64,000 nt of DNA from Auanema rhodensis (Eukaryota; Animalia; Nematoda). The notes under the pieces are model-generated. The model made no database searches. It saw nothing but the letters and a program-made list of their open reading frames with translations, and had not been told where the DNA came from. Within the stretch, counting starts at the first letter, position 1. Every line of letters begins with the position of its first letter. Shown here piece by piece: positions 1-64,000 of this stretch. The stretch is from NCBI GenBank assembly GCA_964057225.1, contig OZ059897.1, positions 16,058,001 through 16,122,000 of the forward strand, given 5' to 3'. The translations under genes were made by a program, and so were the position numbers.

Positions 1-1837
1 AATCAAGAAAATCAGGAAATCCAACATGTTTATCAGGCCATACAACACCTAACATTATTTTTGTATTTTTAGCCATTGGATATTGATTCTAAATATGAAA
101 AATAAAGATGAAATATATAGATTACGGATGAAACCTGAATGTTTTGCATAACTTGGTCAGCTCTTTCCCATTCAATAAACTTAGCTCCCTAGACGATTTT
201 TGAATTTTTGAAAAAAAAAGAAAAAAACTTACTTGATCAAGAGCTCGTTTGAAAGAATCATAATCAGCTTGAATAGCTGGATCAAATATAAGAATCAATT
301 TCATTCCCCAAGATTTCATTTCTTTAACGTAATCAGCTAATCCAGCCCATTTCTTGAAATAAGGATTCATATATATTCATAAATATATAAATAACAAAAT
401 TTTCTATACCGAATTTCCTACTGTGAAATCTTTATATCTATCCATATAATCAATATCAATTACTGCTGTATCTAATGGAATTCCATATTCACGAACTGCA
501 GCAATACGTGCTTTCATGTCATCTAAACCCTTATAACCATATCTAGATAGCTGGAAGCACTTAGTTGAATAAAAACTAAAAATTACAGTTTTTACTCACC
601 TGGTAACCAAAAGCCCAATAAGCTGGAAGTGTTGGATGTCCGATTAATGCATGATACTGGCGAAGAACATCGTCAGCAGTTGGTCCAGGGAAGAAATACA
701 TATCAAGCATTCCTCCGATTGTTCTATAAATTAAAGCAGGTCCTGGAGCAGTTGTGACTTCCTAAAGTACTTCAGTCATTAAAATATATTTAAAGTTAAG
801 ATACTTGAGCATTACTATTCAATATGAAAACGCCATGAACATTACCATCTGGCTCAACAACCATGTAGAACGGGTGAACACCTAAAGACAAAACATAATT
901 TGAATAATTATTTTTAAGAATAAGCAACATACCATAAAGATTTTTAGTGTCAGTACCATATGAGTTAGGTGGCTCATCTCTGGCAAACATACCCCATGTC
1001 AAGTATTTAGAAAAATCATGCTTAATTAAGAAAATATGTATGATTGAAAAATTATTGAAACCTTGATACTCTGATGAATATTTTCACCAAGACCATAAAG
1101 ATAATCAGATGGAAGATAAGTTGCAATTTGAATAAATTTATCAGAAAATATTAATCCACCTTAAAATTTTATTGATTATTTGATTATTTTAATTTTATCT
1201 ATTTATTCACTATTTCATATTTAAGTACTATTGAACTATTAGTAAACTAACCAATTGATGAATCAAACAGATTTCTTCCTGTACTTTTCCGACTTACATA
1301 AAAGCTGAACAAATTTGATGTTGAAGTCTGAATTGTTAAAGCATCGGATGAATTAGAAGGACTACGTGGTAAATCAAGTTTAGGCTCATATCTATCAACT
1401 TTTGTATGAATTATATGTTAAACAGGTATTGATAATACCTTTCTCCTTTTGTAATACGGATGTTCAAAACTGATCCAATATTACTTGAGGTAAACTGAAG
1501 ATCTTGAAAATCGGCTCCCCAAGGATTATTAAAGCCTCCAAGTTTTTTTAAATTTATTAATCCTTCTTTTCCTGTGCTATCTAGTGTATATCCCACCTGT
1601 TGTGGCATATAACACCATGGCTCTACAGGATCTTTCTACAAACAGTTTTTTCATTCATTCCAGACAAGTCTGTTTGCTTTTAGGCTTTCAGAAACTTACA
1701 GTATTGTCAGCTGGAGTCCATAAGCAGCCACGTTGCTTGCAATTGTCTTCGCTGGCTCCAGGCTCAGGATGACAATCAAATCGGACCAGACCATATGCAC
1801 TACTTATGAATATAAGACCCAGCAGAGCATAACGCAT
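1..1837 (-). CDS. Glycoside hydrolase family 31 alpha-glucosidase (maltase-glucoamylase/GAA-like, aagr family) with signal peptide and trefoil domain; multi-exon, 3' part lies outside the window
   Basis: ATG at 1837 follows a TTTCAAG acceptor and gives [16 protein letters not shown], then trefoil-like [22 protein letters not shown]. Downstream exons carry GH31 motifs [64 protein letters not shown] and [14 protein letters not shown]. Confidence 0.95.
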
Positions 1838-1866
1838 AATCTTGAAATAGAAATGTTTTAAAATAT

Positions 1867-1888
1867 TTCACGTGAACTTTCACGTGAA
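1867..1888. promoter_or_regulatory. Two tandem palindromic TTCACGTGAA E-boxes (CLEAR/HLH-30-type) upstream of the GH31 gene
   Basis: TCACGTGA at 1868-1875 and 1880-1887, 30-50 bp from the ATG. Further CACGTG at 2123 and 2389, and TGATAAG (minus strand) at 2111-2117. Confidence 0.55.
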
Positions 1889-3844
1889 CAAATTTATTGC
1901 TCTCGTAATTGTTTTAATGTAAATCAAATATTGTACGGTTGCATTTTTTAGAAAGAGAACGTTACAGATAATATAAGATGAAAGAAACTAAATACAAGCA
2001 TATATTTATATAAAATTAATTTGTTTAAATACAGTTTAAGATAATTAGTTAAGAAATATATATATCATATACATAAATCTAGACAAAGAAAACAACGATC
2101 TGTCAAGGATCTTATCACATAACACGTGGAAAAAACCATGATTAGCCGCATCATTTAAGAATTCAAGAATCACTTAGTTGTTATTCTTTTTATTTTCAGA
2201 TTATAAGCTTAAAACTGTTAGAAATTATTTGAACTTATACAAAATTTAAATAAATACATAATAGTATTATAATTAATTTGAAAAACCAAAAAATATTGAA
2301 GAAATAATGAAAATACTCGAGCACTCAACTAAGATATTTCGGTCAATAAAAGAAAAGTCGATAGGATGTATGTCTGTCCAGCAATGAGCACGTGTTACTC
2401 ATGTGGTTAAGAAAAGAAAGTTTTTTTTGAACACATAGGTATTTCCTAGAGATTTTTGAAATTTAATTTTCATCTTGTTTGATTTCTTCATGTAGTTTCT
2501 GCCAATGTTTTTCATAGACCAGAAGAGATCATACAGATCAAATCAATCAAATGATAACATTGAAATAGAATATTATGACAGATAAGATGATGAAACCATG
2601 GATTTAGAATTACTTTTATCTTCTAATTATTGTGTTTTGAATTCGAAATAACCTTTATAATCATTGAAACATATAGAATTATGTATGATATTCTTCAAAT
2701 ATACTTTAACATTCTTAACTACAATCCTTATCTATCTGTATTTTAGTTTTCAAATTTTTAAAAAAAATTAATCTCATTTTTAGATTTTGTTTTGTGTTAT
2801 TAAAATCATTTATGAAGTATATTTATATCATATAAACTATAGAAAAAACATTTAATAATAATATATTTAAAATTAAAAAATAAGCCTAATGAGTAGAATA
2901 ATATAAGATAGAAAGCCATAAAGTTAAATTGATTACATGTATTATATTTCAGATTTGTCGTGATGAACATACATAAACTTAAAACAAAACGGACAACATA
3001 TGGAAGTTTGAGCACCAAAATGGATAAGTGAACAACTGTCAATCGCAAGAAAAATCTCTAAGTAACCTATTGTTTATATTGGTTAAATCAAATAATTATT
3101 TTAATATAACTAAATATAATCAAATTAATGAAGAATGCTTGAATGAGATGTATGGTAACATGAGACAAGACTTGCGACTGACCACTGTCAATGAAAATCG
3201 GAAGGTTAGGACTCATCTTGATCAAATGTATATGAAGTGAGGCCATATAAGGGAAATATGGGAATTTTTATAATTTTTTGATTTCAATTATTTACTTTTT
3301 TGGTTTTTGAAATATCCTCAATTACGTTAAAACTCTCTGTATCATACTTAGAGAATCTGTTTGATATCGATAACAGTGTCAGAATGACTAGATGAACGTT
3401 GAAGGATAGACAACTTCAAGAATTTCGAATCATTGAACTCAACAACTCAAAAATGTCTTCAGATAAAGCTTTATAAACTTCACAATGATTTAAATTCCAT
3501 TTTCGAAAAGGAATCTATATGTCATAGAAGGTTAATGGACATCATCTGACGAACAATAGGAATGTGTTCGATTCAGTTATTCGACATCAAATCAGATTCA
3601 TAAATTCAGCAGATTCTTGGAGTTTTTGACAAATTAAATAAACCAAAAATATTAATGATATGAAAAATTGTTAGTTGATAATATAGAAGACAATTTGAAG
3701 TTATTTTAGGAAACATTTGAAATATTTAGATAATTATGATTATGATAAAGAAAAGATCGTATGTATTAAGAATTTAAATTTAAATGTTTGAGCTGTTCCG
3801 TAACGATAGATGATCATAACAACTAAAGTGTGTCATTATGATCG

Positions 3845-4156
3845 TCAAGCTACAAATGGAGTTGGTAATCCAACTTGTTCTTCTGAAAAGACTGAACACT
3901 CTTCAACATCTGACAACGAATAGTGAAATGATGTACGACGACAAGGACATTTTGGATCATCGCAAGGTCCCTAAAACAAAATAAAGTTTAGAAGTGATTT
4001 GTAAAAATAAACTAACTTTTTGAATGTTTGTTAAAGCAGTAGCTTGACCGATAAGAAATGATGATGGTCGTTCAGCTAATGCTCGAGTAGTTTCTCGTCG
4101 AGCTTCAGCCTTTAATCAACATGTTTTAAAAATATAAAGTATAGAATAGTTTATTA

Positions 4157-4196
<40 letters not shown>

Positions 4197-4861
4197 ATTT
4201 TTCAAATTATACATCTGAATTTCACCAAATATTCATATTTAAAAATGATCGTTTTTTTTTTTGAAAAGATAAACAAGAAGAGATCTATGAAAGTATGAAA
4301 TGAAGCAAAAACTCAGTGTAAGCTTCAACTATTTGTGTTTGTGACTGAATTCTATAGCTTTGATTTATCCTTTCATCTTTTAGCTGATATACTAGGTTCA
4401 CTACACATATCAATTTTCTAATTTTATCTTTTAAAAAAGCACTAAACTGAGGTTTGAACTTGAACCTCAACTATTTTTTCGCAATATCCCTTCAATATTA
4501 TTTTAGTTCTGATTTAATTTTTGAATTGTTGAACTATATATAATTAATAGAATTACTATGTAAAATTTCAAAAAAAATTTTAATGAAAGTAAAACTTACT
4601 CTTTTGATCTTTTCAGCGGTTTTCCGTTCAGTGTTCTGACAGCAGCATCGCTTTCCTATGTAGTCACGGAACAGCTATAACAAACGAAATACCAATTCAA
4701 TTTTAATAGAAGAAAAAAGAATTTAAGTGAACAAAGATGATTTAAATTTCAATTGTACTTAATGAGCATACTTTTAGAAAAAGGAATGAAGGGAAGCGAG
4801 GTTTATTTAGACAAAGATGTAGATTGCCGGATAGTAAGCGATTGAAAATTAAGAAAGGAAA

Positions 4862-4941
<80 letters not shown>

Positions 4942-6540
4942 CAAGGAGATGGGAATGAAAAGAAATAAAGTGGAAAAGAATATCCAAAATGAAAAAATGG
5001 ATGTATACATGATAGAAGTAAAGTTTTTTTTCTCTAAAAATGCCTCATCGTTCCTCTATTCGTCATGATTGACGACAACGACAACTCTGAGAAGTTTTTT
5101 TTGTAGTGTTATGTTGGCTTACATGAAATGTTGAAAAACTGGCTGTTTCAAAGAAATTATTATATTTTTTAAATCGTAAAAGAACAAAAAAGTTATAAAG
5201 AAAATATTTCAAAGGAAAGAGCCGGAAATAACTCATCATGCATGTTTGAAATTGGACAAGTATATGTTAATCATATAAAGAATATGAATATGAACACCAT
5301 ATGACGAGTAACCATCTTCTATATAATGAAATATGTATAAATTATCATTATCGTCATAGACAAATTGCCAGCGGAAGACCTCAAAGACAGAAAAAATTGA
5401 ACAACCGTGGCTATCAAGGCACAACACAACATATAGAACTGGAGGCAGTAGGACCCTTGGAAAATAAATAAAATCCATTAGAGCACGAGGAATAATGTTA
5501 TAAGAAGAGGGTGAAAGATAAAAGACAGTTAAGTAGAGGGTGATAGAGAGGTAGATATGAACAAGAATTAGAGGGAGAGAGATTGGCTGTGGGAGAGCAG
5601 CTGCTCGCTAGGTGGTTTGCCTGGGTTTCAGACCCCCCCTCTGTTTCTTCCACCCTGAACAACTAAACTTTCTCTCACTCATACTTTCTCTGCAATTTTC
5701 TCTTCATCATTCTCTCTCAATTTCTCTTTTTAAAACTCTTCTCCCTAATTCTATGATGAACATCTGTATCCTTCTCAGAGATCTATATCCATCTCTCCTT
5801 CACAGAAATGTTCAGCTCGAAGAATGAGCTTCACACGACTTCAAAGACTATGACTTGTGACCCTTTCATCAACCAGTTGTTACTATTTTGAAAGACAATA
5901 GCATCATTCGTTACTCGCATATTCTTCAGTGGTTCATTCCAGAATTTGAGTTGAACATTCCATAATTCAAGTTTTTTATAACAACTCAGCAGTGTTTTCA
6001 GAACTATGATAACAGATAGTATTCTTGAACTAGCTTAAAACAGAAGAATGTTGTCGATTGAGGTAGAGAATCAAAAACAAAGAATAATTTAAGTTGTTCC
6101 ATGTATATTTTTTACTCAACAACTAAAGGTTAAAGTTATTAGTACAGAAAATAAAATTATCCTTCAAATTTTTGACGAAAATGGAAAAATATGTTGGGAG
6201 GGTATTTGAAAAACGTATTTAAATGAAATTTTTTATTAGCTTAAATATTCATTTGTGATCACTTGAATGAGAAAAAAATTTTTTGGTCTAAAATTCAGAG
6301 ACCAGTTGTTAAACCGACGAAACAAAAAGATTGTTGAAGCAGCTTCACTACTGCTTTTATATGGAAAGTCCGGAAATACACACTTTGTGATTGTATCCAC
6401 GACAAAGCTCATATGTATGTACAGAAACGTTTCCGACACAAATATAGAAATAAGACGTGGAACTATTATTATATTATAATCTTATAAAACAAAGAAAAAT
6501 ATTATATGAACATAATAACTGTATTTACATGTATTTACTG

Positions 6541-6616
<76 letters not shown>

Positions 6617-8222
6617 GGGGGAGAAATTTAAACAGATAGTTATCCAGTATAGATGTAACATTGGTTCCAATCTTATAGTTCATATAACAATCTAAGAATA
6701 TTTAGCTCAGGAAAGACGATTAATTATTTCAAAAAAAATAAAAATAAAATAAAAATATATTAATATTCAGAATGATATATAATATAAACGTTTGAAAATT
6801 CAATTATAAAACATTTGCTCTTGTTTTCAATTGAAACTTCTACAGTAACCTTTCATTTTTCAATTTATGAAAATACAATTTGCAAAACAATGAAAAAGAA
6901 ATTAAAAAAGAAAAGATAACTTTAATCAAAACTTCAAAATTTAAAAGAAAGATCATGAATCGAATCTAGATTTTGATTGAAAAGATTTTATGGAAACATG
7001 AATGAAATAAAAATTCTTATTTTGAGAAATGTGAAACTTTTGAAAATACGATTCCTCTAAGGATATGCTTTGCTTTATAGCATTTGCTCACGAGTGTTCA
7101 CAAAATCTAATTAGATGGCAAGATTTTGAAGGAACAAAATGTCAAAAAAAACGTTAGAAGGATTAAAATAAAATATAATTAAATATCAAATAATATGTAT
7201 ACAATATATTATTTAGACGAATGTATGTATGATCAAAAAAATCGTAAAAAAAGTCTTCAAGATGAGGAAGCTAGTCATGTTTTTAGTTTTAAATAGTTTT
7301 TGCATTATTTTGAAATCATTTAGATGATGTTCAATGCAGAGAATTATGAATTTTCAATATTATCCATCCATACAATACTAAAGAACGATTCTTGATGTTC
7401 AAAAATGGAATTTTTAAATGAAAAGTTAGTAAAAAAAAGAAAAAAATGTCATGTATATTGAACTTCAAATTTTAAAATATACATATGTGTATGGACATCA
7501 AAAAGATCCATCTTTTCATTTATAAAAGAAAGATTTATAAATAAATGATTCAAAGAAATAAGTCAATTTCATAAAAAGATCTAAATGAGAGTTGAAATGA
7601 AAGTAAAATAAATCATAGTTGACTAGAACAAGTGTTTAAACGAAACAATTTGTGAAGAAAAATATTTTAAAAGAATAGGAAGATGAAAAAGAAAAAAACA
7701 AAAGAAACAACCCGGAAACACTTGAGCATGTTATGTGAGTGTGTGATATGTATGTATGTCTATATAATAGTTTGAAGTTCCAAATATGGACTTATATGAC
7801 GTCAATATAATAGAATAATAATATATTTTTGAATCCTTTTTCATATAAATGCCAGATAATTTGAATAGTTTATATATTATCTAACTTATTTGGTAATTCC
7901 ATATGTATAATTAAGAAGTTTCAGCAATTACGATGTTCGTTTATCAAAAAATAGCAAAAGATAGAAATGAAAAGAAAAAAAAGAACATATATACTTGTAA
8001 GAAACTAAAAATAAACTTTTCTAAAAGTTTAAGAAAAAGTTTTAAATTTTAACAAATATTATTTTTCAAATGCTCTTAAGTATATATAGTATGTATGTGT
8101 ATATATAAACAAAGAAATAAAATAAATTTTACCTGAGGTGAAGCACAGATTAGAACAACTATCATCCATCCGAATAGTATGAATATACCCAGAAGGAATA
8201 TATTTTGAGTTTCAGCATCCAT
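3845..8222 (-). CDS. Small single-pass membrane protein, 127 aa, unknown function (4 exons: 8222-8133, 4674-4600, 4109-4017, 3970-3845)
   Basis: All three introns are GT-AG and phase 0. They join into MDAETQNIFLLGIFILFGWMIVVLICASPQ-LFRDYIGKRCCCQNTERKTAEKIKR-AEARRETTRALAERPSSFLIGQATALTNIQK-GPCDDPKCPCRRTSFHYSLSDVEECSVFSEEQVGLPTPFVA*. The first exon is open upstream (S/T-rich), so the true start may lie further 5'. Confidence 0.75.
4865..4937. repeat. (AG)n microsatellite
   Basis: Near-perfect AG run, read directly from the sequence. Confidence 0.95.
6546..6613. repeat. (AG)n microsatellite
   Basis: Perfect AG run. Confidence 0.95.
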
Positions 8223-11200
8223 CCCTGCCGAAGAAGGGGTGGATGAGGAAACGACAATTGGCTGTGATGACGACGTGGTGAATCTGAAACTATTTCTATT
8301 TGAAAACTTATTCACGAATGAATATAAAATATGAAAGGATTTGATAATAAGAAAGTAAATAAGAATAACAATAAAGATAAAATAAAGATCATATCATAGA
8401 TATATGCACATATATGATCGTCTTAAGAAGAGGTTGTAACTGAAAATTAAGAAATAAGAGAATAATTCAAGAGAAAACATGAGGCTGAACTATCAATTTC
8501 TGTAAAAAAAGAATGTATATTGAAAAAAATTCATGCATATATGTACAAGTGATATATGTTTTTTGAAGTTTAAGCTTCTTCTCTTTCTTCACTTCGTGAC
8601 TACCTCATATTCCGCATTACTCTCTCCATCTCTGAATTACATGTCTCATTTTGCCATTCATTTTAAAAATTTCTGTAGCATTTTTTTCGGAAATTATCGG
8701 ACTTATTTATTAAAGATCAACTATGAATATAATATCATTTAAATGTACAAATGACATAATTGATAAAATCTTTTGTAAACCAGTAACACATAATATTATT
8801 TTTTATCTTTGGTATGTCATTACCTTATTCATCTTTTTTATGTTTAACACCATTTTATTAAGTGAATAAGTGATATATGGTTCCATATTTAAGATTTTTA
8901 AATATTTTCTTAACTATTAGATGAATTGAATATTCTACGTGTATTACTAATACACGACATTTTCGTTCGAAAGCAAATAATAAACGAACATGGTTGATAA
9001 CTGAGCAAAGAATGGTTTCAATTTCAAAAAATGCTCGTCATTAAAGCTTGTTTTTAATAATTTGTAGTAATAAGTTCAACAATAAATCTGCAGAAATATG
9101 TAACAATTCCTGCAGTTTGTACTAAATTAATAAAACTTGAATCTCAAATTAAAAAATAATAAAATAGGAATAATTATATAAATATGTGTATAATATATAC
9201 ATGTGTAGTAGATTGAAAGAGAGAAAATGAATTAACCTGAGAAAATAATTTTATTGGTCACGTGTGGGATAGCCAAGCTGTTGGAGCCATTAGGTTTGTT
9301 GTCAGCTGGCTCTCAGTTCTTATATGCCGTAAAAGGAAAGGAGAATAGGAAGCATGAAGCTTTACCAGAATGCAGCAGTTAGTTGAAACGCACCACACTG
9401 CAGAGATAGAGATGGATAGAGAAAGGGTAAACTTGGAGCTTTCAGATACATACGAAAGGAGATGGATCAGAAAAAAGGTTGGAAAGTATAAGAGTAACAA
9501 TTGAAAGAGAGAAAGGGAATTTAAAATGAAATATATGAAGAAAAACATATACAGAAAGGTAAAGAAAAAAAAGAATTTCTGCTGAAGAAGAGGATATATT
9601 GATGTTAAAAGTTGAAAAGATGGATATGAAGGTGTTGGATGCAACCATTTTTCATGTCAAAAAATAAAAAATGAGATAAGAAGGGAAACTACACGTGACG
9701 AGCTTGATGTTAGAGAAATTGGTAAACTTCGCGTTAGAGATGAGATGGATGAACTGAAAAATTAATTTTTCTAGCTTATTCAAACGTTTATATGGATGAG
9801 AAGAGAAAAATAATTGTCAGTTAAAATGAAGTGGGTTTCACTCTGATCAGCCTTATACTCAGTTTTCTAATAATTCTGAAGCAAAACTGACTCACATACA
9901 TTCATTCATATATAATACGTAAATTAATAATAATATTTAAAACAAGATATGATATATCGTTATATGACTGATAAGATGAAATATTCTCATAAAAAAGGTA
10001 ATTGAATATTTAAACTAAAAAAAGTCAGAAAACTAATATATGAAAGAAAAAATTGAAAAAGAAAAGGAATTATATAAAGCTTATCGACTGAACCAAAGAT
10101 GGAAAATGATGAAGTGAGCTAGACTAGTTAGAGTAAAGAACTATAGAGAAAAAAAGTTAGAAAGAGAGAGTGATAGATAGAGAGAGAAAGACTGAGAGGG
10201 AGGTAGATAGAGAAAGTAATCTCTAAAAGTTGTGAGACAATTCATTAAACATGTTCAGATATTTAAGATACTAAAAAGAAAAAAGGACAGAGTGAAGAGA
10301 AACAGATGTTGTTGAGTGGAATAGAAGACAAATGTTTTGGTTAGCACTTAATTTTAAGAGAAGCTTAAAGATTAAGTTCAAATTTTGTTCGAAAATAATT
10401 GCCTTAAAGCCTTGATACATAAAGTGATTCAATCAATGTAATATAATAAACAATTGAAATGTTTTTCTTCATGATATCTTTAACAAAGAAAAACATAAAT
10501 TTAATCTTTGTTCAACAAACTAATTAGATTAAATGAGAAATCAGTTAATCCAAGGTGTATCTTTTACAAAAATAAAAGAAAAAGAAAAGAAAATGTGAAT
10601 TTTCATGTATTTTCGGAATTCAAAATCAGATTTTGACGAATTGCCTTGTTTTGTTTTTTCTTTTTTTTCTGTTCAGCTTCTTTTAGTTTTAGATTTAGGA
10701 TACTCTATATATATCTTTCTATACAAAACAAACTGAAAACATTTAAGAAAACAATACTATATTAAGATTAGTATATAAATCAATATTTTAAAAAGAATAA
10801 TAACAATGATTTAATATTATTTAAAGATTAATAAAACTAAAATAGATATGTATATTTTCTTTTTTGAGAACTTACAACTGAATAAAATGAAATATAGGAT
10901 AATTTTTTTCTTATATTAGTAGTGAGATATATTAATGATTTATGAAGACGCACACCTGATGATGTAATGTGCCTTCAGGCTTACGCATGCTATTCCCGGC
11001 TGACATTCTCATCATCATCATCATCATCATAATCTTCTTTTTTTCTCTCTAATATCTAACTATTGAACAATAACATGAATTAATTTGGCAGAAGAGAATT
11101 ATTTGTTGAGCCAAATGACAATTTTATTTGAAAAGTTATTTCACAATTATAAAAAAAAGTTAAAAATAAGGAAATTTAAGGGTTATATCTGAACAAAATT

Positions 11201-14200
11201 CATTAAAAAAAGATTTTTTTGCATAAAAGATTAAAATCTTTATATGATATCATATTATATATTCGAAAATTGTATTTTTATATTTGTATCTCATCCTATC
11301 AGAATGATCAAACGATTTTTTGAAATAAAACTTTTTATCATTGAGATATTTGATAATTAATAAGATTTAAGGAAATAAATTCTTATTCAAATTTTAAAAG
11401 TGTATGAATAATAAAAATAAGAAAACACTTCTTTCAAGAAGTATCTAACAAGAAAAATAAAAAGATTCAAAGATCAAATGTTGTTTGTAAGTTCAAAAGT
11501 ATACATTTCAATCGTGTAGTTTCTAACATAAGATAGATAAGAAATGTTTACTAAGATGCTTATTCTTTTTAAAAAATATAAAATAAAAGAAATTTTTTTT
11601 TAAATAGAAACTATGAACTATTTACTTATAATTAAAATAAGTTAGTTACATATACATCTGTGTTCTTATGGATATTCGAACTCAGATTTGTCAGAATCGG
11701 TTATTCACCGTCTTCAGATTCATCTCCTTTCTCACCTTCTCATTCTTTCTTTCAATTATTTCCATTCAGAAACAATCTTTTACACTTTTTCAGTTTTTCT
11801 TAGCTATGTCCTGAGGCAAAATGTCAGGCGGTGTAAGTGGGCTAGCCGCAAGTAAGCAAGCTCTACGAGCAAGCAGGCTGCAGCCCAGAATAAGAGAATA
11901 ATAGGTCCCGTGTTTGTCGTTTCTGCTAAATGAGCACGAACAAGTTTTGTTAAATTATGACTTTCCTAAATTATAAAAAATGAAGTTAAGATAACAAAAA
12001 TGAAAAAAAGGCTTGAAATATGTTCAGGGCATTTAACAAGGTTGAAAGTAAATATCAATTTTTGAGAAAATATGTGACTTGGATATAATAAATAATTTAC
12101 TTTATACATATACATTTCATGAGTTAAGGTAAGCGAGTTAACGAGGCAAACATCTTTATTCATATATTATGAAACATTAAATTTTTTTTTTCAATAGATA
12201 CTAAATAAAAATTTGTTATTATTTTATAAAAAAAAATAAATTAAATGCTAAGATGATACATAATAAGAAAATGAAAATAAATAAAATTTTCTTAGCAACA
12301 ATTTTTTTTTTGACAGAGCGAATGTGACAACGGAGAATGAGCGCTTTTGGAATGGATTTTAATAAAAGTTCAGACTGCATGTTCGAATAGAACAAAGCGG
12401 AATTGGCAATAAGAGGACAAAGACGAGCCAATTTAGCTGGAGAACCATTCACTTTGATCGAAAAATAAGCTTCTACTGGTCATTATTGGCTATGATATAA
12501 GCATTTCCAAGAAATTAAGTTGGGTTTAGATGAAATTTAAAACAAAACAGAATCCAGAAATGAAAAAATACATTTTTTTCACTCAAAAAAAGGTTTTAAA
12601 TATATAAAATTAGAATGAAAATCAGATGAGTAAGTTCAAGAATAGAACTATTTATACAAACTTCAGTATATAAACAAGAACTTCTACATCCAGTGGTAAA
12701 TATCAATAGAATAAGTTTTATAAAAAAATTGTTTTTTTTTAAATAAAAAAAATAAAAAAGATTATTAATATAAGAATATTTAAGATTAATTATAAGTATA
12801 AGAATAAGAAAAAAAAATATTGAGAAATGTAAATGTAACATGTGTATACATGTTCGTATAGATATAGAGAAGTACAAGCTGACAATGAATAAATTGACTT
12901 TTTGAAATTGGACAAAGCTTCATGTTACACATACATGTATGTTATATATATATATACAATATAATATTATTTTTAGACTATTTCTAATATTTATATGATA
13001 TTTAAATGAAAAAAAAAAGAAAAATCGCACAGTTGGAGAGAGTTTTTTTTTACAAACTTTTAGATAACGCTTACCAATCCACAGCATGTGTACATGTGTA
13101 AAAAGCGTGAAATTTTAAGCTATTAATAAGTTTTGTTCTTCAAATATTCAATAAAATTGAATAGAACATACATTTTGTGATATCAGATGAATTTAAAGCA
13201 TAGTTTACAGAAGTTATATATGCATAAGAATATTGAGGTCGTTTGCAGCTATGACCAAAACTTAATTAACTAACACGATAATGAGTGAGATATGTACTTT
13301 CTTGAGATACAAATTTAGAGGAAAGTATGTATATACTATATGTTTATGATTAAACAGAATTTTAAATTTATAACTAATAGAAATAACAGAAAAATTGGAA
13401 ATTATTTTGCGAAGACTTGATTCATTGAAAAAAAAATTTCAAAACTTTCAATACAATATAGAATTTTTGAATATATTCATAAAAAAATAATTATACAATA
13501 GTTATCCAAAAAATATATAAATTTAAAAAGTATAAGTGTATGTTAAGTAAAGTTACATAAAAGATTTATGTGAAATAGAAGAAAGATTCATTTTTAAAAT
13601 TTCAAAATCAGATAAAAGTTGCTTATGTATCTTATGTGAATATATATTATATATATATATCCATATATATATGTATCTATATATGGATATCCGAGTCAAG
13701 TAAAAGAGAGAAAGAAGTAAAGCGTAGAAAAAGAAAGCAAGAGAATGCGGAAAAGGAAAGAAAGAAAAGGAGAGGGAGGGGAAGAAAAATATGAGAGAGA
13801 ATTAGAAATAGTGAATGAAGATATAGTATTCTATATTATTTTTTTTTCTTTTATTTTCTCAAATTGAAACGACATTTTATTGGTTTTATTTTTTTTTCTC
13901 TTCATATATTATATAAATAAATAAGTAATATAGATAGATAGATAGAAAGATAGATAGATAGATATAGTAATAATAGATTTGAAGGTATGAAGGTGTATAT
14001 ATTATGTATTATATATGTATATATATATACATACTATGTGTATATAATATAATCAAATTACACTGCTACAAGGCTATTTTCTTCTAATATGTTTGAACTT
14101 TTTTTTTGGTTCTCAACAAACTTCTAATGGATGTACACGAATGTGGGGGTTGGAGGCCATATGACTACTCATATTCGATGTCACACTTTAGTCGCATTCG

Positions 14201-14512
14201 ATTTCTAATCTATCAGAGAGGTATCAAAATAACAGAAATGGTTTGAAATGTGCTCTAATGCAAATAGTTTTAGTTTTTACGTGTCCAATATGTTGTCTTT
14301 ATTCAGTATGAATCATTTATATTCCAAAATTACATTGTTTTGAGAATATATACTCGATTGTGCCAGTTTATTGCCATGAATTTCATTAATTATACAACTG
14401 ATTTTGTTTATTTGTGATCTTTAAACTTTTTTTTAAATAAATAATTTTATTTTTAAACTATATACTTAATTAATATATATATGTTTATTTATATGATAAT
14501 AGTTTAGCTTAA

Positions 14513-17500
14513 ATGTACTGCAAATGGACTGCTGTATGTGTAGCCGTACCAAACAAAGAAATTAATAATCTTATAGAAAAGGGTAATTTAATCTTTTTTT
14601 TTTCTCACCTAATTTATTTATCTCTTTTTTTTTTACTTTTTTTAGTATAATAATTGTAAAAAAATTAATATTTCTCTCTTTAATTACTTTTTTTGACTTA
14701 TATTTTTTTTTGCTACTTAGAGTTTGAACTTTTACGTCAGTTGGACCAGTTACAAACTGATGAACTTGTAATCGTTGAAGATGCATGTCAAGATGTTGGA
14801 TCTGCCGGCAGTGCATTGAATGCTCTTCTGATTACGGTAGCATGATTTACTTGTATAGTACATCTTGAAGATTTTTTCATCTTTATTTTTAAAAATATTG
14901 TTGTAAAAGGTAGAACGATTATGTGCTCGGCGTGGTTATCAAGTTCTACACGAAAATGTTTTGGAAACTTCGAAAATTTTAATTATTTTATTAGTATGAG
15001 TATGTTGTTTGATATTATATTGAAAATTATTTATTAGGGTCATGAATCTAATGCTTTCAAACCATTATCTGATCCAGCTGTCTGGTCAACGTCACCAAAT
15101 ACCGTAATCTGTAAAATTATTAAAAATATTACAATGTTTGCAAGGAATACAATTAATGGTGTATGGATAACAGGTACATATTTAATATTTAATTATAAAA
15201 TAATTTAATTAATTTGTAGGAACAAATTCAATTTTTACTTTGAATGAACCATTACCAAACATTGTTGTTGAGCCAGATCACATAACAGCTTTTTCATTTA
15301 AAGGGGATACCCTATTAGCTAAAACACATGGTTCATATATATTGGATGAGCAAGTATGTTAATCGAATATCTTATAATTCTTCTTTTTTTTTCTACTAAG
15401 GGAAAATTTAAAAGTCTTTCTTATTGTATATCTGATGATGAAAAAACTAAAGAATATAATATAACTCTTGGATTATTATATTTTCCACCAATGATATCAA
15501 TTGCATTTCTTCGTTTACATTCATATCCACCTATATCAGCAACAACATATCATGGCATTGATACAGGTACAATAGGAATGAAGGTAAATATTAAAATATT
15601 GATTTTAATAAAAATATTATTGATTGATATTAAGCTTTCATTATTTTTTGATTTGGTTCAATCATCTGTTTTGAATGAACAAGAATTCATGAAAAATGAT
15701 TTTGGTTTATGTAAAATAGAACGAAATATCGAAAATCGTCGTCTAGCACGAGGCATTATTCATAAGAAATTTTGTAATTTTCATTCTAAAATAGGTAAAA
15801 GGTTATGCATTTATATGAGATTTTTAACATAAATGTTGTTCTTAGTTTGTTTGGATATCAAAAATTATGAATATTTAATGGATGATAATGATATTCATGT
15901 TGAAACTGATGATAATAGGTTTAGATATTCATGTGTGGTGTTTCAAATATTTTTATATTTTTATAGGAAAAAATGGATGAAATCATTAATAACGAAAATA
16001 GCAGATTATGAAAAACCATGTGAATCATTAATGGAAATTATATTAAAGATTGATATAATCTTTGATTCAAAATATTTATCAAGTGTTATTGAAGCTTTGA
16101 AGACATCACTTGCACAAGGTTTGTTCATTTGATCGGAAATTGAAATTAGATGAAAGTAGCTTATATTGAAGAAAGTATAATTCAGCATTATGCTCACACG
16201 CTCTATGTACTATTTTTAAAGATTCGAAATAGTTATTGGGCTTGAACTTTTGAAATTGCTTAGTTTTCAACAAACGAGGCTATTTTTTATTGAATTTTGG
16301 ATAAGAGAGAAAGATTGCCTAGTGTTACTATTGAAAAGGGTAGGATAATATATAAAATAATACTTGATGAACTCGAAGGTTTCTTTGAATTTTTCATACA
16401 ATTGAAAAAAAAGGAAAATATAAGGTCCCGGGGAGATTTGAACTCCCGTCGCAGGATTCAGAGTCCTGAGTGCTAACCGCTACACCACGGGACCAGCCGA
16501 GAGCGAGACCATCCTGTCAAGCCCTTTTTCTCGATATCAGCACTGTAAGACATGAATAAACTACTTGACTAGTGCTTCTGTCTAAATAAATTGAAAAGAA
16601 GTACACTGATTTTTGAAATATAACAGTACAAGTTCAGGAAATCCTTCTGATACTATGAAATTAGCTTGTACATTTTCAAGAATGGCTGATTTGATGATGG
16701 TCAAATCAAAAGGAGATGGAGGAATAAAATCTGGGCCTGCTGCAAATCCTGACTTCTCTGAATATTTTCATCAAATTCGAACAGTAAATTATTTATTTAT
16801 ATTTATATAAAGTATCATAGTTAGTTATTTTAAAAAATATATGATTTATAGGCTGAAAATGAGGTTGAATTACAAGATGTTTGTAAACGATTATTCGATT
16901 TTTTGCATAGCAATTGGTTCAGTTCACCGATATTACTAGTTCGAGGTTCTCGACATTCTGATGCTGCTGTTCAATTGTTAATTAGCCGCTTGGTTTTAAA
17001 TGAATATAAGGTGAATATTAATTAGTAATTTATTAAAATTATATTTAGTCTGTATGTAATTATCCCAGTGTTATGGATTCAGAAACATCAAAATCTGAAA
17101 ATTTACCAGAGAATGTTCGCGTAAATGGAGCAGCTAGAGTGACTAATCTTTATGAATATTTTGATTAAGATATATATATTTAGATTGACCTATGTGGTGG
17201 ATGGTTAGATACCCCACCAATAACTTTTATGGTTAATAACCCAGCTGTTATTAACATGGCTGTTTTATTTGAAAATCAAGTATACTCAATATAGAGAGGT
17301 ACAGAAATATTTATGTTTTTTTTAGCATCCACTTCATTGTTTTGTACAAAGATTTTCAATTGGAATTGGTATCGAAATAATAGTAGAAGGAATGAATATA
17401 CATTTGCATGATGCTGATCATATCTTACAATTAGCCAGACAACCAACACAAGCTGGTCAGTATTTGTTCAAGTTTATATTTTAGGAATTAAGTTGTTCAG

Positions 17501-18710
17501 GTTCCTTAATATGTGCTTGTATAGTTGCCATAGGCCTTATTACTTCATCTACAAACTGTGTAAAAGAAAGAATTGAATGCTTTTATTCATGTACCAAATT
17601 AGTAATTGAATGTGGATCTATATTAGCTCATGGTTCAGGTATTCATATTTTTCGATTTGTTGAACTGATAAAAACTTTTTTTTTCAACAGGAATGGGAAC
17701 TTCTTCAATACTAGCTGCTTGTATTGTTCGAGCATTATTGGAAGCAGCTGGATTCACAAACTTAGGAAATAAAAAAATTGTTTATATTGTAATATAATAT
17801 ATATTAGAAAATATATTTTGTCATAATATATAACTTAGGTATTATATGTTGAGCAAATCTTGACTACTGGTGGTGGATGGCAAGATCAAGTTGGTGGCAT
17901 ATATCCTGGAATCAAATATAGTTTGTATTATTTTTGAAAATTTTTATTCATTTTTATATGAAGGTATATTGAAAAAAAAAGAATTTTCTGTTCAAAACCT
18001 TCAAATATCTCCTAAATTAGAAGAAGAAATAAATAGACGATTAGTTCTTATTCATACTGGAAACACACGTCTTGCAAAAAATTTACTTCAGGTTAGAGAA
18101 TTTTTTGCTAGTTTATATTTGACATAAAAATAATTATTTATTTTGGATAATTTTATTTAAGGAAGTTATTCGAGGCTGGTATTCCGGTAGTCATGTACGC
18201 CTATACTTAAATGAACTACAAAGTATAATTCCTAAGTTTGAAGAAGAACTTGTTAAGAATGGTAAAATTTTAGTTCTTTTACTATATTCGACAATATATG
18301 TTCGTTAGGACGTTTTCCCACTGAGTTAGTCGAAAAATATTTTTTCATCAAGAAGCAGCTTGCACCTGGTTGTGTCCCTAATGCAGTAGCTGAGCTAATT
18401 GATATCCTTGAGAAGTTAGTTCAGTTTTTTTGTGAATGTTGGAGTTACTTATTCAATTTGATTTTGAAAATATGTTTTTATTATATACATGGAAATGCCA
18501 ATTTTTAGAAATAAGATATCAAAAACATGTTGGTTTGCTGGAGCTGGTGGAGGAGGATATTTATGTGTTTGGTTATCAGAAAATATGAAAATTCAAAATG
18601 TTAAGGATTTATTTGAAAATCTTAATTTAGTTAATTTTGAAGTATTTAACTGCAAATTATCATATGAACCTATAACATATCAGTATAATATATCAAACAG
18701 TAATGAATAA
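14513..18710 (+). CDS. FCSK: L-fucose kinase (FCSK/FUK; N-terminal fucokinase/pyrophosphorylase-like region plus GHMP kinase domain), multi-exon
   Basis: Spliced N-terminus [13 protein letters not shown]...[25 protein letters not shown] matches the FUK N-terminal motif. Also [62 protein letters not shown] and GAGGGGY; stop at 18710. Confidence 0.93.
16423..16494 (-). tRNA. trnQ-CTG: tRNA-Gln (anticodon CTG), antisense inside the largest intron of the fucokinase gene
   Basis: GGTCCCGTGGTGTAGCGGTTAGCACTCAGGACTCTGAATCCTGCGACGGGAGTTCAAATCTCCCCGGGACCT (72 nt). It has a perfect 7-bp acceptor stem, anticodon arm CAGGA-CTCTGAA-TCCTG and T arm GGGAG-TTCAAAT-CTCCC, followed by T-run terminators. Confidence 0.97.
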
Positions 18711-19024
18711 ATAACATTTTTTTAAATTTATTATACTAAACAGATTCATTCATTCATTTTTGTTTTGGGGATTTTTAGCTAATTCTAGAAACTTGCTTAA
18801 AATCGAAATGAAACTTCTATCAATATCTTATTTAAAACTTAAAAGATGATCAAAAGCTTCATCTATTATTAGATTTCACTTAACAATTCCTTGATTTTTT
18901 TTTATTTAAAAACCATTTATTCATAAAAAAAAATTAAATATAATTAGAGATCTATAGTAATTATTGTCATTATTATTATTAATAATATAAATTAACCTGG
19001 TCATTTTTATAATACTCTACTAAC

Positions 19025-21070
19025 TTATAATACTTTTTGTAAACGCTGCATTTTCTTATCCGTTAATGTACCGTAAAATCTATTCCGTATTCCAGATTCA
19101 TTCTAAATAAAATATTATTTTTATATATTATTTTTTTTTTATATTTACCGTATTCTTTTTAGCTTTTAATATTAGTTCATCTACAACTTCATGAACTTCT
19201 CGACCCATGGTTTCCGGTAAATTAAAATACAAATATATCAATGATATACATGATGGAATTATAAAAAGTGGTATGAATGACCAAGCCTATAACAATATTT
19301 GTTTGTTTTTTAATGAAAAAAACTATTAAATAACCTTATAGAAAGTATATGCTGGAAGAGTAGCAAATGAAAAAACAAAGTTTGAAACCGTATTCACAGC
19401 AAAGACCATTGATTGTACCAGTGAACGATATTTTTGTGCAACCATTTCAGAAGTAATAAAGAAAGCTATAGGACCAAGACCAATTCTAAATATAAAAATA
19501 GAAAATTTCTAAAAATTCTACTCTATATACCCATATGTTATTCCAAATAAGATTAAAGATGCAATAGATCCCCATCGAAACTCATGTACCAGATAAGTAA
19601 AACTATCAAATAATATAAAAAGTATTAACGAAAATGTATTTGCTACACCAAGAACAAGAATCATTCGTCGTCGTCCAAATCTAAAAACAAAGAGAAACAT
19701 TTATTTTGATTAAAATTATTCTATTTCTACCGTTCTATTATACCCATTCCAACAACTCCAGCAATGAAATTAGAAACAATGAAGGCTAAAGAAGCCCATT
19801 GTGATGCTTTTTGAGTAAAGTTTGATTCCAAAATATCAGTAGAAAGATAGATAATAGGCCAAATACCAACAACAACCTTATAATTTTCTTTTTTATACTT
19901 TAGTTAAATATCTAAATATACCTGAAGACATAAGCATCCACAGAAAAATGGTGTACGAAGATGGTTTTCACGAAATACTGTCTTGATACATGTTAGTATT
20001 GATTCTGAAGCTTTTTCATCTTTATTCTCAAGCATCATATCATTAAGTGTTTCCTCGTTGTTATGCAATGAACCTAATAGAAAATCTCAATGTTTTAACA
20101 TGAATTCTAGCGTAGTTTAATGAAAACCTTGATAATATTCTAAGGCTTCTAGTGCAGCTTTTCGATTATCCTTTTTCAAAAGTAAAAACTTTGGTGTTTC
20201 CTTCAATGGAATAGTCATGATAATGGCTATTGTTGCAGGAATACATGAAAAACCTGCAAGTTTTGTTTGTTAATTATAATATCTTGAAGGAAAACAGATA
20301 TACCTGTTAAGGCCGGTAAATTTTTTCCAAAAATAATGTCCATTCCAAATAATATTCCAAGCACAGTTGAGCCAATGAAACAAGTCTCCGAAAGAAATGA
20401 TGCCATTCCACGATACTCTGTAGGAGTTGCTTCCTGAGAATATAACAAAAGTTAAATTTAATCTAATTTTAACATGAAATACGACTAATACCTGAAGAAA
20501 TAGAATTAAAGCACCAAATGATATTCCTGAACTAGTTGAAGCAATTATACGAGAAAAGAGGAATAGTTCTGGTATTTTAACAATAACACTCAAGACAGAT
20601 AACATAGCTCCAACTAATGCCACTATATTTGCTATTAGTAATGTTGCTTAAATTGAATTTATATGTGGAAATTAGTCATATTCTTACGTTTTCTTCCATA
20701 ATTTTCTGTATAATACGGTGTTACAAACGTTCCTATCAGATAACCAAAGAACCAAATATTCAATATTGCCGACCAGTACCAAGTAAAGGCAGAATCAGAT
20801 ATGCCAGACTGGAAGAAACAAAAAGTTTTACTTTTAAATTATTTCATCAATTCTATTACTGTTACTCCTCTTCCTATATAGGATTCATTGATCATTTTTC
20901 GAAATGATTGTATAGAAGTATTAGGATATGAATTAGCATATCCTTCCTAAAATAAAAATAATTTGAAAATCTATTTAATCTTCTTGTAAACATACTGGAA
21001 AATTGACCATGGCCGAAAGAGAAGCAAAAACGAATAAGCAATAGCATCTACGTCCTCGTGGTGCAAGCAT
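19025..21070 (-). CDS. MFS sugar porter (GLUT/SLC2-like facilitated hexose transporter), multi-exon
   Basis: MLAPRGRRCY...MVNFPEGYANSYPNT, YGRK and FGRRR loop motifs, LQEATPTEYRG, KETPKFLL, GLGPIAFFITSEM and LPETMGR. Hydrophobic segments throughout; stop TAA at 19025-19027. Confidence 0.92.
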
Positions 21071-22032
21071 TATTCAGATAGTTTTGTGAGAATATTATCA
21101 GAGAAACAAATAGATTCCAACAAAATAAGTGAATTTTAATTTTTTGTTTTAATTGTCAGTAAAAATATGAATATTGATAATCTTCAGAGCCATCCGGTAA
21201 TGGAACAGCTGAAATAGGAATATGTGAATTATAACTATACGATATAAAAATTTTATAGAATATTTATAAAAAAAGAAAAGAAAGATAGATCATAGATATT
21301 AACGTTTTCATTCAATATCTGATAAGACGTATGGATTACGAGAATCTCAAATGAAGGTGTCTCTCACGATTTCGCTCTCTCTACCTCACTTGCAGTCTTT
21401 ATTTCAAATTCGTCTTCTATCTATCTTTTTTTTCTAAGAAAAACAATGAAGAACAACAGCATGAAAAAAGTAAAATAATAATAAAAAAAAGAAGATGAAA
21501 ATGACGTCAAGAAATTGAACATGTGACAAAAGGAAAAATCAGCTGAACAAGTGTCTTGTAACTCCTACTCAAATGTTCTTATCCTCATTCTCGTTAGTGA
21601 CAATTTACACTTTTCATTCAATTTCCTTCAAAAAAAAATGCGGAAAAAGCAATGAAGTCAGAAGAGATATACGTGAGAAAGTGAACGATTCAAATGGATG
21701 AATTGTGACAACTAATAGAATTTCAAGCAGTATTAAAACATAATAAGATAACTGGTAATCGAAGAAAATAGTAGAAAAGGGGGCAAAGAGACTAAAAGGT
21801 GAAATAATGAGCAAGCAAGGGCATAGGATGAAGATTAGAGAGACTAGCACAGAGCAACAGGCTCGGATGATTGTTGGAAAGAGAAAAGTAGTAGGATCCA
21901 AAGAGAAAATGAGTGAGAAAAAATGAAAGAAAAAAAGAATAAATGCAGAAACGGGTTAGTTAATAAGAGTTTATATTGAATTATCACAAATCAATATTAT
22001 AAAATACAACTAATATAATATATATTATAATC

Positions 22033-22068
<36 letters not shown>

Positions 22069-23833
22069 ATATAATTTATATTTCAAATATGTAGTTTGTA
22101 TTATATTAGATGATTCAAACTTTAAAGTATAATATATTTTAATGAATTCGATATTGTGTTAATAGTAAAATGTACTTGAATCGCGATATTTGGTTGCCAT
22201 GGAGAAAAAAAAAAGAAAACATACAAATGATTTCATTAAAACAAACGAAAAATTTAAATAAATCAGAAAACAAAATATAAAGAATTTACTCTGAAAACAT
22301 TTTTAGAAAAGATAAAATTAATCCTGAACGACAACCACAGCGACTTTAAATATTTTAAATTGATGTTTCTACGGTTGAAAACAAACAAATTGGCAAATTG
22401 TATCTGTTCTTTGAGAGTAAAAAAGAAGAAAGTAGTAAGAAACTACGAGCTAACAACTGTTTGCTAAGGGAAAAAATATTATTCTCATTCAATTTCTTTA
22501 GAAGATCAAAATTAAATTGAAATATATATATATAAGCATATTTTAATATAATTTATATGTTAACTCTTATTAGTTATACATAATTTATAGTATTAAATAA
22601 GTTTAAAGTTAAAAAATATTATTAAAAATATATTAAGCAATACATCATAGGAGTTATGTTTAAAAAAATATTAAATTTTCAATATTAAATACATAATTTT
22701 ACGACGAATATTCCATTTTTGCAAGTGATACCTTACCCCCTATACTAGTAGCACTTAATTCTCGGAAATAGCGAGCAGAAGAGTAAGTTGTAAGATGATG
22801 ATTGAGGAAATGAAAAGATTTTTTAAGTCATTAACATAACATATTTTCTGAGAAAAGCTCAATGTGGAAGAAAAATGCGATAGAAGGAATGAGTAAGTGT
22901 TATAGCATGACAGTGTTGGAAGTACATATTATGATGAGCTGAAATGCTCATAACAACAGTCTTCCAGGTCTACTACTAATGTTGTTACTGCTCTAGTTAA
23001 GACATTCTTCTAAAAACCTTTGTTATGAACAAGGTGACGAAGCATTTTGTGCATTTCAGCTCAAAATGCAAATACACCAAAAAACGAAGAAGACGATGAG
23101 GTAGAAGAAGAAGAAGAAGAACTAGAAAGTTAATTTATATTTGCTATTTCATTTGTGAGTTGAACAGAGCAAAAAACAGAAAAAAAAACAAAAAAAAGAA
23201 TAAAAAAATAAACGAATAAGAAGTTAGAAGAAAGTTCAAGAACAAATTTATCAAAGTTAATATTTCTTCTGTTCAACTTTAGAACTTGAGTAGAGAATAA
23301 AATGTCGAAAAAAGAAGAAGAAAATCTATTAGTATAGTAATAAATACTATGCGAGAATGAAAAATAAAATTAAAAAACCCAAACAAAGAAGAAAAGAAGG
23401 AAAATGAATGAATAAATCCTTTTAGACATTGTAGAAAACCAAAAGGAAATATAATAAATATATGAATAAAATATAAAATGAAAAAAAAAAAGAAAAGTAT
23501 TTATTTAGAATATGTCATCGTATTTTAAATATATATTTTATAAATTCTACTTTATTAAGCTTATTCATATAAATATTATAATTTATAAATCAAGATACGA
23601 GGATAAAAGTAATATTTCAGCGAAAATTTCTTTATTTCATTATGCATACATACATATGTGAGTTGGCTTCTTCTAAACGAGCACATGGTAATGGTGACTC
23701 TCTTTTTCCCTCTCTCTCTCTTTCTGCTTATTCTCTTTCTTCTCACAATCTCATTTTCTCAGCTCTTTATACTTCTAAATTTATGTTTTCCTTTCACTAC
23801 ATATCGCTATCCCCTCCCCTTTTTCTCTCCCCT

Positions 23834-23835
<2 letters not shown>

Positions 23836-23880
<45 letters not shown>
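23836..23880. repeat. (CT)n microsatellite
   Basis: Perfect CT run. Confidence 0.95.
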
Positions 23881-23885
<5 letters not shown>

Positions 23886-25421
23886 CTTTTATCTTTATAT
23901 ATCTACTTTTATTAATTTTCTTCCGTTTTTATATTCAAATATAATTTGTAAACATATTTTATCATTCTCTTTAAAAAATAATACAATACTATCTTCTAGT
24001 TATCCATATGTTGTTGTAAAACTTTCGTTTATAAAAGAGAGAAAAATATATCAAAGACAAATTGTTCATATGTTATTCAAAACTTAATACAAAGAATAAT
24101 TTTTTTTTGTTTTGTGAGGATGTGAAAAATTGTATCAACAAATAATACATATATATATATAGATAGATAGATAGATAGATATGTATATTATATGAATAGT
24201 ATAGTATATCATTTTGATAAAAAAGAATGATAGAGACATATGAATGAAGATAAGTAAAATAATTATAAAATAATTTAAACATTTAATAAAAATAATAATA
24301 TTTATATATTTCATAACCTATTTTATAATCCTATAATTGATATTTTAATTTTATTTTAATAAAATTTAAAAAGTTTATGTTAATAATCTACTGTATTAGT
24401 TTAACTATATCAATTTTTATCATTGAAATAATATATTTGTATTAAATTATTTGCTGAATACAATACAATTAATTAATAAAGTTTAAATTTTTTTTCACCA
24501 TTAACTAACGGAAATATGTTTTACAATACACATACAATATCCATTATATTTGAGTACTATTTTAATAATAAATAATAGATAGTTCGTTGTTTTGATTTGT
24601 TCATATTTAGAAAGAAATTGAGAAAATGTACATTTGATTTAAACGTGTATTTTATGAACTTTTGTAGAATATTACACATTTATAACATATTAATACATAC
24701 TATATATATATTCTTATTAATTATAAAATAGTATAATAGTATAATATTTAATCAAAGTTTAAATTTAATAAAATATAAAAAATATTGTTAGAAATGTTTT
24801 ACTTTATTCTTGTACTTAAAGAAATTTAGGCTTAAACAGTGTATTTATATTAAATTCACAGGAAATTATATATGCATATTTATATATTCTTAATAGTTTT
24901 AATAATAAAAATTAAAAAATAAAAGAAGAAAATCAAAAAAAAAGCAGAAATTTTGTATCCAACTGCTTTCTGATAGATATTTATAGTTGTGATGCTAGCT
25001 AGCTGCTAAGATTCAAGATTTTTTTATATTTTTGCCAACACATTCCAATCTATCTATATGTTTCCTTGTATCTCAATCTTTATATTTCATTCTATATGTA
25101 TATTCCCAACAGACTTTCAGAACTCTTTTCTTTCTGAATATGGGTCGTCTTTCCTTAGACGTCCAGGACATCGTTGTTGTCTTTCTCTACTCTGATCTTT
25201 AAGCTATCTTTCAAAATGGTCATTGTCTCTCATAATCTCCTTCTATTGATCTTAAAGCCTTTGACGCACTTTTCAATACTGCGAAGCTCTTAGTCCGATT
25301 CGTTTTGTTCCTGAAGCTAATGCCCCCGGGCAATCTGTTCGCCATATCAGTTTTGAATTTCCCTACTAAACTGCTTTACATTTAAATCGGAAATACGATT
25401 CCTGGAGTACAACCTAACTTT

Positions 25422-28034
25422 ATGTATAAAGTTATTATTTCTTTATTCATTTTACAATTAGATCTAATAAGCTCAAGTGTTCATGAATATCGTCTTCTAC
25501 AATATCTCAAAGAAGTATGTGTGTTTTGAATTAATTATATATTATATTTCAATGTATTTTCTTTTAGAATTATAATCATTTTGAAAGACCTGTAGCAAAC
25601 AGTTCTAGCCCTCTAGATGTTAAAATTCGTCTATTTCTCAATCAGATTTTGGATGTTGTATGTTTTTTTTCCATATTTTGATTCTAAAAATAAATTTATT
25701 GAATAATTTTGTATTCAGGATGAGAAAAACCAAATAATGTCCATATTAGCGTATGTAGACTATGTAAGTTCGGAATTATATACTTTTTGAGTTAAAAATA
25801 TATATTTAGCATTGGTATGATTATAAACTTCATTGGGATCCTGATCAATTTGGTGGAATTCGAGATATTCGTTTTGCTGGAGAAAAGGATGCTCCATTTA
25901 AATTATGGAAACCAGATATTTTACTCTTTAATAGGTAATATAAAATTTATAATTAATAAATACTATATAATCAATAATATTAGTGTATCGGAAGTATTTG
26001 ATTCAACATATTCATCACGTTTTGTTGTTAATTATGATGGTCATGTTCAACAAAACCCTCCAGGAATTTTTAGATTTATTTGCAAAGTAAGATTTATATT
26101 TTATTTTAAATTTATTTATTATTTATAAACAGATTGATGTTACATATTATCCATTTGATAAGCAAACTTGTTATTTGAAAATGGGAAGTTGGACATATAG
26201 TGGTAATTATATAAATTTAGACTTTCTTCTTAAAGATATAACATGTAAGATTTTTTTATTTTGATTTATATTAATTTAATTTTTAAGCTATAACTGGTCA
26301 TCAAATAACAGCTAATAAAGTATTTAATTCGGATAACCCTGAGAGTTATTATGTGAATGAATCAATTGATTTACAAGTTTACATGAAAAATGGAGAATGG
26401 GATTTAATGAGTAAGTTCATATCATTTCAAACTTTATACTTTATATCAAAGTTTATATTTTGTTTTGAAACAATAATAGTTAATAATTCTTTAGATACGC
26501 CAGGTCGTCGTGTTGTTACATTCTTTGACAATGAATCCTATCATGAACTTTATTTTTATATTCGAATTCGAAGACGTACACTAGCATATGGTATTAATTT
26601 GATAATACCATCATTAGTTATATCAATGATGACCGTGCTTGGGTTTACATTACCTCCAGATGCTGGTGAAAAGATGACATTAGGTGATTTACGTACAAAT
26701 ACATATAATTAGCATAATACTATAACGTATGGGTATAAATTTCAAAATTCATCAGACTTCAAATTTTAAGTGAAAATTTCATTTTCAATTTTGATATCAG
26801 AATAATTGGTTGCATGTTCTTTATATTAATTTTTATCTTTTTAATTTTTTTTTTTTTTTTCAGAAACAACAATACTTCTTTCGGTTATTTTCTTTTTACA
26901 AATGGTTTCTAATATGAGTCCTCCACAATCAAAATCTTTACCCATATTAGGTAAGAAATGTATTTTTGATTCTCTAAGAGAAAGAAAATAATTCATTTCA
27001 GCAGCATTTTTTGCATGTTGTTTAATGGTTGTTTCATGCTCATGTGTTTTTACGGTTCTCTCATTAGCTCTCCACAATAGAAAAATGACTCCTATGGGTA
27101 CAAATGTAATGTTTTTTTGATTTTTTCAAATAATTAATTACAAGATATGTTTAGATGCGCAAAGTGTTTATTGAATGGTTACCATATATTTTAATGATGA
27201 AACGACCTGATCATCCACGAGCTCCTAAGCCTAAAGTAATAATTTTAAAATAAAAAAATATTATATTTGAAATTAAGACGATAAATCAATCTATTTTACC
27301 AATTCATCGATTATCGACATGTATACCTATGTTTGATTTACCTCGCCCATCAGTAACATCATCAGCAATCATGTGTTCAAAAAAGAATTTAGGTATAATT
27401 AAGATTTTAAAAGAAATATAAAAAAATTGATTACTTTTTCAGTGACAGATAATGAACGATATTTGAATGAATTTTGTGGATATTTATGTAATATTTCAAA
27501 AGATTTAGACAAACTACGTCAACGTATTGATGAAAAATATCAGCAAGAAATAGTATGTTTCCCTGATTTTCTTTCTAGCAACTTCATAATATGATTATAC
27601 GTATGTTTCTTTCTAACAAACTTAAGTAATATAGACAAAACAGTTATATGAGAGAACTAAAGTATTGTAGCAATTACCTTTTACCCTTTTGGTGTTTCGT
27701 TAACTCTTAAACCTTAAATCTTAAACAGAAAATTCTTTTAGATCTTTGGTTTCTGAATGTCTATTCATAATATTAAGCATAAACCATGCCATCGAACCAA
27801 TATAAACTTATCTAAAAAGTACAAGTAAAATCTAAAATAAGCAATAGTTATTTATGAAATAATCAATTATTTATAATATAATAATTATTTATTCATATTA
27901 ATTATAATTTATTACAGTTGGAATCTGAATGGAGATTTGCTTCAATGGTAGTTGATCGCATGTGTCTTTATCTTTTTTCATTATTTATAACTATATCTAC
28001 TTGTGGAATTATATTACCTAATATTATAGAGTAA
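25422..28034 (+). CDS. Nicotinic acetylcholine receptor subunit, ACR-16/alpha7-like group, non-alpha type (acr-9/acr-14/acr-25/eat-2-like)
   Basis: Signal peptide [18 protein letters not shown], then [28 protein letters not shown], Cys loop [27 protein letters not shown]1-M2 [18 protein letters not shown] and M4 [14 protein letters not shown]. Loop C (FFDNESY) lacks the vicinal cysteines. Confidence 0.93.
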
Positions 28035-30100
28035 GTTGTTATTTTTTTATGTAAATTAAACAAACAAAAAAGTTGTTATAATCACCGTAGAATCATAAGA
28101 GCATGGTTTGATTTTTTGCTAAAGTTTGTTTTCATTATCAATGCATGTGATTAATTTAGAATGGCCACTGAAATTGATGAATCTACTCGCATGTGATTCA
28201 CACAGACTTGAATTTGCGCTACTAGTATAGTTTAAAGGATGAATTATGTTATATGATATATGATATATATTCATTATATAATATCTTTTATTATCAAGAA
28301 TCATATCATAATAATAGTAATCTAATAGATATTAACGGGTGAAATGTGTTGTATCTTAGTTCATATATACTATTAAAGTTTTTTTTTTTCATAAGATTAT
28401 TGAACATATATATGTATATATAATATAATATATTATTTTAGAGAATTATGACCAATGTCAACCATTTCATATTGATCAAAGAAGAATTTTCTTTTTCTGT
28501 ACTTTTATACATATGTACATGTATTTCATTTTTTTTTTCAAAACAAATTGTTCTATTTTGTAACAAGTCATAAACAATAAATAAAGTTAAAAATGCCGTA
28601 TATGAAGTCTGAATTTGTAGAAAAAAAAACAATCAGTTTATTGGGAAAAAAAGAAAATAGATTATAAATGCATTTTTAAGCAGTTTTACCTATGATAAAT
28701 GCCATGAAAAAATTCCTAATGGAAGGGCGTCAAGTTGGAGATCTGTCACTGAACTTTTCATTTTCAAGCAGACAAAAATTCAAATACATTTAAGAAAAGC
28801 ATATTATGGTAGAAAATAATAATATTTTTTCTTTTTTTATTTATATAATTATAATTTAAGTTTTTTTAAAGTTGTAATATTCAAGTATATCTATGTATAT
28901 AGAGAAGATGTAACTTCATAACTATGAAAATGAATAAACAAAAAACATTTTTCTTGGTCTCATGCTTTATGAGCTTTGTTATACTTTCAGATAGTATATA
29001 AGTAACACAATTGAATGCTGTTTTCACATTTCGAAAATCAGCAACTAAAATCTCAAATTTCATTAGTTTAAAAGCTTCTTAAACATATTTTTTCTTATTT
29101 TTTTTTTTCTTTAACAAACATTTTTGTTTCTTTTATTTGTTTAAATACTACTTGTATATTTTTAAACTAATTATAAATATAATTTGTTTGTAATATTTAC
29201 TATATTTGATTGAAATTAATAAAAAATTCACACAAAAAAAGCAAAAAAACCATCGACGAGACATTCAAAATCATGTCTTGTTTGTGCTCTCTGTCGTCCA
29301 CTTGCAAACCTCCATTTTTATAAATATATAGGTCTGTTTGTTTTCATCATATTCTATGCCCAGCAGTTGTGCCCAGATTCAGTTTACCTCCAGAAATTCC
29401 AAATTTGTCTGGCTCCTGGTTCATATCGACCAATTGCTTTTATACTACAAACCATTCTTCAATCTAATGCTTTAACCTCCATATCCTGATCTACCGACTT
29501 ATCTTTTTCATTTTTCGTAATTGATTTAGTTATTCTTAATATCACAAATTGGATGATTGCCAAAAGTTAGTTTACATTTAAAATATACATGAACATCATC
29601 TCTTGGTCTATTTTATTTCTTCAAATGATTCTTTTATGAGCCAACGAAAAAGTTATTCCTGATTACTTTAAAACATTTTTTCCATTTCATTATTAGGGTT
29701 TTAAACGTTTTTATTGATTTCATCAAGCATTTTTTTCTAATTCCTATTCAATATGTTATTTTTTTTCTCCATTTTCATATTTTTATAACTTTTTGAGATT
29801 TCTGACCCATGTTTCTAAGATACTTGGAACTCAAACTTTGTTTTTATTCATAATTCTATTGATAATTTCCTAGATTTGCAAGAAATATGTTACTTTTTGC
29901 CTATTACTCTCTCATTTTCTATATTTAAAAGTTTTGTTTACACAGCTGTACAATATGTATTCTATATATAAAATTTGTTCCTATTTTGAACCTTATTTTT
30001 ATGGTTATAAAATTATTTCAAACTTATTTGAATCATTTGTGGATACTTTTTCATTCTCGGCAATTTTTTTTCTGTGAAATGTTCCAATCTTTCACCTTAG

Positions 30101-30165
30101 TTTTCTCTCTCTCACTCTTTCACTCCCCCTCTCTTTTCTCTCTCACTCTTTCACTCCCCCTCTCT
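30101..30165. repeat. Two tandem copies of a ~31-bp pyrimidine-rich unit
   Basis: CTCTCTCACTCTTTCACTCCCCCTCTC occurs twice in tandem. Confidence 0.8.
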
Positions 30166-30992
30166 TTTTCTCTTTTTGTAGTTTGAATTCTCTTCTATGC
30201 CCATCATCTTTTGTCTATCTTTTCCTAATACTATACAGAGGACACATTTTAAATTCATTCATTTTCATTTCTGTTTCTGACCTTTTTCTGCAATTCATCT
30301 AATAAAATAAAGTTAGGAAGGTAGGTAGGCGCTAACTCTTGAACTCTCATTTAATCTTTTTCCTCATCTTCACTAAGCATTCTAAATTGGAAGCTAGTTG
30401 GTCTTCTATTTTTGAATTATATTTCCGAGTTTTTTTTTCTAATAAAATGCAAAAATAAAAACAAATCTTTACAAGAAATAATTATTTTCTATTAATTATT
30501 TTTCTTCTATTAATATTTTTAAAATTAATGTTTTAAAAAATTCATTGTAATAGAGCTTAGAATATATTTGGATTTCTCTATGCAATAGAAAACAAAGTTT
30601 TTTCCTTGGATGACACCATTCTAATATCTTTCGCTGAAACCGCAGAATTTATGTTTTTTTTTTGTATTGAAATCCATTCATGAATCTAACTTCCAATTTT
30701 TTGAATTTGTTTTCTAGGAAGTAGAGAAAAACCATACCGACAAAAAGAATAATATACCAGCTATTGTGACAGAGAATTTTCATACATATCTACCACACAC
30801 TCGAAACTCAGCTGTGTTATTAGCTATAACATTTGAAGAAGAAAATTGAAAATTTAAAGCTTTTCGTGCATTTTCCGTTCTCTTTACACCCAAAATGTCC
30901 TCATCATTCAAACCTTTTTACATCATTGCTCTCAAAAGTAAAATGAACTGAGTGGAAACAGCGCGTGCAAGAGAGAGTTAGAAGTATCGAGT

Positions 30993-31041
30993 TGAAAATC
31001 GTAGAGAAGTAGTGAAAAATGAAAATCGTAGAGAAGTAGTG
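30993..31041. repeat. 22-bp direct repeat
   Basis: TGAAAATCGTAGAGAAGTAGTG at 30993-31014 and 31020-31041. Confidence 0.85.
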
Positions 31042-32473
31042 GGAATAAAATCATCCAATCAAGACTATTTTAGTACATTTTTGAGTTATAGAGTTATACT
31101 AAAAGAAATTGAAGGTGTGAGAGATGACAAAGAAATAGAAAAAAAAAAGTTAAAACATTCTAATAAAAGACCATTGTTTGATTCAGATGAAAAATTGGAA
31201 ACTATTGAAGAGACTTCGTTTAAGAGTAAAAGTAAGTGAAAGAAAGAGAGGCTTTTGAACTTAAATCTTTCAACAAGTTGTAAAAATTATAGTTACTGAA
31301 TTGATTTTATTTTTGCTTTACGCTTTATTTTTCATTTGTATAATATGTTAAATAAAGCTTTTTGGGTGCTTGCTTGGGACTTGCTGTACCTGCTTTAACA
31401 TTGCTTATCGTCATGTTTCTCTTATTGTCCGATTCTTTTAACAACTGCTTACTTCGCAACATTATCTTCTCTTCCTAAAGAAAAAAAACCTTTTTCTCAT
31501 TCTTTCAAGCCTTCTTTCGGCTTTCTTTCCTAAGTGTGTTATGTTAAAACAGTTTATCGCCAAACACAATCTCCCTAGAAGGAAATTTGTTTTCTTTTCA
31601 CTATTTTCCGTAACTTGCTAACAAAGGATGATCAGTTATTTTATTCCTTATTGACTAAAACTTAACCAACTAAACTCTAATAATTGAATGTTATGATTGT
31701 TACTTCGTTTTTCCTTTTCTTTTTTTCATTTATATTTTTTTTTATTTTCACAAAATATTTTATAATTAACTAACAATATATATTATTTTATTTTATTTTT
31801 TAGTTAAAAATAGTTTTTATTAATATAAATTATAAAATCTTCTTAATTATTGGTTTTACCTAAATATTTTTATCAATAATTTTATATTTCTTTCATATTT
31901 ATTCAACAACAAAATATTACAAAAAATAAAAACATAAAACATTTTTTTTAAATCATCGAAGCTTAAAAGGTGAACTTCTTTAATCTCTGCCACAATATTT
32001 CCATTTTTTTTCTTTTTATTTCTTTTTCCTCTTAGATTATATGAAAAAAAATGTTTTCAATCATTTTTTTCAATTTATGTTTCTTATTTGCTTTACTTAC
32101 ATTTTCATATGCCGCACATCTTGTATCTTCAAAACTAAGCTACGAACGGTTACATCTCACTTTCGGCTTTTCCTTTATTTCTATCCAACATTTTCTTACT
32201 TCCTCCATTCCTTTCTTCGGTCTTTACTCTCCTTCCTTCAAACTCTTATTTCTAGTCTTTCTTCATTTGTATCTTTCTTACTCTTTGTTCAAAATTTATG
32301 AATTTCTTATATACCATCGTCATTCTGTCTGTCTTATTCTTTTTCCGTTTATTTTGTCTCTCTTCTCATCGTTTCTTCCTATCTTTCTATTTTTGTTCTC
32401 TACTATATACATACCTTAAATTATTTGTAAATATTCCTTTCATTTTCAGATGTCATCATAGCAACTTCAAAAC

Positions 32474-34001
32474 ATGCTCGTTGCTCTCATCCTCTGCACT
32501 TTTGGTCCTTTATCTTATGCTGTAAGTTATATTTAATAAAGTTATGTATTTAATTTTATTTGTAAATGTGTTATTTTTTCAGAGACTATTGCGTATAAAC
32601 GAATGGCATTACTTTAAACTAAATCCCGGCCAAAGAGCTTATATGGATCTCAGTATATTTCAAACTTGCGATCGGTATTGCTATCAGATTGAAAAAACTT
32701 TATTTTTTTTTATTTGTTTCAGTCTTAATCTAGTTATATCATCACCGAGACATGATACATCCCTCTTTAGCTTTCTATTTGATGGAGATTTTCTAGAAAA
32801 GATTGATGTTGCCTCCGTTTCACGCGTTAATATAACAAAGCCACCCTTAGCAATTGGAGGTTGTCGGGAATATAACCGTAGGCCAATCATTATAAATGTA
32901 ACACATTTTACAATATAAATTATTTATCTTAAATGTTCTTTTAGATTACATCCTCATATAGTTTTTACGAACTTCGAATTGATAATCAGATATATAGACG
33001 ACCGAAAGAGCGCTATTCAGAAACCTTAGGAGTAAGCTATTATTCCTTTTACCTTCACTTAAAAGATTATTTTATTAAATTAATTATAAAAATTATAATT
33101 TTTTAATATTAATTTCTTTTAATAATCTAATAAAAACGTAAATTCAGATCATAATCCCACAGGACATTCCTTGTTGCTTGATACGATCTATACTTCTTAC
33201 GGATAATGACGGTAAAATCTTTTTTGTTTGTTTTCTTTTTTTTTACTTTAATATTAACTATTGTGTTTCTCTTTTAAATATCTTTTATTGTTTTTCCTTA
33301 AAAACTAAATGTTATTCTTTTTCAGTTTTCACAACAACTCCTGCTAGTTCACGAATAACAGGTAACATATCCTTGTACTTCAGTTTTAAGCATCAATATA
33401 CATAAGTACATGTATAAGCATAAGTAACATATCGAAAATTTGTATTTTTGGTTCAATAAATTTGGCAAATTCAGATAATTTAGCTTTCTAACTAACTATA
33501 CTAAGGTCATTTTCCAGTCTATTTTCGCTCTAATATTTTCCATTAAAGTAGATCAAAACTAACAATATTTTATAAATACTTGAATTTAAATATACTTTTA
33601 TATAATTTGAATAAGAAATAATAAAGTATGAACTTCAGAAAAGCAAGGGACTAATGCTGTTGGCTTGCCCATTGAAACAACATCTAAAGCCTCAGTAACC
33701 CAGCCAACAATTCATCCATTGATTACGGTTGCGGGTAATAATGTTGGAAGTAGTCCAACGAGAGCAAGTCAGCTCATATCTTGGTATGTCATCAACCGAA
33801 ATAAATCTTTTAACTCAATTAATTCAACTTTTCAGGACGGAATTAGTAAATCGCGAATGGTCTGTCTCATTTTTAGTTTGTGCTTATCTTACAGCTGGAA
33901 TGATGTCTGTATTAATACTTTTTGGATTTTTAATGTTTATTTATTTGCAAACAAAACCTAAAAATGCTGCTCGTTTATTTTCTGTTGAAGAATTTAATTA
34001 A
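32474..34001 (+). CDS. Type I single-pass membrane protein of unknown family (signal peptide, ~140-aa ectodomain, S/T/P-rich stalk, TM helix, short tail); 8 exons
   Basis: Phase-consistent GT-AG splicing gives MLVALILCTFGPLSYA-RLLRINEWHYFKLNPG...IIIN-ITSSYSFYELRIDNQIY...-IIIPQDIPCCLIRS...-TTTPASS...-WSVSFLVCAYLTAGMMSVLILFGFLMFIYLQTKPKNAARLFSVEEFN*. Confidence 0.82.
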
Positions 34002-34867
34002 TTTTCACAAAAAACAATTATAACTTTTCTTACTCTTATTCTTTTATACGGGTTACATATCAATTCATATGGTCTTTAAACAACTATGTATATAAATATT
34101 TTCAATAATTTCTCCAAATCTTACGTGTATTTCTGAAATTTATTATGTATATGCTAAGTCCAATGCTTTAAACTGTTAAATAATGCTGATGAGTATGGAA
34201 TACGTCTCAAAGACTTATTTGAATTGTTGACGTATTTACAAATAATGTCTCTTTTAACTTCAAAACTTAGTCTTTCAGTCTTGGAACCTATTCAACCTTA
34301 TGTTTTCTAGTTATGAATATTCCTTTTCTACTTTTTTTCCGGTTCGAGTATTTTGCTGCCTTTAAATTCTTAATATATATTTTCTAAGCGAATTTTGTGT
34401 AAGCTGAGTATAATGTTATTGCAATAAATCTGATACTTTGATTAAAACATGTTTGCAGTTTAAATAAATAGTTTTAAAATAATAAAGAAAAAAATTTGAA
34501 TTGGCACAAGTCATACGACTTTCCTTTTGTCATATTTATTCAGGATTGCTTATGCCAGTTAGTTCAAACTTACCATATGATTTGTATTTGGGATTAAACA
34601 TCATATTAGACATAGTCTGTTCAAATGTCGGGGGTGGATAAACTACATCATAGCTATTTATCAAATATAACTGAATCATTATTTCAGCACCTATTCATTG
34701 CTTTAAAAGCATACTTTACTAATATTATTTATTATATAAACTATTTTTATAGTAAAGAAATGTTATTATTATTCTTCTTATCTATAAAATTTGGTTTAAC
34801 ATTTTTGGTTTTATTATTAAAATTTATTTTTGTTTTATATTCTTAACTAAAAAAAGTAAATGTTCAG

Positions 34868-35186
34868 ATGCAGCTCATTAGCTTTTTCATTGTTTTTCTC
34901 TCACTTATAGCACTAACTATGGCTGGATTAGGTACTTAATAATTTTTGTCAAAAATAAAATTTATGTTCAGACGAAACGATTGCAAATCAACACAATTTT
35001 ATCGACGACTATTTGACACCAAAGGTAATTTTTTGATTCATTTTTTTAATTCTATGTTTCCTCGCATAAACATATAATATTTTCAAAACTTTTGTTCAGA
35101 TTCGTGTCAAGCGTGGAATCCTGCCAGAAGTAAATGATATCAGAAAGAAAAGAAATCTTCCACAAACATTTGACATCCGCAAATAA
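34868..35186 (+). CDS. Small secreted neuropeptide-like precursor (~67 aa, 3 exons)
   Basis: TTCAG directly precedes the ATG. Product MQLISFFIVFLSLIALTMAG-LDETIANQHNFIDDYLTPKI-RVKR-GILPEVNDI-RKKR-NLPQTFDI-RK*, a signal peptide plus basic cleavage sites. Confidence 0.8.
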
Positions 35187-35679
35187 AAAACTGTATATGT
35201 TGTGTGCATATTGATGAACGTATTAAGAATCATATCATGATCGCTATTAAAATCTCCAATTTATTTTCCTATGAAATATAAAACTTTACACACAAATTAT
35301 GAACAACCCATTACTTTTTATAAATTAATAACTTTCTTGCCAATTGTGAAAATAGGGCAAATTGAGCAGAACTATACATCTAAGAAAATGAAATTTATAA
35401 AATTCCCTACAGTTACAGAAACGTGGAACCGATTATTGCGGAGTTCTTAGAATTAAAATCACATTATTACAAAAATTATATTAGAAGTGGTCTATAATCA
35501 AAAATGTACAAGTCTTATTATGAAAAACACGATTAGTCTTGAACTTATCACAATTATCAACCAGCTCGAAGATGGTTACATGGCAAGGGCTGGATAGGAA
35601 ATAAAGTATTGAAAGAAAAAAGAAATAGTGAAACAATATGAGCATTGGAACCGATATATAAAGTCGTACTTTTTTCATT

Positions 35680-38600
35680 TTACATGATTACACATCCTTC
35701 ACCTTCATCTACATTAGATATTGCATGATCCTTTCCTCTATCTACACTTCGACTACGTTCTCGAGGGCGGAAGCTTTCTTGCAGATGTTTTCCTCTTCCA
35801 ACTCGTGGTTCACCGTTAATCAACGACGTTCCATCTACAAATAGAACTCATAGGAATGTATCTAATACACAGTGAAGAAATATGTACGCATTTCACTGGG
35901 ACTAAGTTTGCAGAAGTAGTTGCATTTCAGACAAAAATTAACGTTATCCATTAACTTTTCGAACTTTCCGACAAAACAAAAGAAAAAAACTAACTTGGCT
36001 TTAATCCATTTGCAACAACGCTTGACTTCACAAGTGGACGTCGCGGTGGAAGATTCAAGCAGCCAGCTTGATCAGCAACAATATCCAAATGAGCGGTGAA
36101 TAGTTGGAGGACTGATACATAGCCAAGACTAAAAAAAAAACATAATTCACAACAAAAATTCAAAAACAAAATTTAATATACCAATTTCTGGTAGCCCATT
36201 CCATCAAGCTCAGTGCTCCAAGACGAGTCTGTCCAAAAGCCTCGATACCCCATTTGTTAATAGTCGCTGCTGACACCTCGTTCCTCAAACGTGTTATATC
36301 TCGACATATAACACAAAGCTAAATCATCAGTAAATGAGTAAAAGTCTAATATATATCGGATTACCAGGAAAACCCAATCGATAGCTGAAGCATCGGAAAA
36401 TAACTGTATCAAGTAATTCATTTGCAATTGACTTTCACTAGGACCGCGACTGTTAGAATCTCCTAGCAGTACTTCAATTCCTGAAAGAAATTAAATTATT
36501 GTTATATTCAAATACAAATCAACCTTGATAATCGCCAGCACAACTACGCCCATCAAGGGTGTCCACAGTCTGGGCAAGACTGCCATCGGGAGAAGAAGGC
36601 CGTCCATTTCCATTAATTTCCGATTTTCCTGTAAAATTCAGTACGATTAACAAATAGCAGAAAAAAACGCCGACCCTGTTCTACAGGAACGAGATTTGCA
36701 ATTTCAACGGAAACGGATTCTGTAGTATCCGTTTCTGCCATGGTTAACGGTATGGGTAACGGTCCATCGTCGTTAGATATTTTAATAATCTTCTTTTCCT
36801 CGCTTTGAGCTATAAAGGTAAAAAAACGTAATATTAATTGTAACTATTTTATTTATATATACCTGTTAAGCAAGCAGAACTTCGGCTTATCTTCATCGAA
36901 CCGAAACGTTTTTCCAGATGATCAACAAAATGTTTCCCTGGTACTGGATATGACCAAGAAAATTGAGAATGAATCCGAGTAAGAGCAACCGGAAAATCAA
37001 GAATCGGTCTTTGAGCCATTAACTTCTTAATATCGAGGTTCAAGTGAGCACAAAGATAACCTATAATTTTTAAATGAACAGAAAATAAATTAAATCATAA
37101 TTACCAAAATCTCTTATGCAATATTCGTCTAGAAGATGGCGAGCATGCTCATCAAGAATTTGATCCATTTTTTCGGCCATAGGGTTGCTCATTGAAATAG
37201 GGGAAGGAGGTGATGTTTCATTAGATAATGCCTAACATGAGCAAATATGTTTAATTAAATTTGATAACATAATAATCTAATACCCGGCCGACTTTTTTTC
37301 CTGATCCACTCGAATCTTTCCTACTGCTTTCTTTATGCTCTTGAGAATGACGAACTTTGTTCACCCGAGCTACTAAAAAGTAAAATACTGCTTAATACAA
37401 AAAAATCATATTTAATTACCAGCTTGAAACCTAGAAAAGACTAAATCACTTGTTTCGCCGCCATTCAAAGATATCGATGCAGTAGGTCTCCTAGAACAAG
37501 GCTTTTGTGGAGGAGGTGTTCTACAAATAATTTTAAGTATGCAAGTTAGAACATTTATGATACCTTGAAAAATTATCCATATCTTCCGCATCAATTGATC
37601 GAGCAAATCTTACCATATCAGTCGCTGTTGTCCATTCGCCAGCTGATAATGCCTCTCTTAATAATCGAGCAGCTTGCTTCAACCACGGATATTACAAAGA
37701 TTAATAAGTTAAAAGCAACCTCAAGACTTATTTGAGCACTTTCCAAGTTTTGTAGTACAATTAAGTAACTGGCGGCAGTTTCAAGTTGACCATCTCTTAA
37801 ACAAACCTAGAAAGATATTTTGCATCAAGAAGCACAAAGTATATCCTTTTACTTCGAACAAATCATTAGGAGATCCTGTAACTTCAAACAGAGATGACCA
37901 TAAAGCTAATTCAGTTTTTCTTGCACAATGAGCAACTGTTTTTAGAAATTCAGGAAACTCTTGAATAAACGCGACACAGCGAGGCAATAAAGGATCTGAA
38001 ACACAGGAAATTATGTATTAGGATATGATACTTTTAAAAATTACCCGGAATAGGTTCGCTACTGGTTGCTTCTTCTTCCAGCACACTATGAAGTAAGAGC
38101 TCAAGGGAATGAGAAAAATGAGGAAGCGATCGACAAGCTCCAGCAACTTCTAATGCAAATACGCCCAAATTTCTTTTTAAAAGTTGGCGTAGAAGATGAT
38201 GTACAAAAACCTTAAGCAACAAATAGGATTATTACAAAATATGGTAGAGTAACTTCGCTATTCCTTCCTAAACTGTATGTTCGAATATTCCTATCATGTC
38301 CCAAATTCATTTGTAGTAATACAGATTCTACTCCTACAGCTAAGCAATCGTTAGCATAAATCACTAGAAATGTTGTTCAAAAAATACAGTTCTTATAGAT
38401 AGATAGTACCTGCGGGGCAAATATCTAGCTCAATTGGCAGCATAATTCTTCGGGATATGAATGAAGTATCTTGTACCATTTGATTACGTTTACTGGGAAA
38501 TAATGGTAGCCAGACCTTAAAAAATACATATGATGAAGTCGTAAACCAATTTAAACACATACCTTCATTCCCTTTGTACCACAATTAATCCAAAGAGCAT

Positions 38601-41389
38601 TTCCAAGATGATCTTGTTCATCTTCTGCATAATACTTGCGAGCCCTATCATGCCAAACTTGTTCAACAAATGATGCTATAATGATGGGCTGGCTGAGCTG
38701 AAATAAATTGATATTATACGAATTGGCATTGTGCCCTACTTGGAAATATTCATCATCTTCTTTTGAAGCATTTTTAGGATTGAGTGTGATTAAGCGTCCA
38801 GAAACATTCACAAGTACTGTATCAACACCGGGGCAGAAAGTACCGCCTGTTTCCAAATTCAGCTGTGTAAGTTGTAATGACACAAGACAAGCCGGATGAG
38901 CAATTAAATCTCCAACCCGTATTTCAGCTAATTTTTCTAGTGAGACCTAAAAGAAAAGCAACGTTTAACAAACTATTAATAAAGTATTCAAACCTTCGCT
39001 ACTTCGTCAGATTTCCCTTCGTCATTCCGTCTCATTTGAAATAGCAAAACTCTTCCTTCAACATCAAATGATACCAGTGTACTCTCTCTGAACGAATATT
39101 TAAAAAAAAGAAGTTAGAGATCTTAATCACCTAACACTCAACATCAAAATGCGAGATTCCGTTTCAGTTGATGAAGCAAATCTATTGTCAAGTTTTGTTG
39201 ATAAGGGATAAAACTTAAGCAACTCTTTTGAAGAGTTTGTGTCAAAGCAAGCAGCCGCTACAGTACCGTTCCAAACAAAAACACCGCCAGTTACAATCAT
39301 ATCTCTCTCCTATACAATTTTATTAATGATAAAGTATATTAGGGGCAATTCACTTGGCTTTCATTTCCGAAGATTTTCCATTTACTTAGCGTTATATTAC
39401 AATAAGCTAATCCTCGAGTTCCAGCAACTACGAGTACATTTGGATTTTTGTTATCGAAAGTAGCAAACTGAAAGTAACACATGAAATTTATTAACAGTCA
39501 AAAAAATTACTCGAAGTGGCCAATTAGCCGAGATGTATTCATGTGGAACGCAATAGGAAGACCAAACTGATTGTGGTGCAGTAGCTGAATCTTCTCTCTC
39601 GCGTGGAGGACTGATCAGCACTTTCGAACCTGTCATCATCACAACTCTATCACTATGCTCCTAAAACTCCAGCATTAAAAATCTTGAAAACTTTCAAAGT
39701 CTACCATAGCGGGATTCCCAAGGGTTGCTGATCTAGCAAGAGAGATAGTTGCCAATCCATTAGATTTTCCCAACCAAAGACAGAACCCTTCAGGTCCCCA
39801 ATCAAGTGTAGTATAATGAGAACTAGAGCAACTATTCCTATAACATTTTTTTTAAATATAGCACTTACGAGTTAAGACTCACCATTCAATTATAGACTCT
39901 AAAGAGCACCATGTTTGAGACCCATATGGAGTAAAAATAGCTACAGTGGGTGGTAAAGCTTTCTCAAGTGAACTTCCAACATTTTCATCTTCACTTTTAA
40001 CATCGGAAGAAGTATTCCAAACTGCAGCTATGGCACAACCAGAAGATAATATTTGGATTCTTGCCACAGCTCCTATTCGATTAGAAATTTCTAAAATACC
40101 AGAGAAAGGTAAATCTACAAATCAGAGTATTCACCTGGGCCGTTCGTTACATGTAGCGAAACCCTAAATGTTTGTACTAAAGACCCATTAGAGTCATCAA
40201 GATGATAAGCAGCTATGTCACCACTATAATTTTTTAAATAGTAAAAGTTAACAAGAAATAAAAAACTACTTAGCACATCCGAAAACCAATGATCGAAACT
40301 TGTGATTGACATCAGTGCAAACGGCGTCCTTCAAATGCAAAGCCCAAACGCCAAGAATACTCTATAATAAATCAAACCAACTTTTAAACAAAAACAATAA
40401 AAAACAAACATTGGGATGGAACCTTGAGTCCGAAGATGTTAATAAAGCTCCACGACCATCCGACAAAACAATGCAATAACCACCAACTAAAGGAGCATAA
40501 ACAGCATCAACAGCATGTACGTGAGGATCATTAATATAGTCGGCTAAATTTAAACAAATATAAATAATTGAAAACAAGTACTTACGCTTTGACTGAAGCT
40601 GATCATGAGCAAATGGCACAGAAGCTAAACGTATAGAGTAATCTGTATGAACTGACCCATCCCATCCAATATGATGGCAGAAACCGTTACGTATACACAC
40701 CAATAATTCTTCTCGTAAAGGAACACAACTTAAATTATTAAAATAAAACATAAAATAGTGAAAACAAAGAAAAGCTAACCAAGTCGCTGTAGCTGCCAAA
40801 TTTATAACAACTGATGGGTATAATGATATGATAGGAATTTCAGATCGAAGAAAGAGGTCCTTAAACAGAATCAACACTTAACTGATAAGAAAAAAATGCT
40901 TACCTTTGAAGTTCGATGTGAATAGGATGAAGAACTAGATAAATTGTAACAACTTTCTGATGAAACATCTACTTGATAAATTAAAATATGATTTCGAGAT
41001 GTCTGAAAAAGAAAACAATATTAGATTGCTAATTTCTACGTACCGTAACAGCAATTGCTGTAGAATTATAACGCCAATAAACTTTTTGAAGTGTTCCTCT
41101 TTCTAAGACATCAGCTTCAGATAAACGAAGAATACATAGGAGAAGATGAGGCTATAAAACTTGAATATTAAAGTTATCGCTGCAGTAAACTAACATGAGA
41201 CAGCCATATGTAGACTGAATCTTCGGTAGCTACGGCTACAAAATTTTTTTCTCTATTTGAGGCAAGGGAAACAACAGGACGAGCTTCAGGAAAACCATCC
41301 GGAACGGGCAGGCTTAATGTTACTTCTTGATCAACCTTAAAACTACATAATTAAATAATTTTAATATACAGGTGTACCGGCAGAAACAT
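35680..41389 (-). CDS. RIC1: RIC1 homologue (Ric1-Rgp1 Rab6 GEF subunit), many short introns
   Basis: Starts MFLP-VDQ. Contains [103 protein letters not shown] and [13 protein letters not shown]; ends EGCVIM*. Confidence 0.95.
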
Positions 41390-43499
41390 CGGGACCAACA
41401 GGTTAATCCATTAAAGCTAATTGCTAAAGTACATTACAAGTGGACTCTGAATATAAATGCATTATAAACTGATTTAAAATATATGAAAAAGCTTTTAATA
41501 ACGCAAGGTAGCTAATTGAATATATTACATGATCTCCTGTTTTCTACATTCTGCTATGTTAGAAGAGCAATACACACGTCAATTTGCGTACAAAAATTTG
41601 AAGTGCAGTGTGTTGGAAATTGGCTGATAAACACCATGAATTTAATTACTGCTTGACTAAGCATTATAACAGAAGATATCTTATATATATGTATATGAAG
41701 CATTATAATTAGATTTTAGTATGCTATTATATATTCTATCAGCATAGTTGTAATGATCAGCGAATAAGGAACACTGTAATGAAAACTATAATGAAACCAG
41801 ATAGCAATTTTATCCAATTTTCAAAGCTACTGTGATAATTTTCACTCCAAGTGGGTTAATTTATGAGATAATTGTTAATTATTTTTGTTAGCAATCATTT
41901 TATCCGAGAAGCTTACCTTTTTTCAGGAATTATTAATCATAATCTACATTAGTTCTTATGAGAATATATGTTCGTAGTACTATGACGTTCCCATTTAATA
42001 AGAAACGTAAGTAACCAGTATTCTTTTTTATATCAGTTCAATAGAACAATTATATTATTATTATTATTCGGTTTTGTTAACACTACACTGATTCACAACT
42101 CTATATGTTAGCTAATTAATTCCTTCTTCAATTTTACAGTCTAATACATGATTTATCTATGTTTGAAAGTTTCCAATTATGTTTGCTTATATTTTAACAA
42201 TTTTTAAAATAGTTTTCCTAATTTATCTCTTGGGTATATAGATTATTGTAGTATTTGATATTAACACGAATATTATAATAAAGTTTTGTTATTTTTAGCC
42301 TATTTATTTTATAATTAAAATACCCGTAATCTATAAGTTCTTCAAAGAATTATATACTGGAGTAAAACTTGTCAGCTTCTTCTGTTATATTTATATTTCT
42401 CGATGGATATCTTCTATCCATAGAGAAATAATAACCATGGTATTTCTTCATATACATCAAATATAAATGTAGAGGTTTTTGGGATGGAGTTTAATATATG
42501 TATGTATGTCATAGTTTTTCAAACTATATAGTTTATTAAATTATTCGTCATTTATTGACTCATAAGAACTTCAAAATTCCTCTAAAAAATATAAATGAGC
42601 AATTTTCACTGCATATTTTTCAAATCTTTCGTTTGCCATTTCATTTTCGCCTTTTATGCGTATATAGATAATTAAATTTTAGAGAAAATGGAGATGAAAT
42701 GAGGTTGAGACATAGAGAGACGTAGTGATATGTACAAATCAGAATACGAAATTGGTGAAAAGACAAAGCATAACTTGGAGAGAGAGAAAGGAAGTATAGT
42801 TAGAGGACGGAGAGGCATAACCAGTAATAAGTCAAGCAAGTTTTCTCATGTTATCAGTTCGTGAAATTTCTTTTTCCAGGTGCATTCCATTTCTTTTTAG
42901 ATAAGTGTTGCTCATGTCAAATAAATTAGTTAAATGTCTTAATCATTACGTATTATAAGAAGTATTATATTACTTATAATATATGCTACTACTATTATAT
43001 TCTTTCTTTTTTCCATTAAATAACAATATAGCTTACATACAATTGATTTCAAGCGTATTTTAATTCATTTTGAACAGTTTATTTCTGCAGCTTCAGAGCT
43101 TGATAATTGTATGTTTTCTAAATATTTACGAAAGCAAAATTAGCATTATGATTATTATATATCTTCCTGTTTCATACAAATTTTTAAAATAAAAGTTTTG
43201 AAATTTCATTCACTTCTTGAATTGTGTCCCGTTTTAATTTATTATCCCATTTTCGTTTTTATTTTTTGATTATTTTTGACAAAGTGAATGAAATCAAAAG
43301 CATAAAATCTCAAGATCCCACAGCTGTACAGAAGGTGTTGAGATTTACTTATTCCAATGCTTATACCTTTTTTTTCCATCCTATCAATGCAATTTAGTAA
43401 TTACTAACTGTTAAATATAACAATAAATATGAAGTAATCTTAGTACCAAGTAGTTCAATCGATTTTATTTTTTTCAATAATTATATATTAAATCATAAT

Positions 43500-43539
<40 letters not shown>

Positions 43540-45249
43540 GTTCCGTGCAATAAGAGTCATAGCTATACATTTTACTCTCAGATGATCTATTCTCATTACT
43601 ACTATCATTATATATTTTAAATCAAACATAAACAGATAAATGGACTTTTGCATACATGAAAAGTTTCATTTTTGTTATTTTTCATTGAAAAAAAAAAGGT
43701 ATTTCATTCATTAAGCTTTGTTCAAACTGTCTAGTTCCTATTTTGTATAATTGAAAAAAGATAATAATTCTGATGATTTGGATGATTTTAAAGTATTAGA
43801 TATTTTTATTATATTTAAATTGGAGAATATTCTTTTTTTTTTCAAAATTCTAATTAATAATCTCAATACATACATGTATATCACATTTGATAATACTGTG
43901 CAAGAAACTTTATTAATTTGAGCAAATCTAGCTCTTATTTGTACAAGTGCATACTTTAAAAACAAATGAATATATATAATGATATATCGATATCAGGTTG
44001 CTATCTGTATTTCCTTCTTATAAACTATATTTTTCATATATATATATATCATTATATATCATTATATATTCATACAATAAGCACATTTAAACTCAGTATC
44101 TCTATCACTATTAAAATTAGTTTGTAGCTATGTTTATTCAAAATCTCGGAAATTATTTGTTACTTTTTTTTTGTTCAAACATTGGTTTTCAAAATTCGCA
44201 GGCTTATCAATTTTTTAAAATTTTTTTTTTGAATGGTTCCAATAAAAATGCTTTTAGTCTAAATTAACTTTATCATTTTCAAACAAATGGTTGTTGACTC
44301 TCTATCTATATAGCAAGCTTTATCCATATCCACTTATTAGAAAGTGATTCACAATCAACAATCAAAATTCAAATTATCAAGACTTTTTTTATATCAAAGT
44401 AAATGTTTTAATGAAAAAAAATTATAACATGAGATATATATATATATATATATATATATTCGTACGTCACATATTTTCTATAATTCTATCAATTTTTATT
44501 TATTATATATCTGAAAGTTTCTCGTACTCTTTTACATTCTTTCTCACCACTTGTCATTTTCTCTTATATTCTCAAGGGTATTATAACATGTTTTTGTAAT
44601 TAACTATTTTTTTAAAACGTCTATATAATAATTATACATCTCTTAGATATATTTTTTATTCTTTAACTATTATTAATATAATATTTTAATTATGTTAGTT
44701 ATGATTCAACTAATCCCAATGTTAAAAATAAACGTTTTCCCTTTCTATGTTTAAATATTTCTATTTCTAAGAATACAATTCTTTCATTTCAGGACACTTA
44801 AATATTCTTTGTCTTAATATGTATATATCTCCACTCTTGTAACAAATGTGTAAGAACAGATGAAATACAAAAAAAATTTCAATATATACTTTTTAAAATA
44901 TTAATTAGACTATTTTCATTCTTTCTTACTGTTAATTGATGTATGAAGACAATATATAATATATATATATATAGACGAAATATTTTAATTTTATAAATAT
45001 TCTGCAACAAACTTTTCATCTTAAGCTTAGTTCTTACTCCTTCTTCCTATACTTTATCTTTCATTTTGTTTTTAAAAACATTTATACTACTTTTATAACG
45101 AAAATATTCAAATTGATTTTCTATTTTAAGAATATATGTAACATGTTAATATTTATTTTTATATGAGCATTTTGTAATATTCATATGTTTTATGTAAAAG
45201 TTCTAGTTTATTGACATATTATATTCGTTCTAGATATGTCTAATGTCTG

Positions 45250-46679
45250 ATGGGATCTGTTTTGTGTGGACCTAAAAAGAAAAAAACTGTTTGTGATAAC
45301 TATATTTTCTTTTTTCTTTTACAGCTTTATTTTAATTTTATAGATAGGTGGAGCGTCATGGATTGGAAATGATTCTGAAAATCCTTTTGACAATCTTTCA
45401 AAAAAGGAGAGAATGTGCTTAAGAGAAACTTTTCAGGTTATTATCATTAGTCCTGTTAAAACAGTTTGTTAACAAATTATTTTTAAGAGGCTTGATGATC
45501 CCAAAGAAATTGTTGGTAAAATATTCTGTGATATTGTTAATGATCTTGAGCCAGATTTAAAAAAAGTAATTTACACCTCAATATAAAACTGATAAACTTA
45601 ACCCATTCAGGTTTTTGGAGTTGACAGAGCACCTAGAGCAACCATGACAAAAATGCCCAAATTTGGTGGACATATAGCTAGATTCACTGAATTTATTGAT
45701 CAAGTCTTGAAGAAAATTAAAAATATTTTCAAATATACTCTTTTAGCTTACAACTATGTTAGGATATACGGAAAATCTAACTGGAGCTTGGCAACTGGTA
45801 CGAAAAACAGGCAGATCTCATGTTAAACAGGGGTGCACATTCAATTTTAATAAATATAATGATTTATTTATATAAAATACAATGTTCATGTATTTTAAAC
45901 TCATAAAACAAGAAAGCCATTTACATTTATAGCATATGATTAAAAGTCTATTTCTAGTTTTGAAATGTAGGAAAAAAACAAAACTCTTAGTGCATAGAAC
46001 TTAAAGCTTAATAATGAAACATCATTAATTATACTAACAAATATAAATATATTCATATTTATATACTTTGTTACAGATTTCTGCAGGAAAATCAAAATCA
46101 AATGGAAAAAAATTATTTTGAAATTGTGATCCGTACGTTCATAGAACGAATGATTCCATATCTAACTGGTGAACAGGTAATTCAATCTTTAAAGCCGAGA
46201 AATACTTTTCAAATTAGGAATTATCACCCGCTGAAGGCCAAGAAAAGAAGAAAGTCCGTTTTGCTCAAAGTTATCAACCTCCACAAATTCAGGATGTTTG
46301 GATAAGGTTTATTAACTATATAATATTTCAAAACTCCATTAAATCAAAATTATTGATTTAGATTTTTTGGGATAATGATTAATCAAATGACTGATGCATT
46401 TGAGCTTGAGCGTACAAAACAAAGAAATGCTCAAACACAAAAAGCTTTAGCTCCTCATCAATATGTTGAAAATAACGAAAGGAAAAAAAAGAAAATTCAG
46501 GTGAGTTAAGTGTAGAGTAGATTACAAAATTTAAAGGAATTAAGTTTTTTGTTGTAAAAAAAATGTTTGTTTGTAATTCTCTTATAATCTGTTTCCAGGA
46601 AAAACAAAGTGAAATAGAAAATACAGCTAGCTCACACGAACAGAAAGAACCAGAACAAATGTTCGAAGATCCTTTCTAG
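45250..46679 (+). CDS. glb-12: Membrane-anchored globin GLB-12 orthologue (N-myristoylation/palmitoylation motif)
   Basis: MGSVLCGPKKKKT-IGGASWIGNDSENPFD...FGVDRAPRATMTKMPKFGGHIARF...ENLTGAWQLVRKTGRSHVKQGFL...MEKNYFEIV...KALAPHQ...QMFEDPF* is co-linear with C. elegans GLB-12 as I recall it. Gly2, Cys6 and the polybasic patch are present. Confidence 0.9.
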
Positions 46680-47030
46680 AATTTTTTTTTGTAAATTTCT
46701 TGGCACTTTGATATTATGATGCAATTAGGAGTATTTAGAATGTGAACATTAATAATAAAAATTTATCTGCAAGACTGTTTTTATCTATTTACAGTAAAAT
46801 ATGTACAATAACAATAATAACTATAATATATCGTTTTGAAATAATTTAATAACTACTATTAATGCTCTTATATAATTTTAATTGTACAATATATGTTTTC
46901 CTAGAATATCTAGTTCTATCTATATAGAATTTTTCATTTTTGTATCTGTTCATATACAGATTTCTGTTTTTCTATACATTTTCCTTTGTTTTTTGATTGT
47001 TAAGGGCTATTACTATTTCCTTTCTTTACA

Positions 47031-48101
47031 ATGCTCTTCTTAACAATATTATTAATATGTATTATTAGTAATTCAACAGTTCTATCCATAACTTGTCAGA
47101 AATGTAAGTAAAAATGATATTTTAATATTCAAAAATTATAATTTTAAACGGAAAATATTCTGAATTTAGGGAACAGAAATAATAATATAACTACGACATG
47201 CGAATCATCAATAGCTTGTATAGCGTAAGTTTGTTATAATTCAAAATAATTGCTAATAATGTTTATTATTCATTATATAATATATTTTATTTGAATTTTA
47301 TTAAACAAATAATCATAGTATAAGCATGAATGGTATAGCCCAAGTCTTTTTAGATGGAAATCCATACTACAAAGTACGTATTTTAAAAATAATTATACAT
47401 AATATTTGTTAAAAATAAAGTTCCTACAAAACTTATTTCAATTTGTAGTTTTTGAATACAGCACTTTCTGGGTGTCCAGATCAGCCAATTGGAAGTAGTA
47501 TGAGCAGCTTTGATAGTCAATTACTAGCTGAAGAAGTGATGTCATTATGCAAGGTATAATGAACTTCTTAAGAATAATTTCATAAAATATATGTTTTCTT
47601 TCAAGTACTCGTTGGGTACCAAATTTTAGGGACTTCACATCTCTGTTGAATCTAGGTTTTAGGTTTCTGAAAAGTACTTTCTTAGTCTATTTCCACATTT
47701 TCCCCATAAATAAAAAAATCTGATCAAGAATTGTAAGAACCATGAGGTTAAACTTTTTAGAAATCGGAAGATACTGGTGGTTGCCTACGAAACATGACAA
47801 TTTTACCTTATATGCATCATCAACTCTGGCAAAAGTTTGTTTTAAAATCTTATTTTTATTATTTTATATTTGAAATATCAATATTTATAGTAAATATAAA
47901 TAATAATTTTATTTTCAATTTATTAATATTTGTTTTAGAACTCAAAAGGACTTATATACCGCATTGAGTGCAACACATGGGCACATCGGGATTCGATACG
48001 ACTACTGTTGTTGTCAAGAAGATAATTGTAATGAACTTTGGATCAATCATTTAAACAATAATTATGAAAACAAAAAATTGAAAGGCGCATTGTATAATTA
48101 A
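47031..48101 (+). CDS. Secreted Ly6/uPAR (three-finger)-like cysteine-rich protein, 6 exons
   Basis: MLFLTILLICIISNSTVLS-ITCQKWNRNNNITTTCESSIACIA-ISMNG...NPYYK-FLNTALSGCPDQ...MSLCK-KSEDTGGCLRN...-DYCCCQEDNCNELW...LYN*. There are 10 mature cysteines with a terminal CCCxxDxCN, and splice phases are consistent. The ORF track misses this gene. Confidence 0.82.
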
Positions 48102-48468
48102 CATTAAAGTACTAATTTGTTGTTTTATTTTAAACTTTTATATAAGTACAATCAATATATTTGAAGAAATCTAAATTTGTCATCTTACGCACTTATATAA
48201 CTATGAGTACTATTCAACAATAAAGCACTTCCTTTTCTACTTATTTCGAAATATTTAAAATTTTACATGGAATATATATATAATTTGTAACTGTTAGTAT
48301 GTGAATACATCTACAATTATCCGGTTTTTTTCATATCTGGAATAAAATATATACATTGGCATTGAGAAAAATAGATAACCTTTCAACCTCAATCATATGA
48401 TCAATAGAAAATCGTGGAAATATTGGATTATAGTCAAACATTCCAATATTACGTGAGGATATTTCAAT

Positions 48469-48785
48469 ATGCTGAAGCTAATATTTTTAATCCTTTTGTT
48501 GTTTATTAACGGATTAGAATGGTATGTTTCACAGTAAAATTATATATGTATATATGTATTATTATTATTAGCAGCTCTCTCGTGAATTTCACTAATGAAA
48601 ATGATGGAAATGGACATGATCAAGTTGTACGAGCTAAGCGTTATCTACCTATTGCTAGCATGTGGCCTAATTATGGTTACGGATATGGAAATTACTATGG
48701 TTATCTTGGTGGTTTAAATCAAAATACATTTCCACTTGGAGGATATGGACAACTGTCTTCGCCTTGGGGAATGTTCACTGGATAG
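48469..48785 (+). CDS. Secreted Gly/Tyr-rich propeptide (antimicrobial nlp/cnc/grsp-like architecture), 2 exons
   Basis: MLKLIFLILLLFINGLEC-SSLVNFTNENDGNGHDQVV-RAKR-YLPIASMWPNYGYGYGNYYGYLGG...GGYGQLSSPWGMFTG*. Confidence 0.85.
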
Positions 48786-50922
48786 ATTTGAATAAATAAT
48801 TTACATTTTTTCTTCAGAAAATATCTATTTTTCTTGAAACCTTGATGAATGTATATTTGTATAAAATAAATGTTTGTCTTAGAATCCGTTCTGCTTCTTC
48901 AACCGTCGCCTGAGCAGAATCACATATGCTCGTCCGAATCTAGAATTCAGCATCACCTGATTCAGTTCTCTTTAAGCTTTTTTTTCTACGGGAAAATCAA
49001 ACTTTCTGAACAGAAATTGGCACAAAGCATCACCGTTCAATGTTCCACTACAGAGTTTATTAATGAACAAAACATTTTCATTCTATCTCATCTATTACAA
49101 TGTTTGTAATTTATTAATACATGCTTTATATTCTTTTTTATAGTAAGAAATGGTAAGTTTATGTTTATGTTTTCGTTTCGTTTGTTCTCTTCATTCATCA
49201 GTTAGCTATAAAGAAAACAATGCAACAATGATATAACCATAATATTGTTGTCTTCTTTTACAACATTTGACACCTTTATACAGTTTATATTTTTAATATC
49301 TAAAGGAAGCTTGAGGAAAATTCTTGATTACTTTATCAAATACGAACCCAATGGATTATGATTAATTATATATTTTGCGGAAACGATTACTTAGGGAGCA
49401 GTATAAAATCAAAAATTCACTCTTACACTCATTCATTCTATTATATATTATATATATTTCTTTCTTTCTTTCTATATCTTCTCTTTCTGAACATATAATA
49501 TTAGCGTTTTCTCTCGTTTCTCTTGCAAATTATATTATATACAATGATTCTTCCTGTCTGGCCCTAAAGCAGCTCTGCGTCTATGGCCTCCCGATCAGCT
49601 GGGAAGGCTTGTCCTTTCTATTTCCTTCGTCTTCTCATACAAATATTTATTTTCTGTCATTAACCAACCCTTCACACTTTTCCTATGTTCGGCTCTTCTT
49701 TCTTAAATCAGAAGTTTTTGTCCTATAAGTATAGTTTCTACTAAAATTGCACATACATTTGACCTCGTGATTCGTTGATATATATGTAGCCAATCGTGGT
49801 TGTTGCATATAAATACGCTACAATTAGTAAATCGAATTGGCAGTGCATTCAAGAATCAATAATTGTTGAGTTTACCAGTCTTTCATTGAGCATTATGCTT
49901 TATTTATTTGGAAAAAAAGTCGAAAAATTGTCAACGATAAACGAACGTGTTTTTACGGAGGACAAGAATTGGGTGGGTCTGTCTCTTCCATCACAGCAGC
50001 TCTTCACATGACATTGTAATCGATTTTTCGGTTCATTTGCCATCCAATAAACTGTTTCCTCTCTGTTTTTATCCTGAAGCATCAGTTATCAATAATGGTT
50101 TAGGGCACTAGTTCATTTCAAATAAAAATTCATGTCATCTGTTTCTTAATGTATTACTTCCTGATACACCAACGATAAAACAGTCTTCAATTTCTAATAC
50201 AGTTATTTGTTAAATTAATTGAATGAGATAGTAGTTTAAAGTTTTCATTAACTATCTCTTATTTCTATTATTTTTCTTTATATAATATGAATATTTTTTT
50301 GTAGAATTGGTAGAATTAGATGACGAGAGTTCTAGAAATTCATACAGTTAAATTCATTTATGACTATTTTTACAATCTGATAAGTTTATAATTTCCTAAT
50401 ATATATGTTTTATGTTTTTTATTTTCAAAATATATATTTGTTATTTGAACAGTTTGGCAGACAGTCAGCTGATTTCTACTCAAACTGTTGTACATGATCA
50501 TCGATTTATTTCGGAAATACGAACGGTCGTGCTCAATCCTGTTCACAAAATTAAATCTGTTTCCGTTGATATTAGTTACACTAGTTAAAATAGAAAAGTC
50601 AGTATTATATAATATATATGATAAAATATTATTATTATCATATTATTTAAAAATGTATTCGGAAAAAACTCACCTTTCTATTCAATCCAAAATCTTTTTT
50701 CTCTGAGCTGTTCATGCTAGCTCCCTTGCGGCCACACTTTTTAGATGTTCAAATTCTAATTGCTAGGTACTTTTGCTAGTACTTCGAGTGTGTTTGCCTA
50801 GTTTCAAGTCTTCTATCTATCGTTGTTCATTATGGTTCTCCTACTATGATTTAATCTTAGCTTTCCTCTTATCCATTTCATTTATTATACTTCATGTTTT
50901 AATTTATTTTATTTTTCAGTAA

Positions 50923-52666
50923 ATGGACCTTAGTCTGTTGATTCTTCTCGTTTGCGTTCTGATTGCCGTATGGCTTCTCCGGTACATCGCTAGTGTTTTC
51001 ATGGAAAAAATCGAGGTTTGTGGTCGAACATCTGTCGAATCTTTCATCCGAGCATGGCCCATAAGCTGTAGTGGTCCAAATGAATGCTACAGTGGGAGGT
51101 TGTGGTGTAGAAAGATACTAGAGATATGAAATTCGATATAAATCGATTTTTGCCCGATCCAATGAAAAATATTTGATTGCATTCGATGCTGGAACAATGA
51201 GAAATAAGTATTGACTAGTAATAGTTAATAAGAATTCATAGATCGGTAAAGGCCTTGAGGCTGAACTGGTTACAAGAAGGTCACACACAGGACTCCTTGG
51301 GGGAACTCCTTTGTTAGTCACACACATGGCGCGCAAAAGCATGTTCTAGCTTCTTATTGAAGCTATCTATGTCAAAAAGCCGGTGGAAGTGGTAGTTGTG
51401 TTGGGAATCAGCATCTTCCTAATGTATTTTCTTTCTTTTCTATTTTCTTTCTATTGTCTAAGCATCCCTCTACCCCCTCAACTTTTAACCTCTCGTGGAC
51501 AATAGCTGCTTCTAACATAGCAGGGACATAATTTTTATGTATACGAATGTAAATTTCCAAATCGCAAATGAAGTGATATATAGAGAGAAAACTTGGAAAT
51601 TTCAAGTGAATAGATGATTTCTTCGTCATCTTTTAGTTGATATCGCTTTAAACCTTATGGTTTAGTTGTAACAAACTAAGGTGCTTCTCGGGTGGTCGTA
51701 ATTTCAAACCCACAAACATCATATGAACGTTGAAACAGGGTTTGTTATGATTGGGAGGAAAGGGACAAGGGGCTTATTATTTAATTTTAAAATGAATGTC
51801 ATAAAAAAGATTTTTTTTTACTGGAGAGAAAATGGTTTTTTACTTTTTTTTTCAGCCATGCATCACTGAAAGCTCTAAGTACCTGTCTTCACCTTTGACT
51901 GTTTACTACAAACATCGTGTTGGTGCTTACAGTGGTACTGCATCTATTTGCCAGGAGGTAATTCATTCAGTTTTTCTTTTTTTTACATATTTTCTTATCA
52001 AAAGATTAAATCTATTTTGCCAAGTGATTGCGTAACATTTGGAATTTTTTACGATTCTCCAGAAGATGTCAAAGAACATCTTCTCCAATCCGCAGTTGGA
52101 GTTGTTTTTTCTGGTAAGAAAATATATAATTCAAACTTTAAGTGTATTTTTAATTTATCAGTTGATGGTAAAAATCTGTACAGTGATAACTATGCTCAAC
52201 AATTAACACGTTTCGGATTTGAAAAGATGAATATCTCCAAAATTGGAAGAACTGTTCAAGTTACACAATCCAATAAAGGTTTCCTTTCCTTCTTTGCTCT
52301 CATCTCCTACACATATCCAGCTATTAAGAAATATATTGAGGTAACTAAAAACAAAATGAAAAATTTAATCTTTTTATCGTTTTTAGACTCATCGTCTTGA
52401 AACTACCTATTCCATGGAATTCTACTCTCCTGATAAATTCTACGTATATTTCCCATTAGAAAATGCCGAAGAACTCTGTGTGCCTGAGGTTTTATTCATA
52501 ATTGTAATTGTAAACTGATAGTATTTTTCAGTACAAATCCGTTGATAGATTAGAAGCTGATCTTGCCAAGAAATGTTTTGATTCAGACCAGTCTGACAGC
52601 GAGAGTGAGCCTGATACAGATGTTGATAGCGACGCTGAAGCCGAAGCAATCAACGAGCAAAATTAG
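50923..52666 (+). CDS. TEX264: TEX264-like protein (N-terminal TM anchor, GyrI-like domain, acidic tail)
   Basis: TTTTTCAG lies before the ATG. TM segment MDLSLLILLVCVLIAVWLL, then LTVYYKHRVGAY, FGIFYDSPEDV, QSAVG, RFGFEK, TYPAIKKYI, MEFY and FPLENAEELCVPE, matching the TEX264 motif order. Acidic tail, TAG at 52664-52666. Confidence 0.85.
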
Positions 52667-53110
52667 GATTTCACCTCTTCCAGAGGACTATTCTGTGCTC
52701 AATGTATTCTTTCAAATCCCGTAATCTTTCTATCTGTGGCTATCAAATGTAAACACTGCCTCTACTTGACACACTTTCAAAATAATTTTTCTATGATTAA
52801 GCTATATTAATCAGATTTATATCATGTACATTTATTGAAAGTTTCTAGATTAACTAGACAAGTTTTTTTTCTCCCATATCAACGTCATCTTTCAGATTCA
52901 AATTCATATAAATTGGTGCCACTATGTATAAATGTTTATAAACTTTTTCATATATATTATTATTATTTTTTCCGGTTCAGAGATGGTGATTATAAAAACT
53001 GGAGAGAAAAATGATTAAGAAGATGAAGTATCTTTACTTACTATCACGCCCATCTAGTGAACACAAAATGACTTTTGTTGTAATGGATAACTGTTACCTT
53101 ATTATCTCTT

Positions 53111-53113
<3 letters not shown>

Positions 53114-53165
<52 letters not shown>

Positions 53166-53193
53166 TCTCTCTCTTTCTCTCTCTCTCTTTATT

Positions 53194-53225
<32 letters not shown>

Positions 53226-53260
53226 ACTTTTTCTCTCTCTCTTTCTCTCTCTTGCTCTCT
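53114..53260. repeat. Compound (CT)n microsatellite
   Basis: Long interrupted CT run. Confidence 0.93.
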
Positions 53261-56200
53261 CGTTTTTCTTTTTCCCTATCTATCTCCTTTTCGCGGCCTC
53301 TCATTCTCACACTTTTCTTATTTTCCCTCGTAGTACTACTTTGTCTATATGTTTCTTTTTCCTCTTCAATTCATTTTATATATGTCACTCATCTTCTGTA
53401 TCTATATCCATCTACTTTTCTATTTGTAGCGAAAAGTATTTAGTAAACAGAAAATTATCTGAAACTTTAGTTTTCTTATAGTTTTATTTTAATCTTTCCA
53501 CATTTCATTTACGTTTGTTTGTACGAACAAAAAAACAATTTGTTTCCAATAATCAACAGAATCGTCTAACAACGATTAAATTTATCAATTTATTTTCTTT
53601 GTTTTCTTTGCTATAGTATCTTAAATTTTGCTTTTATTTCTTTTAAAATGAGCTAAAATCAATTCAGCTTGTAGTTTTTTTCGCATATGTATACACATGT
53701 ATGTACATGTTTATACAATTTTTCTTTTCGAAAAACTTCATTGGGCTTGTCATTTGATTTCTAAAAGATGAATTTAATAACCGTCTATTTTATTTGTTAA
53801 AGACATTTTACTTTCACCAACGGCGTTAAATCTATTTATTGAATTTAGTAACAAAAAAAGGACATGATGTTACTTTGTTTCACATGCGTATTCGATTTCA
53901 AGAAGCCTATAATTTGGTTTCCTGTTCGGATGAAACCTCACTTTAGCTTTGTGTTTCTACATTTTTCTAAATAAAGATCGTAGTATTGCTTTTTGTATTT
54001 TCAATGCATCATAAGATATATCATTTCTTCCTTTTTTTTAAAAAGAAATTGCTCTTTATTTAAACGAACGTACCGAGCAATTATTGTTAAGTGCGTGATC
54101 TCCACCATATAATCAACTATTTTTTCTTTCCTTTTGTTTTTTTTTAAAATAATGTGAATTAGTATTCTATATCAGTTATTCACTCACAAAACTACAATAG
54201 AATAATTTTCCTACTCAATACGTACTATAAATTATTCTTTTATTTCGATATTTTATACAAAAAAACAGCTTTTCATCTTTTGTTTCAAAAATACTTTTTT
54301 TTGAATAAAACGATTTAATTCTAATAAAATAAAAAAAAACAATGAGCTTTACGAATTTTTTCAAATCTCAAACTTTCGTTCATATATTACGATCATATTA
54401 TATTTTGATTCTTTTAAGAACAAATTCATTGTCAATTCATCTTAGTTTTATGAATTAAATCAAAAATTCCTGAATGTACTATCAGCTTCTGCGCAAACGC
54501 TTTGTTCCATTTGCAGACTATAAGGTCAGTTCGTCCAACAGCACAAATGCTCTATTTGCTCATTATAATTGATTGTTTCAATTTTTGAATTCATTTGTTT
54601 CGTTTTTTTTCAAATCCTGAATTTCTACATTCCAAAAGAAAGAACAACTTATATACGACTTTATATGTGAAAATTAACCCTTTGACTGACGAAATCTTGT
54701 CAGCTTGACACACGTGAAAGTTTTGAAGTTCAATAGTCTGTTTAGTTTTAAGCCTGAAGTATTTAATATTTTTCTTAATTATAATATAAAATGTTAGTTT
54801 GGGGATATTATATATATTTTTTTGCTCTTGAATACAATTGAAATATTATAGAATTACATGTTTTGAAATTACGAAGGCTTTTTCATTTTGGTTAAGCAGT
54901 ATTCTTCAGATCAAATGTATTCAATATTAGCATAGAATATAATATCCAATTCGTCACCTTCAATTATTTTTTTCATCTATGAAATAGCTTTTCATCAAAT
55001 TCTTATCTTTTTACTTTTTTAATTGCAAAAAAACGTCTGATGAATGTGGAGACTTGTATTCGATGTTATCCCTCTCACTATTCTCCTTCGTGCTTCATCT
55101 TCTGCAATACTCGTCGTGCTCCTCTTAATACTCCATCTTTCTCTTAATTCTCTTTCTCGCCAGCAATCTGTGCTTTTTCCTTACTTTTATTCTCTTTCAT
55201 TTTGCCCATCAGTACCACAGCATCACAATAATATTATAAATCATGAAAACAGATGGTAACTACGCATTGTTCTACGACATCAATTCATCTTCAAATCAAG
55301 ATTGTCTGTTTCCCCTAGCTTGTAAGAACTCAATGATTAGCTAACAGATTTGAACAGAGTTGTACTTCCCTTATGTAATTTGCAATAGGTCAATGAACTT
55401 CTAGTTCTACGAACATTGTCACATAGCAAATATCTATTTACTAGAAAAATTTGCGTATATTGTGTACGCATTTCACATTTCTTTTTAATATGATCAGAAG
55501 AATTTTTGGAATGTGAAAATTTGTCTGAATTTCCTTGTTCAAAATCGCAAAGCTATTCGCTTTTGTGCATTTTCTCTGTTTTTTAATATAGTCTTCAACG
55601 TCACTTCATGCTTCTTTTTGTCATTTTTTTTCGAAAAGAAGGGGCATTTACAATATTATTCTTAATTATGTTGTTCTTTGCGTGAGGTAATAAAATCTCC
55701 TTTTGAGGATCATTTTACTTTTATTTTCTAGGTTCTAGGTATACATATTACCTCATTTTATTTATATAATATATCCCAAAGGTCTTTTTATGTACAGAAT
55801 AATCTTTATTATTTCTTAAAAAAAACATTTTCAGCATCACTAGACAGAATCAATATACTAATGTAAGGTTTAGCTTGTGGAGCTGCATACTATATCGTAT
55901 TTTGTTGATTTCTTTGTCTTCTTTGATTATAATGTTAGCCAAAATAGAAAGAAAACATTAACAACATCTTACAGCATTCACTGAAATTATTTTTGAATTT
56001 CGAAAATTAGCTTCGTACGATGAAGCGTTATAAGTTGTTCAATGCATTAAGCTAATAAGCTTAATCAACTTAGCTGCTTTTTATGCAATCTTTTCATTTA
56101 TTCTTTCTTTCTTCTTCTTTTTAACTATTTGTTCAAATTTTATATTATTTTTGAAAGTGACTTTATCAAAAACGGTAAACAATTATATGGTTTATTCTAA

Positions 56201-57894
56201 GTACTTTTATAACAGAACTTAAAAATAAATTTGTTTATTCACTATTAAATTGTATTAAATTTAGTTTTTTTGAAGAATGAAAAGGAATGATATGAAAGAT
56301 TTTTAATGTATGTATATGAGACAGTAAATTTAAACATTCACCATTTTATTTCCTTTAATTGAACTTTGTAACAACTTCATTTATTTTTGTTACAGAAAAA
56401 CAAACGTTTATCTCTTTATTCATTACATTTATGTTTTATTATCTGAGATGAACTTATATTGACTAGTATATATTCGTATACTATATAGAATAAAAATAAA
56501 ATTTAAATATTTCTAAGATAGACTCTGTATTCATTTGTTTTTTTTATCTGTAATTTAAGTATATAAGTAGTAATTATACTTTTTAGATTCTTCATATATT
56601 TTATTGCAGTGTGAAAGAGAGATTGAATTCTAAAGAGGAAAGAGAGAGAGAGAGGAGGAGGAGAGAGAGAGAAAAGATGAATATAACGTGATAGGTGAGA
56701 ACGATGGTTGAAAAGATGCTAAGAGAAAGAACTCATTTCGTTTCTCTTCTTTATTTCAATTCAACCATTTCATTTCTATAGCTGTCGTCCCTCTTGAGAT
56801 AAGCCTTATAGTCTTGGGCCTTTATTATGAATATTCTAGTCTGGTAAAGGTTTCCAATATTCTTTGTTTTCTCAAGGAATTTTTTCCCATATTTTTATGA
56901 CTCTGCTTATAATTCTACTCGAAATAAATTCTTTTTGTTCCAGTGTGTCGTTAGAATCTTTTTTTTTTTTAAGTTTTTTCACTATCTTTGAAAAAGCTGA
57001 AAATGAAAGTAAAGAAAGACAGCCAAGTAAAACAATTCTTCTTTTAGTCTTATTTTCCACATTTCGTTGTTAAAAAAATATAATTGGTTTCATGTAGAAC
57101 TTTTTAATTTCCATCATCATTAACTCTTTGAAAGTGATTAATGGGCGAAATGATTCCGAGTATTTCTTTAATTTTGTGAATTTTTTATTTATTATTTGTT
57201 CATATCTTACTTTATATGCTATTTTTCAAACTTTTAAACACTTTGTTTTTGATTAAAAACAAATTCTGAACCAGAATTAAATGATATACCCCACATTAAA
57301 ATTATCTTGTTTATTATACATCATCAACACTTCTCTAGCTTTTCCTGCAATATTCAATAGTTCGAATGTTATTCGTCGCTTTTACTTCTTTTTTCTACTT
57401 TTCAAAGCTTATTTTTGTTGTTATTGAACTGAAAAGAGCTAGATTAAAAGAGCTGGATGGGCTCCATAAGCTGAACACTGAAGTTTGTTTAAATATGTTT
57501 GGTGAAGTTTCACTATTTGCCTTTAAGTTTTACATTTTTTTTATACATAACCTATCTCAATGACATTTGAAATTCGTTATTTTATTTTAAATTTATTAAA
57601 GAATTATCATTTGTTTTATAGCAGAAGTTACTACCGTAACTATGTCTTTATAAAATATTTTATTCACATTTTAAATCGAACTTTAACATATGGTACTTTA
57701 AATCTTATTTATAGCCTTTAAAAAAATTGTTCACTTCTTTTAAAACTACAAATCCCTTCAGAATTGTAAACAGGTACTTCAAAAGAATGATACTTAAGTA
57801 TCATCAAATGATCCTCTTAATCATATATATTATAGTTACACATGATATATCAATTGTGCTTTTCTTTTTGTTTTTGCCTTTCTCTTTACAAAAA

Positions 57895-58024
57895 CCGCTG
57901 TCTCAGTGGGTGCTATCCTTCTGATCGAAAGATCGGCCCACACCGTTGTGGACACACACTTCCGACCATCAGCACACATCTCGGCCGATTTCAGGACCCC
58001 TGCACGATTCCTCATCGACAACTG
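57895..58024 (-). ncRNA. 130-nt box C/D guide RNA (snoRNA/scaRNA-like); predicted U6 snRNA 2'-O-methylation guide (SNORD94-like)
   Basis: Terminal stem CAGTTGTC/GACAGCGG. Box C TCGATGA (58018-58012), D' CTGA (57994-57991), internal stem ATCGGCC/GGCCGAT, C' TCGATCA (57928-57922), D CTGA (57906-57903). TTTTT follows immediately 3'. The D' guide GTGCAGGGGTC pairs with U6 GGCCCCUGCGC. Confidence 0.8.
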
Positions 58025-58116
58025 TATAAACACATAGCCACGTGTGGCCTCTCTGTGGAATTGAACCTCAGAGTAGTGAGATCAAATAGATTGCCAACCA
58101 CTATACCAGATGCTAC
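58025..58116 (-). promoter_or_regulatory. tRNA-like Pol III internal promoter/leader (A box + B box) upstream of the C/D RNA
   Basis: A box TGGTATAGTGG (58108-58098). B box GGTTCAATTCC (58067-58057) sits in a T-arm-like hairpin CTCTGAGG/CCACAGAG. There is no intact acceptor or anticodon arm. Confidence 0.78.
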
Positions 58117-59621
58117 TGCATGATACCTTAAAATTTTTAGGTGAAGGTTATATCTTGAACATTTAAAAAACATAATTAATGTATTTTATAAATTATATTT
58201 ACGAGATGTGCAACGAGTAATTAGATTCATCTAAACAGAGAGAAAAATAATTTTTTTTCGTTACGAATGTTGTTAACTAATACAAAAATAATTTTGAAAT
58301 CTAGTTTTTCTTCTCGTATCTCATGCACAAATCAAATAAGTTTGAAATTATTGACATAACTTTACTAACAAAATGTAATAGTGATCTTTATGTTTTCTTT
58401 TAAATGATCAGTTAAAAAAAAGTATAAATTTAAAATTTTTTTATAAATTAGTAAGATTATAAATATTTTTATAGATTTCTTAAAGTACTTTCCACAAATC
58501 AAATATTTAATTTGTTTTTCACTGTAGGTATTACATATAGAATTTTATTAGTTTATTTCCATAAAGTTTAAAATTTTAATAAATTAAAATTATTGAAAAA
58601 AACTACTAAATTCTCTATTTATACGAATTTTAAATTAAATACAATCTGTTTCTATAACATTTAAAATGAAAAAGAAATTCAATTTACATCTTCTTGACTT
58701 TGAATAGCTTATTACCTTTTAAATGTTGTCCTTCATGAATGTTCTTTGTATGTTATTTGCCATTCAATTTGATCACAATTTTACACAATTTTTCAATGTT
58801 TTCAAGTTAAATGTATACATGTATGTAACTCTAAATGGCGTTGTTACTTGTTTTTTCTTTGTTGTTACTAGGTAGTTTTGAATTTTGTTATCGTGATTGA
58901 TATACCTTCATTTTCTTTTTCTTATGTTTAACTCTCAAATCTTAATATTTTATCTTAACTAGATCATTTCTTCTCAAAATATTTACTTTTTTGATGTTAT
59001 AGTAATATCGTTTTCTTAGAAAGTCAAATATTATATTGAAGTCAACTCAATTTCTTGTTAAATTATATAATTTCCAATTTTTAAAACAAATAAACTTATC
59101 TTATTTACATATTTTATTTATTTAAACCTTGTGTAGTACTTTATACCCAAAGCAAGTCTGGATCCCAACTTTTAGCTCTGCTTGCTATCTTAATCAGTAT
59201 TCAGTGAGATGACTTAGTTATTCTTTTATTCAACGTTATCTTATTTTTTGTCTATTCATAATTATTTCCGCATATATTCTATAGAAATTCTTTTTTAGTT
59301 ATTAAAATTTATTTTTTAAATTCTTTTTCTCATGAATTAATATTTTTCTTCTATATTTTCTTTAAATCTTCATGTTTTTCTAGAAATCTTTTTCTAGAAA
59401 TCGTCTTTTACATAAAACAATTGAGGTTATAAGACTTATGAATGATTTTCTTATAAACTCTGCCTCAATTTATTCTTCAATTGCTTCTATTTCCATCCAA
59501 TCTTGTCCACATTTCCTTGTCCATAGAATGTCTTTAATGATATACATATGTATATGATTCATACTTCTATATTTTTTTTTTCAATCTTAAACTTTTTTAT
59601 TTTATTTTTTTAATTTAAGAT

Positions 59622-60580
59622 ATGGAATATACACATGTGAATGCATCTTTTGTTCAATCATTTCCTCAACTTGTTAATTATCATATTATCAATAGTTGCC
59701 TTGGAACATTATGTTTTATTGTTAATATATGTTTAATGATTATTTTTCTATCAACACCTACCTTTAGGAGTAGATATGTTGTAAGTTTATACTGTATTTA
59801 TTTATTTATATAAATAATTTGTAGAATTTCTTTTTATTAACAAATTTTCTTTTAAACGAACAAGATATCGAAAAAAAATACTTTTGAACAAAGATTCAAG
59901 TTTTATTTCAGCTCCTAATTCAACTTTGTACTGCTGATCTCATTAATAGCGTTGCTATTATTCTTACTGGTTTAAACCGAATTGCATTATATTCATCAGC
60001 TTACCATACTCAAAGTATTCCAGTACGAACATCGTTTCAATGTTCCCAGCAAGGATGGTTAATATTGAAACTAATTGGTTAGACTGCAGTTATGAAAATT
60101 TTAAAAACTCAGAATGTTTTAGGCGATTTACTAATTCCGATTTCAACCTTTTGGATGGGTTTTGAAAGGTTTACAGCTATACATTTTCCTTTATTTTATC
60201 GTTTTCGTGTAGATGGTAAAGCTGTTAAGTAAGTAGTATTAATTTAATCTATTTTAATGTATAATAATCTATTTTCAGATATTGTATAATACCTGGTCTT
60301 TCTGCTACATTCGTTACTTTATCTATAGCTGGTGGACTTTATATATCATATACTAACAATCATATAACTGGATTTTATTGTGGAAGAAAAGCTGCTTTTG
60401 GAGATGGTTTGAAAACAATTTTTTTAAATATTTAGCAATTTTAATTTACATAGGTTATGGAGCTTTCATCTATATCTCAACTATCACATTCAATTGTTTA
60501 GCCACATTATTAAATGCTGCTTCATATATAAAAGCTACAAAAATGGCTGCAACTCAGTAAGATTTATAACTAGATAATTA

Positions 60581-60662
<82 letters not shown>

Positions 60663-61116
60663 AATTATGGGTAAATTCAAATTATTTCCAGATCTCGAAT
60701 GCAGAAACAAGTTGCTATTATTCGTTATTATCTATGTATATCTATACTATCAACTTTGCTTGTTTCTTTACCAAACTCGATAGCTTTATTCCAATTATTT
60801 ATTAAAACAGTAAATCTCGTTGTTGAAAGCTAAAATATTTTTTTTCTAATTTAGGTTAGTGATTCTATATCGAAGCCAGCTTATTGGATGCAAACTATCA
60901 ATTCGGGGATACATTTCTTCGTTTATTTGGCCTTGAACAAAGATTTCCGTGGCAGAACCAAGAGAATGTTCAGTAATCGAAATACCGAAGAATCCATTAG
61001 TATGCAACTTACATTCTCAATATTTTCTATTTATTTATTTTTCAGAAGAAAAACGACTACCTTGTAAAGATGCACTACGCACTGAATGTCAAAAAGAGCC
61101 AACTCCATCAACTTAA
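59622..61116 (+). CDS. Class A-like serpentine GPCR (srsx-type nematode chemoreceptor), multi-exon
   Basis: Seven hydrophobic segments. TM1 N (FIVNICL), TM2 LCTADL, TM3 GFERFTAIHFPLFY, ECL2 CGRKAAFG, TM6 LLVSLPN and TM7 INSGIHFFVYLALNKDFR. Intact frame to TAA at 61114-61116. Confidence 0.9.
60582..60658. repeat. (TA)n microsatellite inside a GPCR intron
   Basis: Perfect TA run of ~77 bp. Confidence 0.95.
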
Positions 61117-62569
61117 CTATTCTTTATGAATAGAATTTAAATTATGAATATTAAGAACAAATTAGCTCATCAAGTTCTATACGGGTTTTAACCGGTTTTA
61201 CAGTTGAATTCAAATAAAGAATTTTCATTTGTGAAGAATTTTTAATCAGATACATCCTTTTCTTTATTTTTTTTATAAAAAAAAATAAATTTGAGAATAG
61301 GGACACATAGCACTACAGGTTCAAACTGATCCCCATTCACTTGTCTCGATCGCTTAAGTTTTTTTGTGGCTCCTATCCCGTTTTAGTCTAACGATATGCC
61401 GGCATATCGCGAATTTACATGAATTTTCATTGTTATCAGATTAAAGTTATAAAAAATATTAACAATGAGATTATAAAGAAAGGGAAAAGATAAATTTCAG
61501 TTCATTTTCAATTAATATAGATATTGCTATAATGAAAATATTTTTTTCAATCAAATGTAAAATCAAAGTATATTTTTTATAAACAAATATATATATTAAT
61601 TAACAAGACTATATTTTATTATTAATAATATATAAAGAATATATTTTACATCTTATAAATAAACTTAATAGTTATATGATATCAGCTTCTAAGAAATATA
61701 TATTATATTCAAATACTTCTCAAACAAATTACTGTGAAAACTACAAGATTTATTAAGAAATTTCTAAAATTTTAAATTAAAATAATATCATATCCTTCGT
61801 ATTTCTTCATAGAAAACAGCGTCATATCCATAATAAAAAAAATTGTCTTTGCTATAGCCAGGTGCTTGTAGACACCGATGACGAATAGCCAAACTCTCTC
61901 GGATTGAAGGCGAAAGCCAGCTAACTAAAGCAGACTATTCGAGTTTATAGTTTCTTGAAAAACATCGGATACGACCTGCTATACATCGGAGAGGAGATGA
62001 CATGTATAGCTAAACGATGAAGATGAAGTCCATGACAACGTTATCTTCAAGATGACAATCACCACATCCATGACATCTATGAATGTTACAGTTTGGTCAA
62101 AAAGCTGCGATTCTGTTGCTGACTGATGTTTCTTTATTCAATGGACATCGGCGAACAGAAAGAATGAAAGAATAAAAGAATAAGACAATTCCTGCGATAT
62201 TTTTTGCTGCTTGAAGTGTTTTTTCTGCCCGTTTGATAGGTTGGGTGGATAAACGACGAGAACTAAGATTCATTCGGATTATTCAGTTCAATTGTACAGG
62301 AATCCTGACATCGACTGTTCATTATTATCTTTGTCGCTTCTCTTAATCGCCAGATTTAAGACTCAACTGTAATCACAATGCTCTGTGAATTCAATATGAG
62401 TTTTAAGAAACGCAAACCTTATATGAAAATGTTCTCTTGTTATTTATGTTTTTCTTTTGTTGAAATAAGATTGTTTTATATCTATTTCTTTATAATTCTT
62501 TGAATTTACTATCATTAACTTAGAATTTGTAATTCATGCTTTAATTTTGAATCTTTCATTATTTCAGTA

Positions 62570-64000
62570 ATGAACAGGCAAACGCTTATCTGCCTTACAA
62601 CCTTTCTCTGTATTTCTTCCACAGTTTTAGCTGGAGTAAGTATAAACATAATTTTTATTATAAATTCATTCATAACTATTATATTTAAATATATGAAAAC
62701 ATTCAGAGTTCACATATTGTTGGTCCACCTTCAGCTAGACCTTCATCAGAAGAATTAGATGAACTTAATCGTATTCTGGCTTTAAAGGTTGGATAAGTTT
62801 GTATATGTGTTCATTTATTTTTATGTATTCAAGGGAAAACCTCCTCTGGTTATTCCTGATGTTCCCATGGATTTTGACAATCCATTGAAATCCATGCTCC
62901 CTATGCGACCTTCTTTTTCTCCATCACACTCTTCTGAAACGTTTACAACATCTATGACAAATAAAGATATCAAACAATCAACAACAGAACCTTCTCCATT
63001 CGCTGAGGCTGATTCTTTAGATACACAAGTACCAGATTTAATGGAATTTGATCCAATCAGTGAGTCATTTATATATGTTTCCACTAAATCTTTTTAATGA
63101 ATCTTTAGTTTAAAAAATATAATTTTAACTAAACCACAACTTCCCTAACTTCATATTATTTAGAGATTGCTAACTATGTGATAATATTTATCACCTATTT
63201 AAGTCTTTTTTGAATTAGCTAAAGTTTTAAAACAATCGAAGTTAGTTTAAGTTAAAACTAAAGAAGTAAAGTGACTCCTATTTCTCATAATGTTTGCTGC
63301 AATATCATTTGTCACAAATACAAGCCGGTTTTTTAGAAACGTTAGCTTGGTCATCAGTTTTAAGAATCATTTCCTAATCAAGCTTAATTTTAGATTAGAA
63401 GCAGTTGTCGGAATTATTAACTATATTTCTTTTAGAAGAAATGTCGCAAAAGGACAAAGAGAAATTCTTTAAAAATCTGGGACTAGAAAGTTTAGCCATC
63501 CGAGAATTTGGAACTAAAACACTTCAGTTGAACGAGCATTCCGATATACATAATCTCGGTATGAAATTGTTAACAATTTTGATTATTGAAAGAAGTAAAT
63601 ACAGATGGACTGAATCCCGAGCTACCAGCTTTTGCTTTTAGTTCCGATGATACTAATGATGTTGAAAGCATTGATAAGGTTTGTGAACATGTTTTTCAAC
63701 GATTAAAATGTTTGCAAACTTTTGCAGCCTGTTGATGTAATTTCTAAAATTACTTCAAACTTGATTAAAGAAAAAACACACATGAACCTAAAGATGAAAG
63801 ACGGCGAGTTCGTCGAATACGAATATGTTGATGAAGATTATGAAAATGTTGAAAATCCAGCAAATAAAACATCAACAACAACCCAAATTTCAACAAACTC
63901 ATCCACAACATCTACTGTTGTCACTCCTTCTTCAACAACAACTTTTTCTCCTGCTAAGGCCATATCTTCAACTCACTCAGCGTTGCAAACTTCTACAAAT
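62570..64000 (+). CDS. Secreted low-complexity (S/T/P- and acid-rich, mucin-like) protein; 3' end outside the window
   Basis: TTTCAG lies before the ATG. Signal peptide MNRQTLICLTTFLCISSTVLAG, then phase-consistent exons SSHIVGPPSARPSSEELDELNRILALK, GKPPLVIPDVP..., EEMSQKDKEKFF..., DGLNPELP..., EYEYVDEDY...TSTTTQISTNSSTTST. Confidence 0.8.

Follow-up and report, generated by a model that had tools for sequence, protein, structure and literature searches.

The locus and the layout of the unit

The DNA analysed here, which we call the window, is a stretch of 64,000 nucleotides from the nematode Auanema rhodensis in which a TEX264/GyrI-like gene and a gene for an Srsx 7TM receptor border an intergenic region of ~7 kb. 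On the minus strand of this region (58121-57890) lies a compact unit consisting, in this order, of an A box, a B-box hairpin, a spacer hairpin, a box C/D RNA and a TTTTT run (Table 1). The first-pass annotation of this DNA had proposed the same succession of motifs, with an A box and a B box in a T-arm-like hairpin placed ahead of a C/D RNA and a TTTTT run, and every one of them was found at its minus-strand place; the RNA, which had been put at ~130 nt, proved to be ~126 nt long, bounded by a terminal stem and carrying boxes C, D', C' and D.

Table 1. Features of the unit and its surroundings in the window, with nucleotide identity to the ortholog of Auanema sp. JU1783 (contig L102)
Feature	Position	Strand	Form or evidence	Identity
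TEX264/GyrI-like gene	51826-52636		tblastn; L102 10290-11211	
Srsx 7TM receptor gene	59619-61022		tblastn; L102 13975-15316	
tRNA-Gln, unrelated to the unit	16423-16494		ARAGORN	
Upstream flank				30/102
Predicted Pol III start zone	58117-58121	minus	9-13 nt upstream of A box, inferred from C. elegans UM2 5' RACE	
A box TGGTATAGTGG	58108-58098	minus	sequence motif	8/11
A-B spacer				12/34
T-arm-like hairpin CUCUGAGG/CCACAGAG	58073-58051	minus	7 bp, one A.A mismatch; folding	
B box GGTTCAATTCC	58067-58057	minus	inside hairpin loop	10/11
Spacer hairpin GGCCA(CACG)UGGCU	58049-58036	minus	folding; A. rhodensis only	
Box C/D RNA, ~126 nt	58022-57897	minus	boxes, SNORD94 full-model match, ortholog	
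Terminal stem UUGUC/GACAG and one extra G-C pair	58021-58017 with 57902-57898	minus	5-6 bp	
5' stem, box C, guide and D'				29/30
Box C AUGAGGA	58015-58009	minus	one deviation from RUGAUGA	identical
D' antisense element (guide) GUGCAGGGGUC	58005-57995	minus	adjoins D'	identical
D' box CUGA	57994-57991	minus	perfect sequence motif	
D'-C' hairpin AUCGGC...GCUGAU	57989-57968	minus	compared with Auanema sp. JU1783	21/24
C' box UGAUGG	57971-57966	minus	degenerate sequence motif	
GU-rich stretch	57951-57980		in the middle of the RNA	
Middle of RNA				14/41
Second conserved antisense region AUCAGAA..AUAGCACC.A	57927-57907	minus	upstream of box D	16/21
D box CUGA	57906-57903	minus	perfect sequence motif	
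Box D and 3' stem				7/9
T5 run, presumed Pol III terminator	57894-57890	minus	TTTT at same place in Auanema sp. JU1783	
Downstream flank				9/46
RNA contig X1, 256 nt	57891-58146	unstranded	no differences	
RNA contig X2, 251 nt	58017-58267	unstranded		

The RNA is built as box C/D guides are, with box C near its 5' end, box D near its 3' end, a short terminal stem, and a guide of at least 10 nt that abuts D'. An alternative register for box C, (c)GAUGA, was considered and rejected: the ortholog in Auanema sp. JU1783 (described below) reads cUAUGAGGA at this place, and box C is therefore taken to be AUGAGGA.

The leader that precedes the RNA resembles a tRNA in its two promoter boxes. ARAGORN reported no tRNA at the leader, and in the whole window only an unrelated tRNA-Gln; nor did the Rfam tRNA model, applied with a cutoff of E<=10, match anywhere over 57600-58400 or in the Auanema sp. 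JU1783 locus. The leader has no acceptor stem, the 7 nt upstream of the A box being without a partner after the T-arm-like hairpin. Read in this way, the leader is a decayed tRNA-like promoter and not a tRNA.

A syntenic ortholog in Auanema sp. JU1783

An ortholog of the unit was reached by way of its neighbour: one ORF of the GyrI-like gene (51948-52397), used as a query, led to the TEX264/GyrI-like protein of Auanema sp. JU1783 on a contig (L102) that tblastn showed to be collinear with the window. The GyrI-like gene, the Srsx gene and the gene next downstream of Srsx all match between the two, and the exons of the two species share 50-94% protein identity. The ortholog lies between the GyrI-like and Srsx genes, on the minus strand at L102 13311-13443, in the same orientation as in the window. 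Because the unit is intergenic in both Auanema species it is free-standing, as had been suggested from the A. rhodensis sequence. When the two intergenic regions (~7 kb and ~2.9 kb) were compared by blastn, the 5' half of the snoRNA alone matched outside repeats (96% over 50 nt, E 3e-18), all other matches being CT/GA microsatellite.

Conservation between the two species follows the motifs (Table 1). The guide and the D' box are identical (11/11 for the guide; chance 0.03), while spacers and flanks are 20-35% identical overall and the leader around the A box 29-35%. The A box of Auanema sp. JU1783 is weak (AGGTATAACGG), and its B box is the sole B box of its 21-kb locus; the gap between the two boxes is 30 nt in the window and 34 nt in Auanema sp. 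JU1783. The terminal stem keeps 4/5 of its pairs, and TTTT stands directly after the 3' stem. In the D'-C' hairpin all three differences fall in the stem and include a compensatory change of C-G to U-A and a change of G.U to G-C, so that a comparison of two sequences may lend the hairpin weak covariation support. A guide RNA that carries two antisense elements and is read from a type-2 Pol III promoter would be expected to leave just such a footprint. Boxes and guide, then, recur in a related nematode as the first-pass annotation would have them do, in a syntenic setting and with the guide unchanged.

The same comparison bears on two further features. In Auanema sp. JU1783 the snoRNA stem starts 4 nt past the B box, and the 31 nt that hold the spacer hairpin in A. 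rhodensis are absent; the hairpin is therefore present where it had been described, yet it cannot be a required processing signal, and by this comparison it is species-specific and incidental. We also considered whether the RNA might be a C/D scaRNA with a G.U/U.G Cajal-body element, and rejected this candidate: the GU-rich stretch of A. rhodensis falls in the poorly conserved middle of the RNA and is replaced by unrelated sequence in Auanema sp. JU1783, and the GU-rich hairpin is not conserved.

A covariance model built from the two sequences (R1) scored 152-159 bits on these, its own training sequences, as expected, and was applied together with a pattern search to loci from eight other nematodes, each comprising the same neighbour gene and 10-kb flanks (Mesorhabditis belari, Caenorhabditis nigoni, C. 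auriculariae, Ancylostoma caninum, Ancylostoma ceylanicum, Dictyocaulus viviparus, Cylicocyclus nassatus and Pristionchus entomophagus). None of the eight loci yielded an ortholog beside the TEX264/GyrI-like gene, and a permissive Rfam scan of the M. belari, C. nigoni and C. auriculariae loci gave no SNORD94 match; conservation at this locus thus rests on a single species pair, and the gene may lie elsewhere in the genomes of the eight. Caenorhabditis nigoni keeps the GyrI-like-Srsx synteny, yet has no ortholog at the locus. A metagenome scan for a B box, a box C and the U6 guide, in which few nematode contigs were to be expected, returned 101 loci; all are GC-rich chance matches in bacteria, either at tRNA 3' ends or in coding sequence, and no nematode homolog is among them. 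The spurious 93-aa ORF that covers the unit was also searched as a protein, for like mis-calls in relatives, and nothing was found.

RNA from the locus and the choice of polymerase

The RNA data are unstranded Logan contigs from three small runs of one study; that these runs represent RNA follows from the neighbouring Srsx gene, whose contig is spliced at four GT..AG joints. One contig over the unit (X1) carries leader and snoRNA together, with one end within the T-run and the other ~25 nt upstream of where C. elegans would place the start; a second (X2) reaches ~150 nt upstream of the A box. Contig depth over the unit is 3-5, against 35-43 for the neighbouring mRNA. The locus is represented in RNA, and one end of that RNA fits Pol III termination. 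X2 crosses minus-strand T5/T6 runs that should stop Pol III, and some of the RNA here must therefore be read-through or antisense; a sense X2 would not be the work of Pol III.

These contigs bear directly on an explanation that we consider unlikely, although not negligible, namely that a real C/D RNA with a real U6 guide is released from a longer transcript, made by Pol II or by read-through, while the conserved A and B boxes serve another role, for example as a TFIIIC-only site or as a relic. The upstream extension of both contigs beyond the predicted Pol III start, and their passage across minus-strand T-runs, speak for it; being unstranded, however, the contigs could be antisense RNA or background, and several features of the unit itself speak against it. 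Ten of the 11 positions of the B box are conserved although the DNA around it has diverged, and neither locus has another B box; in both Auanema species an oligo-T run follows directly after the RNA (T5 in the window, T4 in Auanema sp. JU1783) with no TTTT inside the unit; and in C. elegans mutation of the UM2 boxes cuts expression to 7-26% (PMC2527325).

The U6 guide and the second antisense element

The first-pass annotation had paired the 11 nt before D' with U6 snRNA by nine Watson-Crick and two G.U pairs. Set against C. elegans U6, whose template contains ...GCATGGCCCCTGCGCAAGG... (PMC11347140), the guide GUGCAGGGGUC forms just this 11-nt duplex with GGCCCCUGCGC. The fifth nucleotide upstream of D' stands opposite the third C of GGCCCCUGCGC, which is C57 in C. 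elegans numbering and the equivalent of human C62, so the predicted target position also holds, and the register of SNORD94 agrees with it. C62 is one of eight known 2'-O-methyl sites of human U6 (PMC5855946), and SNORD94/U94 is the vertebrate guide linked to U6 Cm62 (PMC6894857).

At gathering scores no Rfam family matches the unit. In a permissive scan the best match was SNORD94 (RF00613), which aligned over its whole 137-position model at 23.8 bits (E 0.0031); the cmscan alignment lays GCAGGGGUCCUGA of the window on GCAGGGGUACGGA of the SNORD94 consensus, and the guide keeps its register relative to D'. In the Auanema sp. JU1783 locus SNORD94 is among the two best matches, again at full length (22.9 bits, E 0.023). 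The other of these two, SCARNA7, sits on an adjacent (GU)n repeat. Both SNORD94 scores are far under the gathering threshold of 60 bits, and by score neither sequence belongs to the family; the Infernal/Rfam comparison thus brought out SNORD94 as best match and in the same register, at a score below threshold. Guide core and register, by which the D' guide of SNORD94 selects U6 C62, match in both Auanema species, the similarity lying mostly in boxes and guide, which a common target would impose too.

A second element calls for attention because the region before box D is 16/21 identical between the Auanema species, against 14/41 in the adjoining middle region. This contrast, and a comparison by eye in which no complement of the D-side element was seen in C. 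elegans U6, could be taken to mean that the complementarity of the D' guide to U6 is not functional, or not the sole function, and that the RNA acts mainly via the D-side element on rRNA, another snRNA or tRNA, or is an orphan. We regard this as improbable: the D' guide is identical between the species over all 11 positions and abuts a perfect D' box, it is directed, in precisely the register of SNORD94, at a U6 position known to be methylated, 0 such fits being expected by chance, and a second guide would add to a function on U6, not replace it.

Three controls speak to chance more generally. A relaxed A box followed within 25-45 nt by a B box occurs once in the 64-kb window and in 0/300 block shuffles, which makes the pair, kept in the ortholog, unique here and upholds its original description; a D' box preceded by any sequence able to pair with GGCCCCUGCGC, G.U allowed, likewise occurs once and in 0/100 shuffles. 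The 227-nt unit contains no TTTT before its terminator; of stretches of equal length in this DNA only 6.4% lack TTTT, and the unit's G+C content of 51% in AT-rich surroundings partly accounts for the absence. The stability of the whole-unit fold shows no gain over shuffles (z -0.24), and since C/D RNA folds are commonly no more stable than shuffles this carries no weight either way. That there is no gene here at all, and that short motifs have merely come together by chance in AT-rich DNA or a tRNA pseudogene, now dead, lies beside unrelated sequence, is extremely improbable, for although every box is short, the fold is unremarkable and no Rfam family reaches threshold, the shuffle controls are zero, the locus appears in RNA contigs, and a syntenic ortholog with a motif-shaped conservation footprint effectively refutes it. 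Its sequence and that footprint mark the unit as a real snoRNA gene under selective conservation, headed by a tRNA-like promoter of Pol III type and carrying a predicted U6 guide.

A model for the unit and what it would mean

Taken together, we think it probable that the unit is an intergenic snoRNA gene of the UM2 type, transcribed as a Pol III leader-snoRNA precursor that is trimmed and directs U6 C62-type methylation; in this model it is Pol III as the polymerase, removal of the leader and methylation of U6 that we infer. TFIIIC would bind the A and B boxes of the decayed tRNA-like leader, and Pol III would start ~10 nt upstream of the A box, producing leader and ~126-nt C/D RNA as one ~225-nt precursor that stops at the T5 run. 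The snoRNP proteins Snu13, Nop56, Nop58 and fibrillarin would gather on the C/D kink-turn, leaving leader and U-tail unprotected and open to trimming. The 11-nt element before D' would then pair with GGCCCCUGCGC of U6 snRNA, and fibrillarin would 2'-O-methylate the U6 cytosine equivalent to human C62 (C57 in C. elegans), as with SNORD94 in vertebrates.

More tentatively, and as a reading that we hold to be less likely than not, the U6-C62 guide (SNORD94) may be ancient in bilaterians, and nematodes may have moved it from an intronic Pol II setting to a self-contained Pol III unit. If this were so, Pol III would make both U6 and the guide that modifies it; the second antisense element, being conserved, would indicate a further target not yet described; and the acceptor-less leader, which in Auanema sp. 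JU1783 directly abuts the snoRNA, would imply release without RNase P or RNase Z.

Comparison with known systems

The unit may work like SNORD94, and shared ancestry and convergence on a common target both fit. The two are C/D RNAs of similar length (~126 nt against 137), and the D' guide of SNORD94, GCAGGGGU, shares its pairing segment on U6, its register and the cytosine that it selects with the guide of the unit. They differ in the spacing from box C to the guide, which is off by 3 nt, and in the D-side element, which is unrelated. The vertebrate SNORD94 gene is intronic and Pol II-dependent, whereas that of A. rhodensis is a free-standing unit with a Pol III-type promoter. Among nematodes, the literature searched, a body that lies outside the surveys of Zemann 2006 and Deng 2006, names for C. 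elegans only H/ACA guides directed at U6 and one C/D guide, directed at U5 (PMC1474057), and gave no nematode C/D guide for a U6 C62-type site; a C. elegans counterpart may already be described in those surveys.

With the dicistronic tRNA-snoRNA genes of plants the unit shares an upstream tRNA-like Pol III type-2 promoter and a downstream C/D snoRNA in one transcript, the joint transcript being a prediction in A. rhodensis. In plants, as Kruszka et al. 2003 are summarised in PMC2527325, a working tRNA stands upstream and RNase Z sets it free, whereas the leader of A. rhodensis lacks an acceptor stem and goes unrecognised in both tRNA searches, so that it does not have the functional tRNA of the plant type and recognition of the RNase P/Z type is doubtful.

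The closest likeness is to the UM2 class of C. elegans, which, in the account of Deng et al. 2006 given by PMC2527325, comprises 47 ncRNA loci, 40 of them snoRNAs, with tRNA-like A and B boxes 33 bp apart. Joint leader-snoRNA transcripts have been sequenced at four of these loci, with starts 9-13 nt upstream of box A by 5' RACE and termination at TTTT (PMC2527325), and PMC5364375, in its summary of Ikegami & Lieb 2013, reports ChIP-seq signal for Pol III, TFIIIC subunits and TBP on Box A/B snoRNA promoters. The precedent that the first-pass annotation had drawn from C. elegans, of snoRNAs preceded by tRNA-like Pol III promoter motifs, accordingly corresponds to a published class (PMC2527325, PMC5364375). 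As in that class, the A and B boxes of the Auanema genes lie upstream of the mature snoRNA and 30-34 nt apart, the leader is within the primary transcript (in A. rhodensis by prediction), an oligo-T run comes straight after the snoRNA, and an intergenic location occurs. The leader of A. rhodensis, from predicted start to snoRNA, is ~95 nt long, against ~70 in C. elegans CeN37, its greater length being due to the species-specific 31-nt insert with its hairpin.

The gene layout is thus that of the published UM2 class and is not new; the guide type, too, is already known, and no new mechanism is involved. What is particular here is the identity of the RNA as a predicted U6 C62-type guide, which supplies a concrete candidate for guiding nematode 2'-O-methylation in the U6 internal stem-loop region, and a clean two-species footprint which shows that in a UM2-type leader selection acts on the A box and the B box, not on the spacer or the hairpin. 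Our understanding of how UM2 genes work is unchanged by it, and its value lies in annotation, in a modest comparative insight into this class, and in the study of U6 modification in nematodes.

Conserved and variable parts of the box C/D RNA

An antisense-like element and a hairpin of the predicted U6 guide RNA were compared between the window and the syntenic ortholog in Auanema sp. JU1783 (contig L102). Immediately upstream of box D lies a second antisense-like element, AUCAGAA..AUAGCACC.A, conserved at 16 of 21 positions; comparison by eye with C. elegans U6 revealed no match to it. The GU-rich wobble hairpin, a possible Cajal-body signal, falls within the stretch of the RNA where conservation is lowest (14/41 identity), and unrelated sequence occupies its place in the ortholog. 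Judged from the two sequences, the RNA probably does not require this hairpin.

Surrounding intergenic DNA

Between the GyrI-like and Srsx genes, long CT/GA dinucleotide repeats are the sole other "similarity" between the intergenic regions of the two species. A SCARNA7 match in Auanema sp. JU1783 was rejected as spurious, being produced by the (GT)n repeat directly downstream of the snoRNA terminator. The intergenic DNA is otherwise silent around a 156-nt RNA-seq contig at window positions 55827-55982 (run X1, one of three small RNA-seq runs; depth 4.3), which is preceded by a ttttcag-like acceptor, had no noteworthy match in an Rfam search, and may be a piece of an unannotated exon or UTR.

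Features of the window and of contig L102
Feature	Sequence	Position	Strand
Canonical tRNA-Gln(CTG) gene	Window	16423-16494	minus
Exon matching RIC1 second beta-propeller (Pfam PF25440, E 7.8e-11)	Window	38554-38883	minus
CT/GA repeats	Window	53100-53290	
CT/GA repeats	L102	11430-12010	
(GT)n repeat	L102	13144-13309	
Element upstream of box D	Window	57907-57927	minus
Element upstream of box D	L102	13324-13344	
GU-rich wobble hairpin	Window	57951-57980	minus
Spliced Srsx-type 7TM receptor gene	Window	59625-61022	plus

Other genes in the window

The tRNA gene is the window's only Rfam gathering-level match. Four GT..AG introns of the Srsx-type gene are confirmed by RNA contigs, and the initial 16 letters of its contig, absent from the window, could derive from a trans-spliced leader.
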